Source of the DNA: an uncultured Candidatus Saccharibacteria bacterium
Lineage (GTDB): Bacteria; Patescibacteriota; Saccharimonadia; Saccharimonadales; AWTP1-31
Length of the DNA: 64,000 nt
NCBI GenBank assembly: GCA_937903325.1
Contig: CALCZR010000060.1
Location: 210,404 to 274,403, forward strand
Direction of reading: 5' to 3'
Within the stretch, counting starts at the first letter, position 1. Every line of letters starts with the position of its first letter. The notes beneath the pieces were generated by a model. That model had not been told where the DNA came from and did not search any database. It saw only the letters and a program-made list of their open reading frames with translations. The position numbers were made by a program, and so were the translations under genes. This document shows, piece by piece, positions 1 through 64,000 of the stretch.

Positions 1-1008
1 GGGCTAACTTCCAAAACAACCAGAAGAGTAATCGGCAAGCCTATTGGCTATAGCACTATTTACAGGATGTTTACCAACCCCTTTTACGCTGGAATGATCC
101 CCCACAACGGTGAACTGCACAAAGGTAATCACGATGCCATGATTTCACTAGAACAATTCGATCTCGCCCAGAAACTCCTAGGCCAAAAAGGTAAGCCACG
201 ATCTGGGATAAATCCTTATGCCTATGCTGGTCTAATAAAGTGTGGTGAGTGTGGCTGTCAGATAGTTGGCAAAACCAATCAGAAATATAATAAAACCGAA
301 GGTAGAGTTAAGACATACGTTCACTACTACTGCACTAGAAAGAGCCTTCTCCGTCCATGCACTCAAAGCAAGTACACATCCCTGGAAGCATTAGAATTAG
401 AGATTGACCATGTACTTGATAAGGTCACGATTTTGCCAGAGTTTAAAGAACTAGCGCTTGATATTCTTCGCCGAAAACATGCTACCGAAACAAAGGAGAG
501 AACTTCTACTTATAATTCTCAATTTGTAGATCGTAAAAGAATCCAGGATCAATTAGACAAGCTTGTAGATATGCGTACAAACGATCTATTAACCGACGAA
601 GAGTATTCCAGTCAGAAAAAGCGTTATAACCAAGAACTTAATGAGCTGGATGGTGATTTAAGACAAACTGAAGTAAGGGCTAACAATTGGATACAGGCTG
701 CTGAGCAAGCATTTGAATTTATCACCAACGCCAAAGAAACATTCAAGAATGGTAGTCCTGAAGATAGACGAAGAGTATTCATGGGATTAGGTCAGAACTT
801 TACACTTAAAGATCAGAAATTAGACGTAGAACTTCGTGAGTGGCTAGTGCCAATCGCTAATAACTACCAAGATCTTGAACAAACATATTTAGACAGGGTG
901 CGAACAAAACAAAAAACTTCCTCTACTACTGTGAGTGAGGAAGCTTTTACATATGTTTCTGAAAACTGGAGGGCCAGGAGGGACTCGAACCCTCGACATT
1001 CTGCTTAA
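1..1008 (+). CDS. large serine recombinase, C-terminal part (5' end cut by window edge)
   Basis: Frame open from nt 1 (GLTSKTTRRVIGKPIGYSTIYRMFTNPFYAG). Recombinase-domain motif, zinc-ribbon CGECGC...YYCTR and a long coiled-coil tail. The last 14 codons are antisense to tRNA-Lys. Confidence 0.75.
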   Translation, partial: GLTSKTTRRVIGKPIGYSTIYRMFTNPFYAGMIPHNGELHKGNHDAMISLEQFDLAQKLLGQKGKPRSGINPYAYAGLIKCGECGCQIVGKTNQKYNKTEGRVKTYVHYYCTRKSLLRPCTQSKYTSLEALELEIDHVLDKVTILPEFKELALDILRRKHATETKERTSTYNSQFVDRKRIQDQLDKLVDMRTNDLLTDEEYSSQKKRYNQELNELDGDLRQTEVRANNWIQAAEQAFEFITNAKETFKNGSPEDRRRVFMGLGQNFTLKDQKLDVELREWLVPIANNYQDLEQTYLDRVRTKQKTSSTTVSEEAFTYVSENWRARRDSNPRHSA

Positions 1009-1043
1009 GAGGCAGACGCTCTAACCAGCTGAGCTACTGGCCC
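967..1043 (-). tRNA. tRNA-Lys (anticodon CTT), CCA encoded
   Basis: Hand-folded cloverleaf: GGGCCAG TA GCTC AGCTGGTTA GAGC G TCTGC CTCTTAA GCAGA ATGTC GAGGG TTCGAGT CCCTC CTGGCCC T CCA. Confidence 0.9.
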
Positions 1044-1113
1044 ATAGGAACAACGGGATAAATAATAGCATGCACCCCTGTTTTTTACAACCCCTCTGTC
1101 CGGATATTAGCTA

Positions 1114-1575
1114 CTACTTACGGCGCCAAACAGTGAACCTGAAACTAATTCCATTCTCAGTTTGTTGTTGCCCGTTTTCAACACATTCAAAGTCCTTGTC
1201 GTATTCTGGAAAGAATTTTGTACAACCAAAGTCAGCATCTAGTAGTGTCAGGTACAGTTCGTCTGCTTGGTCAATGGTCGAGGTAAAGATCTGTGCCCCA
1301 CCGATTACCCAGATGTCTTTGCTGTCATCTAAGGTATTGAGGTATGCTCCGGCGTCATCCACGAGTTCATCTCCAGGGGCCAGGTCAACCCCTTCTCGTG
1401 AAGCCACAATATTATGCCGATCTGGTGCCTCGTGATACGTACCCTTCCCAACCAACGTGGTTTGGTGAGTGATCTTGTCATGGTAGTACTTACGGTCCGT
1501 TGGCAGATCCCACGGAATACGCTTGTCATTCGCCAGTCCTCGTTTGTTGTCTATAGCAGCAATAAATTTGATCAT
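1114..1575 (-). CDS. folA: dihydrofolate reductase
   Basis: 153 aa with MIKFIAAID...RIPW...VIGGAQIF...FFPE pattern. 4-nt overlap with folC. Confidence 0.8.
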   Translation of the reverse strand: MIKFIAAIDNKRGLANDKRIPWDLPTDRKYYHDKITHQTTLVGKGTYHEAPDRHNIVASREGVDLAPGDELVDDAGAYLNTLDDSKDIWVIGGAQIFTSTIDQADELYLTLLDADFGCTKFFPEYDKDFECVENGQQQTENGISFRFTVWRRK

Positions 1576-2852
1576 ATCCCCTCCTTATTCCCTTTCTGTG
1601 ACGTAGCTAGCATGTGCATGTCATGCAACAAGTAAAACGAGCCGGTAGCTAGTTTATGTAAACCTGGTAACTTCATAAGTACGTTATATGCTCGTTTAGT
1701 ATCATGTATCACCTCGACGTTAGTAAAACCCATTTGCTGTGCAGCTTCTATTAGTTGCTCTGGTGGTGTCGAAAACTTACGCAGATCTTGTCCGGCCACA
1801 AAGTCGGTCACAATCAAGTTACTGGCAATAGGCAGCAGCTCATTGAGCACCCCTTGTACCCGCATGTCTTTACTGCGAAGCAAAGCTAAAAGCACATCAA
1901 ACTTCTGACCAGGATACTGCTGCTTTAAGCTATCGCACAAAGCCTGCATTTTCTGGGGGTTGTGAGCAGCATCCAGGATAAGTGTCGTGCCACCTTGCTG
2001 AATAGTCTCCATTCGAGCAGGGATATAGGTATGTACGGTAGCCTCCAACTGTCTGGGGTCAAGAATATCTACTCCATCCTGATCCAGTACATATGCACTG
2101 ACTTGATTCGCCAGTGACCAATTACGTTGCTGATATAACGGCAAAGATCGAGCAACTGTATCTTCTTTCTGTGTGAGTACCGCCAACTGAGCCCCTACTT
2201 TTCGGGCCGACTCTGCAAACACATCTAAGATATCCTGGTCCTGCTCTAAACAGAAAGCCTGGGAGTCGGGCAGTATAATGCCAGCTTTCTGAGCGGCAAT
2301 TTCTGCGATGTCATTACCAAGAATATCCACATGATCCAGCCCGATATCTGTCAGAACTGCAACTTTATCTGACCGTGTAACTACGTTAGTTCCGTCCAGC
2401 AGCCCACCCAACCCCACTTCTATAACGGCATAATCCACTTTCTCCTGTGCAAACTTCCAGTAAGCAAAGGCTACTAATAGTTCGAAGTATGTTGGCGTAA
2501 CGTCGGATTTGCTTATTAGCTCCACGAACTGCGAGAAAGCCTCGCAGTACTTCTGCTCGCTGAGTGGCTCAAGATTTATCTGGACCCGTTCTGCAACCGT
2601 ATCTACATGTGGTGAAACTGTTAGCCCGACCTTCTTGCCTGCCTGATGCAAGTGGCTGGCGATAAAGTAGGCAGTAGAGGTCTTGCCAGATGTTCCAGCA
2701 ACGTGCACCACTTTGTAGCTGTCTTGCGGATTTCCTAGGTGTCGCATGAGGGCGCGCATGGTATCGAGCTTGTAGTTGCTGCGCATCGCCCGAGCAGGTG
2801 GGATGTGTTTAGCTAAAACCGTATCTACATCGGCAAACGAACGAATTTGCAT
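1572..2852 (-). CDS. folC: folylpolyglutamate synthase / dihydrofolate synthase (Mur ligase family)
   Basis: 426 aa with P-loop HVAGTSGKTST and Mur-ligase middle/C-terminal pattern. Confidence 0.8.
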   Translation of the reverse strand: MQIRSFADVDTVLAKHIPPARAMRSNYKLDTMRALMRHLGNPQDSYKVVHVAGTSGKTSTAYFIASHLHQAGKKVGLTVSPHVDTVAERVQINLEPLSEQKYCEAFSQFVELISKSDVTPTYFELLVAFAYWKFAQEKVDYAVIEVGLGGLLDGTNVVTRSDKVAVLTDIGLDHVDILGNDIAEIAAQKAGIILPDSQAFCLEQDQDILDVFAESARKVGAQLAVLTQKEDTVARSLPLYQQRNWSLANQVSAYVLDQDGVDILDPRQLEATVHTYIPARMETIQQGGTTLILDAAHNPQKMQALCDSLKQQYPGQKFDVLLALLRSKDMRVQGVLNELLPIASNLIVTDFVAGQDLRKFSTPPEQLIEAAQQMGFTNVEVIHDTKRAYNVLMKLPGLHKLATGSFYLLHDMHMLATSQKGNKEGI

Positions 2853-2866
2853 AGAAACTGAAGTAT

Positions 2867-3253
2867 CTAGGACTTCCTCTTTCTAGCTTGGTGTTTTTCG
2901 ACCTTGTCATGCATATGACGAAAATGTTCACGAAGCGCTTCTAATTCAGCATCACTCATATCGTCAAGGTCCAGATAGGCATTAGATGCGCCTTTAATAC
3001 TTTGTATGAGTTCGTCTAGTTGCAAGTGCATACTACGAGCATCTCGGTTTTGTGTGTTCTGAATTAAGAAAACCATTAAGAAAGTTACGATGGTCGTGCC
3101 TGTATTAATAATCAGCTGCCAGGTGTTTGAAAAATCAAATAACGGACCGGTCACACCCCAGACAATAATGACTAATGCGGCGATAATAAAGGACCAGGCA
3201 GATCCCACAATTGTTGACACACGAGCAGAAAATTTGCGAAATGGTTCATTCAT
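2867..3253 (-). CDS. low-affinity iron permease family membrane protein
   Basis: Two TM helices then FLIQNTQNRD...LQLDELI motif. ATG at 3253 preferred over the upstream GTG at 3271. Confidence 0.55.
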   Translation of the reverse strand: MNEPFRKFSARVSTIVGSAWSFIIAALVIIVWGVTGPLFDFSNTWQLIINTGTTIVTFLMVFLIQNTQNRDARSMHLQLDELIQSIKGASNAYLDLDDMSDAELEALREHFRHMHDKVEKHQARKRKS

Positions 3254-3284
3254 AATCCTACTGTAACACACCTATAGTATTGCT

Positions 3285-4022
3285 TTGTACGCTATAATAA
3301 TGCTTATGCAAATCCCGCTTAACATTTTGCACGACTACATCGGTGCCATCGTTATGGGTGGTCTCTCTATTGATCTATTGAGACGCAATCATCGTAAACC
3401 AAATAGTACTACCCTCCATTTCGGATTAGCTACCGCCTGTATGGCACTGGCGACTATTGCCTTTGGATTTCCTGCGCTTTTAACGCATGACACTTATCGT
3501 CTGAGCATTGGCACGTTTGTCGGAGATCTTTTCGCTACTGCAGCTATGCTGTTTCTCTGGTTTATTAGCATCCGCGCGTTCCTAGCGACAAGGCCACGAC
3601 TCTCCCAAATTGCCAATGTGCTCGTTGTCCTTCTGACAGTCGCATGCATTGCTGAAGGTATCCACCGCAACCTGACACCACCATATGGTACGTCTGTTAT
3701 TGTCCACGATGGCGGACAACTTGCCCTGGTCTATACAGACAGCCTCCTCTATAAGATCTTAAATCCCATCGACAGCCTTGCGCTGGTGCTTATAAGTATC
3801 TACTTCTTCAGGCAAGCTAGTATCCCGACTGAGAAAAGCCAGCGACTGAGACTAAAGAGTGTCTCTATTGGCTTCATTTTTGGTGCTCTTGCATTCTTGA
3901 TTACACCGACGCTCCCCCTTAACCAGCAACTTCCATTCACCGCCATTATGCTTGGCATTGGCTTTTTGACTATTGCTATAGCCGGCATTATGAGTATCTG
4001 GCTCATGCCTAAAGAACGGTAA
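3285..4022 (+). CDS. polytopic membrane protein, unknown function
   Basis: 245-aa ORF with about 7 hydrophobic segments. Start uncertain (TTG at 3285, ATGs at 3300/3306). Confidence 0.5.
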   Translation: MYAIIMLMQIPLNILHDYIGAIVMGGLSIDLLRRNHRKPNSTTLHFGLATACMALATIAFGFPALLTHDTYRLSIGTFVGDLFATAAMLFLWFISIRAFLATRPRLSQIANVLVVLLTVACIAEGIHRNLTPPYGTSVIVHDGGQLALVYTDSLLYKILNPIDSLALVLISIYFFRQASIPTEKSQRLRLKSVSIGFIFGALAFLITPTLPLNQQLPFTAIMLGIGFLTIAIAGIMSIWLMPKER

Positions 4023-4036
4023 TACAGTCTTGGTCC

Positions 4037-5797
4037 TTAGTTAAAGATATTGGCAACTTCGTTCTTAACCACATTGCGCTGGTCTACCGCCTTAACTGCC
4101 TGAACTGGCAGAATAATGGAAAATGTTGAACCTTCTTTAACCTTGGAATTTAACTTCAGCTCTGCTCCAATGCGATCGGCAAGCTTAGCTGTAATAAACA
4201 GCCCCAATCCCGTACCACTAGTAGACCTGGTAAGCGGGTCTTCACTGCGCCAGAACTTCTGGTACACTTTGGCTTGCTCGCTCTTGGAGATGCCAGCACC
4301 GGTATCTGCTACGCTGAAAATAACGTGTTCTCGGTCAATGGCTTGGCCCGTTACTGTAATACCACCTTCGGTTGTATATTTAATTGCATTGGTAATGAAG
4401 TTCTGTAGTATCTCCCTAAAGTACAGTCGTGAAGTAGTAAGAGCTGGCGTTGAAGGGGCAATAGCAATCTTGATATACAGTCCCTTCTTGTCTGCCTGAG
4501 GTCTATACGTTTCTTCGAGTTCCTTCATTACGTCCGAAACCGTAAAGGTCTCTACTTCCATACTGTTGTCATCGCGCTGTGCTCGAGATAGAGCCGAAAG
4601 GTCGTTGACCATGTCAGCCAAGAATACTACTTGGTCGTGAGCCTTCACGACCGAAGCTTTAACATCTGCTATGTTTACTTGTGGCTTGTCAGTCAATAGA
4701 ACGGCCATAGACATCTCTCCCTCGGCAATAGTAATAGGCGTGCGAAGCTCATGACTCACTTCTGATATAAACAGATCACGCTCTTCGTCCAGAGATTTCT
4801 GGAGTGTGATGTCACGGAGCAGGAATGTGAATCCCTGTTGCTTAGCCAGAACGGCAGAGCGAGCGATACGACTAATATTAATGTCCAGCGCCACCTTATC
4901 CTGATCCCCAAAGTCTATATATAAATCTTCGCGGCGTTGCATGTAGTTAGTCTGACGGGCTACCTCCATGATATCTACTTGCTGACCAATTGGGTCTTTT
5001 GTCTTTAGGTACTGCGTAATCGAGGCGCCTGCAAGCATCGTATTGGTGTCAAGTAGGTCAAGTGCTGCAGCATTGTAGTTGAGTATTCTGCCCTTCTCAT
5101 CCGTGGCAATAACTGCATCAGTCATAGAGTTAATTAACGCCACCATACGTCCGTGCTCAAACTCCGCCCTGAGTATCTTCTGCTGCATTTCGGCGCGTTT
5201 CTTGCGGTCACCAAATGCTTGGCGGGTAATAACTGCATTAACCGCTACGATTATGGCAAATTCTGCAGCAATCCGCAGCAATGTATGTCGATCCAATCCA
5301 TTGTTCTGGTAGAGCGAACCCATAATCATGGTCACCAGCAGTCCGAGGGCGCTTAGGAATACACCTTTGGCCTGGTAGAAGAATTCGGCCAGGTACATAA
5401 ACATAACCCACAGGTACAAGTAGTACGAAAGACTCGGGACGATGAAGATCAACATGAAACTCAGCAGCCAGTGGTAAGAATACAGATAGAAGGCGTGTGC
5501 ACGCCCAAACCGCAGACGAGTAATGAAGTGACTGAGAGCAAAAGAACTAATGACGAGTGAAAAGCCGATTACCAAAAAACCATTTTTGGAAAACGTCTGG
5601 TTATTGGCAAAATTAATGAGCAGCAAAATAGCCACCCCCAGTGCAGCCGGGCTGATAACTCTGGGTGAAATAGCAATTTCTTCTTGCTCTGGTGCAGGGG
5701 GGCCTTGAGCCATGATGCTATTCATTATACCGGTTACGCTTATATAGGTATACCGGGTTTTACGGTTTTGGTAATTACCTGACCATCCTGTCGGCAT
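4037..5797 (-). CDS. membrane sensor histidine kinase (multi-TM, PAS-like, HisKA, HATPase_c); no adjacent response regulator
   Basis: H-box SHELRTPIT, N/G boxes (NAIKYT, DTGAGI, GTGLGL). Start uncertain; internal ATGs near 5725/5713. Confidence 0.8.
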   Translation of the reverse strand: MPTGWSGNYQNRKTRYTYISVTGIMNSIMAQGPPAPEQEEIAISPRVISPAALGVAILLLINFANNQTFSKNGFLVIGFSLVISSFALSHFITRLRFGRAHAFYLYSYHWLLSFMLIFIVPSLSYYLYLWVMFMYLAEFFYQAKGVFLSALGLLVTMIMGSLYQNNGLDRHTLLRIAAEFAIIVAVNAVITRQAFGDRKKRAEMQQKILRAEFEHGRMVALINSMTDAVIATDEKGRILNYNAAALDLLDTNTMLAGASITQYLKTKDPIGQQVDIMEVARQTNYMQRREDLYIDFGDQDKVALDINISRIARSAVLAKQQGFTFLLRDITLQKSLDEERDLFISEVSHELRTPITIAEGEMSMAVLLTDKPQVNIADVKASVVKAHDQVVFLADMVNDLSALSRAQRDDNSMEVETFTVSDVMKELEETYRPQADKKGLYIKIAIAPSTPALTTSRLYFREILQNFITNAIKYTTEGGITVTGQAIDREHVIFSVADTGAGISKSEQAKVYQKFWRSEDPLTRSTSGTGLGLFITAKLADRIGAELKLNSKVKEGSTFSIILPVQAVKAVDQRNVVKNEVANIFN

Positions 5798-5847
5798 ATC
5801 CGTTTACTGGGGTATACTGGTATAAACACTTTAAGTAAGGAATTACC

Positions 5848-6438
5848 ATGCAGTACCCACTAGACCTTCGTTTCAAAATCGCCGCCATTGCCAGCCAAAT
5901 CTACGTCACTGACGCCTCCGGCAACACCGTATTCTACGTTAAACAGAAACTCTTCAAGCTCAAAGAGAATATTGAGATCTTCACCGACAGCACCAAAACC
6001 CAAAAGATCTATACCGTAAAGGCCGATCGGATTATCGACTTCTCTCCGGAATTCACTCTGTATAATGCCCAAGATCAAGCCCTCGGCAGCGTCAAACGCT
6101 TTGGGAGGAAGTCCATCTGGAAATCAAACTACGAAGTAAAAGTTGGTCCCTCAGTTCATCTCAAGGTTCAAGAACTTAACCCATGGGCTAAAGTAGCAGA
6201 CAGCTTCTTTGGCGAGATTCCATTCGTTGGTATGCTCAGCGGCTACTTCTTCCACCCAAAATACTCAGTCACCGATGCAACCACCGGTCAGACCGTGGCT
6301 GGACTCGAGAAGCGACCAGCATTCCTCGAAGGACTGTACCGACTTGACCACCAGAACTCGACCTACGACGAATCAAGTCAGCACATATTTGCTGCCCTCA
6401 TGATGGTTGTCGTACTGCGCGAACGAATGCGCGGTTAG
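5848..6438 (+). CDS. hypothetical protein, LURP-one-related / tubby-C-like (DUF567-like)
   Basis: 196 aa with good RBS (AAGGAA). Pattern resembles YxjI/LOR family; weak call. Confidence 0.4.
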   Translation: MQYPLDLRFKIAAIASQIYVTDASGNTVFYVKQKLFKLKENIEIFTDSTKTQKIYTVKADRIIDFSPEFTLYNAQDQALGSVKRFGRKSIWKSNYEVKVGPSVHLKVQELNPWAKVADSFFGEIPFVGMLSGYFFHPKYSVTDATTGQTVAGLEKRPAFLEGLYRLDHQNSTYDESSQHIFAALMMVVVLRERMRG

Positions 6439-6460
6439 TCAACCAGACACCTTACGATGC

Positions 6461-7120
6461 TTAGATCTTAATCCTATCACCCAGGACAGTTTTTTCACCC
6501 ACAACATAGATATTCAGACTAGCCTTAGTGCGGGCTAAGACTTCTCTAAACCTCTGGGACAACTGTAATCTTCCTGCCGCCTGTCCATCACTGGCGAATC
6601 CATATGCTTCGATACCAAATGATCGACAGGTATAGATAACTCGAGGTAAGTGAGCGCTTTCTGAGACAAATATAGCCGCGGTTACATCAAATACTTTTCT
6701 TGTCCGTTCACAGGTTTCATACGTACTCCGCCCCGCAAAGTCTTCAATAACATCTTTGCTACTAATCCCCTGCTTTTGCACAAGGTACTTCTTCATGACT
6801 TCTGGCTCATTATATGCTTTCACACGGTTGTCCCCAGAGACGATAAGCTTTTGTACCTTCTTATCCTTATACAGCTTTGCTCCTGCATCGAGACGTTCTT
6901 GGACGAGTGGTCGTGGCCCATCCGGATCGACGCCTCCACCTAACACCACGGCCACACGCTGTGTAGATAACTGATCCTGCAACAGGATATAGCGAGCGGA
7001 TCGGCCAATAAGCAAATAGTTGGTAACTATACCCAGAATAAGAATATCTAGCAGGACAAAACATCTAATAAGTAGTCTTTTATGTGACTTTGCATGTGCC
7101 TTAAGGCGATCTATTTCCAT
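6461..7120 (-). CDS. SanA/YdcF (DUF218) family protein
   Basis: N-terminal TM, VVLGGGV...RLDAGAKLYK...LIVSGDN...EPEVMKKYL. Confidence 0.6.
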   Translation of the reverse strand: MEIDRLKAHAKSHKRLLIRCFVLLDILILGIVTNYLLIGRSARYILLQDQLSTQRVAVVLGGGVDPDGPRPLVQERLDAGAKLYKDKKVQKLIVSGDNRVKAYNEPEVMKKYLVQKQGISSKDVIEDFAGRSTYETCERTRKVFDVTAAIFVSESAHLPRVIYTCRSFGIEAYGFASDGQAAGRLQLSQRFREVLARTKASLNIYVVGEKTVLGDRIKI

Positions 7121-7150
7121 AGTACTAATTGTACCAAGCCCTACATAGTA

Positions 7151-7423
7151 TCAATCGAGACGTTCCTGTAGCGTAATCTCTACCTCATCACCCTCGTCTT
7201 TGCCGATTAACTCACGTGTCTCTTTCTTAATAGGCAACATCTGTTGGCCATCGCCCATAGCCATAAAGGAAGCCCGAAATGGCTTGCCGTCTATAAGTCC
7301 CGTTATCTTTACGAGCCCACCCGTCCCAAAGAACTCTTTAGCCTTAGGCCAGACTACATATACCCAACCACCAGTCGTATCTGCTCGCTCAAGTACTGCT
7401 TTAAATGTTGCGTCAATCTTCAT
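7151..7423 (-). CDS. DUF1905 domain protein
   Basis: MKIDATFKAVLE...WVYVVWP...GLIDGKPFRASFMAMGDG pattern. The upstream extension of the tracked ORF overlaps the RNHCP gene, so the internal ATG at 7423 was chosen. Confidence 0.55.
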   Translation of the reverse strand: MKIDATFKAVLERADTTGGWVYVVWPKAKEFFGTGGLVKITGLIDGKPFRASFMAMGDGQQMLPIKKETRELIGKDEGDEVEITLQERLD

Positions 7424-7427
7424 ACAC

Positions 7428-7907
7428 TCATGGTAGCAGACCGTGTAGCTGGACAAGTAGCTGCGTCCTATCTTGTTCATCAAGTAAGTAAACGCCCCTC
7501 GACTCAATATCTTGGCGCATACCTTCAGACAATGCGAGAGAGGCAAGAAACACTTTCTCTATTTGCTCCTCAGGATCATCTCGCGCTACACGATTAATAT
7601 CTACTTTTGCACACAACGAACAGGCATGGACAAGCATTATCTCACCCATCTTTCCAAAGCCTTCTTGCTTATAGGTTAGCCCAACCGGCTTCATTCCTCC
7701 TAGGCAGTCGGACTTCCTATCACCAGTGTGCACGTCAACATGCTTTGACCAAAGACATAGATTGCAGTGATTCCTGTTCACTGTCCCCATGAAGTCGTTA
7801 ATGACTACGAAGCTCTTGCAATGCGAGCACCTGAAGCCTCCTGCCTTATGTTCTTTATTCCACTGTCTTATTCTATTTTTATCAAATAACTCATTACTTC
7901 GTTTCAC
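7428..7907 (-). CDS. RNHCP domain protein (Cys-rich)
   Basis: CSHCKS...NRNHCNLCLWSKHVD motif. GTG start with AGGAAAA upstream. Confidence 0.6.
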   Translation of the reverse strand: MKRSNELFDKNRIRQWNKEHKAGGFRCSHCKSFVVINDFMGTVNRNHCNLCLWSKHVDVHTGDRKSDCLGGMKPVGLTYKQEGFGKMGEIMLVHACSLCAKVDINRVARDDPEEQIEKVFLASLALSEGMRQDIESRGVYLLDEQDRTQLLVQLHGLLP

Positions 7908-7924
7908 TTATTTTCCTATGTACT

Positions 7925-7946
7925 AAAAAACCAGCCGCAAGACTGG
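7925..7946 (-). terminator. rho-independent terminator (minus strand)
   Basis: Minus strand CCAGTC-TTGC-GGCTGG followed by TTTTTT. Confidence 0.6.
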
Positions 7947-8110
7947 TCTACTGGATAGTAAAAGGAACTATTTTCTAGATATTATTAATGGATTTTTGAC
8001 CAGCCTTATATACCTCTTCTGCAGAGGCTGCAGCAGTCGCAAATGTCCGAGAGTTATATAAGTTAGTCATACAGGAGCATATTATATATGCTTTTGCTTA
8101 GAAAGCAAGG

Positions 8111-8506
8111 TTACCGGAACGCAGGCCGCCCTGTCAGCACCGCCCAAAGTATTATCAGAGCCGTGATCACCGATACTGGAAGCAATAGATACAAAAACGT
8201 ATTCCTGAGCACATACGCACCTGATGATATGAAGCTAGTCTTTCCTTTTTCACGACCCGAATAATGGATGCCCACTGCGATGAACATCAGTAGACCAATC
8301 AAAAATCCTAGACCAAATACGCTTATCAATATGTTGAAGAGTAATGAACTCCCATCTCTGTAGAAAAATAAAATAAGAGCAGCTAAAAAACTGGTCGTAA
8401 AACCCACCTTGCCGACCCCCTCTAGCCCACTACCCGTTCTGTCAGGCTTGTCATATGCAAACAGACCAAAAATACCAGAATAATTACGAGGGGACTTACT
8501 GCTCAT
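8111..8506 (-). CDS. small membrane protein, unknown function
   Basis: 131 aa with 3-4 hydrophobic helices. Confidence 0.45.
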   Translation of the reverse strand: MSSKSPRNYSGIFGLFAYDKPDRTGSGLEGVGKVGFTTSFLAALILFFYRDGSSLLFNILISVFGLGFLIGLLMFIAVGIHYSGREKGKTSFISSGAYVLRNTFLYLLLPVSVITALIILWAVLTGRPAFR

Positions 8507-8558
8507 GTCCTTATGATAGCAAAAGAGACGCCATCATGACGTCTCTTTAATTTTCAGT

Positions 8559-8635
8559 TGGTACACCCGGACGGATTCGAACCGCCGACCCTCTGTTCCG
8601 AAGACAGATGCTCTAATCCACTGAGCTACGGGTGC
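8559..8635 (-). tRNA. tRNA-Arg (anticodon TCG), CCA encoded
   Basis: GCACCCG TA GCTC AGTGGATTA GAGC A TCTGT CTTCGGA ACAGA GGGTC GGCGG TTCGAAT CCGTC CGGGTGT A CCA (G1-U72 pair). Confidence 0.85.
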
Positions 8636-8687
8636 GTACAACAGGGGTGATTATACAGGGTAAATAGGTAACAAGCAACCGTAGTGG

Positions 8688-9266
8688 TTACTTGTCCTTT
8701 TGCTCAGGCTTCTTTGGGTTTTTTGGTGCGGACTTGAGAAGCTTGCCGTTTTTGTGCTTGTCTGACTGCTTAAGTGACTTTTCTAGAATCTCTAGTACTG
8801 ACTTAGCATGGTCCTTACTCATACCAATACGGGCTACAGCCAGTGGCTGGCTACCTTGCTGGCCGGTACCCTGGAAGAAGTTCATGACCACACCGAAGTC
8901 GTTGATCATGACATGTACCATGTCGGTATATACTACGCGGAGATCTACAGGCATCATCATGGCAACGGGCTGTTCGAGATTAAACATGGCACCTTGTTGA
9001 CCAGCACTCTTGCCATCTACATATCCAGCGAGTTCCCACAGAGTGTCGGCCTCTTCTTCTTTGATCTCTAGATAACTAATAAGAACCATCAGAGTATCTT
9101 CTGCTGGGCGTTGGGCGCCTTGTTCAATACGCTTAAAGGTATCTTCATCTAATTCAATAGCACCAGAAGCTTCGGTAACAGTTCGCTTGCGTGAAATACG
9201 GGCGGCCTTGAGTTTAGCACCTAAAGCACTATAAGGGTTGGCTGGTTGTCCCGCGTCATTACTCAT
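8688..9266 (-). CDS. XRE-family HTH protein with DUF3467-like C-terminal domain
   Basis: HTH segment LGAKLKAARISRKRTVTEASGAIELDEDTFKRIEQG. C-terminal VVYTDMVHVMINDFGVVMNFFQ. ATG at 9266 chosen (MSNDAGQ). Confidence 0.55.
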   Translation of the reverse strand: MSNDAGQPANPYSALGAKLKAARISRKRTVTEASGAIELDEDTFKRIEQGAQRPAEDTLMVLISYLEIKEEEADTLWELAGYVDGKSAGQQGAMFNLEQPVAMMMPVDLRVVYTDMVHVMINDFGVVMNFFQGTGQQGSQPLAVARIGMSKDHAKSVLEILEKSLKQSDKHKNGKLLKSAPKNPKKPEQKDK

Positions 9267-9338
9267 CCCATATATTTTACTCTGGAGCGCAAATCTGATC
9301 AAGTAACCGGTCGAACTATACGGTATGATATATACATT

Positions 9339-10367
9339 ATGCATATGCTAAAAGACGTCTCCCTTGTTAAGCACTCCACCATGCGCCTTGGTGGCAAAGC
9401 AAGCTACCTTACCGAGATTACTGACAAACAAGAGATTCCTGAGGCCCTTGCCTGGGCCGCCAAAGAAAATCTCCCAGTCATGATGATCGGGGACGGTAGT
9501 AATATTGTCTGGGGAGACAAAGGCTTTAAGGGATTAATTCTGATTAACAAGATCATGGGCTTCAAGATCTCCGAACATGACGAAGACGAAGTCTACGTAC
9601 AAGTCGGAGCAGGGGAGAACTGGGACAAGGTAGTTGCCCGCACGGTTACTAAAGACTTGCACGGCATAGAAGCCTTGTCACTCGTTCCCGGAACAGCCGG
9701 GGCCACGCCGGTACAAAACGTTGGAGCCTACGGACAAGATATCTCCCAGACCTTAGTGAGCGTTGAGGTATACGACGCCAAACTCCAAAGCATTGTTACC
9801 CTTCCCGCAGAGGACTGTGGTTTTGGATATCGGACCAGCAGGTTCAAGACCAAGGACCGTGGTCGCTTCTTTATCACTTCACTTATCTTCTGTCTGCAGC
9901 GCACCAATCCAAAAGCCCCGTACTATGACGCTGTCCAGAAATATCTCGATGAGCAGAAGATTACCAAGGTTACTCCTCAGGTACTCCGCGATGCCGTCAT
10001 AGCCATACGGAGCGCTAAACTCCCCGACCCTGCAAAGGTTGCGAACAACGGATCCTTTTTTGCCAACCCCATTGTCACTAAAGCTCGTTTTGAAGCAGTC
10101 TCCCAGCAGTACCCGGACGTTGCTAACTGGCCACTCAAAGATGGCACCTACAAACTATCTGCTGCTTGGCTAATAGAAACTGCTGGCTACAAGAACTTCC
10201 ATGACCTGTATACCGGCATGGCCACCTGGCCCACACAGCCACTAGTATTGGTAAATGAGAAGGCTAAAAGCACTGCTGATCTACTCATATTCAGAAACCG
10301 TATTATGAATGATGTACACCACAAGTTTGGCGTACGTTTGCAGCAAGAGCCAGAACTAATATCATAA
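9339..10367 (+). CDS. murB: UDP-N-acetylmuramate dehydrogenase
   Basis: HSTMRLGGKA...MIGDGSNI...FGYRTSRF...GSFFANP motifs. Start at MHMLKDV. Confidence 0.85.
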   Translation: MHMLKDVSLVKHSTMRLGGKASYLTEITDKQEIPEALAWAAKENLPVMMIGDGSNIVWGDKGFKGLILINKIMGFKISEHDEDEVYVQVGAGENWDKVVARTVTKDLHGIEALSLVPGTAGATPVQNVGAYGQDISQTLVSVEVYDAKLQSIVTLPAEDCGFGYRTSRFKTKDRGRFFITSLIFCLQRTNPKAPYYDAVQKYLDEQKITKVTPQVLRDAVIAIRSAKLPDPAKVANNGSFFANPIVTKARFEAVSQQYPDVANWPLKDGTYKLSAAWLIETAGYKNFHDLYTGMATWPTQPLVLVNEKAKSTADLLIFRNRIMNDVHHKFGVRLQQEPELIS

Positions 10368-10396
10368 CTTTTCTCTAGTTTTGTTATGATGACTAC

Positions 10397-10978
10397 ATGC
10401 AACAACAGATCAACTCCATTGACGAGCTCATTGCACTAGTTAAAGAGAATCAACAATCAGCCGACCGTTTAGTTATTGGCATCTCTGGTTTTGGTGGCTC
10501 TGGTAAATCTACTTTATGCAATAAACTTAGTAGTCGATTTCCAACAGCAACGGTTATACATGTAGATGACTTTATTGAGACTAACGAAGACGGGGCACTG
10601 CCCGGCTACCCGCATGACTGGAATAAGTTCGAAGAGCTTACACTCAAGAGACTCAAGAGCGGCAACTCAGTGACCAGCAAGATCTATGACTGGCAAACTA
10701 ACAAACTTATCAACACTAAAACAACGGTATCACAGCTTATTCTCATAGATGGGCCGGCCACGCTTCTGCAGGAAAAGTACCGTCCATATATTGACCTTTC
10801 TATCTGGCTCGATGTACCTCATGAAGTCGCCACTGCCCGTGGTAAGAAGCGCGACAAAGAAGAGCAAGGTGTTGACCATGACGAACTCTGGGATACTGTA
10901 TGGGCCCCTCTAGAAGCTCAAGGATTCCAAGACAATCGTCCGGATAAGCAAGCAGATATTCTTTTCCCTAATCCTTAG
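10397..10978 (+). CDS. P-loop nucleoside kinase (uridine kinase/PRK family-like)
   Basis: Walker A GISGFGGSGKSTL, 193 aa. Confidence 0.5.
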   Translation: MQQQINSIDELIALVKENQQSADRLVIGISGFGGSGKSTLCNKLSSRFPTATVIHVDDFIETNEDGALPGYPHDWNKFEELTLKRLKSGNSVTSKIYDWQTNKLINTKTTVSQLILIDGPATLLQEKYRPYIDLSIWLDVPHEVATARGKKRDKEEQGVDHDELWDTVWAPLEAQGFQDNRPDKQADILFPNP

Positions 10979-12234
10979 CTGGGTAGTGGGAACTTCAGGG
11001 CAAACTCAGTGATTTCAGCGTGAAGCTTAGCTAACGCCTTTTCGTCTTTTTGGCTCTTTACTGCCTTCTCGATCCATTCAGCCACGAGTTCCATTTCTGC
11101 CTCCTTCATGCCACGGGTCGTAAGAGCAGGGGTACCAAGACGGATACCGCTTGGGTCATATGGAGAACGTGGATCGAATGGCACGGTGTTCTTGTTAACT
11201 GTAATACCAGCAAGTCCCAGAGCTTTCTCCCCTTCCTTGCCACTAATACCTTTATTGTTGAGGTCTACAACCATGAGGTGGTTGTCTGTTCCGCCAGTCA
11301 CCAAGTTAAAGCCACGCTTAATCAGCTCATCTGCGAGCTTACTGGCGTTCTTAGCAATCTGCTTACCATATTCCTTAAATTCTGGAGTCAGCGCTTCGCG
11401 TAGTGCTACCGCAATAGCAGCCGTCTGGTGGTTATGCGGACCACCCTGCAGTCCCGGGATAATAGCCCGGTCAATGAGGGATGGGATATTTTCTACGGTA
11501 CGCTCTGGCTTCTTAAGTGGGTTAGATGGGTTGCCGTTGGCTAGTAGCAGTGCACCACGTGGACCACGGAGTGTCTTGTGGGTCGTCGTCATGGTGACAT
11601 CCACGATACCAATCGGAGATGGATGCACTCCGGCTACGACGAGGCCTGCAATGTGTGAAATGTCAGCAGCTAAAAAGGCACCTACTGAATCGGCAATCTC
11701 CCGCATCTTCTTCCAGTCAATGATTCGAGGATAGGCAGTCGTACCGGCCATGATCAGCTTTGGTTTTTCCTTTAGGGCTAGTTCAGCAATAGCGTCATAG
11801 TCCATAAAGCCATCTTTGTCAGTAGTGTACTGCACCGAATGGTAGGTAGTCCCTGAGAAGTTTACCTTTAGTCCATGGGTCATATGACCACCGTACTGCA
11901 AGCTCATACCCATGACAGTGTCGCCGGGATCTACCAACCCAAAGTAAATCGCCTGGTTAGCTGGGCTACCTGAATACGGTTGCACATTAGCATGTGTCAC
12001 CCCAAACAGCTCCTTGGCCCGATCTCGAGCAATATTCTCTACTTTATCTACAAATTCACAGCCACCGTAGTAGCGCTGCCCTGGATAGCCTTCCGAGTAC
12101 TTATCTGTTAGCCGTGAACCGAGTGCCTCTAGTACATCTCCAGATGTATGATTCTCACTGGGAATCATCTCAAGCCCGACAAGTTGTCGGTTTGTTTCAG
12201 CCTTAATAAGCTTTTCAATGTCTTTGTCTTTCAT
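10975..12234 (-). CDS. glyA: serine hydroxymethyltransferase
   Basis: 419 aa with LEMIPSENHTS, PLP-lysine region TTTTHKTLRGPRG. Confidence 0.95.
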   Translation of the reverse strand: MKDKDIEKLIKAETNRQLVGLEMIPSENHTSGDVLEALGSRLTDKYSEGYPGQRYYGGCEFVDKVENIARDRAKELFGVTHANVQPYSGSPANQAIYFGLVDPGDTVMGMSLQYGGHMTHGLKVNFSGTTYHSVQYTTDKDGFMDYDAIAELALKEKPKLIMAGTTAYPRIIDWKKMREIADSVGAFLAADISHIAGLVVAGVHPSPIGIVDVTMTTTHKTLRGPRGALLLANGNPSNPLKKPERTVENIPSLIDRAIIPGLQGGPHNHQTAAIAVALREALTPEFKEYGKQIAKNASKLADELIKRGFNLVTGGTDNHLMVVDLNNKGISGKEGEKALGLAGITVNKNTVPFDPRSPYDPSGIRLGTPALTTRGMKEAEMELVAEWIEKAVKSQKDEKALAKLHAEITEFALKFPLPS

Positions 12235-12251
12235 TATTTCCCCTCTCTATT

Positions 12252-12308
12252 ACTACATATTGGTAACGATCTTGTCCCTCTGTCGTTACATTTTAGAAAA
12301 TATGTAGT
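12252..12308 (-). promoter_or_regulatory. extended stem-loop in the glyA 5' leader
   Basis: Perfect 10-bp outer stem ACTACATATT/AATATGTAGT enclosing a 7-bp inner stem GTAACGA/TCGTTAC. It ends 17 nt before the glyA ATG, next to the RBS GAGAGGGG, with no U-tract. Confidence 0.45.
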
Positions 12309-12374
12309 GTCGCTAAATCATGCATTCATAGTACCTTATTTACCCCAAACTAGACACCGTAAATATTGCTACAA

Positions 12375-12402
12375 GGCGCTACCTAGGCGCTATATATAGC
12401 GC
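12375..12402. promoter_or_regulatory. candidate operator: GGCGCTA direct repeat plus perfect 16-bp palindrome GCGCTATATATAGCGC
   Basis: GGCGCTA at 12375-12381 and 12386-12392 (11-bp register). Palindrome at 12387-12402 abuts the -35 of the HTH-murA promoter. Confidence 0.4.
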
Positions 12403-12430
12403 TTGTATTTAATACCCCAGGTGGTATACT
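12403..12430 (+). promoter_or_regulatory. candidate sigma70-type promoter of HTH-murA (TTGTAT-N16-TATACT)
   Basis: The -10 ends 11 nt before the ATG at 12442 and there is no SD sequence, so the leader would be very short. Confidence 0.4.
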
Positions 12431-12441
12431 AAACGCTGTCT

Positions 12442-13965
12442 ATGGCAAGTACTAACGAGAAAATCGGCAAACTTATTTACCAAATAAGGCAAGATCGTGG
12501 CTTAACTCAAGCCGCCTTCGCCAAGCAACTTGGCACTAGCCAATCAGCTGTAAACCGTATCGAACACGGCAAACAGAATCTCAGCCTTGAAACTCTTGGG
12601 CGCATCAGTGACGTCCTTAATAAGCCACTTATCCAAATTGGTGAAACTGGTGTGAACCTGAGAGTAGAAGGTGGCCACGAACTACACGGCGATATTACGC
12701 TCAAGAAAAGTAAGAATGCTGCTGTTGCCCTCCTTTGCGCTGCCTTGCTTAACCACGGTGTCACTCGCTTCAAAGCATTTCCTCGCATCGAGGAAGTAAA
12801 CCGCATTGTTGAAGTACTGGAGAGTATTGGCGTAAAGATTAAGTGGCTTCCTAATAACGACATTGAGATCCGTCGACCAGCAGAACTTAATCTTGGAGCC
12901 ATTAATGCCACAGCCGCTCGAAAGACTCGAAGCGTTCTCATGCTCCTCGGCCCCCTCATGCACGAACTCAAGTCCTTTAATATTCCATATGCCGGTGGTT
13001 GTAAGCTTGGCACTCGTACCGTTGAGCCCCACCTGCTAGCTCTGGAACAATTTGGCGTTGGTGTTGTAGCCCGAACCGGCCACTACGAAGTAGTTGTCGA
13101 CAAGAAATTGCCCGAAGACCATGTCGTACTATATGAAGCCGGCAACACAGTTACTAACAATGCCCTGATGGCTGCTGCTCGAAGTAGGGGTACAACCGTT
13201 ATCCATGGTGCCAGTGCTGACTATATGGTCCAGGACCTCTGTATGTTCCTAAAGCGCCTTGGGGTAAAGATCTCCGGTATTGGATCTTCCGTCTTAACCG
13301 TTGAAGGTGTTCCAACCATTAAGAAGAACATTACCTTTGAGCCGACTGAAGACCCCATTGAAGCCATGTTCTTTATTTCAGTTGCTATCACGACCAACTC
13401 GCATATTACGGTTAACCGTGTCCCTATTGACTGGATTGGCCTCGAGCTTTTCAAGCTCAAAGTCATGGGCCTCAACTACAAGACCTCCAAGCGCTATCGT
13501 GCTGCCAATGATGTAACGGATCTCGTAGATCTCGAGATTAACAAACACAACGGTAACCTTATTGCCCCACACGACAAACTCCACCCTAATCTGTGGCCCG
13601 GCATTAACCCCGACAACATTCCCTACTTTGTACCAATTGTCGCTACCGCTAAAGGTCGCACCCTTATCCATGACTGGATCTTCGAGAACCGTGCCATTTA
13701 CTATACTGAAATGACCAAGATTGGCGCCCAAGTAGAACTTGCCGACCCACATCGTGTCTACATACAAGGCCCGACTAAGTTCACCAAAGCTGACGTCGTT
13801 TGTCCACCGGCCCTCCGCCCCGCCAGTCTACTCCTTATCGGCATGCTTGCCGCAGAAGGAACCTCGATCCTGCGTAATGTCTACACTATTAACCGTGGCT
13901 ACGAAGATATAGCCGAACGACTAAATAGCCTCGGCGCCAAGATCACCGTTCTGCACGAACTGTAA
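12442..13965 (+). CDS. murA: XRE-type HTH domain fused to UDP-N-acetylglucosamine 1-carboxyvinyltransferase
   Basis: Residues 1-65 form an HTH (GLTQAAFAKQLGTSQSAVNRIEHGKQNLSLETL). The rest is MurA (KSKNAAVALLCAALL, catalytic Cys in PYAGGCKLGTR, C-terminal INRGYEDIAERL). Single uninterrupted 507-aa ORF. Confidence 0.85.
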   Translation: MASTNEKIGKLIYQIRQDRGLTQAAFAKQLGTSQSAVNRIEHGKQNLSLETLGRISDVLNKPLIQIGETGVNLRVEGGHELHGDITLKKSKNAAVALLCAALLNHGVTRFKAFPRIEEVNRIVEVLESIGVKIKWLPNNDIEIRRPAELNLGAINATAARKTRSVLMLLGPLMHELKSFNIPYAGGCKLGTRTVEPHLLALEQFGVGVVARTGHYEVVVDKKLPEDHVVLYEAGNTVTNNALMAAARSRGTTVIHGASADYMVQDLCMFLKRLGVKISGIGSSVLTVEGVPTIKKNITFEPTEDPIEAMFFISVAITTNSHITVNRVPIDWIGLELFKLKVMGLNYKTSKRYRAANDVTDLVDLEINKHNGNLIAPHDKLHPNLWPGINPDNIPYFVPIVATAKGRTLIHDWIFENRAIYYTEMTKIGAQVELADPHRVYIQGPTKFTKADVVCPPALRPASLLLIGMLAAEGTSILRNVYTINRGYEDIAERLNSLGAKITVLHEL

Positions 13966-13969
13966 GTAC

Positions 13970-14980
13970 CTACAGTTTGTAAGCCGCAATACGAGACACG
14001 TCCATTTGCCAACGATCTGACGAAGCGCTGACAATAGGGCCGCCACCACTCCCACCCATGGCAAGATTAAGAATCACGTAATACTTGTTATCCTCTGTTA
14101 GTGGCCAACCACTTGGGCCTTTCCCGTCTTTCTTATAGGTGAGTAATGTCGTAGCATCAACACCGAGTATTAACGTGTCGGAGCGCCATTCCATCCAGTA
14201 GGTATGCCAACCTGAGGGGTCTGAAAGCTTGTAATCTTTTTCGACGCTCTGGTCATATGTATGTAGCGTAGCCTCAACCATGCTCGAATATGTGCCGTAA
14301 GCTTCCATGATGTCGATCTCTCCGTCCCACATGTAGAAACGATCTTCTTCCCACTTCGCAGCAGTAGGTTTTTGGGCAGAAGTGTGAGGTTGATTCTGTG
14401 ACAGCAGCCAAAATGCGGGCCAGGTACCCTTACCAATTGGTAGCTTAATGCGTGCTTCAAGACGCGTGTTTACGCCTATACTTAACTTGTTACGTGTATC
14501 AATACGTCCCGAGACTATTCCATTACCCTGCCGCAGTGCCTGCAAAGATAAGGCACCGTCGGCTACTCGAACGGTATTCTGCCCTGGCTGGTACACCTGC
14601 GCCTCGTTGTTATATATCGGCAACGTACTGTCCGCAATGTTCCAGCGCGCACTGCTCGGCGTAGAACTCCCGTAGCGAGTAAAGTCTTCTTCCCATATGA
14701 GGTTCTGGGTTGAGAAGCTACCCCCAGGAAGTGTAGACGAAGCAGAACCACCAGACTTATTGACAGTCGTATTAGTGGCAGATATACCCCTAGACTTCTT
14801 ATTTCGGGAGGTTTTAGAACCTTCTACGGCATTAGCGCTCGATTGACGTGACTTTGACACTTCGTCTACCCCTGACGTTTTAGAAGCTTGAACAAGCAAC
14901 CAACCACCGATTAATACTACAAATACAAAGATAGCCGACCCCACAATGATTCGCTTGTTGTCTACTAGTCTCCGTTTCAA
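13970..14980 (-). CDS. membrane-anchored/secreted glycoside hydrolase family 16 (beta-glucanase-like)
   Basis: N-terminal TM, WPAFWLL, catalytic EIDIME motif. Confidence 0.75.
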   Translation of the reverse strand: MKRRLVDNKRIIVGSAIFVFVVLIGGWLLVQASKTSGVDEVSKSRQSSANAVEGSKTSRNKKSRGISATNTTVNKSGGSASSTLPGGSFSTQNLIWEEDFTRYGSSTPSSARWNIADSTLPIYNNEAQVYQPGQNTVRVADGALSLQALRQGNGIVSGRIDTRNKLSIGVNTRLEARIKLPIGKGTWPAFWLLSQNQPHTSAQKPTAAKWEEDRFYMWDGEIDIMEAYGTYSSMVEATLHTYDQSVEKDYKLSDPSGWHTYWMEWRSDTLILGVDATTLLTYKKDGKGPSGWPLTEDNKYYVILNLAMGGSGGGPIVSASSDRWQMDVSRIAAYKL

Positions 14981-15076
14981 TGTACTTATACTATATCCTA
15001 TGTTGCTTAATTATCCATATTATGGTACTATTATCCTTAATATATTAAGAGGCGGTTTGGAGAAACCCTTTCAGGT

Positions 15077-16297
15077 ATGGCACGCAGTAAAACAATGATC
15101 TTTTTTAGTCAGCTTCGCCGGACACCCAGCACGAACCAGTCCGCTACGTTAGTGCCACCCACACGCATTACTCGTTCTCGACGCAAAGCAGTAGCCGGTG
15201 ACAAGCGCTTACAGAAAAAATTAGCGCTGTTATTGCCTGGCCACAATGAAGAACTAATCATTGCGAGCACTATCCGGTCCGCCATTGCAGCTGGTCAGAG
15301 TAAACACGATATCTATGTAGTGAGCGATGGCTCTACTGACAATACCCATTCAGTTGCTACCGCCCTGCTTGGTGAAAGTCATGTACTTTCCGTTGAGCAC
15401 AGTGGCAAGGCCGGGGCAATTAAGAAAGCCCTTGAGCATTTTGACATTGTCAGCCAATACCGCTGGGTACACGTTGCCGACGCTGACAGCATTTTTGGCT
15501 CGAACTATTTCCGCATTTATCGCCGTAAGCTAAATCATAAAAAATATGCAGTAGCTGTTGGGTTTGTACAAAGCCTCCGCGGGAACTGGATAAGCACCTA
15601 TCGTGCGGCAACCTATGCCTACAGTCAACACGTAAACCGTCGAGTACAGTCAAAGTTTAATATGATCTCTGTTTTCCCTGGTCCGATCACCTGCTTCCGC
15701 ACTGATATCCTTAAGGATCTGGATTTTGAAGCCAACTCACTAACTGAAGACTTTGATATCACCCTACAGGTTCACCGAAAGAAGCTCGGTAAAGTCTTGT
15801 TCATTCCGCAAGCAGTCAATTACACCCAAGATCCACAGACGTACCGCGATTTCTGTAAGCAGAATTTTCGCTGGCAGCGCGGCTTCTTCCAGGGTGTAAA
15901 GAAGCACCGCATTGGCACCAAATTACAGCCCATTGACATTAGTTTAAATATCCAAATGCTTCAGGCAGTTTTGTATTTACTACAAATGTTCATTCTTATG
16001 CCATATCTGATCATCACCAACCATAACTGGATGTACTTGCCCGTAGCTCTAACTGCTGATTTCATATTAACCGGCACAATTACTTTGGCTTCTTCCGTAG
16101 TTATTAAGCGTTGGAACCTCTTCGGTACTATGCCCTATTTCTACCTCCTCCGTTGGACTGAGATAGCTATATTCGTGACCGCTTTTGTAGAAGTAATGAT
16201 ACTTAAGCGCTTCCAGGTAGTGGCACATGGCTGGAGTACCGCTGGACGCCGCTACCAAGTTAGTGCTGAAGCACTCAAAGATGTTGCTGGCGCCTAG
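15077..16297 (+). CDS. processive family-2 glycosyltransferase with C-terminal TM domain
   Basis: VVSDGSTDNT (DxD region), TEDFD, QNFRW (QxxRW, nt 15860-15874), about 4 C-terminal TM helices. Confidence 0.75.
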   Translation: MARSKTMIFFSQLRRTPSTNQSATLVPPTRITRSRRKAVAGDKRLQKKLALLLPGHNEELIIASTIRSAIAAGQSKHDIYVVSDGSTDNTHSVATALLGESHVLSVEHSGKAGAIKKALEHFDIVSQYRWVHVADADSIFGSNYFRIYRRKLNHKKYAVAVGFVQSLRGNWISTYRAATYAYSQHVNRRVQSKFNMISVFPGPITCFRTDILKDLDFEANSLTEDFDITLQVHRKKLGKVLFIPQAVNYTQDPQTYRDFCKQNFRWQRGFFQGVKKHRIGTKLQPIDISLNIQMLQAVLYLLQMFILMPYLIITNHNWMYLPVALTADFILTGTITLASSVVIKRWNLFGTMPYFYLLRWTEIAIFVTAFVEVMILKRFQVVAHGWSTAGRRYQVSAEALKDVAGA

Positions 16298-16335
16298 CTG
16301 TCTACATATTAGAGAAAACTCACGCTCATCTTAAA

Positions 16336-16370
16336 AACAAAAAAGCCCCGTAGAAAGGGGCTTTTTTGTT
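16336..16370. terminator. bidirectional rho-independent terminator
   Basis: A-run, GCCCC-GTAGAAA-GGGGC, T-run. Lies between the convergent GT2 gene and the 53-aa ORF. Confidence 0.8.
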
Positions 16371-16383
16371 TGTGTAAAGCTAC

Positions 16384-16545
16384 TTAGCTCTTAGACGATA
16401 CGATCTTTGAGATAAAGAAAGTAGCAACGCCTAGTACTAACATACTGGCACCGGTAACAAATAGTACTTTGTTATCGCCGGTTACAGCCAAGGTAGTAAC
16501 ACCTGTGACAGCTGAGCTTGCGCCCAAAATCTTTGGTCCGTACAT
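16384..16545 (-). CDS. unannotated 53-aa membrane micro-protein with LAVTG motif
   Basis: Below the ORF-track size cut-off. Hand translation: MYGPKILGASSAVTGVTTLAVTGDNKVLFVTGASMLVLGVATFFISKIVSSKS. RBS TAAGGAG lies 8 nt upstream and a terminator follows directly. Confidence 0.6.
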   Translation of the reverse strand: MYGPKILGASSAVTGVTTLAVTGDNKVLFVTGASMLVLGVATFFISKIVSSKS

Positions 16546-16702
16546 GTTTATAACTCCTTATAACACAATGACTTAAGCCTCATTATACATATTTATGCGC
16601 TTCTGTAAAGTATATTATGTTAGCGCTTGTGTTTATATAAGGTTATGGTGTTACAATATTTCCATTAATTCGTATAACAGGTAAGTGTGCAGAGGTAATT
16701 AC

Positions 16703-19700
16703 ATGAACTTAATAACATCGAGTGCTCAAGTGCTCAAAAAGGCCTTTTATGGCTTAATAGCGATCGTTCTAATAATCGCCATTATGCCGCGGGGGATGGC
16801 GACCGCTGTCGGCCCTAACTTAATCAACAACCCATCGGTAGAAACCGCTGCTTCTGCAACTACTCCGACTGACTGGCTGAACAATGCCTGGGGCACCAAC
16901 AAAGCCACCTTTGAATACCTCAACACTGGTGCACGTACTGGCAGCCGTAGCGTCAAAACCACTCTTACCTCATACACCGATGGCGATGCCAAATGGTACT
17001 TCAAGCCCGTTGCCGTAGCCGCCAACACTAAGTACACTTACGCAACAAACTACAAATCCAACATTGCCAGTGAAGTAGTAGTACAGTTTACCAGCAGCAC
17101 TAACGTCGAGAGCTATCTATGGCTTAACTCTCCTGCCGCCTCTAGCTCGGCATGGAAAGCCGCTAGTTACGACTTCACTACTCCTGCCAACGTCAGTAAA
17201 GCAACCGTCTTCCATGTGATCGCCAAAGTTGGCTGGCTACAAGTTGATGACGTATCTCTTGGCACGACTGGTACAAGTAACCCTATTCTTGCGCCAACCG
17301 TCTCACTTACGGCACCAACCGCTAACACTACTGTTAAAGGTTCCGTAAATATAAGTGCCACTGCAGCAAGCTCAGGTTCAAGCGTTGCTGGTGTGCAGTT
17401 CAAAGTTAATGGTGCCAACGTTGGTAACGAAGTAACTGCAGCGCCTTATACCTATTCATGGGACACAACCAAAGTAACTAATGGTAGCTACAGTCTGACT
17501 GCTGTCGTCCGTAGCACTAATGGGCTCAGCACCACATCAACCGCGCGTACTGTGACTGTTAGTAACCCTATTGCGCCTACAGTATCTATTACCGCCCCGA
17601 TTGCTAATGCAAGTGTTGCTGGTATAACTACTATTAAGGCAACTGCTGCAAGCAGTGGATCCACCGTAGCCGGCGTACAGTTTAAAGTTAACGGTACTAA
17701 TGCAGGAGCTGAAGATACTACTGTTGCTTACAGCTACAATTGGGATACTACTAAAATTGCTAACGGCAGCTACCAGCTAACTGCTGTTGCCCGTAGTGCA
17801 AATGGCTTGACCACTACTTCCGTACCCGTGACCGTAGTAGTAAATAATCTAGTTCCGGTAGCTCCTACCGTTTCTATTACTGCACCAACTACAGGAACCG
17901 TCAGCAAGACTGTAGCTATTACTGCTACTGCTGCGAGCAGCGGATCAAGCGTTGCTGGTGTGCAGTTCAAGCTCGACGGCACAAACCTAGGCAGCGAAGA
18001 TGTAACTGCACCATATAGCCTCGCTTGGGATACGACGCAAATTGCTAACGGCAGCCACGCCCTAACTGCAGTTGTCCGTAGCGCTAATGGTCTAACCACC
18101 ACCAGCGCCGCAGTGACGGTAAATGTCAATAACGTAGTTGTTACGCCTCCAGTAGATACCGAGAACCTGATCGCCAACAACTCAGCCGAAACGACCGATC
18201 CAACTAACAACGCTCGCCCGCAAAACTGGCAGAGCAACGCATGGGGCACCAACACTCCAGTATTTACATACGCCACTTCTGGCCGCACTGGTAGTCGCAG
18301 TCTTACCGCTACTATAAACAGCTACACCGATGGAGATGCTAAATGGTTCTTCGACCCCGTAGCCGTAACTTCCGGTAAGACATACCTCTACCGCGACTAC
18401 TACAAGGCAACTGTTGCGAGTCGTGTCGTAGTGGCCTATATCGATGCGAGCGGCAACTACAGCTACCAAGAAATTGACGGCGCTGCAGCTGCAGCAGACT
18501 GGACCCTATACCAGGCAATCATTACCGTTCCTGCAACTGCTGTTAAAGTAACTGTCTTTCACCTGATCGACAAGGTTGGTAGCTTGAGCCTCGATGACTC
18601 ACTACTACAGGTATATGCGCCAAGTGGTACTACTGACGTAATCCCAAACAGTTCGTTTGAGACTGGTACAACTACCCCTACCGGCTGGACTGGTAATAGT
18701 TGGGGCAATAACACTGCTAACTTCCAGTACATTTCGGGCGATGGCTACACTGGATCTCGTAGCGCTAAAGTTACCGTCAGCAACTACGTCGATGGTGACG
18801 CTAAATGGTTCTTTGAACCTATCAAGACCCTGACACCTGGCAAACAATACCGCTTCAGTGTGAATTACAAGGGTAGTGCTCAGGCTCACCCAGTGGTCTA
18901 CTTCCAAAAAGCCGATGGTACTGAACAGTACTTTGGTATGCCAGTACCGTTTGCGGCTAGCACTACTACGTGGCAGAGTTACAGCGACACCTTTAGCGTA
19001 CCGACTGACGCTGTTTCTGCATCTGTGTTCATGTACATTGCGAGTAACGGTTGGCTACAAACTGACAACTACCAAATCAGCGACTACCACAGCAACGGCT
19101 TTAACCGTCCACTACTTACCCTAACCTTTGACGATGGACACGAAGATAACGCCACTACAGCTTTGCCTCTACTTAACCAGTACGGCTTCAAGACTACCCA
19201 GTGTTTTGCTACCACCTTCATCGAAGGAAACCCAACTGCCGTAGCAGACGTCCTTAAGTTCAAGAACAGCGGTCATGAGATCTGCTCACACACTGTTACC
19301 CATCCAATGCTTACCACCACCGATGATGCTACGCTCGACTACGAACTGAAACACTCCAAGGAGTACCTGGAGAGCATTACTGGGCAGCCAATCCTGAACT
19401 TCGCCACTCCATATGGCGACTACGACGCCCGCGTCAACGCTGCTATCCAGAAATACTACCAGGCACACCGTACCGTCGACGAAGGCTACAACAGCAAGGA
19501 CAACTTCAACCAATACCGCCTACGTGTACAGAACATTCTTGACACTACTTCAGCCAACCAAGTAGCTAGCTGGATTGCCCAAGCCCAGGCAGATAACACA
19601 TGGTTAGTCCTGGTGTACCACCGCGTTGCCAGCAACCCTGGTCCATATGACAGCTACACTACCGACTTTGCCCAGCAACTTGCTGCTATCCAGGCCAGCG

Positions 19701-19756
19701 GCATTACGGTCAAGACCTACCAAGACGCTCTGACTGAAGTAAAATCACAACTGTAA
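16703..19756 (+). CDS. secreted multidomain protein: 3 CBM4/9-like modules, 3 Ig-like repeats, C-terminal CE4 polysaccharide deacetylase
   Basis: Signal/TM at the N-terminus. CBM-like modules each contain SYTDGDAKW(Y/F)F. NodB motifs are LTFDDGHEDN and CSHTVTHP. ATG at 16703 preferred over GTG at 16685. Confidence 0.75.
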   Translation: MNLITSSAQVLKKAFYGLIAIVLIIAIMPRGMATAVGPNLINNPSVETAASATTPTDWLNNAWGTNKATFEYLNTGARTGSRSVKTTLTSYTDGDAKWYFKPVAVAANTKYTYATNYKSNIASEVVVQFTSSTNVESYLWLNSPAASSSAWKAASYDFTTPANVSKATVFHVIAKVGWLQVDDVSLGTTGTSNPILAPTVSLTAPTANTTVKGSVNISATAASSGSSVAGVQFKVNGANVGNEVTAAPYTYSWDTTKVTNGSYSLTAVVRSTNGLSTTSTARTVTVSNPIAPTVSITAPIANASVAGITTIKATAASSGSTVAGVQFKVNGTNAGAEDTTVAYSYNWDTTKIANGSYQLTAVARSANGLTTTSVPVTVVVNNLVPVAPTVSITAPTTGTVSKTVAITATAASSGSSVAGVQFKLDGTNLGSEDVTAPYSLAWDTTQIANGSHALTAVVRSANGLTTTSAAVTVNVNNVVVTPPVDTENLIANNSAETTDPTNNARPQNWQSNAWGTNTPVFTYATSGRTGSRSLTATINSYTDGDAKWFFDPVAVTSGKTYLYRDYYKATVASRVVVAYIDASGNYSYQEIDGAAAAADWTLYQAIITVPATAVKVTVFHLIDKVGSLSLDDSLLQVYAPSGTTDVIPNSSFETGTTTPTGWTGNSWGNNTANFQYISGDGYTGSRSAKVTVSNYVDGDAKWFFEPIKTLTPGKQYRFSVNYKGSAQAHPVVYFQKADGTEQYFGMPVPFAASTTTWQSYSDTFSVPTDAVSASVFMYIASNGWLQTDNYQISDYHSNGFNRPLLTLTFDDGHEDNATTALPLLNQYGFKTTQCFATTFIEGNPTAVADVLKFKNSGHEICSHTVTHPMLTTTDDATLDYELKHSKEYLESITGQPILNFATPYGDYDARVNAAIQKYYQAHRTVDEGYNSKDNFNQYRLRVQNILDTTSANQVASWIAQAQADNTWLVLVYHRVASNPGPYDSYTTDFAQQLAAIQASGITVKTYQDALTEVKSQL
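17291..18133 (+). repeat. three in-frame tandem repeats (about 273-289 bp each) encoding Ig-like domains
   Basis: Repeat units start APTVSLTAP / APTVSITAP / APTVSITAP. A shared DNA block, AGCGTTGCTGGTGTGCAGTTCAA, occurs in units 1 and 3. Confidence 0.8.
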
Positions 19757-19772
19757 CAAAACTCAACAGAAA

Positions 19773-20618
19773 TTACGCAGCAGGTGGGGTGGGTGCTGCT
19801 GGTGCGATATCAAATCGGCTATCCCCAATTTGTTTGAGCATTTGAATCGTCTCAGCAGGAAGAGCACTGTAATACGCTTGCTCAGATGCTGCCAGTGCCT
19901 CATCGGCTCGTGCGGCTAGTTCCTCGAAGGTTTCATGCGGGTTACTAATAGCTACACCTACACAAAGGTATGATGGGAAATCTGGCTCTAGATTAGGATC
20001 TGCATGTAGCTGTTCATTAGCATCTGCTTCTGTTCGGGCACCGATAGATTTAGCAAGTTCTTCGTGGTCCCCTGTGCCATCAATACCAGTCATCAAGATA
20101 ATTAGTTCATCACCACCATAGCGAGCCAAGATATCAGTTGGGCGTCCAGCCTCTTCAAGAGAACGGGCACCTGCCTTAATATATCCATCCCCAGCGGCAT
20201 GCCCCTTATTATTGTGTACTTTGAGATGCTTCAAGTCTGCAAGTGCAAGCCCGATAGATTTGCCCTCCCGTTGAGCGCGTTCTAATGCAGCGGTACTAAC
20301 TTCAACAAATGCTTTGCGGGTTAATAGACCAGTTAACTCATCACGTTGGGCGCTTTCAAGGTTATCACGCAGCTGCTGAGCCTCTAGGCTCCTAGCGAAA
20401 ACTTCTTGACGTGCATCGCCAAGTTGGCGAGTCGTTTGAGTAACGTCACCATGTAACTGTCGTATGACTTGAGTATCTGAAGCAATGCGTAGAACAGCGT
20501 CTGCCTGGTCTCTGTAAACGGGATCAGCTGTTTCTTTTTTAGACCACTCTACGGGAGTAGGATTCACAAACTCACGTCTGTGCTGCACGCCTATCTCACT
20601 TGGTTTTGCTTCGCTCAT
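19773..20618 (-). CDS. GGDEF-domain diguanylate cyclase-like protein (GGDEL variant, RxxD I-site)
   Basis: LTGLLTRKAF..., GHAAGDGYIK, RPTDILARYGGDELIILM. N-terminal coiled region with no obvious sensor domain. Confidence 0.7.
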   Translation of the reverse strand: MSEAKPSEIGVQHRREFVNPTPVEWSKKETADPVYRDQADAVLRIASDTQVIRQLHGDVTQTTRQLGDARQEVFARSLEAQQLRDNLESAQRDELTGLLTRKAFVEVSTAALERAQREGKSIGLALADLKHLKVHNNKGHAAGDGYIKAGARSLEEAGRPTDILARYGGDELIILMTGIDGTGDHEELAKSIGARTEADANEQLHADPNLEPDFPSYLCVGVAISNPHETFEELAARADEALAASEQAYYSALPAETIQMLKQIGDSRFDIAPAAPTPPAA

Positions 20619-20653
20619 GCTTGTATTTTCCCACGAATCATTACGTTAGACAA

Positions 20654-21760
20654 CTAGCTGAATATCCCTCTTCTGGGATTCTCGTTAAAAGACCTGAGGA
20701 TCTCCTGTTGTTGCTTACTAAGTTTAGTTGGGGTATCTACTACTAGCGTCACAATGTGCGCTCCTCGGCCACTACCTCGCAGATGCGGCACACCATGACC
20801 AGATAGCTTAAAATCTGTACCGCTCTGGGTACCAGCGGGAACCTTCATGCGCACGGGGCCATCTACTGTTTGGACTTCAATCTCGGTTCCCAGTGCAGCA
20901 TCTACCATACCGATATGCTCTTCGCTTAGAATAAGGTCACCCTCACGGGTGAAGTGCTTGTGAGCTTTCACTCGTACATGTACGTATAAATCACCTTTTG
21001 GTGCGTTGGCCATGGCTTCGCCTTGCTCACGCAAGCGTATGGTAGCCCCGTCGTCTATACCGGCCGGGATCTTAATAGTAATATCCTGTGTCTTAAGTTT
21101 CGTGCCCTTGCCGTGACAAACGGTACAAGCTTTTTCTGGTACCTTACCGGTACCCTTACAGGTCGGACAAATACTTGCCTGCTGGATATTTCCAAAGACC
21201 GTTTGGGTAACGCGCATAACCTGCCCTGAACCCTTACAGGTATCGCAGGTCTTGAGTTCATGACCTGGTTCAGCAGTCGTGCCCTTACAGTGTTCGCAAG
21301 TGTCTTCTATGTTCACATGGATTTCATGTTCCTTGCCGAAGATAGCTTCTTCGAAGGTAAGATCTACGCTCGTCTCGACATCTCGTCCTCGTGACTGACG
21401 CTGAGATTGCCCGCCCATGCCACCGCCAAAGAAACTACCAAAGATATCACCAAGACCTAGGTCGCCAAAGTCAAAGTTTATGTTCTGTCCACCATAGCCA
21501 CCACCAAACGGATTGCCACCAGGACCGTCACTGGCTGCGCTGGTACCAACGCCAGCATGACCGAACTGGTCGTAGCGTTGTCGTTTACGCTCGTCCTTGA
21601 GGACTTCGTATGCCTCATTAATTTCCTGGAACTTAGCTTCGTCCCCACCTTCTTTATCCGGGTGGTGTTCAATAGCTTTCTTGCGGAAAGCTTTCTTTAT
21701 TTCGTCGTCAGAAGCACTTTTGCTGACGCCAAGGGCTTCGTAGTAATCTCGCTTACTCAT
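20654..21760 (-). CDS. dnaJ: molecular chaperone DnaJ
   Basis: J domain with HPD, G/F-rich region, four CxxCxGxG zinc motifs. Confidence 0.95.
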   Translation of the reverse strand: MSKRDYYEALGVSKSASDDEIKKAFRKKAIEHHPDKEGGDEAKFQEINEAYEVLKDERKRQRYDQFGHAGVGTSAASDGPGGNPFGGGYGGQNINFDFGDLGLGDIFGSFFGGGMGGQSQRQSRGRDVETSVDLTFEEAIFGKEHEIHVNIEDTCEHCKGTTAEPGHELKTCDTCKGSGQVMRVTQTVFGNIQQASICPTCKGTGKVPEKACTVCHGKGTKLKTQDITIKIPAGIDDGATIRLREQGEAMANAPKGDLYVHVRVKAHKHFTREGDLILSEEHIGMVDAALGTEIEVQTVDGPVRMKVPAGTQSGTDFKLSGHGVPHLRGSGRGAHIVTLVVDTPTKLSKQQQEILRSFNENPRRGIFS

Positions 21761-21770
21761 TCATATTATT

Positions 21771-21797
21771 TTAGCACTTGAAGGGCTTGAGTGCCAG
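21771..21797. promoter_or_regulatory. CIRCE-like HrcA operator upstream of dnaJ
   Basis: TTAGCACTT-N9-GAGTGCCAG versus consensus TTAGCACTC-N9-GAGTGCTAA; 10 nt from the dnaJ ATG. Confidence 0.7.
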
Positions 21798-21805
21798 AAT
21801 AAATG

Positions 21806-22357
21806 CTAGTACCAGCCGTACTCCCGCTTGTGTTTGAGTGCACCTAAAATTGAACCGTAGCGATCTTCACAATAGGCTTTGAAGAATCTCATTTGCGTAA
21901 CAGGATTACGACGCCAGTCCGGCCCGAATGGTGCCATTTTCTTAGGAGGTGTAGCTTGTGGTAAGCCATAGCCTACCTCAGCTGATTCGTTTTTTGCTAT
22001 GTAGTCGTCTGGGCAATCTCCATGATGACCTTGCCACCGTGTAGCGCACCAACCTCCCGACTCCTGGCCAACAATTGCATCTGTTGCTGGTTGTTCAGAT
22101 TCTTCAATACCCGCAAGATCCATCACCATATCTTTGTCAGTCACTTGCCCACCATCCATATATGCTGACTGGGGGTCTAGATTAGCAATAAAACCCAAAC
22201 ATTGCTCCACATCTGGCTCATTTCGACAGTACTCAAGTGATGCCTTTATCTGCTCTGGAGTACAGCCAGCACCTACTAGCCCAACAGTCCCCGCCAGCCC
22301 GATTGCAAGCATCTGACGCATGCGACTTACCTCGTAGCCTCCAGATAGTTCACTCAT
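21806..22357 (-). CDS. lipoprotein with C-terminal Apf-like / cell-wall-associated domain
   Basis: RBS GAAGGAG before the ATG at 22357. Lipobox LVGAGC. C-terminus GYGLPQATPPKKMAPFGPDWRRNPVTQMRFF...YGWY. Confidence 0.45.
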   Translation of the reverse strand: MSELSGGYEVSRMRQMLAIGLAGTVGLVGAGCTPEQIKASLEYCRNEPDVEQCLGFIANLDPQSAYMDGGQVTDKDMVMDLAGIEESEQPATDAIVGQESGGWCATRWQGHHGDCPDDYIAKNESAEVGYGLPQATPPKKMAPFGPDWRRNPVTQMRFFKAYCEDRYGSILGALKHKREYGWY

Positions 22358-22602
22358 ATTTTCTCCTTCTCTAATACACGCAAAAAACATATGCGTGTAG
22401 CTATACCAGTGGATAGCAATTGATTAAGTGTCAGATTGTAAGCCGTCTTGTGTGTTGAGCAAGCTCAGCGATTAGGCTTAAGATCTAAACCTCTCAGGTT
22501 TGCGTGGAGCTCTTCCACTCCCTGAGCGGTATTACGTTAGATCGGTTTGACAACATATATTTTGACACAGCTTTGCACTAGAGTCAATAGCTTATGCTTA
22601 CA

Positions 22603-22637
22603 TTAAAAGAGCCTCGACTATAGTACCGAGACTCTTT
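22603..22637 (-). terminator. rho-independent terminator after dnaK and the 77-aa ORF
   Basis: Minus strand AAGAGTCTCG-loop-CGAGGCTCTT followed by TTAATG (one mismatch in the stem). Confidence 0.55.
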
Positions 22638-22657
22638 CGTTTTGCCTGTAATGAATA

Positions 22658-22891
22658 TTACCGGGCTGAGGGGTCTTTGCCCTCTCTAAGGTTAGTGATA
22701 ATCCGGTGAAAATCAGCGGACACACCAGCATCTCCTGGATCCATTCGAGCTTCTGGATGTGCAGCCATTACTTTGGCAAACACTTCCTCTGCAGACGGCG
22801 GTTCTGCGAAACCCCGTTCAGGCTGAAATGCGTCTCTAAACTCCGCTACGCTACCAAAACCATCCGGCAAAGCTCCTTCTGGGCCTCCCAT
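22658..22891 (-). CDS. hypothetical 77-aa acidic protein, translationally coupled to dnaK
   Basis: TAATG stop/start overlap with dnaK at 22891. No recognisable motif. Confidence 0.45.
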   Translation of the reverse strand: MGGPEGALPDGFGSVAEFRDAFQPERGFAEPPSAEEVFAKVMAAHPEARMDPGDAGVSADFHRIITNLREGKDPSAR

Positions 22892-24804
22892 TACTTGCTT
22901 TCTTTCTCGTCAACGACTTCGCCTTCTACTGGCTCGTCTTTGTCTGACTTCTTGTCGTCGTCGGCTTCGTCCTCAGAAGCTGCATCCTTGCTGGCTTCTT
23001 CGTACATCTTGGCACCGATCGGCATAATAGCCTCAGTTAGTTCTTTAGCAGCTTTCTCAAATTCTTCAGCGTCTGCTTTCTCATCTGCTACAACTTTCTT
23101 GGCCACTTCAACTGCTTCATCAATCTTCTTAGCATCGTCTTCGGAAATCTTGTCTTTGTTATCTGACTTCATTTTCTCAGCCTGGTAGATAGCACTGTCG
23201 AGTTGATTCTTGGCCTCGATGCCTTCACGCTTTTTCTTGTCTTCTTCGGCATGAGCTTCAGCTTCCTTAGCCATCTTCTCGACTTCGTCTTTAGAAAGAC
23301 CTGAACTACCCTGGATGGTAATAGTTTGCTCTTTACCAGAGCCCTTGTCCTTGGCGGTTACGTTCAAGATACCGTTTGCGTCTAGGTTAAAGGTCACTTC
23401 GATCTGTGGTACACCACGAGGTGCAGCAGGAATACCGTCAAGGACAAATCGGCCGAGGCTCTTGTTATCGGTTACAAATTCACGCTCACCTTGCACAACG
23501 TGAATCTCTACCTGGTTCTGGTTATCTGCAGCGGTAGAGAATACTTCGCTCTTGCTAGAAGGAATGGTCGTGTTTCGCTCGATAAGCTTAGTAGCGACGC
23601 CACCAAGGGTCTCAATACCAAGAGACAATGGTGTTACGTCTAGGAGTAGTACGTCCTTGACGTCACCTTGTAATACACCACCTTGGATAGCAGCACCAAT
23701 GGCTACCACTTCGTCAGGGTTGACACCCTGCATGGGGTCTTTACCAAAGATCTTCTTTACCTTCTCAATAACCGCTGGCATACGGGTCATACCACCAACG
23801 AGAACTACAGCGTCAATGTCGCTGGCCTTAAGCTTGGCGTCCTTAAGGGCCTTTTCACATGGGATAGCAGTCTTGTCTATGAGATCACCAACAAGGGTTT
23901 CAAGCTTAGCTCGAGACAGTTTGTACTCGAAGTGCTTAGGGCCATCTGCATCTGCGGTAAGGAACGGCAAGTTAATATCTACTTCATTCGTTGTAGACAA
24001 TTCAATTTTAGCTTTTTCTGCTTCATCACGCAGACGCTGCATAGCGGCTTTGTCGTCAGTTACATCAACACCAGAGTCTTTCTTAAACTCATCCACCAGG
24101 TGATTCACAATAACCCGGTCAAAGTCAGCACCACCCAGGTGAGTATCACCATTGGTAGACTTTACTTCAAAGACTCCGTCACCAAGTTCCAGAATAGAAA
24201 CGTCAAAGGTACCACCACCAAGGTCAAAAACAGCAATCTTTTCGTCGCTCTTACTGCCCTTATCGAGGCCGTATGCAAGCGCAGCAGCCGTTGGTTCGTT
24301 AATAATACGCTTCACTTCAAGACCGGCGATCTTACCAGCATCCTTAGTAGCTTGCCGCTGTGAGTCATCGAAGTAAGCAGGAACGGTAATAACCGCTTCA
24401 GTTACTTTACCTCCGGTAAACGCTTCGGCATCTGCTTTTAGTTTGCTTAGCACCATAGCGCTGATCTCTTCAGGGCTGTACTCTTTGTCGCCCATCTTTA
24501 CTTTAACGCCATTGCCACTCTTGACGATTTCGTAGCCCATGAGCTTGAGATCACGCTGCACTTCCTTATCGTTCCAATTTCGTCCAATAAGTCGCTTAGC
24601 TTCATAAATAGTGTTACTTGGGTTGGTAACCATCTGGCGGCGTGCCACCTGACCAACGAGGCGTTCGTCATTCTTGTTTTTGGCTACTACTGACGGTGTC
24701 GTACGAGCACCTTCACTGTTAGCAATAATCTCAGGCTTACCTGACTGCATAACAGCCATGGCTGAGTTAGTTGTTCCGAGGTCGATTCCGATAATTTTAC
24801 CCAT
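22891..24804 (-). CDS. dnaK: molecular chaperone DnaK (Hsp70)
   Basis: 637 aa with [27 protein letters not shown]. Confidence 0.97.
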
Positions 24805-24852
24805 TTGTTGTATTCCTTCTTCTTTTATATATTCGTAGTCTACTTGTTTGAA

Positions 24853-24879
24853 TTAGCAGTGTACTCGTTAGAGTGCTAA
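24853..24879. promoter_or_regulatory. CIRCE operator (dnaK-proximal)
   Basis: TTAGCAGTG-N9-GAGTGCTAA; 49 nt upstream of the dnaK ATG. Confidence 0.75.
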
Positions 24880-24888
24880 TGTAATTGT

Positions 24889-24918
24889 ATCATATAAAAA
24901 CTGGCACTCTCATGTCAA
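24889..24918 (-). promoter_or_regulatory. candidate dnaK promoter TTGACA-N18-TATGAT
   Basis: The -35 lies in the spacer of the distal CIRCE-like repeat, and the -10 lies 10 nt upstream of the proximal CIRCE. Confidence 0.45.
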
Positions 24919-24927
24919 GAGTGCCAA
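24901..24927. promoter_or_regulatory. second CIRCE-like inverted repeat (dnaK-distal)
   Basis: CTGGCACTC-N9-GAGTGCCAA. Confidence 0.6.
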
Positions 24928-24953
24928 TTAATTTTTCTGAGAGTCTCTGAAGA

Positions 24954-26402
24954 CTACGAAACAGGATCGGTTGGATCTTGTGTTGGCGTAATTACGCTTC
25001 CACCAAGTGGTTCGGTGCTAGCGGTATCGTCATTAACCGTGCCAGGCTTAACAGGAGACGCCCCTGCTGCGCTAGCAGTCTTACTTGCCCCAACCTTTTT
25101 CTCTATCTGGTCTAGGGTATCTGTCGACTCCACACTTGCCTTGCCCGTCTTTAGTGTTTCTACTGGTGTTGTATCGGAACTCTTAACCACCGTAGGCATC
25201 TGTAGAGGTGACATCATAGGGTCCTCATCTGCACCGGTCTTATTCATGCCGTTCACAAACACTGTATTGCCAGACGGACCGCTTGGGCGCAGGGGTCGGT
25301 TCTTGAACCAGCGAACAATAAGCAAGATAAAGATGATAGCCAGTATCGCTGCCGCACCCGGGATTACAAACTTCATTATGTCGAAGTTCTTCTCGAGCTT
25401 CAGGTCAAACTTCTGGGCATCTGTAGCAGTAGCACTACTCACCACCGTAATATCTTTGGTTGCAGCCCCTAGTACACCCTTAGCCTCGAGCTTGTACTTG
25501 CCTGGCTTAACCCCGAAGAAGCTCGCAACACCAGAATCATCTGTCGTTGCCGTCTGTTTATTAAGTGTTACCTTCACATTAGCGGCAGGCCTGCCGTCTT
25601 CACCCAAGATAGTGACCGAGACGACACCGTCGTATACTGGTTCATTTGAACTTTGGTCTGGTGTTGAGACTACTGGATCACCAGTATTTGTGGCTACTGG
25701 GGCTCGCGACCCGTTACCAGAACTACTGCCCGTAGACTTATTGGTTGTGCCACCACTAGAGGAGCCGCCTGAATTAGAGCCGCCAGATCCACCACTATTA
25801 GTAGGAGTAGATGGGGTGGAAGGGTTAGATGGTGTAGTGGGGTTGGTTGGCGTCGTTGGAGTGGATGGATTACTAATAGTAAAGGTCTTAGTTGCTGGCT
25901 GGGTATCCCAGACGTTTACTCCACTACCATCTTCAGAAATCTCTGAGCCACTGGTGAAACTTACGTTAGCAGTACCAGTAGTAGTCGCCTTAAATGTAAC
26001 GGTGGCTATGAGCTGATTCTGTGTAACGCTGTTGGGTGGAGTAAGGAAGCAAACAAGGTTCACGAGGCCATTGGAGCCGGTCTGGAATGGACAGGTGGCA
26101 AACTGACTACCTGCATTTGAGGCGCTCACAAACTGCAGTTTACTTGCATCGTAGGCCATATTAACGTTAACGGCGTTTACTGCAGTACCACCACTGTTCT
26201 CGTATACACCGACCGAGAATGTAGCATCCTTTGTAATATTCGCACTTGCTGACGTAGCTGAGAAGGTTGCATTACCGGTGGCCGCCTTACTGGCGTTAAG
26301 TAAATACGTTCCTATGCCGGCAACTGCTAGCACAGCTAAGACACTAACAACTTGCTTGATCTTCAGGCTGGCGATTAGTTTTCGTTTGTTCTTTTTATTC
26401 AT
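24954..26402 (-). CDS. membrane-anchored cohesin-domain protein (cohesin, P/T/S/G linker, CarboxypepD_reg-like, TM, cytoplasmic tail)
   Basis: Cohesin-like ATFSVGVYENSGGTAVNAVNVNMAYDASKLQFVSAS...ATVTFKATTTGTANVSF. TM helix FVIPGAAAILAIIFILLIV around residues 353-371 of 482. Confidence 0.6.
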   Translation of the reverse strand: MNKKNKRKLIASLKIKQVVSVLAVLAVAGIGTYLLNASKAATGNATFSATSASANITKDATFSVGVYENSGGTAVNAVNVNMAYDASKLQFVSASNAGSQFATCPFQTGSNGLVNLVCFLTPPNSVTQNQLIATVTFKATTTGTANVSFTSGSEISEDGSGVNVWDTQPATKTFTISNPSTPTTPTNPTTPSNPSTPSTPTNSGGSGGSNSGGSSSGGTTNKSTGSSSGNGSRAPVATNTGDPVVSTPDQSSNEPVYDGVVSVTILGEDGRPAANVKVTLNKQTATTDDSGVASFFGVKPGKYKLEAKGVLGAATKDITVVSSATATDAQKFDLKLEKNFDIMKFVIPGAAAILAIIFILLIVRWFKNRPLRPSGPSGNTVFVNGMNKTGADEDPMMSPLQMPTVVKSSDTTPVETLKTGKASVESTDTLDQIEKKVGASKTASAAGASPVKPGTVNDDTASTEPLGGSVITPTQDPTDPVS

Positions 26403-28072
26403 TATTTTGTCCAGTTGTTAAGTACCATCTTAAGGTCAGCGTAGTTGACCACGCCCTGTCCATCCGTATTGTCGACGTTTCCTTGCTCACGAGTCTTGCC
26501 ACTACCTTTATTGTAGTTATTGAGCACCATGACAAGGTCAGTGTAGTTAACTATACCGTACCCAGCTTCACCAGACTTTGTCGTATCGCCAGGAACTGGT
26601 TGGGTAGGTACGGGGTTGGCAACTGTAACACTAATCGTTACCAGACTGCTCACATTGCCGGCTTTGTCGTACGCCCGCACACCTATGGTGTGGTTGGTAT
26701 TGGTGACCTTCGTCGTATCCCAGATGAAGTTGTGTGCCGCACCGCTACCGGAAGTTACATCTGCCTGGAAAACGTTGTCTACGTAGAAGGCTACTTTTTG
26801 CATACCACTACCACCATTAGGATCGGTAGCGTTAGCAGTAATAGTGACATTGCTCTTGAGGCCTGTAGCGTTATTAGCCGGATTAGTAATACTAACGCTC
26901 GGCGCTGCCGTATCTGGACTACTCACCGCCACGCTAATGCTGGCCGTATTATTATTCTCATTACTCTCGGTAACCTTATTCGTACTGTCCACTACTGCCG
27001 CCATAGCTACCGTACCCGCTGTGGCATTCCACTGTGAGCTCGCGGTAATAGTTGCTGTTGCGTTAGCAGCAAGAGCTGGCGTGTAGGTAGTTTGTGCAAA
27101 GGATGTGCCATTGGCTGTGAAGTTAATGACATTCTGTGCACTCGTCGTGGGGAAGTTTGAGTTGTTCTTTATCGTCGCCATCACCGTAGCTTTGTCACCA
27201 ACGTTCAACGAGGTCGGAGATACCGTGACCGCTGTCACAATAAGGTCAGGGTCACCATTCTGCACGTTCACCGTGACACTACTACTGGTTTTAGAGTTGC
27301 CCGTCGGATCAAATGCCTTGGCCGTAATCGTATGATTACCATTTGGAACAGAACCTGACTTGGTATTCCAGTCATACGAGAATGGTGCAGATGTATCATT
27401 ATTTATCGTTACGCCATCCACCTGGAACTCTACGCGGACCGTGCCACTGTCATCACTGGCCGTTGCAGCCAAGTTAACGGTATTACTCACCGTACCGGCA
27501 GATGGTGCTGTTAGCAGGACACTTGGAGGAGTACCATCTGACTCATCTGCACAGTTATTACCTACTGTGCCATCAGAAGCAACCGTATTATCTGGCACAC
27601 AAGTGCTCGCACCGGTATCCAGCACAAACATTACCTTATCAAGCAATACTCCTTCACTTGTCCCGAGCAGTCGTACCTTGTGGAGACCCTGTGCTAACTG
27701 CATAGAAGACTTATTACCATTAGTCTGTACGTCGATCCAGGTCCAGGTGTTTGGCGTTATCGAATTCTTTCCTACGATCATACAGTAACCGTCTACTTCA
27801 AGCATATAGTTACTGTTAGCTGTGCTCGGAATCTGGATACGGGTCCATACCCGGTAGTTGTTAGTACCAGGCTGTGTAATGTTGATTTTCTTATCACCGT
27901 CAAAAGTGACCACACCGAAATCTCCGCCGGGAGTACAGTCAGCCTTGGCTTTAGTGGTATGGAATAGTATTCCTCCGCTCAGGAACAGGGCTACAAGTAT
28001 AAAGAGTGGTATCCACTTTCTGGATATAATCCGCATGGATTTATAGTAACTCATAAATCGCTTATGGTACAC
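26402..28072 (-). CDS. secreted protein with CBM-like, 2 Ig-like and CARDB domains plus a C-terminal dockerin-like duplicated segment
   Basis: C-terminus: ...GYGIVNYTDLVMVLNNY... and ...DNTDGQGVVNYADLKMVLNNW. CARDB-like DLIVTAVTVSPTSLNVGDKATVMATIKN. Confidence 0.55.
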   Translation of the reverse strand: MYHKRFMSYYKSMRIISRKWIPLFILVALFLSGGILFHTTKAKADCTPGGDFGVVTFDGDKKINITQPGTNNYRVWTRIQIPSTANSNYMLEVDGYCMIVGKNSITPNTWTWIDVQTNGNKSSMQLAQGLHKVRLLGTSEGVLLDKVMFVLDTGASTCVPDNTVASDGTVGNNCADESDGTPPSVLLTAPSAGTVSNTVNLAATASDDSGTVRVEFQVDGVTINNDTSAPFSYDWNTKSGSVPNGNHTITAKAFDPTGNSKTSSSVTVNVQNGDPDLIVTAVTVSPTSLNVGDKATVMATIKNNSNFPTTSAQNVINFTANGTSFAQTTYTPALAANATATITASSQWNATAGTVAMAAVVDSTNKVTESNENNNTASISVAVSSPDTAAPSVSITNPANNATGLKSNVTITANATDPNGGSGMQKVAFYVDNVFQADVTSGSGAAHNFIWDTTKVTNTNHTIGVRAYDKAGNVSSLVTISVTVANPVPTQPVPGDTTKSGEAGYGIVNYTDLVMVLNNYNKGSGKTREQGNVDNTDGQGVVNYADLKMVLNNWTK

Positions 28073-28108
28073 AGATAATTACCCCTATTACGTATAGAAA
28101 CACGCATA

Positions 28109-30022
28109 TTATTCAAAAGCTCCGATCCTTGTCCTGCTATTTAACCTTCCGCTTTCCGGATAACTCCCGGGAACCTTCTGCATAGAAGACGGTTTGGTAA
28201 TAGATGCACTGGCCCTAAAACAGTCACGGTTTGTCACAAGTACACAATTAAAGCTCGGGTTGCCTTCGACATTACCAACCCATTGTGATGGCATCGCCCC
28301 ACCGCTCACTATTTGGCCCAGGCTTTGATACCGGTGACTGGTATCGGCAGGGTCATATAGACTATTCCAGGCGAAATAGTTATCGTTGGCAAGCACCTGG
28401 CTGTAGAAAACATTTCCATCCCAGTCCGAGCCATCCTCTACCCGTCCCGTTCCTCTCACGATGCCACCTTCGTAGGAATAGAAGATGTTATTGGTAAATG
28501 TCGCGTCTTTGGTAAGAAGACCTGCGGTTGACTGAACCGTCTTACGAAGATTGCCTGAGTTACCAGCAAAGTAAAGAGTATTGTAGTAGAAATGGATATT
28601 CCCCGGAAGGTCTACGGAGTCATTCTGCATCTTTATGGAGTAAGAGGGGCTCCAAACCAACACACCATTACCATTTATTGCTGGGCGGTTAGCTATAAAT
28701 AAGTTCTCGTAGACATAGGTTGGCCCAACACTCGCCGGTGTTGGTGAAAATGGCTCAAAGGAGTCGTATACTGTATTACCTCTAACGATCAGGTTCTTGA
28801 ACGGTGCCTCAGGCTCGATTCCGGGCCCAGCATGATCGTGCACAAGATTATTTGAGATAACCGAATTACTGTTGTAGTACCTAGTGTCAGTCGATCGAGC
28901 GAACAGGGTTGGGAAGTGAATACCGGCCCAATATCCGTAAGTGTGATTATTGTCGACGACGATATTACTAATATCTTTGCTTGTTGCTCGCACAATAATA
29001 GCCTGGTTCTCCATAGTCTTTGAGCCAGCTCGCTCCTTAACATCAGAACCGTCCCAAGTACGCTCAAATCCACCATGGATGGTACTGTTTTTAATGGTTA
29101 CATTAGACGTGTCGAATGCTCCGACTCCGGCTCCGCCACCAGTTATATCAACTCCGTCGACAGTAACATTATTGCTACTACGCGCCAGTACGTTAGCATT
29201 GCCATACATAATCTTGAGCTTTGAGCCACTCACACTATTGAGACTAATATTATTAGCACTCTGGATATCAAATGTTGCCGTCCTACCGCCAATGTATAGC
29301 GGTGCAGTTGGTGGTTGACCATTACTCGTGGCCACCAGCACGCCACCGTTAAGCCAGCTGTTATTCACGAAGACTCCGGGGAGTTGATTGACAGTTTGTT
29401 TGCCCATAAGCTGGAAATAATCAGGGTAAGACCACTGCTGTTTGCCATCTGCGGTATAAATGGTATTGCCATCCGGTGCGAACTCGTCGCGACCTAAATC
29501 GTGTCTCCATACACCGTTATCAACATAGGTCCAGTTAACGCCACTGATAAATTCCGGGATTGCCCCATTCACCGTAACGTCACCATTTCCAAATGGCTCT
29601 ATAATAAGGTCGTTTTTCTGGATTACTATTTGCTCAATATACGTCCCAGCTAATATACGAATTCTCGTTGGGCCGTTGGCTAGTTCTACCGCTCTTTTTA
29701 TAGACTGGACAGCGTTAGCTTGTGTACTGCCGTCCTTAGTATTATTACCAGAAGTACTCACAAAGAGGTCTTTGTAGGGTTGGCCAAACCGAATACCATT
29801 ACCGCCACTTGCTGAGTCATCGCCAAACGTTCTAGCAGTTCCTACACCGTTCTCCGCCTCAAGGCCTACCGAAGATGTAGCCGCCTTACTCAGCGCTAAC
29901 GTAACTAAGCCAAGGATGACAATCGCTACAAAGGCATATACATACTTAGCTCTTTCCTGTGCTCCGGCATACTTAAGAAGTGATTTTATTTTCTTCTGTA
30001 TTTGTTTAATGATTACCTTCAT
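28109..30022 (-). CDS. secreted right-handed parallel beta-helix repeat protein
   Basis: N-terminal TM/signal. Repeated NxxxxN/beta-helix turns (NVTIKNSTIHGG, VISNNLVHDH, LIVRGNTVYDS). Confidence 0.6.
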   Translation of the reverse strand: MKVIIKQIQKKIKSLLKYAGAQERAKYVYAFVAIVILGLVTLALSKAATSSVGLEAENGVGTARTFGDDSASGGNGIRFGQPYKDLFVSTSGNNTKDGSTQANAVQSIKRAVELANGPTRIRILAGTYIEQIVIQKNDLIIEPFGNGDVTVNGAIPEFISGVNWTYVDNGVWRHDLGRDEFAPDGNTIYTADGKQQWSYPDYFQLMGKQTVNQLPGVFVNNSWLNGGVLVATSNGQPPTAPLYIGGRTATFDIQSANNISLNSVSGSKLKIMYGNANVLARSSNNVTVDGVDITGGGAGVGAFDTSNVTIKNSTIHGGFERTWDGSDVKERAGSKTMENQAIIVRATSKDISNIVVDNNHTYGYWAGIHFPTLFARSTDTRYYNSNSVISNNLVHDHAGPGIEPEAPFKNLIVRGNTVYDSFEPFSPTPASVGPTYVYENLFIANRPAINGNGVLVWSPSYSIKMQNDSVDLPGNIHFYYNTLYFAGNSGNLRKTVQSTAGLLTKDATFTNNIFYSYEGGIVRGTGRVEDGSDWDGNVFYSQVLANDNYFAWNSLYDPADTSHRYQSLGQIVSGGAMPSQWVGNVEGNPSFNCVLVTNRDCFRASASITKPSSMQKVPGSYPESGRLNSRTRIGAFE

Positions 30023-30112
30023 AAATAGAGTATTAGCGTACGTCTTCTCTTAACGCTATTTTAGCATAACAAGTAAGTTCCCGATCAGTGTCGGATTGAT
30101 TACGGGCGCTAT

Positions 30113-31006
30113 CTACAAGATGGTCTGGATTTTAGCCTGCACACAGCCAGCAAAGGCTGTGTAGCCATTGTCATTTAAGTGCTTAATGTCCACTTCTTGG
30201 GTAAACCAATCTAACTGTACTATTCGATAAAAGTTTGGGTTAAGCCAGCCAGGCTGAGATGGATCCTGTAGTGCGATTGTGCAGTCAGCCACGGTACCAG
30301 CAACGTTACCTGTCGTCGTTAACCATGAATTGTACTCGTTACGTGCAGTTAGCATTGCAGTACTCCATGCACTTGCCTGGCCATTGGGTTTGGGTGGTGG
30401 CTGCTGAGCGACCCATACTACTTTGACACTTTTGTTGCTCAAGTAGGTGTTTATACCCCGTACGGCCTGTATTATTTGAGCCGACGTAGATCCGTAGAAG
30501 TAGTCATTCGTTGATCCTTCTATAACTACTATCTTCGGGATGCCGCAGGCGTCAAAGTACTGCTTTAGCTGCGTCCCAATGGACACCACATTCTCATTGA
30601 GGTACTTGATATCCATAGTGAACGCCGCCCCTGGATACGCCACCATGTGCTCACTATAATTAGGAATATCTATAAAGCGTGGATAACCACCGTTGCCCGT
30701 AGCGTTGCTGTCCCCGTTAAATTGAATGACATTTCCGCCAGTTGGGCAGGCTATGAAGGGTGGTGCCTTATCATAAAACTTCATGGCCGACCCACCAGAT
30801 GCCGTGGGGTCAAGCGTAGACATAGCCGGTCGAGTAGCAGCCCCGCTTTCTGGCTCAAGACTGCTGGCAGTGGCTGCCGAGGAGATCCGGAGGAGCACCA
30901 CGCCAATAACTGAAAAAACGAGGACGCTTAGCCCCAGACCAAGCTGCTTGCCAGCAGCTCGCTTGGCTTTCCGAAAAGCCGATGTACGTTTTAGTTTGAC
31001 TTTCAT
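30113..31006 (-). CDS. secreted SGNH/GDSL-family hydrolase
   Basis: Block I FNGDSNATG, block III EGSTNDY, block V DIKHLN. ATG at 31006 preferred over TTG at 31015. Confidence 0.6.
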   Translation of the reverse strand: MKVKLKRTSAFRKAKRAAGKQLGLGLSVLVFSVIGVVLLRISSAATASSLEPESGAATRPAMSTLDPTASGGSAMKFYDKAPPFIACPTGGNVIQFNGDSNATGNGGYPRFIDIPNYSEHMVAYPGAAFTMDIKYLNENVVSIGTQLKQYFDACGIPKIVVIEGSTNDYFYGSTSAQIIQAVRGINTYLSNKSVKVVWVAQQPPPKPNGQASAWSTAMLTARNEYNSWLTTTGNVAGTVADCTIALQDPSQPGWLNPNFYRIVQLDWFTQEVDIKHLNDNGYTAFAGCVQAKIQTIL

Positions 31007-31046
31007 GCTACACAAGCATTATAGCAATGCCTGCCAAACAATCTAC

Positions 31047-31547
31047 CTACCCGCGTTTGACGCGAACCATAGCATGCCGGATTACCTGATCACCGATCTG
31101 GTAACCAGCCTGTAGTTCTTCACTGACAATCTCGTTGTCGCCATCCCCGTCGTCCATGCCAACAGCTTCGTGGACGTGCGGATTAAAGTGCTCACCTACG
31201 GTCTTAATTCGTTGTACACCCATGGAACTCAGGGTAGCTTCGAATTGCTTCACCACACCCTGCACGCCCTTTATGTAGTCATTGCCTTCGAGTTCAGCTG
31301 GAACGTGTTTGAGCGCCCGCTCAAAGTTGTCTATTACCGGTAGGAGTTCTTCAATGACCTGGGATTTAATCGTAGACTTCAGGCTAGCTATTTGTTCGTC
31401 GTGACGCCGGCGAATATTCATGGCATCTGCTCGCTCGCGCTGCAAAGCTTCTGTTAGTTCGGCGACTTGCTGCAAGACCTTATGCATCTCGTCTGCTAAT
31501 GCTGCATCTTCAGCAGGCTGGTCGTTAGTTGGTTTGTTCTTAGGCAT
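31047..31547 (-). CDS. grpE: nucleotide exchange factor GrpE
   Basis: 166 aa with RERADAMNIRRR, LLPVIDNFERAL, HEAV...V. Confidence 0.9.
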   Translation of the reverse strand: MPKNKPTNDQPAEDAALADEMHKVLQQVAELTEALQRERADAMNIRRRHDEQIASLKSTIKSQVIEELLPVIDNFERALKHVPAELEGNDYIKGVQGVVKQFEATLSSMGVQRIKTVGEHFNPHVHEAVGMDDGDGDNEIVSEELQAGYQIGDQVIRHAMVRVKRG

Positions 31548-32250
31548 ACAGTACTTCCTCCAATGCTTCTCCGGTGCGGCGTACTAAACTCATGACGTCC
31601 CGGTAACTTTGGCGAGTGGGGCCAAGCACCCCGATGTAGCTACGGTCACTAAAGTTACTACGGAAGCGGCTGACAATCAGTGAACATCCTGCACTACGAC
31701 CAATAGGATTCTCTTGGCCAATATAGACACTAAGCGGTTCATTGGGGGCCGCCTCGTAAAGCCATGGCTCTAGGTTATCCAGTAACCGTGCGACTTCACG
31801 TACTTGCCCGCTGTTCATAAACTCGGGCTGTCCAAACAAGTTAGATAGTCCACTCATATATAGCTGGTCGCCAATGGTCGCAATGCCCAGATTGTGCGTC
31901 AGATCCACCAGCGTATCTACGGCGTTCTTAATAACTTGCTCACTTACACCGCCGCCCGATACGCGGGTAGCTAAAGCCTTCTCTGCCCGACGTTCTGCAG
32001 GAGATCCCGGAATACTGGCAGCTAGATTGTTTACGTAGAAACGATAACCTTTGTCGGTCGGAATACGACCAGCACTAGTATGAGGCTGGTTAATAAAGCC
32101 GTGTTTTTCAAGCTCAGCCATTTCAGATCGAATAGTGGCTGATGACACATTGAAAACTTTGGCTAACAAACTAGAGCCTACGGGGCTTGCTACTTCGGCG
32201 TACTGTTCGACAATTGCCTGCAGAATTTTCTGCTGTCGTTCACTTAACAT
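31540..32250 (-). CDS. hrcA: heat-inducible transcription repressor HrcA (compact, 236 aa)
   Basis: MLSERQQKILQAIVEQY...VGSSLLA...SSATIRSEMAELE...HTSAGRIPTDKGYRFYV. 8-nt overlap with grpE. Confidence 0.85.
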   Translation of the reverse strand: MLSERQQKILQAIVEQYAEVASPVGSSLLAKVFNVSSATIRSEMAELEKHGFINQPHTSAGRIPTDKGYRFYVNNLAASIPGSPAERRAEKALATRVSGGGVSEQVIKNAVDTLVDLTHNLGIATIGDQLYMSGLSNLFGQPEFMNSGQVREVARLLDNLEPWLYEAAPNEPLSVYIGQENPIGRSAGCSLIVSRFRSNFSDRSYIGVLGPTRQSYRDVMSLVRRTGEALEEVLYA

Positions 32251-32259
32251 GCTCCTATT

Positions 32260-32286
32260 TTAGCACTTAAGGTGCAGGAGTGCCAA
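32260..32286. promoter_or_regulatory. CIRCE-like HrcA operator upstream of hrcA
   Basis: TTAGCACTT-N9-GAGTGCCAA; 9 nt from the hrcA ATG. Overlaps the 3' end of the upstream ORF. Confidence 0.7.
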
Positions 32287-32845
32287 CTGGCATCCGTTCG
32301 AACAAAAGAGCCGACGCCACATTCAGTTGGCGGGTCACACCCTCAATTCCGTAATAGATTTGCCCGTCGGCTTCCAATGTATCCAGATAAAAATGTGGCT
32401 CACCGTCTGCAAAGTCGGTAATAAATATAGTCTCCACTAGTTCCTCGGTCTTAGGTCCTTCACTAGTTGGATTGGCCTTTTCTCGGTAACGGCGTACTGA
32501 AACAACTGCGTCCTCCCCGTATCTGTTTGCCTCGGCAGTCATGAGTTCATCAGCACGGCGAGATGGGATTCTGTAACCTTCTTTGCTACGCGCTTCAACA
32601 AACTCCTCCGCAGCTATCTGGAATCTCTCTACCGCTTGCTTGTGTAGCCACTCTTTTCGGCCCGGCAAGATAAAGCGCTCATGAAAGGCAGCGAGCCGTT
32701 CTTGTCGACTATCCCAAAGCCCAATGAGTGCATCGGCAGCCCTACCAAGCAGAGAAGGCTCAAGCTGCTCCTGAACACGCTGGATAAAGGCTGCATGCCG
32801 TTCTCCTTCTGCCTGTGTTTTGTCGAGATAACCTTTTTGAGCCAT
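32267..32845 (-). CDS. hypothetical protein
   Basis: 192-aa ORF with no recognisable motif. Confidence 0.45.
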   Translation of the reverse strand: MAQKGYLDKTQAEGERHAAFIQRVQEQLEPSLLGRAADALIGLWDSRQERLAAFHERFILPGRKEWLHKQAVERFQIAAEEFVEARSKEGYRIPSRRADELMTAEANRYGEDAVVSVRRYREKANPTSEGPKTEELVETIFITDFADGEPHFYLDTLEADGQIYYGIEGVTRQLNVASALLFERMPVGTPAP

Positions 32846-32953
32846 AAAAACATATTATACTGTTATCATGCCATTATCGCAACTATAGCCTATGTCACCG
32901 TGTAAGAAATACCTCTTGAAAAATACTTAACATGTATACTATACTGCTCTGGC

Positions 32954-33577
32954 ATGAATACCAACACAAACATTAACGCAGACCACATAGCAACTATCGC
33001 CAAGTGGCTTGGCACTGGCAGCATTAATGTGTTTGGCATGCCATTCTCTGGCAAAGACACTCAATGTGGTCGTTTAGCCGAACTTCTAGATGCCGTAACG
33101 TTTGGCGGTGGAGATATCCTCCGCAACAGTAAAACGTCCGAACAGCTACAAACTGAGATTAATGGTGGCAAACTCGCCCCAACCACTGAGTATCTCTCAC
33201 TAATCTTGCCTTACTTCCAGCGAGACGAGTTCCAAGGCAAGCCCCTAGTGCTCAGCTCTATCGGACGTTGGGCGGGTGAGGAGCAAACTGTCATACCGGC
33301 AGCTACTGAAGCTGACCACCCAATCAAAGCAGCCATTTTTCTAGACATGCCCCACGATGAAGCCCAAGCACGACTAGATGTTGCAGCACGAGACCGAGTA
33401 GACGACAGCGCCGATATTCTACAAACCAGATTCAATGAATTCGATACTAAGACTCAGCCAGTACTTGCAGTATATGAATCACAGAACCTGCTTATTACTA
33501 TCAATGCAGTGCAAACACCTGACGAAGTTACCGCAGCCATAATTGAAGCTTTGTACCTAAAGAGCCAGGAGGCGTAA
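32954..33577 (+). CDS. adenylate/nucleoside-monophosphate kinase-like protein with divergent P-loop
   Basis: FGMPFSGKDTQ in place of GxPGxGKGTQ, 207 aa. Confidence 0.45.
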   Translation: MNTNTNINADHIATIAKWLGTGSINVFGMPFSGKDTQCGRLAELLDAVTFGGGDILRNSKTSEQLQTEINGGKLAPTTEYLSLILPYFQRDEFQGKPLVLSSIGRWAGEEQTVIPAATEADHPIKAAIFLDMPHDEAQARLDVAARDRVDDSADILQTRFNEFDTKTQPVLAVYESQNLLITINAVQTPDEVTAAIIEALYLKSQEA

Positions 33578-33585
33578 GGAGTAAT

Positions 33586-34047
33586 ATGAAACCGGCACCT
33601 GACTTTGCCCTACTCGACCAAACCGGCACCGAACGAAAACTCGCTGACTATACGGGTAAATGGATAGTACTGTACTTCTATCCTAAGGACGATACTCCCG
33701 GATGTACAACCGAAGCTTGCAACTTCCGTGACGCTCGTGACTCCATAGCAACCTTGGGTAATGCTGAGGTCATTGGTATCAGTAAAGACTCCGTGAGTAA
33801 ACATGCTAACTTTACCAAGAAATACAATCTAAACTTCACCTTGCTCAGTGACCCAGAAACAACCACCATTCAAGCCTACGATTCATGGGGTGAGCGAAAA
33901 CTATTTGGCAAAACATTTATTGGCATCCTGCGTAATACTTTTATTATTGACCCCTCGGGGAACATTACTAAAGAATACCGTGGCGTTGACCCTAAAATCC
34001 ACGCTGCCGAAATAATCAAAGACCTTCAGAAGCTACAAGCAAATTAA
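33586..34047 (+). CDS. bcp: thioredoxin-dependent peroxiredoxin (Bcp type)
   Basis: YFYPKDDTPGCTTEAC motif, 153 aa. Confidence 0.85.
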   Translation: MKPAPDFALLDQTGTERKLADYTGKWIVLYFYPKDDTPGCTTEACNFRDARDSIATLGNAEVIGISKDSVSKHANFTKKYNLNFTLLSDPETTTIQAYDSWGERKLFGKTFIGILRNTFIIDPSGNITKEYRGVDPKIHAAEIIKDLQKLQAN

Positions 34048-34133
34048 TACCTATTTTATACCGAAATTGCGGTAGTTATAGCTAGTTTTTTGTACCAACT
34101 TTTGGGATGATAAGCATAGGCAATATCAGGTCT

Positions 34134-35060
34134 ATGAAAAAACTCAATCAATCTGGTTCACATCTTCTAGCACTTATACTAGCCATTGCTGGTATTGGCA
34201 TCATCGGGCTAGCAGCAGCTCGGGTCCTCAGAACCAAACAAAGCACTATTATTGGCTCTCCCTCAGCAACCTCGGCCACGGTCAAAGCAGAAGAGGTTGT
34301 ATGGAGTTTCGACGACAAAAAACTACAGTGGGCCCCTAAGTCCGGCACGGCGCCTGCCTGCGAGCAACCCTTTACCTTTACTCAAACTCCTATAGATTTG
34401 ACACATGTTACGGCTATTGGCATGCCTGGTATGTACCGCGGTTTTAGCTACAAACCCCACGGTGGCTTCCGTCTAGCCGATGCAACCAACGGTCAAGTCG
34501 ATATAGTTCTGCCCATCGACGCCACCCTGACAGGTATCAAGCGCTACTACGAAGGGCAGCCCGCCGAACTCCAATATCTACTCAACTTCGAAACCGCCTG
34601 CGGCATAGCGTTTCGGCTCGATCACCTGTACACATTAACTCCTGCTTTCCAGAAGATTGCCGAAACTACACCAGAACCAAAGATCAACGATACCCGATCA
34701 GATCCAAACATTCCGTTCACTCGTACTAAATTTAAAGCCGGTGACGTGGTCGCAACTGCGGTTGGCTCTCCCGGAATACGCAACTTTGGCTTTGATTTTG
34801 GAGTTTACGATTACCGACAACGCAATGAAATATCTAAAAACCCTGCTTGGACAGCTATCCACAATACCTACCAAGACACAGAATGGTACGGTGTATGCTG
34901 GCTTACTCTCATGCCAAAAGAAGACCAGGCAACCGCGCTAGAGCTAGCCAACACTGTTGTCAACCCAGCCCAACCTACCCGTAACCAAACGAGCGACTAT
35001 TGCCCCAACGCTAAATACAAGACACTTGAATTTAATAACGGCCAACCGACAGAAGGATAA
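34134..35060 (+). CDS. secreted/anchored hypothetical protein
   Basis: N-terminal hydrophobic segment LLALILAIAGIGIIGLAAA. No motif recognised. Start ATG at 34134 or 34107. Confidence 0.45.
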   Translation: MKKLNQSGSHLLALILAIAGIGIIGLAAARVLRTKQSTIIGSPSATSATVKAEEVVWSFDDKKLQWAPKSGTAPACEQPFTFTQTPIDLTHVTAIGMPGMYRGFSYKPHGGFRLADATNGQVDIVLPIDATLTGIKRYYEGQPAELQYLLNFETACGIAFRLDHLYTLTPAFQKIAETTPEPKINDTRSDPNIPFTRTKFKAGDVVATAVGSPGIRNFGFDFGVYDYRQRNEISKNPAWTAIHNTYQDTEWYGVCWLTLMPKEDQATALELANTVVNPAQPTRNQTSDYCPNAKYKTLEFNNGQPTEG

Positions 35061-35112
35061 CTAGACGAAAGCTATTTACATTTTAAGTATTTTGTGTTAT
35101 AGTTATTATCTT

Positions 35113-35409
35113 ATGTCATCTGTTGAATATTCATCATTTGCCGCTTCGGATAACCCGACACTTTTTGTCAGGACTTTTCCTGGTGGTAAGACAATTGTTG
35201 GCGCTAAGCCGGCACTGAATGAGCACGACTTCAAAGCTATCGGACCGATGAATCTGGATGACCGCAAACCATACGTAGAACATGAGGAAGGTATGACTGT
35301 CTATAACTGTAGGGATAGGGCTCTGGGTGGCATAACAGTACAAGCCCTCTCTGGCTATATAGAACAAGTTACCGGCTTTGAACCCGATATAATTGGCCCT
35401 CGCCTGTAA
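35113..35409 (+). CDS. hypothetical protein
   Basis: 98 aa from the ATG at 35113 (track start at 35092 is TTG). Confidence 0.35.
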   Translation: MSSVEYSSFAASDNPTLFVRTFPGGKTIVGAKPALNEHDFKAIGPMNLDDRKPYVEHEEGMTVYNCRDRALGGITVQALSGYIEQVTGFEPDIIGPRL

Positions 35410-35424
35410 ATAAACTTCATAGTA

Positions 35425-37203
35425 CTAATCGCGCTTGAGCATCACGGTAAACGCTTCGGCTGGAATATCTACCTTACCAAAACGCTTCATACGCTTCTTA
35501 CCTTTAGCCTGCTTAGCGAGCACTTTCTTCTTTCGAGATACGTCACCACCATACAGCCCAGTAGTCACATCCTTGCGGTAGGCAGATATATCTTCACGGG
35601 CGATGAATCGACCACCTATGCCGGCCTGCAGAGCTACCTGGAAATTCTGGCGTGGAATAACTTCTTTGAGTTTCTCAACCGTCTCACGACCCAGTCGTTG
35701 TGATTCACTGCGGTGCACCATAACGCTGAGTGCATCTACCATTTCTCCAGCTACGTAGAAATCTACTTTCACAAGGTCTTCTGCTCGGTAGTCATCGAGC
35801 TCGTAGTTAAAGCTACCATATCCACTGGTTACACTCTTCAGCTGGTCGTAGAAGTCGGTCAGCAGATTTGCCAGTGGGGCTTCAAAAGAGACTAGTGCCA
35901 ATTGGGCATCTACGTAACTGAGGTTTTTCTGGATACCGCGCTTGCTTGAGATAAGCTGGATAACCCCGCCAACATATTCTTTAGGGACAACCACTTCGCC
36001 CTTAATCCACGGCTCACGGATCTCTTGGATCTTAGCGGGGTCTGGTAGGTCGCTGGCACTTTTAATATCCACTTCTTCTTTATTAATAAGAGTAATCTGG
36101 TAGTCAGTAGAAGGATTGGTGATAACTAGGTCAAGATCATACTCACGTTCTAGTCGCTCTCGCACAATGTCCATGTGCAGTAGCCCTAAGAAACCAACTC
36201 GCACGCCAAAGCCAAGTACTGGAGAATTCTCCGGGGTAAATTGCAAAGCTGAGTCACTCAGAGAAAGCTTTTCAATAGCGTCTTTAAGAAGTTGGTAGTT
36301 TTCGTTACTATCCGGGAATATACCAGCGTACACAAACGGCTTTACGTCTTTATATCCAGGTAAAGACTGCTTAGCAGGGGACTTAACAAGCGTTACGGTG
36401 TCACCAACTTTAGCTTCGCGTGTGCTGCGCAGGTTGGTCACAATGTAGCCAATCTCACCACTTACCAGTTCTTTAGCTGGCACCAGAGCAGGGGATAATG
36501 AGCCAACTTCTAGTGCAATACCATTGGCATCGGTCGCCAGCATCTTTATTTCACTGCCCTTAGGTATTGCCCCATCTACCACACGAACATACAGAACTAC
36601 GCCACGGTAATCGTCGTAGTAGCTGTCAAAGATTAAAGCACGAGTTGCCTCTTCCGTTTGCCCTGTTGGCGCTGGAATATCTGCTACTACTCGCTCAAGT
36701 ACCGCGTCTACTCCCTGGCCCGTCTTGGCACTAATATGCAGAATATCTTCTTTCGCACATCCCAGTAGTGAAATAACTTCGGCACTCACCCGCTCCACGT
36801 CAGCTGCTGGTAGGTCGATTTTGTTAAGCACCGGGATAATGGTCAGATCTGCCGCCATAGCCAGATACACGTTAGCAAGCGTCTGAGCTTGGATACCCTG
36901 GCTGGCATCTACCACTAAAATAGCGCCTTCGCAGGCTTCTAGACTTCGAGACACTTCGTAGCTAAAGTCTACGTGCCCGGGGGTATCAATAAGGTTCAGC
37001 TCGTACCCTTCATAGTTCATCCGAACAGGAGCAAGCTTAATAGTAATCCCCCGCTCTCGCTCAAGATCCATCTTGTCGAGTAGCTGGGACTTCATATCGC
37101 GTTTTTGGACCGTGCCAGTTAGCTCTAGCAGACGGTCTGCCAGAGTACTCTTGCCATGGTCAATATGCGCAATGATACAGAAGTTGCGGATTTTAGATTG
37201 CAT
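35425..37203 (-). CDS. lepA: translation elongation factor 4 (LepA)
   Basis: IRNFCIIAHIDHGKSTLADR, DTPGHVDF, NKIDLP; 592 aa. Confidence 0.95.
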   Translation of the reverse strand: MQSKIRNFCIIAHIDHGKSTLADRLLELTGTVQKRDMKSQLLDKMDLERERGITIKLAPVRMNYEGYELNLIDTPGHVDFSYEVSRSLEACEGAILVVDASQGIQAQTLANVYLAMAADLTIIPVLNKIDLPAADVERVSAEVISLLGCAKEDILHISAKTGQGVDAVLERVVADIPAPTGQTEEATRALIFDSYYDDYRGVVLYVRVVDGAIPKGSEIKMLATDANGIALEVGSLSPALVPAKELVSGEIGYIVTNLRSTREAKVGDTVTLVKSPAKQSLPGYKDVKPFVYAGIFPDSNENYQLLKDAIEKLSLSDSALQFTPENSPVLGFGVRVGFLGLLHMDIVRERLEREYDLDLVITNPSTDYQITLINKEEVDIKSASDLPDPAKIQEIREPWIKGEVVVPKEYVGGVIQLISSKRGIQKNLSYVDAQLALVSFEAPLANLLTDFYDQLKSVTSGYGSFNYELDDYRAEDLVKVDFYVAGEMVDALSVMVHRSESQRLGRETVEKLKEVIPRQNFQVALQAGIGGRFIAREDISAYRKDVTTGLYGGDVSRKKKVLAKQAKGKKRMKRFGKVDIPAEAFTVMLKRD

Positions 37204-37254
37204 CTCGCTATTATAACAGAGGTAGGTCTATCTGGATATGAGTTTTGATTCTTG

Positions 37255-37776
37255 TTAAATTCGATGTTCACCAAAACAATATTTAATATTATCCATGTCA
37301 GGCTTCAATATATATACCGTATCAACGACTTCCCTACCCCGCGAAGAAGAATATTCCACTCGTCTCCGATCGATTTCCTGAAAGAACGGTGTGGGGTAAT
37401 CAAGGCTATCAATAGTTAAAACAGGACAGTCTTTAGCAATAGCCAGTGCAGCATTAATAATGTCACCCTCACCAATTTTGTATCCTTTGGTGCTTGGGTG
37501 CTTAGCATATAGGTTGCTCACCCGCGCAGAAAAATCTATTAATACATTTGAAAGGTCTACTGAAATCATCTCACCTTGTATATAGGTGAGGATCTTTTCT
37601 TGATTCTTCCTGTCGGATGATCGGAGTAGTTCAAATCGTGTAAAGCCACTGACTGCGAATCGATACTCTTGCTCAAGCACCCGGAACAATTCTGAGTATG
37701 CTGCTGTCTGATTTGGAATGAGAGCATGTGAAATAATATTGGTGTCAACCACCAATATTTTCCTCTCACTACTCAT
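37255..37776 (-). CDS. PIN-domain protein (VapC-like)
   Basis: ILVVDTNIISHAL at the N-terminus, later acidic residues (EGDIINAALA, TIDSLDY); 173 aa. Confidence 0.55.
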   Translation of the reverse strand: MSSERKILVVDTNIISHALIPNQTAAYSELFRVLEQEYRFAVSGFTRFELLRSSDRKNQEKILTYIQGEMISVDLSNVLIDFSARVSNLYAKHPSTKGYKIGEGDIINAALAIAKDCPVLTIDSLDYPTPFFQEIDRRRVEYSSSRGREVVDTVYILKPDMDNIKYCFGEHRI

Positions 37777-37778
37777 AA

Positions 37779-37868
37779 CTAAGTAGTAGCTTTAATTAGG
37801 CCCCTAGAAGGACTTGGTTTTGTAGACTTTGGTAAGTGTACTGAGCTCTTTGGTAGTTTTATGTTCAT
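37779..37868 (-). CDS. unannotated 29-aa basic micro-ORF immediately upstream of the PIN gene
   Basis: MNIKLPKSSVHLPKSTKPSPSRGLIKATT. RBS AAGGAGG lies 7 nt upstream. The stop is 2 nt before the PIN ATG. Confidence 0.4.
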   Translation of the reverse strand: MNIKLPKSSVHLPKSTKPSPSRGLIKATT

Positions 37869-37959
37869 ATCATCGCCTCCTTGTTGAATATAGAATACCA
37901 TCTACTTCTACGACAACCATGTTCCCAATCTATTAGCATCAGTATTGACAGGCTGTCAG

Positions 37960-39570
37960 CTACTGCCCTTCGACCTTAAGTGGTCGCATAATGAGTCGGC
38001 CAACAGCCCGTAGTTTACGGACGATAGGCTCTGCTTCCTCAAGTCCAAACAGTGAAGAAAGGCCTACGTGGACCGACAGTGTAACACTAGCGATCAGGCC
38101 AAGTTTAACACCCAGTGTAATAAGTCCCGTGTCTCCAGTATTGAGCGGGAACAAGCTAACCATAATAAATGCCGCCACTACCGTAAAGCCAGTGATTGAG
38201 ATAATCCGCCCTAGCCCGCCAAAGAATTTCATGTCAAAGAGCTTAGGATCTCGAATGAACATAATAGTCGTCAAGATAAACAGCTGTGCACCAGCCACTA
38301 TAGATTCAGCCAAGGCAATTCCTGTGATACCGTAGCTGTCTGGCCTAGACAGGTGCATAACCAGAACAATGTTTAATGCAATGGCAAACAGTGAGTCGAT
38401 AAGTGGTGTCCAGGTATCTTTCTGGGCATAGAAGTAGCGCGACACAATGGTATATACCGTACGGAAGAATATTGCTCCGGTAAGAAATCCAAAAATAGCA
38501 GCAATTTCTCGGTTGTTTTGAGCAAAGATCATACGGGCCAAATAACCACGGCCAAAGAAACAAACCACGATCACTGGTGTAGCAATCCAGATAATAATAC
38601 GCAGCACTTGCAGGAATTCCCGCCGGAACTCGTTGATGTGCCCCTGAGCCACACTCTTATTAAACTGCGGGAATACCGCCGAGCTAATTGCCGTTCCAAT
38701 AAGTAGGGTTGGTGCCGTATGCAGGGTATAGGCGCTTTCGTAGAAGCTAATATTACCGGTACCGAGCCGCCGAGCAAAGTTAGTGTCGACAATGCTGTTA
38801 ATGGACATGATGCCCTGGTCGATTGACCGTGGTGGCAACTGACGAAGAATCTTCCGGAAGTCAGGGGCATGGAAGTTAATGAAGTGACGATACTTAAAGT
38901 CGAGGCCAGCCAGCCCTGCAAAGGCAATGAGCACCTGCAAACAGGCACCGATCAGCGCCCCCACGCCTAGACCAATTAGTCCAAGGCTATCCCGGAATAC
39001 AAAGATACTAATAATAATCGATAAGTTATAGACCAGCGGAGCTATAGCATAGAAGAAGAATCGTCCAAAGGTCTGCTGTACGCTGGTGAGAATTCCACCA
39101 ATAGTAAAGAGCAGTGGGTTGAAGGCAATCAGTCGCATAATAGTCACCGCGTTATGTAACTGTTCTGGATCGAGCTTGGGCGCCACAATGTTATGAATAA
39201 GCGGCTCAGCAAAGATAAAGATCACTAACCCCACGGCAAACATAATCATGGCTAGGAAGTTCAGAAGACTATTAGACAATTCCCACACGCCTTTGCGGTC
39301 GTGTTTGTGCAAGTGGTCAGCAAGTACTGGCATGAAAGCTACACCCAAAGCACCGGCAGCGATGGTAAAGAAGAAGAAATCAGGAATCTTAAAAGCTGCG
39401 AAAAACGCATCAGTACTCCCCGGCCCTCCAGTTGGGAAGTTAGCGTTAACCAGCTTAACCCGCAGAAAACCGAGTATCTGACCCAGGAGCGACGATACCA
39501 TCAGTAGTGCAGCGGCATTACCAATAGAAATCTTTGCATTAGCCCGTCTTAATATTTGCTTCATCTGCAA
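37960..39570 (-). CDS. murJ: lipid II flippase MurJ
   Basis: 536 aa with about 14 TM helices. LLGFLR...F..G...DAFF.AF.IP pattern at the N-terminus. Confidence 0.8.
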   Translation of the reverse strand: MQMKQILRRANAKISIGNAAALLMVSSLLGQILGFLRVKLVNANFPTGGPGSTDAFFAAFKIPDFFFFTIAAGALGVAFMPVLADHLHKHDRKGVWELSNSLLNFLAMIMFAVGLVIFIFAEPLIHNIVAPKLDPEQLHNAVTIMRLIAFNPLLFTIGGILTSVQQTFGRFFFYAIAPLVYNLSIIISIFVFRDSLGLIGLGVGALIGACLQVLIAFAGLAGLDFKYRHFINFHAPDFRKILRQLPPRSIDQGIMSINSIVDTNFARRLGTGNISFYESAYTLHTAPTLLIGTAISSAVFPQFNKSVAQGHINEFRREFLQVLRIIIWIATPVIVVCFFGRGYLARMIFAQNNREIAAIFGFLTGAIFFRTVYTIVSRYFYAQKDTWTPLIDSLFAIALNIVLVMHLSRPDSYGITGIALAESIVAGAQLFILTTIMFIRDPKLFDMKFFGGLGRIISITGFTVVAAFIMVSLFPLNTGDTGLITLGVKLGLIASVTLSVHVGLSSLFGLEEAEPIVRKLRAVGRLIMRPLKVEGQ

Positions 39571-39610
39571 ACTAGTATAAAGACTGTGTCAGCTGGCGGC
39601 CAGTAGAAAG

Positions 39611-40135
39611 TCAGTAATTATTAAGAATTTTCATTGCTTCTCTCAGAAGCATCGCATCGCGCTGTTGAATAAACAAACCCTCGTAGTTATTTGGCTTGTC
39701 ACTTTCAAGAAGTTCAAGTGCCGCTTGGACACTCGGAACACGGACTTCATGGAGCCCTTCCGCTATTTCTCCCGGTTCAAGTTTGGCCTCAACTTGCTCG
39801 CCCTGCTTCTTCACAAGATAACAATATGACGTCTGTATTAGCTTAAACTGATCTCGGTATTCAACAACTATGCCGACTTCCGCAGTCACGGTACCTTTGC
39901 AGCCAACCTCTTCCATGAGTTCCCTGGCTAGCGCATCTTCAATACTTTCACCTTCATCGATCCCACCACCTGGTAGTTTGTGGTAATCGTGTTTACCGAC
40001 TCTGAGGAGAAGCACTGACCCATCCTCGTCAATCAGTACACCACGTGCAGCTTCTCGTTTTGCAAACGCAGAAGAATCAGCAACAGGAGCATCCGGAGCA
40101 ACGTCTTGCTCTCGTATGGTTAGCAGTGTTTTCAC
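39611..40135 (-). CDS. NUDIX hydrolase
   Basis: Nudix box GGGIDEGESIEDALARELMEEVG. Confidence 0.8.
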   Translation of the reverse strand: MKTLLTIREQDVAPDAPVADSSAFAKREAARGVLIDEDGSVLLLRVGKHDYHKLPGGGIDEGESIEDALARELMEEVGCKGTVTAEVGIVVEYRDQFKLIQTSYCYLVKKQGEQVEAKLEPGEIAEGLHEVRVPSVQAALELLESDKPNNYEGLFIQQRDAMLLREAMKILNNY

Positions 40136-40138
40136 GAC

Positions 40139-42007
40139 TTAGGCCTTTAGATCAGCGGGTAGTTTAGAGCCTTCAAGAACCTCAAGTACTTCTTCGGCTT
40201 CAACGGTTTCTTTCTTGAGGAGGCGGTCTTTGAGTTCGTCTAGTTTCTTGCGGTTAGCCCGAATTACTTCACGAGCTCGGCGAGCAGCTTCAGTAATAAG
40301 TGCCTCGACTTCGTCGTCGATGACCTTGGCCGTCTCATCTGAATAGTGGCGCTCATGTACCATGCGCTCCATCATCATGCCTTCATCAGCTTGGAATACT
40401 TGGTCTTGGAGTTTAGTACCCATACCCTGGTTCACTACCATGTCACGAGCTAGTTCAGCTGCTTTCTGCAGGTCATTACCGGCACCGGTTGTAACATAGT
40501 CACGACCATATACAACCTCTTCGGCAATACGGCCACCAAGCATGCGAGCGAGGATGTCTTTGTATTCTAGAATCGAGTGGTAGCTCTTATCTTCTGGTGG
40601 AATGAACCAGGTTACACCACCGGTTCCACCACGAGGGATAATGGTCACCTTGTGCACCATATCACTATGTGGAAGTACATGCCCAACAATGGCATGTCCC
40701 GCTTCGTGGTAAGCAGTCATCTCCTTTTCGTGCTCACTCATAATCTTGCTCTTACGCTCTGGGCCAATAGCTACTTTTTCGAATGCTGCAGTCACGTCAT
40801 CTGCAATGATTTCTTTACGGTTATTGCGAGCCGCGATAATAGCTGCTTCGTTCGCAATGTTACCGAGATCTGCACCAGATGAACCAGCTGACTTACCAGC
40901 CAGAGCATTAAGGTCTACGTTCTTAGCGAGCGGCTTCTTATCGAAGTGGATCTTGAGGATTGCTTCACGGTCTTTGCGATCTGGCAGGTCAATGTTAACC
41001 TTACGGTCGAAACGACCTGGTCGCTGTAATGCAGAATCGAGTACGTCGGCACGGTTAGTAGCAGCCAGCACGATAACGTTGGTTCCCTGCTCAAAGCCGT
41101 CCATCTCTACCAGGATCTGGTTAAGAGTTTGCTCACGTTCGTCGTGACCACCGCCCATGCCAGAACCACGCTTGCGGCCAACGGCATCGATTTCGTCGAT
41201 AAAGATAATACAGGGTGCGTTCTTCTTAGCCTTGGCAAAGAGATCTCGTACTCGAGACGCACCGACACCAACAAACATTTCTACGAACTCAGAACCCGAG
41301 ATGCTAAAGAACGGTGCATTAGCCTCACCTGCTACGGCTCGAGCTAGCATAGTCTTACCGGTACCAGGAGGACCCACCAACAGCACGCCCTTAGGAATCT
41401 TGGCACCAACGGATTCAAACTTCTTAGGGTACTTCAGAAACTCTACAACTTCTTGTAGGTCAATCTTAGCTTCGTCAGATCCAGCAATGTCCTTAAAGGT
41501 GATCTTGTCTTTTTCGTTACCATATAGTCGAGCCTTGCTCTTACCAAAGCTCATGGCCTGGTTTCCCTGCCCCTGCGCACTACGCAGAACAAAGAACAGT
41601 ACGGCACTAATGAAGATAACGGGGATAATACCGCTAATCAGGTTCAGCCAGAAGCCGCTGCCTGCAGAATCTTCTTTAACCTTGACGTCAACATTTCGAT
41701 TGGTAAGACCTTGCTCGTAGATACTGCTGCCAGCCTCTTTGTTAGACTTCTCGGTCGGTTTATCGCTGTCCTTAGGGGTAACTTCAAGGGTATTGCCCTT
41801 GATGACAATCTGCTTAACCTCGCCTTTGTTGGCGCGAGCGATAACATCAGAGAAAGAGACTTCTTTTAGTTTGGTGCCTGGCTGACCAGCAAAGGCAAAG
41901 CCGATCATGATAAACAGAATAAGAATGGCAATAAAACCGGCACTCTTCATGCCTTTCTTGTTGTTACCACCAGAAAGTTGTTTTGACTTGAAGGACTTTT
42001 TATCCAT
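40139..42007 (-). CDS. ftsH: ATP-dependent zinc metalloprotease FtsH
   Basis: [23 protein letters not shown]; 622 aa. Confidence 0.97.
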
Positions 42008-42018
42008 AGATCTCCTGA

Positions 42019-42927
42019 CTAATTAGTCGCTACTAAAGCAATAGTTTCGTTACCAACGAGAAGCGTGTGGCGTGCATCTACATCAATTCGCTTCCCAGGG
42101 GGCAATGTCTTACATTTTATCACTAGTCTCTCCAGTAACTTAGCATTAAATGTTGTAATACCGTGACTTCTGAACCACTCGGCCAGCACCTCTAACGCGA
42201 CCGCATGTGGTAGCAAGGCAAAATGGTGCCTGTCCAAAACCTGCCGAGATGACTGGGTATGGAGGTAGATCATCAGGTCTTTATCAATCGCTCGGTTCAC
42301 TACCGACAAGTGTCCAATGTGACTTAATAGTGCTAGCCGCCCTTCCTCACCAAGCCGTGGCACAATAACTTTCCGGATGTAATTACGTAGTAAGGTCGTA
42401 TCTTCATTGGTACTATCTTCTCGCCATAGTAATCCTTGGTCACGAGCATAGGCTCGAATGTTTTCTTTTGGCACCGACAGCAAAGGCCGAATAAGATGCC
42501 GGTGACTCTTGAGTGAAGTTAGCCCTTTTCGCCCCGTACCCCGCAGCATGTTAATAATGGCTGTCTCCAGTACATCGTCCTGGTGGTGGGCAGTAATAAT
42601 AGCCCGGGCCTTGACGGCGTCTTGTACTTGCCGCAGGAAGTCGTAGCGGGCCCGACGAGCTACTTCTTCACTCGTGTTAGGTCCGAGTTGGCCTTCATGG
42701 TACACGAACGGCAGACCATACTGCCTGGCCAATCCTTGCACCAATCGGCGATCTTCGGCTGAATCGTCACGGATACCGTGATCAAAATGGGCCACCACCA
42801 GCCGTGGCTTAATACCGTCTATGTTCTTGACTCCACTGTGCTGAGCCAGAATATGCAATAGCGCAACAGAGTCTACCCCACCGGAGACAGCCACGACATA
42901 TGTACCTGGTTCTAGTTCCACCCTCAT
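42019..42927 (-). CDS. tilS: tRNA(Ile)-lysidine synthase (short form)
   Basis: PP-loop VAVSGGVDSVAL; 302 aa. Position upstream of ftsH is typical. Confidence 0.85.
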   Translation of the reverse strand: MRVELEPGTYVVAVSGGVDSVALLHILAQHSGVKNIDGIKPRLVVAHFDHGIRDDSAEDRRLVQGLARQYGLPFVYHEGQLGPNTSEEVARRARYDFLRQVQDAVKARAIITAHHQDDVLETAIINMLRGTGRKGLTSLKSHRHLIRPLLSVPKENIRAYARDQGLLWREDSTNEDTTLLRNYIRKVIVPRLGEEGRLALLSHIGHLSVVNRAIDKDLMIYLHTQSSRQVLDRHHFALLPHAVALEVLAEWFRSHGITTFNAKLLERLVIKCKTLPPGKRIDVDARHTLLVGNETIALVATN

Positions 42928-42947
42928 TTACATATATAATAACGCAT

Positions 42948-43469
42948 ATGAAAAGACTTTATTTTATCCGACACGGGTTAACCCATATGAATGTCCGAAG
43001 CGTATTTGCTGGCGTAACAGAGACCGACCTAACCGACGAGGGCCGTGAGGGCGCCTTAAAGGCTGGCAAAGACAATAAGAATGTTCCTGTTGACCTAATA
43101 ATTACCTCGCCACTTAGACGAGCCCATGACACTGCCAAGTTATTCGCCAATGGAGCAGGGCTACCAGAGTCAATCATCCAGACGAATGATCTGCTACTAG
43201 AACGCAATTTTGGAAGTCTAGAGAACACTCCTTGGTCACGGGAACTGAGTAGCCAACTTCACAATGATAATCTCCCAGAAGGAGTTGAAACCTGGGACTC
43301 TTTAGTGAACCGTGCTCAGCAGCTGCTGGACTACATCGATAAGCTTCCAGTAGACAATGTTCTCCTGGTCGGTCACGGAGCCATTGGTCGTGCTATTCGT
43401 AGCATCCTAGTTCCCGAAGCAGATATCCACGCAGGTATCCCCAACGCCAAACTCGTTCGTTGGGTCTAA
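42948..43469 (+). CDS. histidine phosphatase family protein
   Basis: LYFIRHG...SPLRRA...VGHG motifs. ATG at 42948. Confidence 0.75.
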   Translation: MKRLYFIRHGLTHMNVRSVFAGVTETDLTDEGREGALKAGKDNKNVPVDLIITSPLRRAHDTAKLFANGAGLPESIIQTNDLLLERNFGSLENTPWSRELSSQLHNDNLPEGVETWDSLVNRAQQLLDYIDKLPVDNVLLVGHGAIGRAIRSILVPEADIHAGIPNAKLVRWV

Positions 43470-43575
43470 TTCCGTCAGATGTATTTTGGAACTCTTAATT
43501 CGATATTGGCGTGCAAATCTGCCGGCCGAGCCAAAAAACAAACAATAAATATTGTCATGATATAGTGGGAAAACT

Positions 43576-43959
43576 ATGTCAAAGTACGAAGTAATTGTTA
43601 AGACGGATGTAAAAGATCGGCCCAAGGATCACGAAATATCAGCAGCCTTGATTCTGGCAAATTACTATTTTAAAACAGATGTTACTTTCTTGCGTCCTCA
43701 GACAAATCGCACGCCAGATATAGATGTAGACGGCACAAAGTGGGAGATAAAGAGTCCACTAGGCAATGGTAAAAAGACGATAGACAATAACTTTCGAATG
43801 GCTCGTAAACAATCACGTAACATTGTTATGGACTTGCGTCGTATTAAAATGCACCAAGCTAAAGCCAATGCTCGTATACGTTCCTTCCTGTCTACGCCCC
43901 ACCATTTTAAAAGGGTGATCGTTATTACTAAAAGTCAAAGGATCGTTGAAATCTTATAG
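43576..43959 (+). CDS. small PD-(D/E)XK-like protein (stand-alone toxin-type nuclease fold?)
   Basis: TPDIDVDGTKWEIKS matches PD...ExK, followed by NNFRMARKQSRNIVMDL. 127 aa in a low-GC stretch (one line hand-counted at 37 percent). Confidence 0.35.
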   Translation: MSKYEVIVKTDVKDRPKDHEISAALILANYYFKTDVTFLRPQTNRTPDIDVDGTKWEIKSPLGNGKKTIDNNFRMARKQSRNIVMDLRRIKMHQAKANARIRSFLSTPHHFKRVIVITKSQRIVEIL

Positions 43960-44064
43960 TCAAATATGCTATAATACCGATGTAAAAGTCGTGCAAGATA
44001 CTGAACTGAATCAAGCACGTCTTTTTCTTTTCCTTGGCCCCACCAGGGCACTTACTTCACGACT

Positions 44065-44808
44065 TCAACGTAAACTCTTCGTGTCTCGCACATCAATTTT
44101 AATAAGTTTGTTTACTGCAATAAGAACAGCCCCAAAAGCTAACCAGCTTGCAGCGTAACGAATGGGTGCTGAGTAATGTGTGCCCACAAGATAGTTCGCA
44201 CTAAAGTAAGCAGCCAGTGCCAAACAATTTCGGGTGAATAGAGCAGCTTGGGGTAATAACCCAAAACGATTCTCAAAGACGGCGAAGACACCGTTGTATG
44301 GAAATGTCACGACAAACGCTGCTAGATATTGATGCGCCGAGAATAAGCCGAATGCAATTACAAAGATAGTAAGAGCCTTCAAGTACGCATTTGTTTTGGC
44401 TGGAGCAACCTTACGATACTTAAACGCGACACCTCTAAACAGGAACATGAGCGTAGTCCATATCGCTAGATATACACCAAGCATTGTCCAATATGGAAGT
44501 TTTAAGTTATGGGCTAGGACATAGGCTGTCGCCACGTACAACACCGATAGAACTACATCCGTAGCGAGAATATTGATCTTCAGTTCTGCGTGCAAAAAAT
44601 AACATGCCCACAAGAAACTACCGGTGAGTGTAAGACCACTGATACTTAAACTAGTTGCGATGCTATTGGAACCTATCAGGGCAATCGTTATAGGGAACGG
44701 CAGAGCATAGAGGATAGCCTTGAGCTTTTGGCTATGTACTTTAGCCATAGCACTGATGATCATACTTACAGCAAACGCAGATAGTAGATTGGTCGTTAAT
44801 TCGGTCAC
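44065..44808 (-). CDS. polytopic membrane protein, unknown function
   Basis: 247 aa with about 7 TM helices. Confidence 0.5.
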   Translation of the reverse strand: MTELTTNLLSAFAVSMIISAMAKVHSQKLKAILYALPFPITIALIGSNSIATSLSISGLTLTGSFLWACYFLHAELKINILATDVVLSVLYVATAYVLAHNLKLPYWTMLGVYLAIWTTLMFLFRGVAFKYRKVAPAKTNAYLKALTIFVIAFGLFSAHQYLAAFVVTFPYNGVFAVFENRFGLLPQAALFTRNCLALAAYFSANYLVGTHYSAPIRYAASWLAFGAVLIAVNKLIKIDVRDTKSLR

Positions 44809-44833
44809 TATGCTTTAAGCATAACAGACATGA

Positions 44834-45148
44834 CTACTTGAGTTCGACTTGAACGGTTTCGATGGTACTGTCGCCGATATTTTCCACACCGTGAGAACTT
44901 TCTGGCGAGGATGTCACCTGGCCTTTCGTAAGTTCCACATCCGCAAAAGAACCATCTTCTTTCTCAAAACGGAGCGTGCCTCCAGCCAGAATATAGTTGA
45001 TGTTCTGCGGATGCCAGTGCATATCTGCTTTATCTCCAGATTTCACAATTACTTTAAGAACACGCATTTTGTCGTCTTCGAAAATTACTGAGTGCAATTG
45101 AGGCGCAGTATTTACTGCATCATCCTGACGTTCATCTTGGAGACTCAT
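44834..45148 (-). CDS. cupin-domain protein
   Basis: GDKADMHWHPQN...LAGGTLRF pattern; 104 aa. Confidence 0.6.
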   Translation of the reverse strand: MSLQDERQDDAVNTAPQLHSVIFEDDKMRVLKVIVKSGDKADMHWHPQNINYILAGGTLRFEKEDGSFADVELTKGQVTSSPESSHGVENIGDSTIETVQVELK

Positions 45149-45492
45149 GTTTTACTCCTTATCTCAATATGCTGAATCTTATTGGCCGATATAATTACAT
45201 ACTCAAGTCCACTTGAGTGGATGTATTCATCGTCGTTTGTGGACGCAGAAAAGTCGTAGTCAAATAGCACAATACCGGGCTTCACCTCCTTGACAGAATT
45301 AACCTTCCAATTCAAGGCACTAAAATTACCATGAAATTCTCTCTGCATTTTTATAATATCTTCTACGCCCAAATAAATACCTGTTGTCTGAGAGCTGTAT
45401 GTGGTCGTATCAGTAAATAACTTGGAGATCCCATCAAAGTCGCTCTTGTTTGAAAGTTCAAAGTAGAGCTTGGCTATCTCAAGAGCTGTCAT
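45145..45492 (-). CDS. NTF2/SnoaL-like fold protein
   Basis: 115 aa with a typical alpha+beta cone pattern. 4-nt overlap with the cupin gene. Weak call. Confidence 0.4.
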   Translation of the reverse strand: MTALEIAKLYFELSNKSDFDGISKLFTDTTTYSSQTTGIYLGVEDIIKMQREFHGNFSALNWKVNSVKEVKPGIVLFDYDFSASTNDDEYIHSSGLEYVIISANKIQHIEIRSKT

Positions 45493-45532
45493 GATTATTT
45501 GTCCTTTACCTTTAGAGCATACTTTCGGAGTA

Positions 45533-46177
45533 TCAGATAACCGTCTTCCAGTAGTACCAGAAGTGTGTCAGAATCGCTACAAAGATTAGCAGATACCAGG
45601 TAAACAGGATGTCACCATGGTGCTTCTCTACAAAATTGCCAACCTTTTTCAGATTGCCCGTTAGTACTATGAAGCCGTTCCGGATATTCCAAATAGTGGT
45701 GTAGATAAGCATTGGAATGGTAACGGTCCAGACCACAATACAGTACGGACACAGTGAACCAATTCGGTATACTGCCTCGTAGAATAGCCACATACAGAAG
45801 ATGGCACCGAGTATTGTGCCCGATTGTAGACCAAGCCAGAACCAGCGCTTGAACTTAGCGCCAGCCAGCATAGCCATACCAATGGTCACAACAACGGAAA
45901 AGCCCATCAGACCAATGAGTGGGTTAGGGAAACCAAAGGCAGATGCTTGGTCAGACTTCATGATATTCCCACAGCTAATAATTGGGTTAATGCTACATTC
46001 TGGAACGTAGCTTGGATCTTGCAGAAGGTGGATTTTTTCAATAGTAATAATAAAGGCCATAAGGAGCCCGATAAAGCCACCAATGACGAGTAGCCACGGG
46101 TATACCCGGTCTAGATTCCACTTACTTTTAGTCTTCGCACTGGCAGTTGTTTTTGCTTTAACCATCCTATCCATCAT
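45533..46177 (-). CDS. vitamin K epoxide reductase (VKOR) family membrane protein
   Basis: CSINPIISCG loop cysteines and CPYC in a TM helix. Confidence 0.7.
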   Translation of the reverse strand: MMDRMVKAKTTASAKTKSKWNLDRVYPWLLVIGGFIGLLMAFIITIEKIHLLQDPSYVPECSINPIISCGNIMKSDQASAFGFPNPLIGLMGFSVVVTIGMAMLAGAKFKRWFWLGLQSGTILGAIFCMWLFYEAVYRIGSLCPYCIVVWTVTIPMLIYTTIWNIRNGFIVLTGNLKKVGNFVEKHHGDILFTWYLLIFVAILTHFWYYWKTVI

Positions 46178-46241
46178 ACCATGAGCTTAAGTCCACAAGT
46201 CACTAGTGGCGCCCATACTTCGAAGACGCTACAATAGTTAT

Positions 46242-46805
46242 ATGAAGCCGTTATACCTTGCTAGTCTGCCAAAGAAAAAACGGCCCCTCTTTGTACCTGA
46301 CTTCACCGCCGACAGCATATTAGATATCGACTTTGCAGCCCTCAAGAAACTCGGCGTTAAACACCTACTCATTGACCTAGACCTGACACTCCGTAAGAAA
46401 ATGACCCGCAAGCTCGAGCCTGTCGTCGTAAGCTTTCTGACCGACGCCATGAAGACACACGGCTTTAGTAGCCTCAACATCGCCAGTAATAACATGCTGG
46501 ATCTATCTGGCTACGGCAACTCTATTAGTGCTAAGGTCTTCCAACCCTTCTGGAAAGGGCTCTGGATTGTCCGTAAGCCCAATCACCTGTTCTTTGACCG
46601 TATCCTGAAGACCCTCAAAGCCAAACCCAATGAATGTGTCATGATCGGGGATAAGCTCCGCGGAGATGTATACGGGGGCAACGTCAGTGGCATGTACACC
46701 ATCCTTGTAAAACCAAAGGGCCACGACTACTGGTACGACCTCGTTCTCTTTACTCGACTAAGGGAACGACGCACATTGCGCAAGCACCATCAGCCTGGTG
46801 AATAG
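46242..46805 (+). CDS. YqeG-family HAD phosphatase
   Basis: LLIDLDLTL (DxD), SNN, MIGDKLRGD. ATG at 46242. Confidence 0.65.
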   Translation: MKPLYLASLPKKKRPLFVPDFTADSILDIDFAALKKLGVKHLLIDLDLTLRKKMTRKLEPVVVSFLTDAMKTHGFSSLNIASNNMLDLSGYGNSISAKVFQPFWKGLWIVRKPNHLFFDRILKTLKAKPNECVMIGDKLRGDVYGGNVSGMYTILVKPKGHDYWYDLVLFTRLRERRTLRKHHQPGE

Positions 46806-46811
46806 TAGCGT

Positions 46812-47249
46812 TTAGCTGTCAAAGATTACACTGGCTAACTTTGCTCGATCACTATACGAAGGACTCATATTTAGACCCATGAACTCCTGTCGACTAAACC
46901 ACCGCCACTCAGCCACATGGTCGGTTTTCTGTAGCGCTTCGCTCGCAACACTAACCTTATAGAACATATTCATACGGGGTATCTCGTCGACTATTGTCCC
47001 GATCGTATGGTGCGCAATCTTGTAGTCGGTCGTAATGTCTTTAGCTGACACACCAAGCTCTTCTTCCAGTTCCCTAATCAGCGCTGCTTCAGCAGTCTCG
47101 CCGTGGTCCACTCCGCCGCCAGGAAAGCCCCACCACATTTCGGGAATTTCTTTAACAAGCAGCACTTTATCACCATTAACGACCAAGGCCTTGGTGGCAA
47201 CACGGTACAGACAATCGTCAATTTCGTTAAGCCGAGAGTCTATCTTCAT
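46812..47249 (-). CDS. NUDIX hydrolase
   Basis: Nudix box GGGVDHGETAEAALIRELEEELG. Confidence 0.8.
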   Translation of the reverse strand: MKIDSRLNEIDDCLYRVATKALVVNGDKVLLVKEIPEMWWGFPGGGVDHGETAEAALIRELEEELGVSAKDITTDYKIAHHTIGTIVDEIPRMNMFYKVSVASEALQKTDHVAEWRWFSRQEFMGLNMSPSYSDRAKLASVIFDS

Positions 47250-47292
47250 AGCTTAATAGTACCAGGTATGCCTTTTAATTAAGTTTGTTACA

Positions 47293-47673
47293 TTATTCAG
47301 CACAGTTTTGTTGAAGCCAGGCCGCTATATTTTTAACGTCTAGCTTATCTACCGCAATCTTAACAGCATAGTCCTCAATGTTGCCTTTGCGACCCTTGAA
47401 ACTCACGCCATTTATACTTAGGAACGTTAGGCCAGATAGCATTGCAGTTCTTTTATTACCATCAACAAATGGATGGTCTGCAATAATTCCCCGAATGAGT
47501 GCTGCCGCCTTTTCAAACAATGTAGTATACAGCTCTTCGCCAAAAACATTTTGCGTCTGCGTAGCCAAGGCAGACTCAAGCCTACCTAGATCGCGCAAAC
47601 CTTGGGAACCACCGGTCTCGTGAATCACTAACACATGTAACTGCAGAAGATGTTCAAGCGTAACAAGCTTCAT
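47293..47673 (-). CDS. doc: Fic/Doc family toxin (death-on-curing)
   Basis: HPFVDGNKRT motif; 126 aa. 4-nt overlap with the upstream antitoxin gene. Confidence 0.85.
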   Translation of the reverse strand: MKLVTLEHLLQLHVLVIHETGGSQGLRDLGRLESALATQTQNVFGEELYTTLFEKAAALIRGIIADHPFVDGNKRTAMLSGLTFLSINGVSFKGRKGNIEDYAVKIAVDKLDVKNIAAWLQQNCAE

Positions 47674-47891
47674 CGCTTTGCAAGGTTAGCAAAGTCTTGC
47701 TTGTAGTCTTTAAGGATTTTCTTAGCTGCAACCACTACCTGCTGATCTTCGCTCGTCGCTGGTTTAACTGGCCGTACAATAACCTCAACTTCATCACCAA
47801 ACGCTATGTTTTGTCGCTTCAGTTCTTTAGCAGGAATAGTAACCCCACCACTAGAGCCAATTTTTATAACCTTTTGTATACTTTGAATCAT
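47670..47891 (-). CDS. AbrB/SpoVT-type antitoxin
   Basis: IKIGSSGGVTIPAKELKR swapped-hairpin motif; 73 aa. Confidence 0.75.
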   Translation of the reverse strand: MIQSIQKVIKIGSSGGVTIPAKELKRQNIAFGDEVEVIVRPVKPATSEDQQVVVAAKKILKDYKQDFANLAKR

Positions 47892-47928
47892 GGAAGTATT
47901 ATAACGATATTATAATATTATTACAATA

Positions 47929-49149
<1,221 letters not shown>

Positions 49150-49187
49150 TCAACAGTATAGCAAAGTACGGTATAATGAAGTAAATC

Positions 49188-50981
49188 ATGCAAAAACAAA
49201 GACTACTCCCAATGCTACTCATCCCGCTAATCCTACTCGGCATTGCACTTGTACATCCTCTACACGTTTCCGCTGCAACCATTGCCGTTACCGCTGGCAC
49301 AGTAGATGAGACAGATAACGGTAACTGCTCCTTATATGAAGCGGTTGAGGCAGCAAATACCGGGACAACTGTAGATGAGTGCGTAGGCAGTTCTGGTGCC
49401 GATACCATTAACATTCCTGACGGCACATATAACCTCGCTGCCACTTCGCACAACCTACAGTTAGACTCAGATATAAGTCTTGTTGGGACATCTCGCTCTG
49501 GAACGATCCTAAACGGAGGCGATACCTACGGGTTAACGGTCACAAGTGGCAATATCTCGCTGTCTACTCTGACTGTCGAACATGGAGTAGGACTCTACAG
49601 CAATAGCAGCACCATATCCTCAGTTACTATCGACAATACTATCTGGCAAGACAATAGTACCGAGACTGGAACACAGCGCAGCGGCATAGATATCTCTCGG
49701 TCAAGCGGATCCGCCGAGGCATTTACTATGACTAACTCAATCGTGCGGAACAACACTGCTGGTGAAGGTGGCGGAGTGTATGCAAGAGGCTTTGACGAAG
49801 CGACTATTACTAATATCGAGGTGTACGGAAATACTGAGACATCCACTCACCAGAAATCAGCGGTCGACATTAGAGCCACTACCGTCACCGTCAGCGACAG
49901 CAACTTTCATGACAACACAAAAGTCACAGCTCTTAATGTATCCGGGGATAACGTCACTATACGTGATACCGTTGTACGCAACAACACAGGCGACCACCTA
50001 GCCGGACTAGGAGGTGGCATAAACATCTTTACCGAAAGCGACAGTGGAACAGAGCGAGTTGCCACATTAGAGAATGTTGCGATTGTTAACAACCAAGGTC
50101 AAGCTATGCTGGTCGTATCAAATGATAACTTCGGATACACCTTTAATGCACGTAATGTAACGATTGCTAATAATACATCCCTCCTTCCCGTATTCTACGC
50201 TTACACCAATAGCGAGACAGATCCAGTTGCGGGCCATGTCGACAATGTAACGATTGCTAATAATACCAGGACGGGTCCGCTTGGAGATGGTAGTTTTACT
50301 AGTTTTGCGGCAGCATTCATCATAGGTGCCAAGGTTGATCCTACTCTCCAGCTTAAGAATGTGTTAATGGCCAACAACAAAGATGAGACAACACCAACTA
50401 ACTGTATGGCCGCCTCAAATGATACTCGTAACCCTATATCTGCAGGTAACAATTTTAGCTCTGACAGTAGCTGTACCGCCTTCTTGAATCAAGCCAGTGA
50501 CCAGAATAACAAAGATGCCCAAATAGATACCCTTGTTGCAGAAGCTAATACCTGGGTCGTGCCCCTCAAGGCAGGCTCACCGGCTATTAACACTGGTGGG
50601 GTAGTGGCAGGACTTACTACCGATCAGCGGGGCATTGCAAGACCCCAAGGCAGCGCCTACGACATTGGAGCCTACGAGTGGAATGGTATAGCGAGTAACA
50701 ACACTACATCAAATACTAAGGGAGGTGGAAATGCCCCGCTCGCCGAGACAGGAGTCATAACAACGTCAACCATTATTCTTGGAGCCATCATCCTGCTAGC
50801 CCTCATAGTCATATTCTTTGACTACCGTAAACACAAACGGCCTCTCACTGAAATTGACCCGAACGTATCCTACAGTTTTGGTCACCATATCCGAGTAGTA
50901 ACTATCCCACTCCTAAGGTATCGCTTACAGGTAAAGATATCTAAGTCAAGCAATGATCCCACCGGCGTCCACAAGTTTTAG
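49188..50981 (+). CDS. surface beta-helix protein with LAETG sorting motif and extended C-terminal tail
   Basis: Signal peptide, CSLYEAVEAANTG, many N-x-T beta-helix turns. PLAETG, a TM helix, then KHKR followed by about 45 further residues. Confidence 0.65.
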   Translation: MQKQRLLPMLLIPLILLGIALVHPLHVSAATIAVTAGTVDETDNGNCSLYEAVEAANTGTTVDECVGSSGADTINIPDGTYNLAATSHNLQLDSDISLVGTSRSGTILNGGDTYGLTVTSGNISLSTLTVEHGVGLYSNSSTISSVTIDNTIWQDNSTETGTQRSGIDISRSSGSAEAFTMTNSIVRNNTAGEGGGVYARGFDEATITNIEVYGNTETSTHQKSAVDIRATTVTVSDSNFHDNTKVTALNVSGDNVTIRDTVVRNNTGDHLAGLGGGINIFTESDSGTERVATLENVAIVNNQGQAMLVVSNDNFGYTFNARNVTIANNTSLLPVFYAYTNSETDPVAGHVDNVTIANNTRTGPLGDGSFTSFAAAFIIGAKVDPTLQLKNVLMANNKDETTPTNCMAASNDTRNPISAGNNFSSDSSCTAFLNQASDQNNKDAQIDTLVAEANTWVVPLKAGSPAINTGGVVAGLTTDQRGIARPQGSAYDIGAYEWNGIASNNTTSNTKGGGNAPLAETGVITTSTIILGAIILLALIVIFFDYRKHKRPLTEIDPNVSYSFGHHIRVVTIPLLRYRLQVKISKSSNDPTGVHKF

Positions 50982-50987
50982 CTATAG

Positions 50988-52031
50988 CTAGATAATCAGC
51001 ATACTGTCGCCGTAGCTCAAGAATGCGTAGTTCTCGGCCAGCGCATGTTCGTATGCAGATTTCAGGTGATCCCAGCCAGCAAAGGCGGAAGCCATCATGA
51101 GCACGGTGGAGTGAGGTGCGTGGAAGTTAGTCAGCAGTCCATCCACGATCTTGAATTCGTAGCCTGGGTAGATGAATATGTCCGCCTCTCCCGTTATATC
51201 TTCCAGTTCCACATCTCCATCTCCAGCACTGGACAGCGATTCTGCAGCATACTCTAACGTTCTGGTCACGGTTGTACCAACGGCAATGACACGGCGGCCT
51301 TCTTGCTTAGCACGCCTTATTGCTTGTGCAGCATCTACCGGAATCTCAAAGTATTCCTGATGCATCTTGTGCTTAGTAACATCTTCTACTCGAATCGGCA
51401 TAAAGGTCCCCATACCTACATGAAGCGTGAGCTCTACTACCTCAATACCCTTGGCTTTGATCTCTGCAAGCAGCTCATTAGTAAGATTTAGGCTAGCCGT
51501 CGGGGCAGCAACCGATCCGGCAGCCTTAGCAAACTCAGTTTGGTAGCGTTCTCGATCTTCGGCTTCTTCCCGGCGATGCATATACGGAGGCAAGGGGACT
51601 TCGCCCTGCTCCTCTGCCAGCTGCCACAAGTCTCGACTGCTACTGATCTGCGCAGTGCCGTTTTCGTAGACTTCGTCGACGGTAATAGTAGTGCCTGCGA
51701 CGTCAAGTTCTTGGCCGGGGCGGAGACTGCGGCGATACATGACTTTGGAGGTATGGTGGTCAGTTCCCTGACCATGCTGCTCCAGAAGCAGCAGTTCTCG
51801 CTCTGCCCCATCTGCATTCGTAGCAAGCAGTCGAGCAGGGATAACCTTGGTATTGTTAACGACCAACACATCGCCAGGCTTTAGGAAATCAATAACATTC
51901 TTGTAATGCGAATCCTGAATATCTCCTGTGTTTTTGTTCAGTACCAGCAGCCGCGTGGTGCCACGTACTTTTGGTGGGTGCAGGGCAATAGCCGCATCGG
52001 GCAGAGTGTAATCAAAGTCAGATAATTGCAT
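50988..52031 (-). CDS. queA: S-adenosylmethionine:tRNA ribosyltransferase-isomerase
   Basis: MQLSDFDYTLP...PPYM...FLSYGDSMLI. Confidence 0.93.
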   Translation of the reverse strand: MQLSDFDYTLPDAAIALHPPKVRGTTRLLVLNKNTGDIQDSHYKNVIDFLKPGDVLVVNNTKVIPARLLATNADGAERELLLLEQHGQGTDHHTSKVMYRRSLRPGQELDVAGTTITVDEVYENGTAQISSSRDLWQLAEEQGEVPLPPYMHRREEAEDRERYQTEFAKAAGSVAAPTASLNLTNELLAEIKAKGIEVVELTLHVGMGTFMPIRVEDVTKHKMHQEYFEIPVDAAQAIRRAKQEGRRVIAVGTTVTRTLEYAAESLSSAGDGDVELEDITGEADIFIYPGYEFKIVDGLLTNFHAPHSTVLMMASAFAGWDHLKSAYEHALAENYAFLSYGDSMLII

Positions 52032-52106
52032 AACGACTTAGTATACACCGTTTCGCCCCTATTTCTATCTTGCGTATTATGTCATAACAGGGATAATAGA
52101 AATCCT

Positions 52107-52916
52107 ATGATTGACCGGCTTCATCCACCACGGCGCAGACAGCTGCTTCGCAGTCCCTGGGCTGCAAGCCTACTGACGGCCAGTTTACTGCTGGGTGGCT
52201 GCAACGACGGGGATAGGGTTGAGGCTAGCAGCACAACATCAACAACTCGTGCCACCACTTCGACCACAACACCCGAAGTGGTAGTTACCACGACCACCCA
52301 ACCCGAACGCCACGACCTAACCAGCTGTTTTGTTGACGAAGCCATGGACCAACTACATTTGCAGTCCGCGCTGCCCAGCAAGCAACCCGTGCCCGTAGCT
52401 CTTGGCTTTACCTACCTGCGTAACGAAACCCGGCGAGGTGTAGCAGGAGTCACGGAAGTTACCAACCCCCTTGTCTCTGATTGTCTGCTTAAAGATGGCC
52501 GGTCAATATATGTCCTAAGTGCATTAGGATTCCTCGGCACCAGTGCCATACAGTCTTGGCCAACAGAATCAGTCGGCCTGACACAAGACGGGCCACTTCA
52601 GCTCGTCGACCACGAGCCTGCACAAACCAGGGAAGGGTACTTATTTGCAGACCCAGCTCAGCTGCCTGACTTAGCAGGAGCCGACCGCTCCCTGCCCGAC
52701 CCTTTTACTACCTCCATGCTCGTTACAGTGGATGCAGCACCGTTACCTGTACAGGATCCAAGTATTCCGTCCCATGACCAACACGGGCTTATTGCCCAAG
52801 ATGCTGGCGGCAGTAGTATTGAGATAGCTCGTGCAACCTTCCACCCTGGCGTGAGTGCAAGTACCATGGCAAGCCTGTATGCCTTAGGTGGCCAGACCAA
52901 GTTCGTTGGAGCTTAA
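52107..52916 (+). CDS. GC-rich putative lipoprotein with RRR-containing signal
   Basis: MIDRLHPPRRRQLLRSPWAASLLTASLLLGGC, then a T/S-rich linker. Hand-counted 55-62 percent GC on five lines. Confidence 0.5.
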   Translation: MIDRLHPPRRRQLLRSPWAASLLTASLLLGGCNDGDRVEASSTTSTTRATTSTTTPEVVVTTTTQPERHDLTSCFVDEAMDQLHLQSALPSKQPVPVALGFTYLRNETRRGVAGVTEVTNPLVSDCLLKDGRSIYVLSALGFLGTSAIQSWPTESVGLTQDGPLQLVDHEPAQTREGYLFADPAQLPDLAGADRSLPDPFTTSMLVTVDAAPLPVQDPSIPSHDQHGLIAQDAGGSSIEIARATFHPGVSASTMASLYALGGQTKFVGA

Positions 52917-53042
52917 AAGTAGGTACTGTAAGAAACTTCATAGTTACCTTTCTCTACCGTCTTTATAGTTATACGCACTAAGCATTTGCTTAGGTAGCAG
53001 TCGCCCCGCCCTATTCACATGTCGCACATGTTGGGCAGTACA

Positions 53043-53111
53043 GCCCCCGCTCTAACACTGGGATGTAGCAGTTACCCAGTCATAAAAGTTTGGAGTGGGG
53101 GCGTATTTTTT
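53043..53111 (+). terminator. long branched stem plus T-run (terminator or small structured RNA)
   Basis: GCCCCCGCTC (53043-53052) pairs with GAGTGGGGGC (53093-53102). Inner hairpin ACTGGG/CCCAGT. T6 at 53106-53111. Confidence 0.45.
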
Positions 53112-53134
53112 GGAACGTGTATTATATTAAAGAT

Positions 53135-53668
53135 ATGCCACACATTCATACCGAGCCAGGTCAACACGACCTCACCGCAAGTGCCTTTATTGTCCGAACA
53201 GATGGAGATAAACCAAGAGCAATGCTGCACAAGCACCGTCTCCTTGATATGTATCTCCAATTTGGGGGACACGTTGAGCTGCATGAAAATCCTTGGCAAG
53301 CTATTACCCACGAACTCAAAGAAGAGGCAGGCTACGACCTAAGCCAGCTCAACTTATTACAGCCCAAGGAACGGTTACAGAACTCAGCTACCTCCAACTT
53401 GCACCCCTACCCTGCAATGTTGCAGACGCATCCGTTTGGCGATATAGACCACAAGCATACTGATATAGGATTTGCGTTTGTAGCAGACCGACCGCCCCAA
53501 CAGAAACCCGAAGAGGGAGAGTCGACTGAATTCCTACTACTAAGCGCCGCTGAACTAAAAAAGCTACGCGATGACCAGATTCCTGAAAACGTACGCTTAA
53601 CTTTTCTGTTCGTCTTAGATACTTGCCTGCCAAAGTGGGAGCAAGTCCCGGCTAAAGACCTAGCTTAA
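53135..53668 (+). CDS. NUDIX hydrolase
   Basis: Nudix box GGHVELHENPWQAITHELKEEAG. ATG at 53135. Confidence 0.75.
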   Translation: MPHIHTEPGQHDLTASAFIVRTDGDKPRAMLHKHRLLDMYLQFGGHVELHENPWQAITHELKEEAGYDLSQLNLLQPKERLQNSATSNLHPYPAMLQTHPFGDIDHKHTDIGFAFVADRPPQQKPEEGESTEFLLLSAAELKKLRDDQIPENVRLTFLFVLDTCLPKWEQVPAKDLA

Positions 53669-53704
53669 CAGAGACAAATATGGTATATTCAAGGTTGCTT
53701 CAAT

Positions 53705-53781
53705 GGCGGCGTAGCTCAGCTGGTTAGAGCACAGGACTCATAAGCCTGGGGTCACAAGTTCAAGTCTTGTCGCCGCTACCA
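53705..53781 (+). tRNA. tRNA-Met (anticodon CAT), elongator-like, CCA encoded
   Basis: GGCGGCG TA GCTC AGCTGGTTA GAGC A CAGGA CTCATAA GCCTG GGGTC ACAAG TTCAAGT CTTGT CGCCGCT A CCA. Identity as Ile2 (lysidine) cannot be excluded. Confidence 0.8.
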
Positions 53782-53793
53782 AGTTGTATCAAG

Positions 53794-53814
53794 AACCTCT
53801 TCGGAGGTTTTTTG
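53794..53814 (+). terminator. rho-independent terminator after tRNA-Met
   Basis: AACCTC-TTCG-GAGGTT followed by a T-run. Confidence 0.8.
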
Positions 53815-53988
53815 TTTTGCTTGTGCTTGCCCGATCAAGGGTATCCTAATAATATGAACGAGATAAGGAGTTATGTATGGCAACTGACGAACAATTCCCC
53901 GTAGAGTTATTTGAGAGTCTTAACGAGCGGTTTTTTTGGTGAAGGCGGACCTACCAAGGGGCGTGTCCCGGGTGGAGGTACCCAAGAA

Positions 53989-54243
53989 ATGGCCAAAACT
54001 AGGCGAGACGATATCGAAGATTCATTTGGGATTATGCGTCCTGTAATAGCCAACATGTTTACTGAGCTTGGCATTGATAATCCTGAGGCTGTAGACAGAG
54101 CGACTATGTATGCCGCCGTCCAGAATCGACATGGCTTTGAAGAAGGCATTGCTGTCGTACATGACAATGCAGTAGTCACTTCTCGCGAAGCGGCCGAAAG
54201 AGAGCGGTCCTTCAGAATGAATTTTGTAGGCAACATAGGCTAG
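53989..54243 (+). CDS. hypothetical protein (84 aa from the ATG; the frame is open from 53911)
   Basis: GGAGGT lies 9 nt upstream of the ATG at 53989. See the finding on the T7 tract for an alternative 5' end. Confidence 0.4.
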   Translation: MAKTRRDDIEDSFGIMRPVIANMFTELGIDNPEAVDRATMYAAVQNRHGFEEGIAVVHDNAVVTSREAAERERSFRMNFVGNIG

Positions 54244-54270
54244 GCCTATCCTTGATTCAGATTTACGAGA

Positions 54271-54304
54271 AAATAAAGACTCCCATTTCTGGGAGTCTTT
54301 ATTT
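54271..54304. terminator. bidirectional rho-independent terminator
   Basis: GACTCCCA-TTTC-TGGGAGTC flanked by A-rich and T-rich runs. Confidence 0.75.
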
Positions 54305-54317
54305 AGTGTAAGTATTA

Positions 54318-54401
54318 TTAGCTTAAGATGTCATCAAATTCGATTACGTTTGCATCGTTGGTTGGGATGAGTTCGTAAGCTAGTAGGTTTGAGATTTTCA
54401 T
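54318..54401 (-). CDS. unannotated 27-aa acidic micro-ORF
   Basis: MKISNLLAYELIPTNDANVIEFDDILS. AAGGAA sits about 11-13 nt upstream, and the ORF ends at the bidirectional terminator. Confidence 0.3.
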   Translation of the reverse strand: MKISNLLAYELIPTNDANVIEFDDILS

Positions 54402-54575
54402 TTGTTTTGTATTTCCTTTTGTTGTTTTGTTTATTGTTGGTTTGCTGTCAGTCGTTTTTGTTTTATTGATCTTTCGATCATCAAAACTAAGTATCATTAT
54501 ACATAAGCTTTATTATTTGTCAAGTATATTCACTGTTATATTTACTTTACAGATTAAAAATGGTAATGTTGCTTT

Positions 54576-55286
54576 ATGACAGAAGTAGCTTCCATCCCTG
54601 AAATGCACATCCCAAGTTTAAATGCATGGAGATGGCGCGCACAAAAACACTTGTTGGACACTAAAGACGATGGATCTATTGAACGTTCGCGCCTCGTCAC
54701 AGACATAACATATGTTTTTAACGGCCTGCAGGGACTATTAGCTGTCGATCCCTCTCGAACAGGCAGAAACCCATCAGACCAACCCAAGCTACTTCCACTT
54801 CTAGAAGGGCTGGTGAGTGTTACGCCCCTCCCATCGGTTTATGGACGGTCGCGCAGAATTAAAATCCAAGATGCTTCGGTTGATATAAACAGTGTTGAAG
54901 GTTTTCTTGAGGCAGTAACTAGTAATCCAGTGTACTCAATGAATACTGCGTGGGGCACCTACACATCTGCCGGCAGAAAGGTGAATACTGACGACTGGCT
55001 AGTAGGCCTTGAAGAAGTTCTAACAGCCACAAGAGAAAAGAAGATAGACACTACTGAGATACCAAGAATCTCACGACACTCACCTCATTCTGCCATGGAC
55101 ATAAGTCAAGGCATAAGCTTAGCATCAGCCGCCGGATTATTTGCAGATCTTGGACTACAAGCCGCACAAGCATACTCTTTAGCTGTGCGCGCAAAACCAC
55201 TGCGAGAGATAGCCGATATAGCACAGTTGCACGACACAATCACTGCACTAGATTTTGCAGCTATTAATCCTCCCATTGCGGAATAA
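54576..55286 (+). CDS. hypothetical protein
   Basis: 236-aa ORF with no recognisable motif. Confidence 0.45.
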   Translation: MTEVASIPEMHIPSLNAWRWRAQKHLLDTKDDGSIERSRLVTDITYVFNGLQGLLAVDPSRTGRNPSDQPKLLPLLEGLVSVTPLPSVYGRSRRIKIQDASVDINSVEGFLEAVTSNPVYSMNTAWGTYTSAGRKVNTDDWLVGLEEVLTATREKKIDTTEIPRISRHSPHSAMDISQGISLASAAGLFADLGLQAAQAYSLAVRAKPLREIADIAQLHDTITALDFAAINPPIAE

Positions 55287-55421
55287 CGCATAAAATGATT
55301 TAATGACGGTAGCAGGTTCATTCGTTCGATGCAGATATGTTTCTTGGTTTTTAGCCTAGACCGGTCAGCAAAGTAGATTGAAATGGTCGTACCTAGCGGT
55401 TAAATACAAGGAAACATATAC

Positions 55422-55739
55422 ATGTACAAACTATTTGTAGGTGGTCTGCCATTCAGCACCACCGATGAAGAACTCGGTCAGATCTTTGGCGAACACGGTG
55501 CAGTTGCATCTGCTGTTGTAGTCAAGGACCGCGAGACTGGACGCAGCAAGGGCTTCGGCTTTGTTGAGTTCGAAAACGACGACGAAGGAAAAGCAGCAGA
55601 AAAGGCACTACACAATAGTGACCTCGGCGGCCGATCTATCACCGTCAACGAAGCACGTCCTAAAGAAGATCGACCTCGTCGAGACTTCGGTGGAAACGGC
55701 GGCGGCAATGGCGGTTCATTCCGTCAGAGCAGCTGGTAG
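55422..55739 (+). CDS. RRM-type RNA-binding protein with Gly-rich tail
   Basis: RNP2 LFVGGL, RNP1 KGFGFVEF, C-terminal GGNGGGNGG. Confidence 0.85.
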   Translation: MYKLFVGGLPFSTTDEELGQIFGEHGAVASAVVVKDRETGRSKGFGFVEFENDDEGKAAEKALHNSDLGGRSITVNEARPKEDRPRRDFGGNGGGNGGSFRQSSW

Positions 55740-55754
55740 AAAACTACCAACGTT

Positions 55755-55784
55755 AAAAGAACCCCTCCGGGGGTTCTTTTTTTT
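55755..55784. terminator. rho-independent terminator (strong on plus strand)
   Basis: GAACCCC-TCCG-GGGGTTC followed by T8. Confidence 0.8.
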
Positions 55785-55796
55785 GCCTAAAAAGTA

Positions 55797-56495
55797 CTAC
55801 CCTCGAACCGCAGTATAGGTGCTAGAGAGGGAAGATCGAGTACGCGGACGCGATGACCTATTAACTGGGCTTCGGTGAATGTGAGTTCCCCGTAGAATAT
55901 ATGCAGCACCGGCAATAGGTTGCGCCCAAGATAGACCTAGACGGATGAGTGTCTCATCATCATAGTATCTATATATAGGCTCGAACTCCTTAGCGAATGT
56001 TTCAATCTCTGCATCATCTCCGGTAGTAAAGATAAAGCCTGTTTTCTGTTCAAGATCATCAAGTAGCTCCTGTGGAATTTCTCCTTGTAGGATCTCACTC
56101 CCGTCTTTGGAATCAACTCTTACATCTACTTCTCCTGGCGTGCTGCCATCTGTATGCCAACCCATAGCAAAGTCTAAGTACGGCTGCCCTGGCAACGCCG
56201 TGTGCCTATCAAAAGATAAGCCTGAGTGCATTACGCTGTCACCAGAAGATAATCCTAAGTGCGCATGCAAGTCTTCGTGCACAGGCTGCAAGATGACTTC
56301 AGCTGCCACTAAAGCAGCATTCTTCATAAGGACTAGCTCATGGCCTGAAGCCGTACCACTCTCGACCTCGCTCACATATGGCGCACCATCCGTCACTCGA
56401 AAGTCGGCCTGAAAAGTAGTATAGAAATCCTCAAACTGACTGGGGTCAAGTTGCGAGAATACTTCAATTTCTGGGAGATAAATACCCGAACTCAT
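55797..56495 (-). CDS. hypothetical protein with HxD...H pattern (possible Fe(II)/2OG-dioxygenase-like)
   Basis: GWHTDGS and GTHIHRS segments. Weak, motif-only call. Confidence 0.3.
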   Translation of the reverse strand: MSSGIYLPEIEVFSQLDPSQFEDFYTTFQADFRVTDGAPYVSEVESGTASGHELVLMKNAALVAAEVILQPVHEDLHAHLGLSSGDSVMHSGLSFDRHTALPGQPYLDFAMGWHTDGSTPGEVDVRVDSKDGSEILQGEIPQELLDDLEQKTGFIFTTGDDAEIETFAKEFEPIYRYYDDETLIRLGLSWAQPIAGAAYILRGTHIHRSPVNRSSRPRTRSSLSSTYTAVRG

Positions 56496-56543
56496 TACAA
56501 TATGATATCATAAAATGTATTATTTGTAAATATCTACTAACGC

Positions 56544-56903
56544 TTAATGCTCTTTAAAGACGACTCCACTATTCTCGTCTTTTTTCTCAGGCTCTTCTAC
56601 CTTAGGAGGCGGCACCTTTATCTGACTCCAGTCCGGAGCCTTGTTCTGAGCCCATTCTACCGCCAGGTACCTTAGGTACACGGCATATACACCCAAGCCA
56701 AAGGCTGCAGGCATAGAAACGATCAGGACGAGGTTTAAGAACGGTATAGCCAATGCCAGGATAGTCACAGCAAGGGCACCCGCAAAGTACTTGAGTATTT
56801 TCTTGAGCTTTATGTCTACCGGTACTTTTGTAGTCTCACCCGTAAACTGTATAGGGCTAACAGGCTGTTTAAGGGTTTTATTGGGGTCGTGTGCATCATT
56901 CAT
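56544..56903 (-). CDS. small membrane protein, unknown function
   Basis: 119 aa with two TM helices in the middle. Confidence 0.45.
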   Translation of the reverse strand: MNDAHDPNKTLKQPVSPIQFTGETTKVPVDIKLKKILKYFAGALAVTILALAIPFLNLVLIVSMPAAFGLGVYAVYLRYLAVEWAQNKAPDWSQIKVPPPKVEEPEKKDENSGVVFKEH

Positions 56904-56919
56904 GGTTATGTATATAATA

Positions 56920-56939
56920 ACACTCCCCGAAGGGAGTGT
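56920..56939 (-). terminator. hairpin after the YeaQ-family gene (weak U-tract)
   Basis: ACACTCCC-CGAA-GGGAGTGT. On the minus strand it is followed by TATTATATAC. Confidence 0.4.
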
Positions 56940-56969
56940 CTGGTTAAGAATGTGATGTAAGTTATGAAA

Positions 56970-57224
56970 TTAGGCTCTCGGAGACACTGCCTTGTAGAGC
57001 CCGAGTAGTACAACTGCACCAAGAATTGCAACCAGCAGACTACCGAGGTTAAATCCAGTCACACCGGAACCACCAATGGCACGAGCCAGAAAACCGCCAA
57101 CCACGGCACCAACGATTCCGATCACGATATTCATAATCCCGCCCTGCTGCTCGTTAGTATTCATTATTAGTGAGGCGATCCATCCCGCCAGGGCACCAAA
57201 TACAATCCAGGCAATAATACCCAT
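56970..57224 (-). CDS. GlsB/YeaQ/YmgE family stress-response membrane protein
   Basis: MGIIAWIVFGALAGWIA...; 84 aa, Gly-rich TM helices. Confidence 0.75.
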   Translation of the reverse strand: MGIIAWIVFGALAGWIASLIMNTNEQQGGIMNIVIGIVGAVVGGFLARAIGGSGVTGFNLGSLLVAILGAVVLLGLYKAVSPRA

Positions 57225-57279
57225 ATCTATCTCCTTTTGTTTTAACTGTTAGTTAGTAGTTGCCTCGGCAAATCCGTTC

Positions 57280-57507
57280 CTACAGTGCGTAGTGGAATCC
57301 GGAAAGCTGTTGGCCTCTTGCGTGGCCGAAGTGTCGCTTGGCATCATGTGCGTATACCTCGCGTGCATACATATGAAGCGGACTTGCAACCTGGTCCGAC
57401 TCCAATTGTCGAGTTAAGGTGTTGACCGGCTGAGCCAGCTCTGGATATTGTCGTTCTTTGCGAGCGATGAAGTTGTGTATCTTCTTATCTAGTGTTGCTT
57501 GTCTCAT
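57280..57507 (-). CDS. hypothetical protein
   Basis: 75-aa ORF with no motif. Confidence 0.35.
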   Translation of the reverse strand: MRQATLDKKIHNFIARKERQYPELAQPVNTLTRQLESDQVASPLHMYAREVYAHDAKRHFGHARGQQLSGFHYAL

Positions 57508-57668
57508 GATTTCCCTCCTTAAGTACTCTCAACCCCTATACTACGCAGATTCCTTATTGTTATCTGTAAAGTTCCTCATCCATAACGTGTAATATTTTTC
57601 ACTCCTTATGGTAAAAGCCTAGAAGTATACTACACTTTAGACACTGAAATATTCCTTAAAGGGTTGTT

Positions 57669-59429
57669 ATGCGCCAAAGAATAAAGAAACTCAATACTAT
57701 TACGGCCCCCTCCCTTAAAACCTACACTGTTGCGACGCTGACCGTACTCATAGCCTGCCTAGTTATTACCTTCTGGGCTTGGAACAATGCGAAGCAAAAC
57801 TTACGCAACGACCTCCAGACTGTTTTAAACACTGCCACTGACTCCGTACGCGACACTATTAGCAATACCCTTAATTCGTATACCGAAGTACTCCGCGGAG
57901 GGGCTGGACTATTTAATGCTTACCCTGACGTAACCCAAGATACCTGGCACCGCTATATTGGTAGCCTGGATGCCACTAACCGCTACCCCGGCTTGCAAGC
58001 CGTAGGATATATACAGGTAGTCCGTTCTGGTGAGCTAACGACCTTCTTGCAAGATAACCCCTCTCCGATTGGGGGTCAATATAACTTACAGCCTGACTAC
58101 GCCCGCGATGTATATACCATCTCCCGCTTCTTTGAGCCCCTTACCGAACGTAACGCACGTGCTTTTGGCTATGACCCTTTTACCGAGCCAATCCGCCGTC
58201 GAGCTATGGAGCAGGCTCGAGATAGCGGAGCGGCGGCCATAACAGCACGGACCACACTGATTCGGGATAATGAGCAACCGCAACCAGGATTTGTGGTGTA
58301 TCTACCGGTGTACAGGCGAGATGCTGCGGTGGCCACCGTTACTGACCGCCAAGCCGCGATCCAAGGGTATATATCTGCTGGCGTCCGCACCAGGGAGCTT
58401 ATAGACAAGCTCTTTTCTAAAGTTATTACCGCTGACTCTGCATTACTTATCTATGACGGGACCGACCAGAAGCCTGATAACCTCATATACGAATCTAAGA
58501 CGTACCAGAGCCTTAAAAATAAGCCAGGGCTGACGACTACTACCCAGGTGTTCGATGCCGGGACCAGTAAATGGACCATCGTGACACTTATAAACCAGAA
58601 TGTGGCTTCAGCGGTACAGCGTAAGCAACCGCAGGAGATCCTTATTGGGGGAACAGTCTTTAGTGTCTTAATAGCCGCCCTGCTGTTTATCATCATGACC
58701 ACCCGTGCCCGAACCATTGCCAACGAGAAAAATCGTGAAGTTCAGGAAGCCAAAGATAGTCTTATTTCACTAGCCTCTCACCAGCTCCGTACGCCAGCCA
58801 CAGGTGTGAAGCAGTTCATTGGCATGGTACTAGAGGGCTACGCAGGTAAAGTTACTAAGGAACAGCGCCAGATGCTCGACAAAGCCTACCAAAGCAACGA
58901 ACGTCAACTTGAGATTATTAACCAGATTTTGCATGTCACCCGTGCCGACTCCGGCCGGCTCGTACTACACAAGGAAAAGTTAGACCTCAATGAGATTATC
59001 AAGACAGTGATAAGTGAGCATTCACAACCGGTTAAGGCGCGGGACCAAAAGGTTATGTTCAAAAAGGGCTCCCCAAAGATGATCATCTCTGCTGATAGGC
59101 AGTACCTGACAATGGCAATGGATAACCTGCTGAGCAACGCGAGCAAGTATTCTCATACTAAAACGACCATCCGTATCACCACTGAACAGGTTGGTCGAGA
59201 GGTCGTCATTAAGGTAACCGATAAAGGAGTTGGTATTCACGCCGACGACATGCACCGTCTCTTCCAGAAGTTCTCACGAATAGATAATGAACTATCCGTG
59301 GAAGCCGGAGGCAATGGGATCGGCCTGTACCTATGTCGTGAAGTAATTGCCCTCCATGGGGGTGACATAGCCGTTGAATCGGAACCAGGTAAAGGTTCGG
59401 TGTTCGTTGTGACACTACCCAAGCGCTAG
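57669..59429 (+). CDS. CHASE-domain sensor histidine kinase
   Basis: Periplasmic CHASE-like region between two TM helices. H-box SHQLRTPAT. HATPase motifs DKGVGI, GNGIGL. Confidence 0.75.
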   Translation: MRQRIKKLNTITAPSLKTYTVATLTVLIACLVITFWAWNNAKQNLRNDLQTVLNTATDSVRDTISNTLNSYTEVLRGGAGLFNAYPDVTQDTWHRYIGSLDATNRYPGLQAVGYIQVVRSGELTTFLQDNPSPIGGQYNLQPDYARDVYTISRFFEPLTERNARAFGYDPFTEPIRRRAMEQARDSGAAAITARTTLIRDNEQPQPGFVVYLPVYRRDAAVATVTDRQAAIQGYISAGVRTRELIDKLFSKVITADSALLIYDGTDQKPDNLIYESKTYQSLKNKPGLTTTTQVFDAGTSKWTIVTLINQNVASAVQRKQPQEILIGGTVFSVLIAALLFIIMTTRARTIANEKNREVQEAKDSLISLASHQLRTPATGVKQFIGMVLEGYAGKVTKEQRQMLDKAYQSNERQLEIINQILHVTRADSGRLVLHKEKLDLNEIIKTVISEHSQPVKARDQKVMFKKGSPKMIISADRQYLTMAMDNLLSNASKYSHTKTTIRITTEQVGREVVIKVTDKGVGIHADDMHRLFQKFSRIDNELSVEAGGNGIGLYLCREVIALHGGDIAVESEPGKGSVFVVTLPKR

Positions 59430-59543
59430 TAAAATTAGGTGTTTAGCACATTGCATTCTAGCTGTGAGAATTTTCACTTGTAGCTACGGGATGTTTAGCG
59501 ATACTATACATAGTATATTCCTGAGAGGAGTGTCAAACAGACA

Positions 59544-59939
59544 ATGGCTAAAATTCTTATAGTTGAAGATGAGACGACTTTAAACGAGGCGTACAGCATA
59601 ATCCTCGGTAAGCAAGGGCATGCTGTTACGTCCGTATTTAACGGTGTACAAGCACTAGAAGCCGTAAAGAAAGAAGTACCGGAACTTATCTTACTTGACC
59701 TCCGTATGCCGGAGATGGACGGTGTAGAGTTCTTGCAGAATCTCCAGCCTCTTGAGAACCATCCACAAATGAAGATTATTGTCTTTAGTAACTACGACGT
59801 CCAGAAAGACATCGACGAAGCCTTTAAACTTGGTGCTACCCGCTACATGCTCAAAGCCTGGGCCTCACCCAAGGAACTGGTTCGGGTGGTAGATGAGACC
59901 ATGACTGGCAAGCCCAGTAAAAAGAAATCTACTAAGTAG
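59544..59939 (+). CDS. single-domain response regulator (receiver only)
   Basis: ILIVEDE...LILLDLRMPEMDG...KAW; 131 aa with no output domain. Confidence 0.85.
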   Translation: MAKILIVEDETTLNEAYSIILGKQGHAVTSVFNGVQALEAVKKEVPELILLDLRMPEMDGVEFLQNLQPLENHPQMKIIVFSNYDVQKDIDEAFKLGATRYMLKAWASPKELVRVVDETMTGKPSKKKSTK

Positions 59940-59979
59940 ACTATCTAGGCCACCATACAAACACGGCGAACTGGTGCTT

Positions 59980-60297
59980 TTAGCTGGCGAGGTTCTCAGC
60001 AAGCCATGCTTCAACGGCTGGTGTCGTGTGGGCAACCGCAGTGGCGGTTAGCGCTGGCGTATCGTAACTGTGGAGTGTGTTTACAAGCCTGGAGATAGCG
60101 TCAAACTTCTCAGCAACTGTTTCCATGACAAGCATCTGCTCACTTGCCTGCTCTATTTTCCCCTCCCACCAATACATGGATTCAACGGGAAGGCGGCGGG
60201 CACAGGCGATAAGTTTGGCTTCAAGCAGCGCTCGACTAATCTTGTCCGCTTCTGCTTGGTCGGCGCAGGTAAGATAGGCCATGATCATGCTGCTCAT
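59980..60297 (-). CDS. cutA: divalent-cation tolerance protein CutA
   Basis: ESMYWWEGKIEQASEQMLVMET...HSYDTPAL. Confidence 0.8.
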   Translation of the reverse strand: MSSMIMAYLTCADQAEADKISRALLEAKLIACARRLPVESMYWWEGKIEQASEQMLVMETVAEKFDAISRLVNTLHSYDTPALTATAVAHTTPAVEAWLAENLAS

Positions 60298-60971
60298 ATT
60301 GTCAGCTCTCTGAGTTCATCTTCACCGAGTACTTGGCGCATTTTTTCGGTGTTTAGAATGTAGCGTTGGTTCTGGTAGCTAATAATCTTCTGGTCGCGGA
60401 GCTTGCCCAGCTCGACAGCCGTAGTCTCACGGGTCATACCGATCATATGGGCCAGGTCTTGGTGAGTTAGTCTAATGTCGATCCTGAAGACATTCGGTCG
60501 GATCTCTTTACCGAATCTTAGAGTCATCCACTGTAGGATGCGTAATAGTTTCTCAGAGGCCTTGGTTTGCTCCAGGGCAGATATATGCAGCATGGCACCG
60601 ACGTACAGGTTTACGTAGCGATGCAGTGCAAAGTCCAGCATCTCCGGGTTAGAAGTTAGGAATTCCAATAACTTTTGTCGGGGTATGGCATATATCTCAC
60701 TGTCGGCAAAGGCGTCACAGTAATACAACGAAACAGGTGATTTCTGGAATAACCATTCTACGGGTAAGAAGCCATATTCATCGGTAAAGGTAATGACTTT
60801 CTCTTCGCCATTGGTGTTGATGTCATATACCTTTATGATCCCCTTCTTTACGACAAAAGCCGTACGAGGAACTTCGCCTTGGTATAAAATTGGCCACCCT
60901 TTTTTAAGCTTCCTGAGTGGATACTTATCCAGAAAGCTCTTGAGTTCTTTGGGAGCGAGGGTGCCTTCCAT
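60294..60971 (-). CDS. Crp/Fnr family transcriptional regulator
   Basis: cNMP-binding-like N-terminus. C-terminal HTH LTHQDLAHMIGMTRETTAVELGKL. Confidence 0.8.
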   Translation of the reverse strand: MEGTLAPKELKSFLDKYPLRKLKKGWPILYQGEVPRTAFVVKKGIIKVYDINTNGEEKVITFTDEYGFLPVEWLFQKSPVSLYYCDAFADSEIYAIPRQKLLEFLTSNPEMLDFALHRYVNLYVGAMLHISALEQTKASEKLLRILQWMTLRFGKEIRPNVFRIDIRLTHQDLAHMIGMTRETTAVELGKLRDQKIISYQNQRYILNTEKMRQVLGEDELRELTI

Positions 60972-61085
60972 ATCCCTATTATACTCGCCAATGCTCCAAG
61001 CGTAGGCAGTACAACATACAACACTATGTCGCCTAAGGAGTATTGACTATTTCTCATCTGTTTAGTACCATATAGGCTGCCTTAT

Positions 61086-61160
61086 CGCGGGGTAGAGCAG
61101 TGGCAGCTCGTGTGGCTCATAACCACAAGGTCGCAGGTTCGAGTCCTGCCCCCGCTACCA
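61086..61160 (+). tRNA. initiator-type tRNA-fMet (anticodon CAT), CCA encoded
   Basis: CGCGGGG TA GAGC AGTGGCA GCTC G TGTGG CTCATAA CCACA AGGTC GCAGG TTCGAGT CCTGC CCCCGCT A CCA. Unpaired C1xU72. Only two G:C pairs next to the anticodon loop. Confidence 0.8.
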
Positions 61161-61246
61161 AGTGAAAATAACAGAGGTGAGTCAACAAAACACGTTGGCT
61201 CACTTTTTATTTCGCCCCTGTTATTTAGGTTTCAGTCCTGCTTGGT
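61154..61246 (+). repeat. direct repeat copy 1 (last 7 nt of tRNA-fMet plus 86 nt downstream)
   Basis: 85/93 identical, ungapped, to 62974-63066 (offset 1820 nt). Confidence 0.9.
61177..61210 (+). terminator. rho-independent terminator after tRNA-fMet (inside repeat copy 1)
   Basis: GTGAGTCAAC-AAAACAC-GTTGGCTCAC followed by TTTTT. Confidence 0.75.
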
Positions 61247-61265
61247 GTTTGATATACTTCCAGTC

Positions 61266-62108
61266 ATGCAATCAAAACTTCCAAAACTTGCACTCGGAAC
61301 ATGGTTGATGGGCGGCACGAAAGAACCAGACCCTAACAATGATGACGAGAAAGATATTTCAGTTATTAGAACTGCTATCGACTCTGGTGTCACACTTATA
61401 GATACGGCCCAAAACTATGCTGACGGAAGATGTGAAGAATTGGTTGGCCAAGCAATTGCGAGTTATCCCAGAGAAAAGGTCCAGATACTAACAAAGCAAA
61501 AAAGGCTGAGCCTATCCTACGACGAGGTTATCCAAGGTTGCAAAGACAGCATGAAGCGTCTTGGAGTAGATTACCTCGACTATTTTGTTTGTCATGCCCC
61601 CAATCCCGACTTCGACCTTACAGACTTTTTTAAGGCCAGCAATCAGCTACACAAAGACGGTCTGATAAAGAATGTAGGTGTAAGCAACTTTGGCGTTAAG
61701 TCACTACGAATTGCGGTTGATACGTCTGATCTGCCGATAGCGCTTAACCAGGTGAGCTTTTCGATTAACGACGGCGACATTCTTACTTCTGGTGTGTACG
61801 ATTTTTGTCTTAAACACAACATACCGATTCAAGCCTACAGACCGCTAGTCGACATTAAGAAAGAGCAAGATAGCTACGATGCACTTGTAAATGTTGCAGA
61901 GAAGATGAAGCTAACCCCGCACCAAGTTCTAATTGCGTACCTAAACAGCTACGAAGGTGTTAATTTCACTACCAGGGCGAGTAGCCCCAAGCATTGGTCA
62001 GAAATAAGGGACGCCCTTAACATCAGCCTGGCGACATTCGACCTCGAGGCTCTCAAGCATGTACACCTGACTAAGCAAGGGTCATTTGGCCACTTCTTAG
62101 ACATGTAG
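61266..62108 (+). CDS. aldo/keto reductase
   Basis: LGTWLMGG, DTAQNYADGRCEELVG, TK, CHAPN (D-Y-K-H tetrad present). The track ORF's N-terminal extension runs through the tRNA and is rejected. Confidence 0.8.
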   Translation: MQSKLPKLALGTWLMGGTKEPDPNNDDEKDISVIRTAIDSGVTLIDTAQNYADGRCEELVGQAIASYPREKVQILTKQKRLSLSYDEVIQGCKDSMKRLGVDYLDYFVCHAPNPDFDLTDFFKASNQLHKDGLIKNVGVSNFGVKSLRIAVDTSDLPIALNQVSFSINDGDILTSGVYDFCLKHNIPIQAYRPLVDIKKEQDSYDALVNVAEKMKLTPHQVLIAYLNSYEGVNFTTRASSPKHWSEIRDALNISLATFDLEALKHVHLTKQGSFGHFLDM

Positions 62109-62144
62109 GCCCTAGTCCCCGTTGGTGTCTGTTAAGATGTAACT

Positions 62145-62867
62145 ATGAAAACAATTCTGGTCACAGGTTCAAGTCGAGGTATAGGCAAGGCCATTGCAGA
62201 GCTAGCTCACAAAAAAGGTTATAAAGTTATTGTGCATGGGCGCACAGATAGTGAAGAGTTAAAGAAAGTCCATGAGAGCCTAGATGGTTCAGCCAAAGCA
62301 GTCTTTGATGTCTCTGACAAAGAAGCTACACACGAGGCCATCAAAGGACTGGGTGACATTGACGTACTGGTTAATAATGCTGGCATAGCACGAAACTTCC
62401 TAAAAGACGTTTCTGAGATGGATGACGAGAAAGCATTGGAAGAATACAAAACCAACGTACTTGGCACTCTACACTGTATCCAAGCCGTAGTACCGTCAAT
62501 GCTTTCAAAAAAATCTGGAAGCATTATAAGTATTAGTTCAATTAAGGGCCAGTCAAACCTTGCGACAACAAGTACGCTTACTTTTGCAGCAACCAAAGCT
62601 GGCATTATCTCAATAACAAAAGCCTTGGCTAAAACCTATCCAGACATACGATTTAATACAGTTTCACCAGGCTACGTAGAGACAGACCAGGTCAACGACT
62701 GGAACGAAGAGACATTCAATAGAATAAATGACGGAACAATACTCGGCCGCATATCTAAGCCCGAAGAGATTGCCCCGCTTGTCTTGTTCCTTGCTTCCGA
62801 TGACGCTAGCTATATAACAGGCTCTGACTTCCTCGCTGACGGCGGCTACTCGATTAAAGGTAAGTAG
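62145..62867 (+). CDS. short-chain dehydrogenase/reductase with FxxxK in place of YxxxK
   Basis: TGSSRGIGKAIA, NNAG, SSIKG, then TFAATKAG (Phe codon TTT at 62583-62585). Confidence 0.75.
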   Translation: MKTILVTGSSRGIGKAIAELAHKKGYKVIVHGRTDSEELKKVHESLDGSAKAVFDVSDKEATHEAIKGLGDIDVLVNNAGIARNFLKDVSEMDDEKALEEYKTNVLGTLHCIQAVVPSMLSKKSGSIISISSIKGQSNLATTSTLTFAATKAGIISITKALAKTYPDIRFNTVSPGYVETDQVNDWNEETFNRINDGTILGRISKPEEIAPLVLFLASDDASYITGSDFLADGGYSIKGK

Positions 62868-62973
62868 GTTCTAGTCTGCTGCGGTAGAGTAGACTAAACC
62901 TGTTGCTTCCCTGTTCAACCGTAACCAACGAGCTAGCTCCGCAAGAATAAGGTTCCAATTCGAATGTCCTTGG

Positions 62974-63066
62974 GCTACCAATTGAAAATAACAGTGGTGA
63001 GTCAACAATATATGTTGGCTCACTTTTTATTTCGCCCCTGTTATTTAAGTTCCAGTCCGGCTTGGT
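62974..63066 (+). repeat. direct repeat copy 2, preceded by a degenerate tRNA 3'-end-like remnant
   Basis: TTCGAATGTCCTTGGGCTACCA at 62959-62980 resembles T-loop-to-CCA, followed by 86 nt collinear with 61161-61246. Confidence 0.9.
62997..63030 (+). terminator. terminator hairpin copy inside repeat copy 2
   Basis: GTGAGTCAAC-AATATAT-GTTGGCTCAC followed by TTTTT. The stem is conserved and all differences lie in the loop. Confidence 0.6.
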
Positions 63067-63085
63067 CGGTGGTAGAATGCTTTCT

Positions 63086-63499
63086 ATGAGTTCAGAAACC
63101 CCTAAACTAGCCCTGGTCATTGATAACACCTTAGAAGTTGGACTTGCAGCCAATACAGCCGCCGTCCTTACGCTTTCCGTAGGAGCACAGCATCCTGAGC
63201 TAATTGGAGCTGACCTAACCGACGGAAGTGGCCAACCCCACATCGGAATTACAAATATCCCCATTCCTGTTTTGGGTACAGACAGTGCGACACTAACGAG
63301 CCTTGTGCAGAAACTTCAAGATAAAGGTGTCGAATTAGTGAGCTTTAGTAAAATAGCTCAGTCGATACACACTTACGATGAGTACGCCTCACGCCTAAAG
63401 GAAATGCCTGGCGAAAACATTGAATATAGTGGCATTGCTATCTTTGGCCCTGCTAAAGCAGTCAATAGCCTAGTAGGTAGTCTGCCAAGGTTGAAATAA
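63086..63499 (+). CDS. DUF2000 domain protein
   Basis: KLALVIDNTLEVGLAANTAAVL...DGSGQPHIGI...IAIFGP. Start at ATG 63086 or 63077. Confidence 0.6.
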   Translation: MSSETPKLALVIDNTLEVGLAANTAAVLTLSVGAQHPELIGADLTDGSGQPHIGITNIPIPVLGTDSATLTSLVQKLQDKGVELVSFSKIAQSIHTYDEYASRLKEMPGENIEYSGIAIFGPAKAVNSLVGSLPRLK

Positions 63500-64000
63500 T
63501 GCTTCCGTCTTTGGATAGTTCAGTCAGTACCCCCTTCCCTCACAAACTTCTAGGTAAGTGGACGGTTGTGGTGTTGGAAAAAGGGACTTGCTGCTACCGT
63601 GCGGGAGAAGCGTTTGCCACTTCTGCATTCAAAGAAAAACCTACCCTACTCCAAGCACCTAGTTTTGAAAAAGCCATGGAGCTAGCAGCTGCCGATAAAC
63701 ATATCCTTCTTTTGCCTCACATCCACAAACTTACAGGAGACGTGGAGACCAGCCACCAGTGGGAGTCTATGGGCGACTACATATTTAGACTCAACAACCC
63801 TCCACTTTACCTTGCCCGTAATTCCTCAGTAACAAATGGGCATTACGCTTCTATTGAGCGCCTTAGGGCACTAATAAACCCAAGTGACCACGGCATAAGC
63901 GACTGGGTTAATGTTGATAGCACCCAAGAAGCAGCTCGTGCATGCGCCAATGGCGACTCTGCGTTTTGCATAACCAATGAGTATGGAATTAAGTACCACG
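63499..64000 (+). CDS. hypothetical protein, 3' end beyond window
   Basis: Hand-translated frame stays open from the ATG at 63499 (TAATG overlap with the DUF2000 stop) to the window end: MLPSLDSSVSTPFPHKLLGKW... Not in the ORF track because it has no stop. Confidence 0.5.
   Translation, partial: MLPSLDSSVSTPFPHKLLGKWTVVVLEKGTCCYRAGEAFATSAFKEKPTLLQAPSFEKAMELAAADKHILLLPHIHKLTGDVETSHQWESMGDYIFRLNNPPLYLARNSSVTNGHYASIERLRALINPSDHGISDWVNVDSTQEAARACANGDSAFCITNEYGIKYH

What the first reader, a model, noticed from the sequence alone, without database searches (positions are those of the whole stretch)
12442..13965. MurA fused to an N-terminal XRE helix-turn-helix domain
One uninterrupted 507-aa ORF encodes about 65 residues of XRE-type HTH followed by a complete MurA with its catalytic Cys (PYAGGCKLGTR). 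As far as I know MurA is normally a stand-alone enzyme of about 420 aa. An enzyme/transcription-factor fusion at the first committed step of peptidoglycan synthesis would let substrate or product occupancy feed back directly on transcription. Alternatively it could tether the enzyme to DNA. I am not aware of this architecture being functionally characterised.
Basis: partly seen in the sequence, partly recalled or inferred. Interest (0 to 1): 0.65.

Follow-up and report, generated by a model that had tools for sequence, protein, structure and literature searches.

The report
MurA enzyme with built-in repressor domain
The first committed enzyme of bacterial cell-wall synthesis is here fused to a DNA-binding domain whose likely target, a palindrome over the gene's own promoter, is conserved with the fusion across the ultra-small Patescibacteria, so the enzyme probably shuts off its own gene; I found no paper describing this.

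Summary
Window 12442-13965 (+) is one 507-codon ORF encoding an XRE-type HTH (aa 2-59), a roughly 12-residue linker and a complete MurA with every catalytic residue checked.

It is not a misassembly. The same ~506-aa architecture occurs in more than 60 Saccharibacteria species genomes, in Paceibacterota and Liptonbacteria, and in the actinomycete Nonomuraea.

An 18-bp inverted repeat, consensus TATAYC-N6-GRTATA (window 12411-12428), overlaps the extended -10 box of the fusion's own near-leaderless promoter in almost every locus. Its spacer-side arm is specific to murA promoters (38/49 against 2/58 controls, p = 1e-16). It is absent from all four relatives that lack or have degraded the HTH. 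In some lineages it is shared with a back-to-back murB.

A side branch has lost the catalytic residues but keeps the HTH and the operator. It sits inside mur operons next to a canonical murA, which looks like an enzyme-derived regulator.

Best reading: a bifunctional MurA and autorepressor of the BirA/PutA type. This is a new variant of a known kind. DNA binding, enzyme activity and any ligand coupling remain untested.

The parts
12442..13965 (+). HTH-MurA fusion gene (507 codons plus stop)
   Evidence: ORF; two-domain architecture; conserved in 120 of 120 clusters and more than 60 genomes.
12445..12618 (+). XRE-type helix-turn-helix domain, aa 2-59 (Pfam HTH_3 at aa 12-63)
   Evidence: four helices (2-18, 23-30, 34-41, 49-59) in the AlphaFold model, pLDDT 74-88. 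Mean pairwise identity among Saccharibacteria is 0.825, against 0.780 for the enzyme domain.
12535..12570 (+). Predicted recognition helix TSQSAVNRIEHG (aa 32-43)
   Evidence: Nearly invariant as TSQSA[VI][NA]R[IM]E.G from Saccharibacteria to Nonomuraea and the dead-enzyme fusions. The same helix type occurs in unrelated XRE antitoxins encoded behind the same palindrome. Assignment as the recognition helix is by analogy with XRE/Cro-type HTH domains.
12619..12654 (+). Inter-domain linker, aa 60-71 (NKPLIQIGETGV)
   Evidence: Lowest-confidence stretch of the model, with pLDDT below 50 at residues 66-68. Least conserved segment, mean identity 0.683 over aa 67-76.
12655..13962 (+). Complete MurA (UDP-GlcNAc 1-carboxyvinyltransferase) domain, aa 72-507
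   Evidence: Foldseek TM 0.94 and rmsd 2.1 A to E. coli MurA 1uae. Equivalents of K22, N23, R91, C115, R120, D305, R331, R371 and R397 are all present.
13000..13002 (+). Codon of catalytic Cys187 (equivalent to E. coli Cys115)
   Evidence: It lies in a low-pLDDT loop at residues 187-191.
12411..12428 (.). Candidate operator AATACC-CCAGGT-GGTATA (family consensus TATAYC-N6-GRTATA, often TATATCA-N4-TGATATA)
   Evidence: The only exact match in the 64-kb window and the top-scoring upstream region among about 60 window ORFs. Found at a fixed position, -26 to -32, in 56 of 66 Saccharibacteria loci against 1.6% of background windows. Left arm is specific to murA promoters. Present in divergent, dead-enzyme and Nonomuraea fusions. 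Absent from HTH-less relatives.
12422..12430 (+). Extended -10 promoter element TGG-TATACT, overlapping the right operator arm
   Evidence: Sequence read directly. TGnTATAAT-like in nearly all loci. In 52 of 62 loci, 9-11 nt separate the -10 from the start codon, implying a leaderless or near-leaderless mRNA (inference). The generic sigma-70 scan did not report this promoter.
12403..12408 (+). Possible weak -35 element TTGTAT (16-nt spacer)
   Evidence: Read directly. The -35 region is only weakly conserved across loci, below 0.3 bits per position.

Best explanation
The gene encodes a bifunctional protein. It is an active MurA, the first committed step of peptidoglycan precursor synthesis. Its N-terminal XRE helix-turn-helix domain binds, probably as a dimer, an 18-bp inverted repeat that overlaps the extended -10 box of the gene's own near-leaderless promoter. 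Binding there would block RNA polymerase and repress the gene, so MurA supply limits itself. In other lineages one bound site would also cover a back-to-back murB promoter or face a mur operon. What is shown: the architecture, the conserved catalytic residues, the conserved HTH, and the operator's position, specificity and co-occurrence with the HTH. What is inferred: that this HTH is the protein that binds the operator; that binding represses; that the protein dimerises; and that the MurA domain's ligand state (open or closed; UDP-GlcNAc, PEP, or the UDP-MurNAc feedback complex known for MurA) modulates DNA binding. I give the ligand-coupling step only about 0.35-0.4.
For: (1) The architecture is real and under selection. 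The HTH is at least as conserved as the enzyme (0.825 against 0.780).
(2) Enzyme competence: all nine catalytic or substrate residues checked are present. The same full set occurs in 124 of 135 aligned sequences, nearly all of them fusions. The fold matches MurA (TM 0.94).
(3) Operator position: the inverted repeat scores at least 10 of 12 at -26 to -32 in 56 of 66 Saccharibacteria loci, against 1.6% of random 80-nt windows.
(4) Operator specificity: the spacer-side arm, which a promoter does not need, scores at least 5 of 6 in 38 of 49 murA promoters, against 2 of 58 comparably placed -10 sites before other ORFs (Fisher p = 1.2e-16). It carries 1.0-1.9 bits per position, in a spacer whose flanks carry under 0.5 bits.
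(5) Co-occurrence across deep divergence: the site lies at exactly -26 in Paceibacterota, Liptonbacteria and two dead-enzyme loci and is present in L072-L075. Nonomuraea has a GC-shifted palindrome, ATCTCATATGTGAGAT, at -29. The recognition helix stays nearly invariant throughout.
(6) Negative controls: three non-fused relatives and one with a degraded HTH all lack the site, scoring 8-9 of 12, which is background level.
(7) The only constant neighbour of the operator is the fusion gene. Flanking genes differ: glyA here, mreB, murB, or a murD operon.
(8) Targets make biological sense. murB sits back-to-back with the fusion and shares the palindrome in L161, L145 and L148. The fusion is divergent from a murD...murA-murB operon in L076 and L077.
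(9) The regulatory role can stand alone. Eleven fusions have lost C115, and most of them also R91, R120 and R371, while keeping the HTH and operator. They sit beside a canonical murA.
(10) Unrelated XRE antitoxins encoded behind the same palindrome carry the same helix type, for example TSQSAIARLESG.
Against: There is no experimental evidence for DNA binding, repression, dimerisation or enzyme activity. The right arm of the palindrome is itself an extended -10 box, so part of its conservation is explained by promoter function alone. The information profile is partly circular, because sites were picked by match to the consensus. MurA enzymes are generally monomeric (my knowledge), and the model gives no dimer interface or docking of the HTH onto the enzyme. 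The window copy is one of the weaker palindromes: 5-bp perfect arms, 11 of 12 to the consensus. The protein misses the strict MurA equivalog cut-off (TIGR01072) and is only 26-33% identical to canonical MurA, so activity is inferred from residues and context. I could not scan a whole Saccharibacteria genome for a second murA or for further operator copies. No extra sites were seen in 64 kb plus about 800 kb of flanks.
Confidence: 0.7

Rival explanations
1. Plain homeostat without metabolite sensing. The HTH autorepresses the gene purely as a function of protein concentration, and the MurA domain's ligand state has no influence on DNA binding. The fusion merely guarantees a 1:1 repressor-to-enzyme ratio. 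This differs from the best explanation only in its last, inferred step.
For: The linker is short but predicted to be flexible, and the model shows no confident contact between the HTH and the enzyme. In Saccharibacteria only the gene's own promoter carries the site, within the DNA I could see. Negative autoregulation is typical of XRE proteins (abstract of PMC12565409).
Against: The dead-enzyme branch keeps a full-length MurA fold of about 430 residues behind the HTH after catalysis was lost. That is hard to explain unless the fold contributes something to regulation, such as ligand sensing or dimerisation.
Confidence: 0.3
2. Regulator only. In Saccharibacteria, as in the dead branch, the MurA-like domain is just a sensor, and a separate canonical MurA elsewhere in the genome performs catalysis.
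For: Two-paralogue genomes exist (L072, L075, L076, L077). The window protein falls below the TIGR01072 equivalog cut-off. I could not search a whole Saccharibacteria genome.
Against: All nine catalytic or substrate residues are conserved in 124 of 135 aligned sequences. They decay precisely in the lineages that do have a canonical murA next door, which argues that where they persist they are needed. No second murA lies in the 64-kb window or within 6 kb either side in about 66 loci. Non-fused members of the same clade (L062, P0122, P0124, P0126) look like ordinary stand-alone enzymes.
Confidence: 0.1
3. The HTH is a protein-protein adaptor rather than a DNA binder, for example RodZ-like docking onto MreB. 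The palindrome would then be only a special promoter, or the site of some other regulator.
For: RodZ uses an XRE-like HTH to bind MreB (my knowledge). In Paceibacterota and Liptonbacteria the fusion gene is divergent from mreB. Half of the palindrome is a -10 box.
Against: The RodZ-type Pfam family HTH_25 is not among the hits at E <= 0.01, whereas HTH_3 and four other Pfam HTH families score at E <= 1e-5. The spacer-side arm is murA-specific. Presence of the operator tracks presence and integrity of the HTH in 4 of 4 negative cases and in all fused lineages tested. No other gene is constantly linked to the site. The same helix type and palindrome pair recurs in toxin-antitoxin operons.
Confidence: 0.07
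4. Assembly or gene-calling artefact: two adjacent genes (an XRE regulator and murA) wrongly joined.
For: None found. Three of about 63 homologous loci (L028, L059, L060) have an interrupted frame.
Against: Hundreds of independent assemblies from four sources give the same uninterrupted ~506-aa frame, including genomes of cultured Nonomuraea in RefSeq. The interruptions in L028, L059 and L060 fall at different places; L028 is a 2.6x-coverage contig.
Confidence: 0.01

Closest known systems
BirA (biotin protein ligase and bio-operon repressor, E. coli)
   Same: An N-terminal helix-turn-helix DNA-binding domain is fused to a fully active biosynthetic enzyme. The protein represses genes of its own pathway at a palindromic operator overlapping the promoters (my knowledge).
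   Different: BirA has a winged HTH and a biotin-ligase fold, and it represses the bio operon rather than birA itself. Its co-repressor is the enzyme's own intermediate, which drives dimerisation. Here the HTH is XRE-type and the enzyme is MurA. The operator is on the gene's own promoter, and no co-repressor or dimerisation mechanism is known.
PutA and NadR (other enzyme-repressor fusions, the 'trigger enzymes' with their own DNA-binding domain)
   Same: Catalytic and DNA-binding functions sit in one polypeptide, linking pathway flux to transcription of pathway genes. PutA also regulates its own gene from a divergent intergenic region (my knowledge).
   Different: The DNA-binding folds differ (ribbon-helix-helix in PutA), as do the enzymes and signals (redox state and membrane binding for PutA). 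No cell-wall enzyme is known in this class. A search for 'trigger enzyme' plus MurA found nothing relevant.
Transcription factors with enzyme-derived, catalytically dead sensor domains (ROK repressors NagC/Mlc, MocR/GabR, B. subtilis PurR)
   Same: The dead-MurA branch (P0127, P0132, P0138, P0142, P0145, P0162, P0165, P0286, P0287, P0385, P0403) has an HTH plus an enzyme fold stripped of its catalytic residues. It sits among the genes it presumably controls.
   Different: The sensor fold is the EPSP-synthase/MurA fold, which to my knowledge has not been described as a regulator's sensor domain. The window protein itself is not dead.
XRE-family antitoxins and autorepressors (HigA, HipB, Y4mF type)
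   Same: The closest HTH-only matches are antitoxin families: TIGR03070 at E 3e-13, plus HipB and HigA. Gp49/HigB-like toxin plus XRE operons carry the same TATATCA-N4-TGATATA-plus-TATAAT promoter palindrome and a similar recognition helix.
   Different: Those are small proteins of about 100 aa partnered with a toxin. Here the partner is a covalently attached 435-aa housekeeping enzyme, and no toxin gene is linked.
Canonical MurA and its known controls
   Same: Same fold and catalytic residues. MurA is a known control point. PDB entries such as 3swd, 3su9 and 8d84 show the UDP-MurNAc plus PEP-Cys complex, which I know as the feedback-inhibited 'dormant' form. Gram-positive bacteria also control MurA by ClpCP proteolysis through ReoM (my knowledge).
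   Different: Known controls are post-translational. Canonical MurA is about 420 aa with no DNA-binding domain, and all 40-plus solved MurA chains listed are 411-438 residues. The fused clade is only 26-33% identical to canonical MurA and has Ala in place of E. coli Asp369.
RodZ
   Same: An N-terminal XRE-like HTH in a cell-wall morphogenesis protein. Some fusion genes neighbour mreB.
   Different: RodZ is a membrane protein whose HTH binds MreB rather than DNA (my knowledge). The fusion shows no HTH_25 match, and the model shows only the two soluble domains.

Membership tests
MurA (UDP-N-acetylglucosamine 1-carboxyvinyltransferase, EC 2.5.1.7) | Two-lobed EPSP-synthase/MurA fold over the full length | tested here: met
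   Pfam EPSP_synthase covers profile positions 1-417 of 417. The AlphaFold model (pLDDT 89) superposes on E. coli MurA 1uae with TM 0.94 and rmsd 2.1 A.
MurA (UDP-N-acetylglucosamine 1-carboxyvinyltransferase, EC 2.5.1.7) | Catalytic and substrate-binding residues (E. coli K22, N23, R91, C115, R120, D305, R331, R371, R397) | tested here: met
   All are present at window residues K91, R163, C187, R192, D391, R417, R459 and R485, with N23 equivalent to N92 (read from the KSKNAAV motif; one search lists the others). E. coli D369 is Ala in this whole clade.
MurA (UDP-N-acetylglucosamine 1-carboxyvinyltransferase, EC 2.5.1.7) | Curated family score thresholds | tested here: inconclusive
   Passes NCBIfam subfamily PRK09369 (319.7 against 297) but fails equivalog TIGR01072 (303.8 against 392.7) and PRK12830 (213.5 against 552). 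This is a divergent MurA clade.
MurA (UDP-N-acetylglucosamine 1-carboxyvinyltransferase, EC 2.5.1.7) | Enolpyruvyl transfer from PEP to UDP-GlcNAc | not testable with these tools
   Needs an enzyme assay. Indirect support: catalytic residues decay only where a canonical murA is also present.
XRE (Cro/C1-type, HTH_3) transcription regulators | HTH_3 domain above the curated threshold, with the helical fold | tested here: met
   55.7 bits against a cut-off of 23. Four helices at residues 2-59 in the model.
XRE (Cro/C1-type, HTH_3) transcription regulators | Cognate palindromic operator, typically at the regulator's own promoter | tested here: met
   Shown by comparative genomics only. The window site is 12411-12428.
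XRE (Cro/C1-type, HTH_3) transcription regulators | Sequence-specific DNA binding as a dimer | not testable with these tools
   Single-chain model only. Needs EMSA or footprinting, and SEC-MALS for the oligomeric state.
Bifunctional enzyme-repressors ('trigger enzymes' with their own DNA-binding domain: BirA, PutA, NadR). A functional class, not a homologous family | Catalytically competent enzyme and DNA-binding domain in one polypeptide | tested here: met
   Met at the sequence and structure-prediction level.
Bifunctional enzyme-repressors ('trigger enzymes' with their own DNA-binding domain: BirA, PutA, NadR). A functional class, not a homologous family | Operator at promoters of the same pathway | tested here: met
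   At its own promoter in all lineages tested. Shared with murB in L161, L145 and L148, and facing the murD...murA-murB operon in L076 and L077.
Bifunctional enzyme-repressors ('trigger enzymes' with their own DNA-binding domain: BirA, PutA, NadR). A functional class, not a homologous family | DNA binding controlled by the enzyme's substrate, product or intermediate | not testable with these tools
   Inference only. In the dead branch the pocket is remodelled (the F328 equivalent is lost, the D305 and R331 equivalents are mostly kept), so the ligand, if any, is unknown.
RodZ-like cytoskeleton adaptors | RodZ-type HTH (Pfam HTH_25) plus a membrane anchor | tested here: not met
   HTH_25 is absent from the Pfam hits at E <= 0.01. 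The protein consists only of the HTH and the soluble MurA fold.

The most novel reading that the evidence does not exclude
HTH-MurA is a metabolite-gated trigger enzyme. The large open-to-closed movement of MurA on binding UDP-GlcNAc and PEP, or the UDP-MurNAc feedback complex, switches the N-terminal HTH between DNA-bound and free states. Cell-wall gene transcription (murA, murB, mur operons) in host-dependent Patescibacteria would then read the supply of a scavenged precursor directly. The catalytically dead branch would be a previously unrecognised family of transcription factors that use the MurA fold as a UDP-sugar sensor. The Nonomuraea copy, which lies next to an integrase, would record gene exchange between Patescibacteria and their actinobacterial host phylum.
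Probability: 0.3. Interest if true: 0.8.

Novelty: new variant of a known kind. Interest (0 to 1): 0.62.

Why it matters
MurA is the first committed step of peptidoglycan synthesis and the target of fosfomycin. Its known regulation is post-translational: feedback inhibition and proteolysis. A MurA that carries its own repressor domain and sits on its own promoter would be a direct transcriptional feedback at the entry point of cell-wall synthesis.

It would also be the standard arrangement in Saccharibacteria and other Patescibacteria. These organisms have tiny genomes and few regulators, their growth depends on a host, and their gene regulation is almost unstudied.

The work yields a concrete operator, a promoter and a candidate small regulon (murA, murB, mur operons) that can be tested with a purified protein and a 30-bp oligonucleotide. 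It also shows, within one family, the states from enzyme through enzyme-plus-repressor to dead-enzyme regulator, which is a useful case of how metabolic enzymes become transcription factors. Database annotation currently calls both the active and the dead forms 'MurA', which would mislead metabolic reconstructions.

Tried and rejected
1. The most obvious palindrome in the window's upstream region, GCGCTATATATAGCGC (12387-12402, flagged as terminator-like), was my first operator candidate. It is not conserved in any related locus except as a degraded copy in L002, so I rejected it.
2. Misassembly is rejected by recurrence.
3. The idea that the palindrome is just how promoters look in these genomes is rejected by two controls. 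The left arm scores at least 5 of 6 in 8 of 221 other -10-like sites, and in 2 of 58 when restricted to sites properly placed before other ORFs, against 38 of 49 at murA.
4. A local regulon in the window: only the murA site matches exactly, the 1-mismatch hits are at chance level (28 of 100 shuffles give at least 3), and no other ORF upstream region scores above 10 of 12.
5. A second murA: none in the window or in the 6-kb flanks of the loci.
6. The generic sigma-70 scan did not report the murA promoter, because its -35 is weak.
7. The structure model gave no information on how the HTH sits relative to the enzyme, because the linker is low-confidence, and none on dimerisation.
8. Five literature searches found nothing on this architecture. 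The one XRE-motif paper that mentioned 'Mura' did so only through an author's name, Murarka.
9. The metagenome scan for the operator pattern returned mostly chance AT-rich matches in unrelated organisms. Only 9 of 80 loci had the fusion gene adjacent, and roughly 8 more lay upstream of XRE-encoding operons.
10. The NJ tree is a rough distance tree and should not be used for fine branching order or for the direction of the Nonomuraea transfer.
Full report
**1. The observation**

Window 12442-13965 (+) is a single ATG-initiated ORF of 507 codons.
- Pfam finds HTH_3 at aa 12-63 (E 5e-15) and EPSP_synthase at aa 75-494, covering the whole 417-position profile.
- NCBIfam places the enzyme part in the MurA subfamily PRK09369 above its cut-off. 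It falls below the strict equivalog TIGR01072.
- All the best PDB sequence matches are MurA.
- The alignment to E. coli MurA 1uae shows equivalents of K22, N23, R91, C115, R120, D305, R331, R371 and R397. Their window positions are given; the Cys is residue 187, nt 13000-13002.
- The AlphaFold model (mean pLDDT 89, pTM 0.83) has a four-helix domain at residues 2-59, a low-confidence linker at about 60-71, and a complete MurA fold. That fold superposes on 1uae with TM 0.94 and rmsd 2.1 A.
- The only other low-confidence stretch is the Cys loop at residues 187-191.
- The window neighbours are murB (9246-10367), a uridine-kinase-family gene, a divergent SHMT gene (glyA type), a convergent GH16 gene and a GT2 gene.

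**2. Not an artefact, and not rare**

- All 120 listed homologue clusters (76-100% identity; NCBI, JGI, ENA and Logan sources) are ~506-529 aa with both domains.
- A scan of one genome per species found the fusion in more than 60 Saccharibacteria/Saccharimonadales genomes. About 60 of 63 full-length loci have an uninterrupted 501-508-codon frame starting at the aligned start codon.
- A profile search retrieved 1,862 proteins at E <= 1e-10. All of the best 120 have HTH_3 plus EPSP_synthase. Source names include Paceibacterota, Liptonbacteria and 'Patescibacteria group' as well as Saccharibacteria.
- The closest 50%-identity cluster representative is from cultured Nonomuraea, an actinomycete genus (55% identity, 509 aa, 246 member sequences, in RefSeq).
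- Databases name these proteins MurA or 'helix-turn-helix domain-containing protein'.

**3. A conserved operator on the gene's own promoter**

The conspicuous palindrome in the window, GCGCTATATATAGCGC at 12387-12402, is not conserved. A different inverted repeat is conserved instead.
- Its consensus is TATAYC-N6-GRTATA, often TATATCA-N4-TGATATA. The window copy is AATACC-CCAGGT-GGTATA at 12411-12428.
- It scores at least 10 of 12 at a fixed position, -26 to -32 from the start codon, in 56 of 66 Saccharibacteria loci. Only 1.6% of random 80-nt windows from the same DNA reach that score.
- The right arm, together with the preceding T, reads TGnTATAAT, an extended -10 box.
- In 52 of 62 loci only 9-11 nt separate that box from the start codon. 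The mRNA is therefore probably leaderless or nearly so (this is an inference).

Because one arm is a promoter element, the test is the other arm, which lies in the promoter spacer.
- It matches at least 5 of 6 positions in 38 of 49 murA promoters.
- It does so in 8 of 221 other -10-like sites. Three of those eight are the murA sites of L022 and L049, which lie further upstream.
- It does so in 2 of 58 -10-like sites correctly placed before other ORFs of at least 100 codons. Fisher p = 1.2e-16.
- Position by position, the left arm carries 1.0-1.9 bits, in a spacer whose flanks carry under 0.5 bits. This profile is partly circular, because sites were chosen by their match to the consensus.
- In the window, this is the only exact match in 64 kb and the best-scoring upstream region of about 60 ORFs.

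**4. The operator travels with the HTH**

Divergent fusions, whose enzyme domains are only 29-39% identical to the window's, keep HTH domains that are 43-60% identical and a nearly invariant helix TSQSA[VI][NA]R[IM]E.G. They carry the same site:
- L075: TATATCATATATGATATT.
- L074: AATATCAAATATGATATA.
- L072: TATAACATATATGCTATA.
- L076, L077, L078 and L079: 12/12, 12/12, 12/12 and 11/12, all at exactly -26.
- Nonomuraea (69% GC): ATCTCATATGTGAGAT at -29.

The three non-fused members of the same clade (L062, L080, L081) have no site, scoring 8-9 of 12, which is background. The same is true of the one member whose HTH has degenerated (P0130/L082, which reads ITLEEQLGME where the others read TSQSAVNRIE).

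The flanking genes differ between lineages: glyA here, mreB, murB, or a murD operon. The fusion gene is therefore the only constant partner of the site.

**5. Targets beyond autoregulation**

I scanned metagenome contigs for TATATCANNNNTGATATAAT.
- The fusion gene is adjacent in 9 loci.
- In L161 and L145, murB and the fusion gene lie back to back. The intergenic DNA is essentially just the palindrome. Each arm is the -10 box of one of the two genes, which start 6-10 nt away. L148 has the same pairing with longer leaders.
- About eight further hits precede Gp49/HigB-like toxin plus XRE antitoxin operons or lone XRE genes. Those unrelated XRE proteins have recognition helices of the same type: TSQSAIARLESG, T[RK]QSNIARIES and TKQSNISRLESG. 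This is an independent link between this helix type and this half-site.

**6. A catalytically dead branch**

- Eleven fusions (P0127, P0132, P0138, P0142, P0145, P0162, P0165, P0286, P0287, P0385, P0403) lack a Cys at the position equivalent to E. coli C115 (other residues or an alignment gap), and most have also lost R91, R120 and R371.
- By contrast, 124 of 135 aligned sequences keep the full set.
- In the four dead-branch loci L072, L075, L076 and L077, the fusion gene is divergent from an operon that contains a canonical stand-alone murA, with murB in at least three of them and murD plus two mur-ligase genes in L076 and L077. Ddl and/or Mur-ligase genes follow the fusion gene.
- In L073 the site precedes an NTP_transferase-fusion operon, and a 12/12 copy precedes the neighbouring NUDIX gene.
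- On a rough NJ tree, all fusions plus the few non-fused relatives form one clade. That clade is separate from canonical MurA and from the stand-alone copies found in the two-paralogue loci. The non-fused forms are nested among the intact fusions, which suggests secondary loss of the HTH.

Two things follow. The HTH-plus-MurA-fold unit has a selectable function without catalysis, which is most simply regulation. And catalytic residues persist where no canonical murA is seen nearby, which argues that the window protein is a working enzyme.

**7. Mechanism proposed**

The protein makes enolpyruvyl-UDP-GlcNAc. Through its HTH it also binds the palindrome over the -10 box of its own promoter, occluding RNA polymerase. 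In other lineages it would also cover the murB promoter or face a mur operon.
- Shown here: the architecture, residue conservation, and the operator's position, specificity and co-occurrence with the HTH.
- Inferred: that this HTH is the binder, that binding represses, and that two HTHs bind the two arms.
- Speculative, though motivated: that the ligand state of MurA tunes DNA binding. The motivation is the open-to-closed movement of MurA and its UDP-MurNAc/PEP-Cys feedback complex (PDB 3swd, 3su9 and 8d84, listed; the 'dormant complex' interpretation is from my own knowledge). The persistence of the full fold in the dead branch fits a sensor or dimerisation role.
- The dead-branch pocket is remodelled. 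The F328 equivalent is lost, while the D305 and R331 equivalents are mostly kept. I therefore do not claim a ligand for it.

**8. Comparison with what is known**

Functionally this belongs with enzyme-repressor fusions such as BirA, PutA and NadR. The dead branch resembles regulators with enzyme-derived sensor domains (ROK repressors, MocR/GabR, B. subtilis PurR). It is not homologous to any of these.

The HTH is an ordinary XRE/HTH_3 domain, closest to antitoxin-type members. A RodZ-like role as an MreB adaptor was considered. The evidence is against it: there is no HTH_25 match, there is an operator, and the protein is soluble.

Five full-text searches found no description of an HTH-MurA protein. 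The held library lacks most subscription-journal papers, so this is absence of evidence only.

**9. Verdict**

This is a new variant of a known kind. It is a widespread but apparently undescribed bifunctional MurA and autorepressor, with a defined candidate operator and a pseudoenzyme offshoot.

The main limits are the absence of any experiment, the absence of a whole-genome check for a second murA or further sites, a single-chain model only, and only a rough phylogeny.

Noticed in passing
L071 8001-9530 (Nonomuraea sp. NEAU-A123, JAHFZZ010000002.1); protein P0121: The fusion also exists in cultured Nonomuraea (Actinomycetota): 55% identity to the window protein, catalytic residues intact, 246 member sequences. 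The gene lies next to a phage-type integrase and a small HTH_3 gene. Its GC (0.68) matches the locus (0.69). This suggests an old transfer between Patescibacteria and Actinomycetota, the phylum that supplies the known hosts of cultured Saccharibacteria. The direction of transfer is unresolved.
   Followed up: partly
L062 5886-5970, L080 440-513, L081 2935-3007; L082 about 1-70: Every relative that lacks or has degraded the HTH has a tRNA gene (Leu, Ile, Cys) ending less than 40 nt upstream of murA, or in L081 overlapping its called start. L082 has a tRNA-like 3' end that ARAGORN did not call, because it is cut by the contig end. The autoregulated promoter may have been replaced by read-through from a tRNA promoter.
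   Followed up: partly
window 12376-12405: A window-specific perfect 16-bp palindrome, GCGCTATATATAGCGC (12387-12402), is preceded by a direct repeat of GGCGCTA. It lies just upstream of the weak -35 element. It is not conserved in related loci apart from a degraded copy in L002, and the generic scan flags it as terminator-like. Its function is unknown.
   Followed up: partly
L073 3685-3702 and 4241-4258: In one dead-enzyme lineage a 12/12 operator copy lies 50 nt before a NUDIX hydrolase gene, and an 11/12 copy lies 27 nt before an NTP_transferase (sugar-nucleotidyltransferase family) gene that precedes the fusion gene by 4 nt. This hints at a small nucleotide-sugar regulon.
   Followed up: no
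L076 6931-6948 and L077 6593-6610: A 12/12 operator-like site (TATATCTCTTG[TC]GGTATA) lies inside the dead-fusion coding sequence, at +930 in both loci. It may be a second binding site or simply shared coding sequence.
   Followed up: no
L075 6493-8082 and L077 7225-8916: The D-Ala-D-Ala ligase genes downstream of the dead fusions are 529-563 aa long and also hit Peptidase_C39_2. This is an unusual Ddl-peptidase fusion.
   Followed up: no
L098, L103, L123, L128, L135, L141 (metagenome contigs): Gp49/HigB-like toxin plus XRE antitoxin operons from unrelated organisms use the same promoter palindrome, TATATCA-N4-TGATATA followed by AT. The HTH of the fusion may descend from, or share specificity with, this antitoxin group.
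   Followed up: partly
L028, L059, L060: Three Saccharibacteria loci have an interrupted fusion frame: a stop after 22 codons, truncation at 448, and a frameshift near codon 388. L028 is a 2.6x-coverage contig. These could be sequencing errors or genuine pseudogenes.
   Followed up: no
window 10397-10978 (+) and 10975-12234 (-): A uridine-kinase/PRK-family gene lies between murB and the SHMT gene, and its 3' end overlaps the convergent SHMT gene by 4 nt. A nucleoside-salvage kinase beside murB and murA is suggestive for an organism that must scavenge UDP-sugar precursors.
   Followed up: no
whole fused clade (table): E. coli MurA Asp369 is Ala in all members of this clade, fused or not. As I recall, substitutions at Asp369 and Leu370 have been linked to fosfomycin resistance in E. 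coli, so fosfomycin sensitivity of this clade may differ from canonical MurA.
   Followed up: no

What the first reader, a model, noticed from the sequence alone, without database searches (positions are those of the whole stretch)
24954..28072. Translationally coupled dockerin-like / cohesin gene pair: a minimal surface-display module
The upstream gene (26402-28072) encodes a secreted CBM/Ig/CARDB protein. It ends in two copies of a dockerin-like segment (..GIVNYTDLVMVLNNY.. and ..DNTDGQGVVNYADLKMVLNNW). The downstream gene overlaps it by TAATG. That gene encodes an N-terminal cohesin-like domain, a P/T/S/G linker, a CarboxypepD_reg-like domain, one TM helix and a cytoplasmic tail of about 110 aa. 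This is the logic of an anchoring scaffoldin plus its cargo, outside any cellulosome context, in what looks like a reduced and possibly epibiotic genome. The neighbouring beta-helix and SGNH genes lack a visible dockerin.
Basis: partly seen in the sequence, partly recalled or inferred. Interest (0 to 1): 0.65.

Follow-up and report, generated by a model that had tools for sequence, protein, structure and literature searches.

The report
Membrane-anchored cohesin–dockerin pair in Saccharibacteria
Two overlapping genes in a Saccharibacteria-like (tiny, probably epibiotic) bacterium encode a secreted sugar-binding stalk protein ending in a divergent dockerin and a membrane protein starting with a true cohesin, most likely a conserved two-part "plug and socket" that holds the stalk on the cell surface.

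Summary
P1 (26402-28072, minus) is signal peptide, CBM35/6-like module, Big_7, CARDB, Big_7 and a duplicated dockerin tail. P2 (24954-26402, minus) overlaps it by one base (TAATG). P2 is signal peptide, cohesin, S/T/G/P linker, CarboxypepD_reg, one TM helix and a 116-aa tail.

Routine full-length Pfam scans miss both modules. Deeper tests support them:
- The cohesin domain alone reaches the Pfam threshold, and 34 of 37 relatives match Cohesin.
- The family profile hits solved cohesins.
- The AF2 model (pLDDT 95.6) matches cohesins best.
- The dockerin scores below Pfam threshold and its first Ca loop is degenerate. It aligns to canonical dockerins (hhalign 95%), and orthologues score above threshold.

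The pair, always overlapping by 1 or 4 nt, recurs in six other lineages, five in named Saccharibacteria MAGs. It always lies between hrcA-grpE and dnaK where those flanks are held. One relative adds a cohesin+dockerin adaptor.

The best reading is a non-cellulosomal, TM-anchored, single-cohesin scaffoldin displaying a glycan-binding protein. It is a new variant of a known kind, of moderate interest.

The parts
26402..28072 (-). P1: secreted cargo protein, 556 aa (signal peptide, CBM35/6-like, Big_7, CARDB, Big_7, dockerin)
   Evidence: ORF. Pfam Big_7 and CARDB. The N-terminus MYHKRFM.YY is shared with orthologues P0151 and P0152, which supports the GTG start; P0154, P0155 and P0161 begin differently.
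27941..28072 (-). P1 signal peptide (residues 1-44, ends AKA, cleavage before D45)
   Evidence: Read from the sequence: basic N-region, hydrophobic core, AxA site. This is an inference; no predictor was run.
27548..27940 (-). P1 N-terminal CBM35/CBM6-like beta-sandwich (residues 45-175) with conserved Cys
   Evidence: Profile A6 hits CBM35 2vzp at E 9e-4. AF2 pLDDT is 81.6. Foldseek top hits are CBM35/CBM6 modules with TM 0.45-0.5.
27320..27526 (-). P1 Big_7 Ig-like domain 1
   Evidence: Pfam PF17957, residues 183-251.
26939..27250 (-). P1 CARDB domain
   Evidence: Pfam PF07705, E 8.2e-15, residues 275-378.
26615..26911 (-). P1 Big_7 Ig-like domain 2
   Evidence: Second Big_7 stretch. NCBIfam OmpL47-type hit at residues 407-484.
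26405..26590 (-). P1 C-terminal divergent dockerin (residues 495-556)
   Evidence: Pfam Dockerin_1 is sub-threshold at 11-15 bits. hhalign to canonical dockerins gives prob 95.4%, E 1.9e-8. A local HMM built without P1 gives E 3.8e-7. Orthologues are PF00404-positive.
26513..26590 (-). Dockerin repeat 1: loop with a 5-aa insertion and no canonical Ca ligands at positions 1, 3, 5, followed by a helix
   Evidence: Alignments A2 and A5; sequence.
26411..26479 (-). Dockerin repeat 2: EF-hand-like loop N-T-D-G-Q-G-V-V-N-Y-A-D, followed by a helix
   Evidence: Register matches the calmodulin EF loop and dockerin alignments.
26402..26406 (-). TAATG stop/start overlap between P1 and P2
   Evidence: A 1-nt or 4-nt overlap is conserved in all seven lineages examined.
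24954..26402 (-). P2: type I membrane anchor, 482 aa (signal peptide, cohesin, linker, CarboxypepD_reg, TM, cytoplasmic tail)
   Evidence: ORF. The architecture is shared by 57 of the 150 best family representatives.
26283..26402 (-). P2 signal peptide (residues 1-40, ...NASKA)
   Evidence: Read from the sequence. This is an inference.
25857..26279 (-). P2 cohesin module (residues 42-182) with two subfamily-invariant Cys (C104, C118)
   Evidence: Pfam Cohesin E 4.2e-5, 24.2 bits vs cut-off 24.1. 34 of 37 relatives match Cohesin. Profile hits 1g1k and 2vn5 at about E 2e-6. AF2 pLDDT is 95.6 and Foldseek top hits are cohesins. Cys conservation from A4.
25638..25856 (-). P2 low-complexity linker (73 aa; S18, T14, G12, P10, N8)
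   Evidence: Composition count.
25392..25622 (-). P2 CarboxypepD_reg-like beta-sandwich
   Evidence: Pfam PF13620, E 7.4e-8, 33.1 bits vs cut-off 32.3.
25305..25370 (-). P2 transmembrane helix (residues 345-366)
   Evidence: Hydrophobic stretch FVIPGAAAILAIIFILLIVRWF followed by KNRPLR.
24957..25304 (-). P2 cytoplasmic tail (116 aa) containing the conserved motif STDTLDQIEKKVGA at 25086-25127
   Evidence: Alignment A4 has invariant V424, D428, T429, I433, E434, K436, V437. The motif also occurs in 7 of the 150 best family representatives.
24853..24927 (.). Two CIRCE (HrcA operator) inverted repeats in the P2-dnaK spacer; they mark the downstream boundary of the pair
   Evidence: 4 matches in the window vs 0.02 expected. 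An overlapping promoter-like site was found.

Best explanation
P1 and P2 form a minimal, non-cellulosomal cohesin-dockerin surface-display module of a Saccharibacteria-like bacterium. Shown: P2 begins with a genuine cohesin-fold module. A low-complexity linker, a CarboxypepD_reg beta-sandwich, one TM helix and a conserved cytoplasmic tail follow it. Shown: P1 is a non-catalytic chain (CBM35/6-like module, Big_7, CARDB, Big_7) that ends in a divergent dockerin and has no other visible anchor. Shown: the two genes overlap by 1 or 4 nt in seven lineages. Inferred: both proteins are exported by Sec. P2 stays in the membrane as a type I protein, and the linker carries the cohesin out through the wall. 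P1's dockerin plugs non-covalently into P2's cohesin, probably with Ca bound at least in the second loop. The CBM is thereby presented at the tip of an Ig-like stalk. The stop/start overlap would couple translation and favour equal amounts of the two proteins. The most likely role is binding of a glycan, either on a host cell surface or in the environment.
For: Cohesin:
- The domain alone matches Pfam Cohesin at threshold.
- 34 of 37 relatives match Cohesin.
- The family profile hits solved cohesins 1g1k/2vn5 at about E 2e-6, and the NagJ cohesins.
- The AF2 model has pLDDT 95.6 and its best Foldseek hits are cohesins, TM 0.7-0.84.

Dockerin:
- hhalign to canonical dockerins gives 95.4%, E 1.9e-8, across both helices.
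- A dockerin profile that includes P1 hits solved dockerins first.
- Orthologues of P1 are PF00404-positive.
- The two repeats evolve in concert: 63% identity within a protein vs 38% between proteins, permutation p<1e-4. This is expected if both faces must fit one partner.

Pairing:
- The window holds exactly one cohesin and one dockerin.
- Gene order and overlap are conserved in the window, L005, L006, L007, L009, L010 and L014, although P2-type anchors share only 28-45% identity with P2 in alignment A4.
- L009 inserts a cohesin+Big_7+dockerin adaptor between a dockerin protein and the TM anchor, which is the logic of an adaptor scaffoldin.
- 10 of the 150 best cohesin-family representatives also carry a canonical dockerin, and 41 have 2-4 cohesin copies.

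Cargo: the N-terminal module is CBM35/6-like.
Against: - No interaction test was possible.
- P1's dockerin falls below the Pfam gathering score (11-15 vs 22.9 bits).
- The first Ca loop carries a 5-aa insertion and has G, A, Y where ligands are expected. Folding and Ca dependence may therefore differ from canonical dockerins.
- The Pfam Cohesin match of P2 is marginal and disappears in the full-length scan.
- Only 64 kb of the genome was seen, so other cohesins or dockerins may exist that change the pairing.
- In L012 a related dockerin protein sits next to hrcA with no cohesin within 11 kb.
- Export, signal-peptide cleavage and membrane topology are read from sequence only.
Confidence: 0.7

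Rival explanations
1. Both modules are real but are not each other's partners. P2's cohesin would hold other dockerin proteins encoded elsewhere, or P1 would dock on another cohesin. The adjacency would then reflect only shared regulation in the hrcA-dnaK locus.
For: Cellulosomal genomes often separate cognate partners (established knowledge). L012 has a related dockerin protein beside hrcA with no cohesin nearby. Only 64 kb of this genome was examined.
Against: The stop/start overlap is conserved in seven divergent lineages. There is one cohesin and one dockerin in 64 kb. The L009 chain of dockerin, cohesin+dockerin and cohesin-TM genes is in docking order.
Confidence: 0.12
2. The tail of P1 is a degenerate EF-hand-like remnant that no longer binds a cohesin, for example a Ca-dependent stabiliser or a wall-binding tag. 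The cohesin-fold module of P2 would serve as a glycan-binding or spacer beta-sandwich, so the two proteins act independently on the surface.
For: Dockerin_1 is sub-threshold. Loop 1 has lost its canonical ligands and gained an insertion. The single-sequence search hits calmodulin as well as anything else. Cohesins share their fold class with CBMs (established knowledge).
Against: Both helices keep near-identical surface residues (YT/YA, then LNN), and the repeats co-evolve within proteins. Close orthologues have fully canonical dockerins in the same gene position. L007 shares the same insertion and still keeps the overlapping pair.
Confidence: 0.08
3. The complex is mainly a transmembrane sensor. 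Glycan binding by P1's CBM would be passed through the cohesin-dockerin joint and the TM helix to P2's conserved cytoplasmic motif, which would signal inside the cell. The link with the HrcA/CIRCE heat-shock locus might be part of this.
For: The cytoplasmic motif [ST]DTLxxIExKVGA is conserved across anchors sharing 28-45% identity with P2. The pair always lies between CIRCE-controlled units.
Against: The tail matches no known signalling domain. Most of the tail is low-complexity and variable. There is no adjacent regulator gene. Nothing tested here addresses signalling.
Confidence: 0.1

Closest known systems
Cellulosomal anchoring scaffoldins with few cohesins (e.g. Clostridium thermocellum OlpA/OlpC/SdbA, Ruminococcus flavefaciens ScaE; named from my own knowledge)
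   Same: A cell-bound protein presents a cohesin outward on a linker and captures a secreted dockerin-bearing protein non-covalently. The L009 relative even has an adaptor with cohesin plus dockerin.
   Different: Anchoring is by one TM helix plus a conserved cytoplasmic tail, not by SLH modules or sortase. There is only one cohesin. The cargo has no catalytic domain. There is no enzyme set and no CBM3. The genes overlap and sit in a heat-shock locus.
Clostridium perfringens non-cellulosomal cohesin-dockerin complexes (GH84 NagJ/GH84C cohesin with NagH dockerin; PDB 2w1n, 2jh2, 2o4e, 2ozn, 2jnk)
   Same: These are the best structural matches to the P2 cohesin (E 9e-9 to 2e-8, TMt up to 0.84). 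They also match the sequence profiles of both modules. They too work outside cellulose degradation.
   Different: The C. perfringens modules sit on large secreted glycoside hydrolases and link enzymes to one another. Here a membrane protein holds a lectin-like stalk.
Archaeoglobus fulgidus non-cellulosomal cohesin (PDB 2xdh) and the wider set of non-cellulosomal cohesin/dockerin modules (Peer et al. 2009, cited in PMC10066038)
   Same: A cohesin fold in an organism without a cellulosome (rank 17). Isolated cohesin and dockerin modules are already known across many lineages.
   Different: Those cases are mostly unpaired modules without a defined partner or anchor. Here the partner gene is fixed by a conserved overlap.
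Dockerin-domain protein SEML1_0315 of Southlakia epibionticum (Saccharibacteria), essential for epibiotic growth (PMC10633639)
   Same: A Saccharibacteria envelope protein with Ig-like domains and a dockerin, proposed to target host glycans.
   Different: It is 927 aa and lies in another locus, next to a tRNA, with no adjacent cohesin gene. In that species hrcA-grpE-dnaK are contiguous with no insert. The paper does not mention cohesin. Orthology to P1 was not established.

Membership tests
Cohesin (Pfam PF00963) | Match to the family HMM at the curated gathering score | tested here: met
   The domain alone (P2 residues 36-185) scores 24.2 bits vs cut-off 24.1, E 4.2e-5. This is marginal, and the match is absent from the full-length scan. 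34 of 37 homologous domains match Cohesin, best E 4e-14.
Cohesin (Pfam PF00963) | Flattened beta-sandwich (jelly-roll) fold superposable on solved cohesins | tested here: met
   AF2 pLDDT 95.6, all-beta. The first 12 Foldseek PDB hits are all cohesins, with E 9e-9 to 6e-7 and TM 0.67-0.84. The sequence profile hits 1g1k/2vn5 at about E 2e-6 over the full length.
Cohesin (Pfam PF00963) | Binds a dockerin | not testable with these tools
Only indirect support exists, from conserved gene overlap.
Dockerin type I (Pfam PF00404) | Match to the family HMM at the curated gathering score | tested here: not met
   P1 scores 11.2 bits (full length) and 14.8 bits (tail alone) vs cut-off 22.9. Homology is nevertheless supported by hhalign at 95.4%. 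It is also supported by orthologues above threshold (L006 27.4 bits; precomputed PF00404 in P0152, P0154 and P0161, weak in P0155).
Dockerin type I (Pfam PF00404) | Tandem duplication of a segment of about 22 residues (loop plus helix) | tested here: met
   GIVNYTDLVMVLNNY and GVVNYADLKMVLNNW share 11 of 15 residues. Both helices align to dockerin profiles.
Dockerin type I (Pfam PF00404) | Two 12-residue EF-hand-like Ca loops with D/N at positions 1, 3, 5, 9, 12 | tested here: inconclusive
   Loop 2 reads N1, D3, Q5, G6, N9, D12, which is plausible. Loop 1 reads G1, A3, Y5 in the canonical register, or carries a 5-aa insertion after GDTT. It probably does not form a canonical site.
Dockerin type I (Pfam PF00404) | Ca-dependent folding and cohesin binding | not testable with these tools
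   Needs ITC or pull-down with and without EDTA, or co-folding with Ca.
Cellulosome | Several dockerin-bearing carbohydrate-active enzymes assembled on a multi-cohesin scaffoldin | tested here: not met
   The window holds one cohesin and one dockerin. P1 has no catalytic domain. The neighbouring beta-helix and SGNH proteins lack dockerins.
Cellulosome | Cell attachment of the anchoring scaffoldin by SLH modules or a sortase signal | tested here: not met
   No SLH or LPXTG was found. P2 has a TM helix and a cytoplasmic tail instead.
Non-cellulosomal cohesin-dockerin pair | Cohesin and dockerin on separate exported proteins of an organism without a cellulosome | tested here: met
   The genomic relatives are Saccharibacteria.
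CBM35/CBM6 (N-terminal module of P1) | Beta-jelly-roll fold and sequence similarity to CBM35/6 | tested here: inconclusive
   The profile E-value is 9e-4 to CBM35 2vzp. The Foldseek top hits are CBM35/6, but TM is only 0.45-0.5 and pLDDT is 81.6. Ligand-binding residues were not examined.

The most novel reading that the evidence does not exclude
The pair is a host-contact device specific to a clade of epibiotic Saccharibacteria. A lectin-tipped stalk would be plugged into a transmembrane cohesin receptor, and the receptor's conserved cytoplasmic motif ([ST]DTLxxIExKVGA) would report or regulate attachment. The device would be expressed from the HrcA/CIRCE-controlled chaperone locus, so that surface display is tied to stress or host contact. 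The same cohesin family (about 1,900 clusters at 50% identity; its Saccharibacteria anchors carry no informative name in public records) would then be a candidate partner for dockerin adhesins such as the essential SEML1_0315, although no cohesin was looked for in that species.
Probability: 0.12. Interest if true: 0.8.

Novelty: new variant of a known kind. Interest (0 to 1): 0.55.

Why it matters
How ultrasmall Saccharibacteria attach to their host bacteria is an open question. A genetic screen in Southlakia epibionticum found a dockerin-domain envelope protein essential for epibiotic growth but named no cohesin partner (PMC10633639).

This locus supplies a concrete and testable architecture. 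A membrane-anchored single-cohesin protein, named "hypothetical protein" in NCBI for at least one orthologue, is genetically welded to a dockerin-tipped, CBM-bearing stalk, and the arrangement is conserved across divergent Saccharibacteria.

It also shows that cohesin-dockerin assembly is built in at least one relative into a three-tier chain in genomes with no cellulosome. It further shows that routine full-length HMM annotation misses both modules here.

If binding is confirmed, the pair would be a small, orthogonal, naturally TM-anchored display system.

Tried and rejected
No interface model exists.
2. Word-index homology searches with the cohesin domain alone and with the dockerin tail alone returned nothing. 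The exhaustive HMMER search was needed.
3. Single-sequence PDB searches were uninformative. The cohesin domain hit only a phage lysin at E 0.06. The tail hit calmodulins at E about 0.01.
4. The search for related loci with the diverse cohesin alignment A1 failed for lack of a conserved stretch. It worked with the close-orthologue alignment A4 through the cytoplasmic motif.
5. I tested whether SEML1_0315, the essential dockerin protein of S. epibionticum, is the orthologue of P1. It is not supported: size and locus differ, it has no adjacent cohesin gene, and hrcA-grpE-dnaK are contiguous there. No Pfam accessions for these domains appear in the held supplements.
6. The cellulosome reading was rejected: no dockerin-bearing enzymes, no multi-cohesin scaffoldin, no SLH or sortase signal.
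7. The literature search found no description of a cohesin-dockerin pair in Saccharibacteria or Patescibacteria within the held library.
Full report
**Observation.**
P1 is 26402-28072 (556 aa, GTG start) and P2 is 24954-26402 (482 aa). The junction reads acaaaaTAATGaat, so the TAA stop of P1 and the ATG of P2 share one base.
- A full-length Pfam scan gives P1 two Big_7 domains (E 1e-29) and one CARDB (E 8e-15).
- The same scan gives P2 a CarboxypepD_reg domain just above threshold (33.1 vs 32.3 bits).
- In that scan Cohesin is absent and Dockerin_1 reaches only 11.2 bits against a cut-off of 22.9.

**The cohesin.**
- Scanned alone, P2 residues 36-185 match Pfam Cohesin at E 4.2e-5. The score is 24.2 bits against a gathering score of 24.1.
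- An exhaustive HMMER search of 1.84 billion cluster representatives finds 1,900 relatives at E<=1e-3 and 224 at E<=1e-10.
- Of 37 aligned domains (36 sampled relatives plus P2's own), 34 match Pfam Cohesin, best E 4e-14.
- A profile of these domains (A1) hits solved cohesins over their full length. The hits are C. cellulolyticum 1g1k/2vn5 at about E 2e-6 and the C. perfringens NagJ cohesins at about 2e-4.
- An AlphaFold2 model built on that alignment is very confident (pLDDT 95.6, pTM 0.88) and all-beta.
- Its best Foldseek matches in the PDB are cohesins. First come the non-cellulosomal C. perfringens modules 2w1n, 2jh2 and 2vo8. Then come 1g1k, 6kgc and 2vn5, and further down the archaeal 2xdh (E 9e-9 to 2e-6, TM up to 0.84).
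- I treat the cohesin assignment as established at the level of fold and homology.

**The dockerin.**
- The last 62 residues of P1 hold two similar segments, GIVNYTDLVMVLNNY and GVVNYADLKMVLNNW. They are the only such motifs in the window.
- Pfam Dockerin_1 aligns to them across positions 8-54 of 57, but below threshold (14.8 bits, E 0.03).
- Ten of the 150 best cohesin-family proteins carry canonical C-terminal dockerins. One of them, P0089, ends ...TITDLNQVLNNWTR, very like P1.
- Against an alignment of those ten (A3), P1's tail gives hhalign probability 95.4% and E 1.9e-8, with both helices aligned.
- A local HMM of A3 finds P1 at E 3.8e-7 and nothing else in the window.
- A profile that includes P1 (A2) hits solved dockerins first: 2y3n_B at 2e-10, then 4fl4 and the NagH dockerin 2jnk/2ozn.
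- Full-length orthologues of P1 (42-47% identity) have Pfam-recognised dockerins. The L006 orthologue scores 27.4 bits in my own scan.
- Alignment with these orthologues shows that P1 and its L007 relative have derived loops. There is a 5-residue insertion in loop 1 and 3 extra residues before loop 2.
- In the canonical 12-residue register, loop 2 reads N-T-D-G-Q-G-V-V-N-Y-A-D. That gives plausible ligands at positions 1, 3, 5, 9 and 12, and HMMER uses the same register against calmodulin.
- Loop 1 reads G-E-A-G-Y-G-I-V-N-Y-T-D, with no ligand at positions 1, 3 or 5.
- P1's tail is therefore a divergent dockerin homologue with one probably degenerate Ca site. It fails the Pfam threshold test but not the homology test.

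**Evidence bearing on partnership.**
- First, the 64-kb window contains exactly one cohesin (E 5e-53) and one dockerin.
- Second, the pair is conserved.
  - A scan of one genome per species found six loci, all in Candidatus Saccharibacteria MAGs.
  - In L005, L006, L007, L009 and L010 the gene upstream of the cohesin/TM gene ends in a dockerin and overlaps it.
  - L014, a metagenome contig (Logan) found independently through a P1 orthologue, shows the same arrangement.
  - The junctions are TAATG or TAGTG (1 nt shared) or ATGA (4 nt shared) in all seven lineages.
  - The anchors in alignment A4 share only 28-45% identity with P2.
- Third, L009 has three genes in docking order. They are a PKD/Ig protein with a dockerin, a protein with an N-terminal cohesin, a Big_7 domain and a C-terminal dockerin, and the cohesin/CarboxypepD_reg/TM anchor. 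This reproduces the cargo, adaptor and anchor logic of elaborate cellulosomes.
- Fourth, the two dockerin repeats are more alike within a protein (mean 63% over 14 positions) than the same repeat is between proteins (38%), with permutation p<1e-4. Concerted evolution of this kind is expected when both faces must fit the same, lineage-specific partner.
- None of this is a binding assay.

**Anatomy of the two proteins (coordinates verified).**
- P1:
  - signal peptide, residues 1-44 (AKA then D);
  - a Cys-containing N-terminal module, residues 45-175;
  - Big_7, CARDB and a second Big_7;
  - a P-rich hinge and the dockerin, residues 495-556.
- The P1 N-terminal module recurs in about 25 of the retrieved homologues. 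Its profile weakly hits CBM35 modules (2vzp at E 9e-4, also 2wz8 and 2w47). Its AF2 model (pLDDT 81.6) matches CBM35/CBM6 modules best, though only at TM 0.45-0.5.
- I call that module CBM35/6-like, not a proven member. P1 has no catalytic domain and no other anchor.
- P2:
  - signal peptide, about residues 1-40;
  - cohesin, residues 42-182, with two Cys invariant in the subfamily;
  - a 73-aa linker (S18, T14, G12, P10, N8);
  - CarboxypepD_reg, residues 261-337;
  - TM helix, residues 345-366, followed by KNRPLR;
  - a 116-aa tail.
- The cohesin, linker, CarboxypepD_reg and TM architecture is shared by 57 of the 150 best family representatives. The tail carries a motif, [ST]DTLxxIExKVGA, with invariant positions across orthologues. 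No Pfam or NCBIfam model matches the tail.

**Mechanism proposed.**
- Shown: the domain identities, the gene overlap and its conservation.
- Inferred: both proteins are Sec-exported. P2 is a type I membrane protein whose linker carries the cohesin beyond the wall. P1 is retained by dockerin-cohesin binding, so the CBM-like tip is displayed on an Ig-like stalk. The stop/start overlap couples translation and favours equal amounts.
- Given the Saccharibacteria context, the likely role is binding of a glycan on a host cell or in the environment. I put 0.7 on the display-pair reading.
- Rivals:
  - both modules are real but have other partners (0.12);
  - the dockerin is degenerate and non-binding (0.08);
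  - the complex is mainly a transmembrane sensor acting through the tail motif (0.10).

**Context.**
- The pair sits inside a split heat-shock locus. On the minus strand the order is hrcA (31540-32250), grpE (31047-31547), SGNH (30113-31015), beta-helix (28109-30022), P1, P2, dnaK (22891-24804), a 194-aa ORF, then dnaJ (20654-21760).
- Four CIRCE-like inverted repeats occur in the window, against 0.02 expected. One lies upstream of hrcA, two lie in the P2-dnaK spacer and one lies upstream of dnaJ. Promoter-like hexamers overlap them.
- The gaps from grpE to P1 are 31, 90 and 36 nt. One HrcA-controlled transcript running from hrcA to P2 is therefore possible but not shown.
- The same position between grpE and dnaK holds in L005, L006, L009 and L010. 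In L007 and L014 hrcA-grpE lie upstream, but dnaK is not confirmed in the DNA held.
- In Southlakia epibionticum the three chaperone genes are contiguous, with no insert.

**Comparison with what is known.**
- Non-cellulosomal cohesin and dockerin modules are known in all domains of life (Peer et al. 2009, as cited in PMC10066038). The C. perfringens toxin-complex modules are the nearest solved relatives.
- What differs here is the following combination:
  - a single-cohesin anchor held by a TM helix with a conserved cytoplasmic tail, in place of SLH modules or sortase;
  - a non-enzymatic, lectin-like cargo;
  - obligate gene overlap;
  - a fixed place in the chaperone locus;
  - occurrence in Saccharibacteria.
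- The Cell 2023 Tn-seq study names an essential dockerin-domain envelope protein (SEML1_0315) in a cultivated Saccharibacterium and does not mention cohesin. That protein is not demonstrably orthologous to P1.
- NCBI names an orthologue of P2 "hypothetical protein" (RTK95016.1).
- Full-text searches found no description of such a pair in Saccharibacteria or Patescibacteria in the held library.

**Verdict.**
Physical binding is untested.
- It is not a cellulosome. It works like a minimal anchoring scaffoldin with one cargo.
- Novelty: a new variant of a known kind. Interest: 0.55.

Noticed in passing
window 32260-32286, 24853-24879, 24901-24927, 21771-21797: There are four CIRCE-like inverted repeats (TTAGCACTC-N9-GAGTGCTAA, 2-3 mismatches; 0.02 expected by chance). 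They lie upstream of hrcA, twice upstream of dnaK, and upstream of dnaJ. The heat-shock locus is therefore split into separately HrcA-controlled units, with the surface-protein genes inserted between grpE and dnaK.
   Followed up: partly
L009 3868-7660 (Candidatus Saccharibacteria MAG CAYXHO010000009.1): Three consecutive overlapping genes form a three-tier chain. They are a PKD/Ig protein with a dockerin, a cohesin+Big_7+dockerin adaptor, and a cohesin/CarboxypepD_reg/TM anchor. This is an adaptor-scaffoldin arrangement in a genome without a cellulosome.
   Followed up: partly
window 25086-25127 (P2 residues 426-439): The cytoplasmic tail motif STDTLDQIEKKVGA ([ST]DTLxxIExKVGA) is conserved in anchors that share only 28-45% identity with P2. 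It matches no Pfam or NCBIfam family, and its function is unknown.
   Followed up: partly
window beta-helix protein 28109-30022 (about residues 58-90) and SGNH protein 30113-31015 (about residues 50-80); L012 8341-9114: Right after their signal peptides, both neighbouring secreted proteins carry a short shared motif, LE-x-E-x-G...(D)..ASGG..[IM][RK]F. A GH16-like protein encoded between grpE and dnaK in another locus (L012, an ENA metagenome contig) carries it too. It looks like the first strands of a CBM6/35-type module without the rest. All three, and P2, also share an S(K/R)AAT-like cleavage region.
   Followed up: partly
window 25857-26279 (P2 C104 and C118): Two cysteines in the cohesin module are invariant in the anchor subfamily (alignment A4). 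This suggests a disulfide that typical cellulosomal cohesins lack. It was not checked in the model coordinates.
   Followed up: no
window 21806-22390 (minus strand): A 194-aa ORF lies between dnaK and dnaJ and has one N-terminal hydrophobic segment. It has no Pfam hit at E<=1. It contains a GQESGGW...GYGLPQ stretch reminiscent of small wall-active (transglycosylase-like) domains. That resemblance is recalled from memory and was not tested.
   Followed up: no
L012 5001-6242 (ENA ERZ25039483 contig_37768): A shorter relative of P1 (CBM-like module, Big_7, canonical dockerin) lies immediately upstream of hrcA-grpE. No cohesin gene occurs within the 11 kb held. dnaK on this contig is split into three fragments, which suggests assembly frameshifts.
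   Followed up: no
protein family of P2 residues 36-185: The cohesin family is large: 1,900 clusters at 50% identity with E<=1e-3. Of the best 150 representatives, 41 have 2-4 tandem cohesins, 84 have a later TM segment and 10 also carry a dockerin. The few members looked up carry no informative name in the source databases: mostly 'hypothetical protein' or no name, and one 'chitodextrinase'.
   Followed up: partly

What the first reader, a model, noticed from the sequence alone, without database searches (positions are those of the whole stretch)
61086..63066. 93-bp direct repeat starting in the tRNA-fMet 3' end brackets a two-gene AKR + SDR cassette
Positions 61154-61246 cover the last 7 nt of tRNA-fMet, its terminator hairpin and the downstream leader. 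They recur at 62974-63066 with 85/93 identities and no gaps. In the hairpin all three differences fall in the loop, so the stem is preserved. Copy 2 is preceded by a degenerate T-loop-to-CCA-like remnant (TTCGAATGTCCTTGGGCTACCA). The 1.8 kb between the copies carries only an aldo/keto reductase and an SDR. This is the footprint expected from insertion at a tRNA 3' end (attL/attR-like duplication) or from a duplication-mediated capture. No integrase remains.
Basis: seen in the sequence. Interest (0 to 1): 0.6.

Follow-up and report, generated by a model that had tools for sequence, protein, structure and literature searches.

The report
Gene-cassette array anchored at tRNA-fMet
The 93-bp repeat is real, but it is the start of a longer array of small swappable gene cassettes, each ending in the same 118-nt element, stacked behind the initiator tRNA gene of a Saccharibacteria (TM7) genome and joined at the tRNA's last seven bases by a recombinase that was not identified.

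Summary
In detail: tRNA-Met(CAT) lies at 61086-61160, and 61154-61246 recurs at 62974-63066 with 85/93 identities. The attL/attR reading is too narrow. The same contig continues past the window (L001). There the repeat recurs behind each of at least five or six successive cassettes.

Each unit has three parts:
- a conserved 118-nt element that I call 'pre', which starts at the upstream stop codon;
- the 7-nt core GCTACCA, identical to the tRNA-fMet 3' end;
- a leader module holding a terminator hairpin and an extended -10 promoter 6-7 nt before the ATG.

AKR and SDR are separate cassettes in other Saccharibacteria contigs. Cassette boundaries fall exactly at GCTACCA. Across 45 junctions, each main leader class is joined to two or three kinds of left partner, the true tRNA among them for most. 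At the same tRNA, relatives carry different cassettes. One relative has the tRNA followed by genes that here lie 7.6 kb further on.

'pre' is not a tRNA and not an attC-like hairpin. No recombinase lies within 10 kb. The best reading is serial site-specific insertion at the tRNA-fMet 3' end by a recombinase encoded elsewhere. This resembles integrons and tRNA-island accretion but fits neither family. I found no published description.

The parts
61086..61160 (+). tRNA-Met(CAT), initiator-like; the anchor of the array
   Evidence: ARAGORN; Rfam tRNA 63.8 bits; C1xU72 and A11:U24 read from the sequence; 100% identical in relatives L004, L005, L007 and L008
61154..61160 (+). Core 1, GCTACCA: the last 7 nt of the tRNA and the junction point
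   Evidence: Repeat identity starts here; every junction in 45 examples lies directly after this heptamer
61161..61249 (+). Class-A leader module, copy 1. Terminator hairpin 61176-61203, T run 61204-61212, motif M (TTAGGTTTCAGTCCTGC) 61225-61241
   Evidence: nhmmer profile hit E 2e-27; fold -29.1 kcal/mol, z -4.2; motif M aligned with other cassettes
61250..61258 (+). Extended -10 box TGATATACT, 7 nt before the AKR ATG (leaderless design; consensus only)
   Evidence: Read from the sequence; the same layout occurs in 16 of 28 cassette first ORFs against 7 of 51 background ORFs
61266..62108 (+). Aldo/keto reductase ORF (cassette gene)
   Evidence: Pfam PF00248, E 2e-49; a stand-alone cassette flanked by 'pre' on both sides in L078 and L085
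62106..62144 (+). AKR|SDR junction: a single motif M (TAGGCCCTAGTCCCC, containing the AKR stop codon) plus extended -10 TGTTAAGAT (62130-62138). The 'pre'/core/hairpin unit is missing here
   Evidence: Alignments with L078/L085 and with the SDR cassette of L078
62145..62867 (+). Short-chain dehydrogenase ORF (cassette gene)
   Evidence: Pfam PF13561/PF00106; a close homologue (about 80% nt identity in the aligned blocks) sits at another array position in L078, not next to the AKR
62865..62980 (+). 'pre': conserved 118-nt cassette-end element. It starts with the SDR stop codon (TAGGTTCTAGTC) and ends with core 2, GCTACCA (62974-62980)
   Evidence: nhmmer E 5e-38; 55 hits in related loci, all co-oriented within each locus; 26-copy alignment; no conserved fold; not a tRNA
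62871..62981 (-). Antisense 36-codon micro-ORF inside 'pre' (L/M-VAQ.HSNWNLILAELxRW...; TTG start overlaps the core, TAG stop lies in motif M). Status uncertain
   Evidence: pN/pS 0.52 against about 1.0-1.3 in four of the other five frames (the antisense partner frame gives 0.55); 0 of 500 column permutations reach that value; only short ORF calls match it in the protein libraries
62981..63069 (+). Class-A leader module, copy 2. Terminator hairpin 62996-63024, motif M 63045-63061
   Evidence: nhmmer E 9e-26; terminator scan; fold z -3.3
63070..63078 (+). Extended -10 box TGGTAGAAT, 7 nt before the DUF2000 ATG
   Evidence: Read from the sequence; layout statistics
63086..63499 (+). DUF2000 ORF, first gene of the next cassette
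   Evidence: Pfam PF09391, E 1e-38; the cassette is closed by the next 'pre' at L001 11922-12040, which is beyond the window
63499..64000 (+). Start of a 189-aa ORF with no Pfam match, second gene of the DUF2000 cassette; it runs off the window end

Best explanation
The repeat marks the first two junctions of a cassette array anchored at the 3' end of the initiator tRNA gene of a Saccharibacteria genome.

A cassette has three parts:
- a leader module, with an intrinsic-terminator hairpin, motif M and an extended -10 promoter 6-7 nt before the ATG;
- one to three ORFs;
- the 118-nt 'pre' element, which ends in GCTACCA.

Cassettes are joined head to tail exactly at GCTACCA, which is also the last 7 nt of tRNA-fMet. 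I infer that new cassettes enter by site-specific recombination. The partners would be the GCTACCA at the end of a free cassette and the GCTACCA of the tRNA or of another 'pre'. This regenerates the tRNA and pushes older cassettes outward, where they decay. The recombinase would be encoded elsewhere.

Shown: the array, the boundaries at the core, the reassortment of partners, the different cassette order in different genomes, and the absence of these cassettes from relatives.

Inferred: a circular or free intermediate, the recombinase, the direction of growth, and promoter and terminator activity.
For: 1. Array. In the same contig (L001) 'pre' recurs at 10721, 11922, 12816, 13772, 16534 and, as a fragment, 18915. 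The class-A leader module follows the first four of these, a degenerate remnant of it (read by eye) follows the fifth, and the module also follows the tRNA itself. nhmmer scores fall with distance from the tRNA: 126, 130, 123, 59, 51, 20.
2. The same architecture is found in other Saccharibacteria contigs. L072 has 8 profile hits to 'pre' in 12.8 kb, L078 has 6, and L085 has 3 in 2.3 kb. All are co-oriented within each contig, and the ORF stop codon often overlaps the start of 'pre'.
3. Boundaries. L078 and L085 are 100% identical from GGGCTACCA rightwards, but the two 'pre' copies to the left are only about 55% alike. The 172-aa kinase cassette of L072 and L078 loses similarity right after GGGCTACCAAG.
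4. Reassortment. Across 45 junctions, each main right-hand class (A, A2, B, C, E) is joined to two or three kinds of left partner: the true tRNA-fMet, a tRNA-3'-end copy, or 'pre'. Class D proper is joined only to 'pre', with looser D-like leaders behind true tRNAs. The join is always directly after GCTACCA.
5. Shuffling. AKR and SDR are separate cassettes in L078 and L085. The 175-aa kinase cassette comes first after the tRNA in L070 but second in L093. The hyp242 family is first after the tRNA in L004, L008 and L010 but mid-array in L072.
6. Anchor. Every array whose start is visible begins at tRNA-fMet: the window, L004, L008, L010, L070 and L098-L100.
7. Comparative. Relatives keep the upstream synteny but not the cassettes. 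L007 has homologues (76% and 87% aa identity) of L001 16761-18421 close behind the tRNA.
8. Hairpins fold strongly, and extended -10 boxes are enriched before cassette genes.
Against: No recombinase gene lies within 10 kb of the array here or in any related locus examined. No free, circular, phage- or plasmid-borne copy of pre-core was found. The segment shared between the tRNA and 'pre' is only 7-9 nt, which is short for classical tRNA-targeting integrases. No dyad symmetry is evident around the core. A second short repeat, motif M, also marks homology breakpoints, so more than one process reshapes the array. All the data are metagenome assemblies, and repeats can be misassembled. Against that, the same arrangement was assembled independently in three samples (L001, L002, L003).
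Confidence: 0.62

Rival explanations
1. The repeats are portable terminator/promoter intergenic modules. Cassettes are exchanged by ordinary homologous recombination between them, for example after natural transformation, with no dedicated recombinase. The array would be a recombination hotspot like the neisserial intergenic mosaic elements.
For: No recombinase lies nearby. 'pre' copies share perfect tracts of about 20 nt, enough to seed homologous exchange. The AKR|SDR junction looks like a deletion between two copies of the 12-15-nt motif M. From my own knowledge, not tested here, Saccharibacteria are naturally competent.
Against: Breakpoints sit at a 7-9-nt core between partners that are otherwise unrelated or only about 55% alike. 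The true tRNA shares only GCTACCA(AG) with 'pre', yet it carries the same leader classes. Homologous exchange would scatter breakpoints along the conserved blocks of 'pre'.
Confidence: 0.2
2. One reading: a single AKR+SDR island inserted at the tRNA 3' end, with the two 93-bp copies acting as its attL and attR.
For: The repeat starts in the tRNA 3' end and brackets the two genes. Relatives lack those genes.
Against: The same unit recurs behind at least four further cassettes. AKR and SDR are separate cassettes elsewhere. DUF2000 is not chromosomal flank.
Confidence: 0.04
3. The array is the eroded remains of several large integrase-bearing elements (prophages or integrative elements) that piled up at the tRNA and lost most of their content. 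It would not be a system of small cassettes.
For: Short non-coding 'X' modules ending in 17-18 nt of the tRNA-fMet 3' end look like fused arm remnants. Large serine recombinase genes that overlap tRNA genes exist in this lineage: window 1-1008 with tRNA-Lys, L096, and L081 with tRNA-Glu.
Against: Cassettes are uniformly small and tightly packed, with the stop codon inside 'pre' and a promoter 6-7 nt before the ATG. They share one conserved end element and reappear intact in different contexts. No phage or integrase fragments lie between them.
Confidence: 0.1
4. 'pre' is itself a functional multicopy gene, either a small RNA or the 36-aa antisense peptide, and the cassette pattern is secondary.
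For: The antisense frame has a coding-like substitution pattern: pN/pS 0.52, reached by 0 of 500 permutations. The start and stop codons are conserved.
Against: There is no conserved RNA structure and no Rfam hit. The sequence upstream of the micro-ORF differs between leader classes, so it has no common expression signal. This view does not explain the junction reassortment.
Confidence: 0.04

Closest known systems
Integron cassette arrays, especially chromosomal arrays and clusters of attC sites lacking an integrase (CALIN; Cury et al. 2016, PMC4889954)
   Same: Both are co-oriented arrays of one- or few-gene cassettes. Each cassette ends in a recombination-site element directly after the stop codon. 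Site elements within an array are highly similar, as in chromosomal integrons. There is a fixed entry point, cassettes are reassorted between genomes, and the gene content is miscellaneous and mostly uncharacterised. As in CALIN, no integrase is nearby.
   Different: The site element does not fold into a hairpin and has no R/L boxes. The entry point is the 3' end of a tRNA gene rather than an attI next to intI. Cassettes appear to carry their own promoters. No IntI is present. [quoted passage not shown]
tRNA-anchored genomic islands built by serial integration, such as tycheposon islands of Prochlorococcus (bioRxiv 10.1101/2020.12.28.424599), and accretion of integrase-less cis-mobilisable elements (CIMEs) in streptococci (own knowledge)
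   Same: Insertion is at a tRNA 3' end and the tRNA is regenerated. Neighbouring elements are separated by partial tRNA copies. Newer insertions push older ones outward, and degenerate remnants lie further out. One of the tycheposon target tRNAs is a tRNA-Met(CAT).
   Different: Tycheposons carry their own tyrosine recombinase, and their attachment repeats are about 40 nt. Here the units are 0.7-2.7 kb with no recombinase. Only 7-9 nt are shared with the tRNA. A conserved 118-nt non-tRNA element accompanies every junction.
pdif (Xer-dependent) modules of Acinetobacter plasmids (own knowledge)
   Same: Both are small gene modules without their own recombinase, bounded by short conserved sites and found in many contexts. 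They are presumed to be moved by a recombinase encoded elsewhere.
   Different: pdif sites are 28-bp XerC/XerD dyads in alternating orientation. Here the sites are direct repeats without dyad symmetry and are tied to a tRNA end.
Neisserial intergenic mosaic elements (dRS3/RS repeats; own knowledge)
   Same: Both are intergenic mosaics of interchangeable modules separated by short conserved cores that also serve as integration targets.
   Different: The neisserial elements are not organised as a cassette array anchored at one tRNA gene, and the repeats are unrelated in sequence.

Membership tests
Integron / CALIN | attC sites: imperfect palindromes that fold as single strands into a bulged hairpin with R and L boxes | tested here: not met
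   RNAalifold on 26 copies predicts no pairs. Single-stranded DNA folds of both strands are no better than shuffles, z -0.9 to +0.6. No RYYYAAC/GTTRRRY ends are seen on reading the sequence.
Integron / CALIN | Integron integrase (IntI) next to the entry site, for a complete integron | tested here: not met
   No Phage_integrase-family hit appears among genes within 10 kb or among the window ORFs scanned, which is most but not all of the 64 kb. The only recombinase found is a large serine recombinase fragment at 1-1008.
Integron / CALIN | Co-oriented array of cassettes, each ORF followed by a site element; cassettes reassort | tested here: met
Integron / CALIN | Cassettes mostly promoterless and expressed from a common promoter | tested here: not met
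   An extended -10 box lies 6-7 nt before the ATG in 16 of 28 cassette first ORFs, and a terminator hairpin sits at each junction. This rests on consensus matches only; transcription was not measured.
tRNA-targeting integrative element / accreted island | Insertion in the 3' part of a tRNA gene with the gene regenerated | tested here: met
   The tRNA is intact. The junction lies directly after its last base in six independent contexts.
tRNA-targeting integrative element / accreted island | Direct repeats that are partial copies of the tRNA flank each element | tested here: inconclusive
   Only GCTACCA(AG), 7-9 nt, is shared between the tRNA and 'pre'. The X modules carry 17-18 nt of the tRNA end.
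tRNA-targeting integrative element / accreted island | Element-encoded integrase or recombinase | tested here: not met
   None is found in any cassette or within 10 kb.
tRNA-targeting integrative element / accreted island | Relatives carry the site without the element | tested here: met
   L004 to L010 keep HK-RR-(CutA)-Crp-tRNA but lack these cassettes. L007 places the distal genes next to the tRNA.
tRNA gene or pseudogene (for 'pre') | Cloverleaf detectable by tRNA models | tested here: not met
   ARAGORN finds nothing. Rfam tRNA gives no hit at E<=1. There is no conserved structure. Only loose similarity to a T-loop and acceptor end is seen by eye.
Intrinsic terminator (hairpin in the repeat) | G+C-rich stem-loop followed by a T run | tested here: met
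   Scan hit for copy 2. A 10-12-bp stem plus TTTTTATTT; z -3.3 to -4.2 in six copies. Function was not measured.
MITE / REP-type repeat | Terminal inverted repeats or a palindromic unit, dispersed through the genome | tested here: not met
   No inverted repeat bounds the unit. There are no copies elsewhere in the 64-kb window.
Xer/dif-type module | 28-bp site with two inverted binding arms around a 6-8-bp spacer | tested here: not met
   Reading the 45 junctions shows a conserved left side, variable right sides and no dyad. This is sequence inspection only.

The most novel reading that the evidence does not exclude
Saccharibacteria may have a dedicated gene-capture platform analogous to an integron but built differently. 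The 3' end of the initiator tRNA would serve as the entry site. A non-hairpin 118-nt element with a conserved antisense micro-ORF would serve as the cassette site. Cassettes would bring their own terminator and leaderless-type promoter. A recombinase of unknown family, encoded elsewhere in these roughly 1-Mb genomes, would move them.
Probability: 0.3. Interest if true: 0.85.

Novelty: new variant of a known kind. Interest (0 to 1): 0.68.

Why it matters
Saccharibacteria and other CPR bacteria have tiny, streamlined genomes, and how they gain accessory genes is poorly understood. A cassette array anchored at the initiator tRNA, with sharply defined junctions and reusable cassettes, would be a concrete and testable route of gene flux in this group. 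The cassettes seen here encode reductases, kinases, phosphatases, hydrolases, transporters, surface proteins and many unknowns. It would also broaden the idea of cassette arrays beyond IntI/attC integrons. The conserved 118-nt element gives a simple probe for collecting such cassettes from metagenomes. Profile searches already find about 70 diverged clusters of it.

Tried and rejected
- 'pre' as a tRNA, tRNA-like RNA or other known RNA: rejected.
- 'pre' as an attC hairpin: rejected.
- 'pre' peptide as the tail of a longer protein such as a recombinase. A word-index search found only three short ORFs. The profile search of 1.84 billion representatives found only short ORF calls plus a few unrelated repetitive proteins.
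- Phage or plasmid origin. IMG/VR pattern scans gave either chance-level 15-mer hits with no extended similarity or nothing. blastn against the phage and plasmid collections gave no match.
- Recombinase next to the arrays: none in L001, L070, L072, L078 or L097-L101. The L081 large serine recombinase lies 5 kb from two 'pre' copies but belongs to an element at tRNA-Glu.
- Literature searches for a description of such arrays in Saccharibacteria or Patescibacteria found none.
Full report
**Observation.** The window is part of a 162-kb Saccharibacteria (TM7) metagenome contig. The same contig was recovered as L001, and relatives found with the neighbouring Crp-like protein are all Saccharibacteria MAGs. 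ARAGORN and Rfam place a tRNA-Met(CAT) at 61086-61160. By direct reading it has initiator features: a C1xU72 mismatch and A11:U24. Positions 61154-61246 recur at 62974-63066 with 85/93 identities and no gaps. The hairpin GGTGAGTCAAC-N7-GTTGGCTCAC plus T run is kept in both copies, and all three differences lie in the loop. It folds far better than shuffles and scans as terminator-like. AKR (61266-62108), SDR (62145-62867) and DUF2000 (63086-63499) are confirmed by Pfam.

**The repeat is part of a longer array.** BLAST of the repeat and of the 113 nt that precede copy 2 against L001 shows that both recur just beyond the window end. The sequence and a profile search give a composite unit behind each successive gene group.
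- First comes a 118-nt element I call 'pre'. It begins with or directly after the upstream stop codon (TAGGTTCTAGTC...).
- 'pre' ends in ...GTTCCAATTCGAATGTACTTGGGCTACCA.

In L001, 'pre' lies at 10721 (window 62865), 11922, 12816, 13772 and 16534, with a fragment at 18915. It separates these groups: [AKR, SDR], [DUF2000, 189 aa], [48 aa, 134 aa], [219 aa], [820-aa beta-helix protein], [bPH_3/PNPOx, SDR, PNPOx]. Profile scores fall with distance from the tRNA (126, 130, 123, 59, 51, 20). Neither 'pre' nor the leader module occurs elsewhere in the 64-kb window.

**The same architecture elsewhere.** One metagenome scan with a 19-mer from 'pre' returned 28 stretches. About half of them carry real 'pre' copies by profile search. 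L072 has 8 hits in 12.8 kb, L078 has 6, and L085 has 3 in 2.3 kb. All are co-oriented within a contig. ORFs are mostly on the same strand, and their stop codon often overlaps the start of 'pre'. A profile of the antisense peptide finds about 70 diverged clusters in a 1.84-billion-protein library, so the element is widespread.

**Where cassettes begin and end.**
- L078 and L085 share a 100% identical AKR cassette. Identity starts exactly at GGGCTACCA, while the two 'pre' copies to the left are only about 55% alike.
- The 172-aa kinase cassette of L072 and L078 is 80-98% identical up to GGGCTACCAAG. Similarity drops to chance immediately after that point.
- A table of 45 junctions shows three kinds of left partner: the true tRNA-fMet, copies of its last 17-18 nt at the ends of short non-coding 'X' modules, and 'pre'. 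These combine with the main leader classes (A, A2, B, C, D, E), always directly after GCTACCA. Classes A, A2, B, C and E each have two or three kinds of left partner. Class D proper follows only 'pre', with looser D-like leaders behind true tRNAs.
- Class B is the native downstream flank of the tRNA in L004, L008 and L010. It also leads the AKR cassette in L078 and L085.

A cassette therefore runs from one GCTACCA to the next: leader, gene(s), 'pre'. The 93-bp repeat is the core plus the class-A leader.

**Shuffling and comparison with relatives.**
- AKR is flanked by 'pre' on both sides in L078 and L085. A close homologue of the SDR (about 80% nt identity) sits elsewhere in the L078 array.
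- In the window the two genes are fused at 62106-62144. That stretch holds a single copy of a short motif M (TTAGGTTCNAGTC) plus an extended -10 box. Motif M normally occurs both at the start of 'pre' and about 10 nt upstream of each cassette's extended -10 box. This looks like loss of one pre/core/hairpin unit between two M copies.
- The 175-aa kinase cassette comes first after the tRNA in L070 but second in L093.
- The 'hyp242' family is first in L004, L008 and L010 and mid-array in L072.
- All seven Saccharibacteria relatives keep HK-RR-Crp, with CutA detected only in the closest (L004), and five show the tRNA as well; the other two contigs stop at or just before it. None has AKR, SDR or DUF2000.
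- In L007 the tRNA is followed by one small ORF. Next come homologues (76% and 87% aa identity) of L001 16761-18421. About 7.6 kb of cassettes, including everything in the window after 61160, is therefore extra relative to that genome.
- Arrays whose start is visible always begin at tRNA-fMet. This includes L098-L100, which have different upstream genes.
- Contig L005 ends exactly at the tRNA, and L006 stops just short of where the tRNA would lie. That fits an assembly break at a variable locus.

**What 'pre' is not.** It is not a tRNA. It has no conserved secondary structure in 26 copies. It folds as single-stranded DNA no better than shuffles on either strand, so it is not an attC-type site. 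Its most conserved blocks are GTTCCAATTCGA and TTGGGCTACCA, separated by a variable hexamer. A short variant keeps only the 3' half.

Unexpectedly, the minus strand carries a 36-codon ORF. Its TTG or ATG start overlaps the core and its TAG stop lies in motif M. The frame has pN/pS 0.52, against about 1.0-1.3 in four of the other five frames (its antisense partner frame gives 0.55). None of 500 column permutations reached that value. No longer protein carries this peptide. Whether it is a real micro-protein or the relic of a gene end that once overlapped the site is unresolved. Large serine recombinase genes in this lineage do end inside tRNA genes: window 1-1008 with tRNA-Lys 967-1043, L096, and L081 with tRNA-Glu.

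**Expression signals (consensus only).** Every leader class has a strong hairpin with a T run 8-18 nt after the core. An extended -10 box ends 6-7 nt before the ATG in 16 of 28 cassette first ORFs, against 7 of 51 other ORFs in the window. This suggests leaderless transcripts and cassettes that are insulated from one another.

**Recombinase.** None is encoded within 10 kb of the array or in the related arrays. Among the window ORFs scanned, which is most but not all of the 64 kb, the only recombinase is the partial large serine recombinase at the far end. No phage, plasmid or IMG/VR sequence carries pre-core.

**Interpretation.** The fixed 7-nt junction, the free reassortment of otherwise unrelated partners, and the use of the true tRNA end as one partner point to site-specific recombination rather than homologous exchange. 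I put this at about 0.6. Homologous recombination between the repeats probably also acts, as the M-M deletion suggests, and is the main rival at about 0.2. The remainder is split among the erosion, single-island and multicopy-gene readings listed under the rival explanations. A single attL/attR island is contradicted by the extra copies.

The system works like an integron or CALIN array, and like accretion at a tRNA as in tycheposon islands (bioRxiv 10.1101/2020.12.28.424599). It fails defining features of both:
- no hairpin site and no IntI (integron definition from PMC4889954);
- no element-borne integrase;
- only 7-9 nt shared with the tRNA.

I found no description of it in the searchable literature. 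I classify it as a new variant of a known kind. There is roughly a 0.3 chance that it is a distinct gene-capture system with an unknown recombinase.

**Limits.** All sequences are metagenome assemblies. Promoter, terminator and recombination activity are inferred. The decline of repeat quality with distance from the tRNA is clear in L001 but is not monotonic in L072 or L078.

Noticed in passing
window 1-1008 (+) and 967-1043 (-): The C-terminal part of a large serine recombinase (Recombinase and Zn_ribbon_recom domains) runs in from the window start. Its last 14 codons overlap tRNA-Lys(CTT) in antisense. The same arrangement is seen in L096 (558-aa recombinase with tRNA-Lys) and L081 (545-aa recombinase with tRNA-Glu). 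Serine-recombinase elements in this lineage seem to target tRNA genes, with the recombinase gene's end lying inside the attachment site.
   Followed up: partly
window 62871-62981 (-); every full 'pre' copy in L001, L008, L072, L078 and others: A conserved antisense 36-codon ORF (M/L-VAQVHSNWNLILxELSRWLQLNRE.TGLVYSTAxD) has a coding-like substitution pattern (pN/pS 0.52; 0 of 500 permutations reach it). It has no homologue among longer proteins.
   Followed up: partly
L008 (minus strand) about 1651-1927 and 692-826; also L010, L070 11210-11519, L072 5981-6155, L085 187-351, L093 1298-1462: Non-coding 'X' modules of 130-310 nt are inserted at GCTACCA cores. Each starts with a terminator-like hairpin and ends in a copy of the last 17-18 nt of tRNA-fMet. 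They have no Rfam match. They may be arm remnants of another element family or miniature mobile modules.
   Followed up: partly
window 61247-61294 vs 63067-63114: Weak similarity continues past the 93 bp into the first codons. AKR starts MQSKLPKLAL and DUF2000 starts MSSETPKLAL, so they share PKLAL. This could be chance or a shared cassette 5' end.
   Followed up: no
window 43576-43956 (+): A stand-alone 127-aa protein carries a CdiA C-terminal toxin domain (PF18451, E 5e-18) in a Saccharibacteria genome.
   Followed up: no
window 12442-13962 (+): A 507-aa protein fuses an N-terminal Cro/C1-type HTH domain to an EPSP-synthase/MurA-type domain. This is an unusual combination.
   Followed up: no
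L005 (contig ends at the tRNA-fMet) and L006 (contig ends just before where the tRNA would lie): One related MAG contig stops exactly at the tRNA-fMet gene and another stops 135 nt before the Crp gene. This is consistent with assembly breaks caused by a repeated or strain-variable region downstream.
   Followed up: no
L010 (minus strand) about 239-580: Here 'pre' is split. Its first 35 nt or so and its middle part are separated by about 250 nt that encode a small ORF. This looks like an insertion into, or rearrangement of, the element.
   Followed up: no
window 53705-53781 (+): A second tRNA-Met(CAT) of 77 nt, presumably an elongator or tRNA-Ile2-type, has no repeats or cassettes downstream. 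The array is specific to the initiator-like copy.
   Followed up: partly
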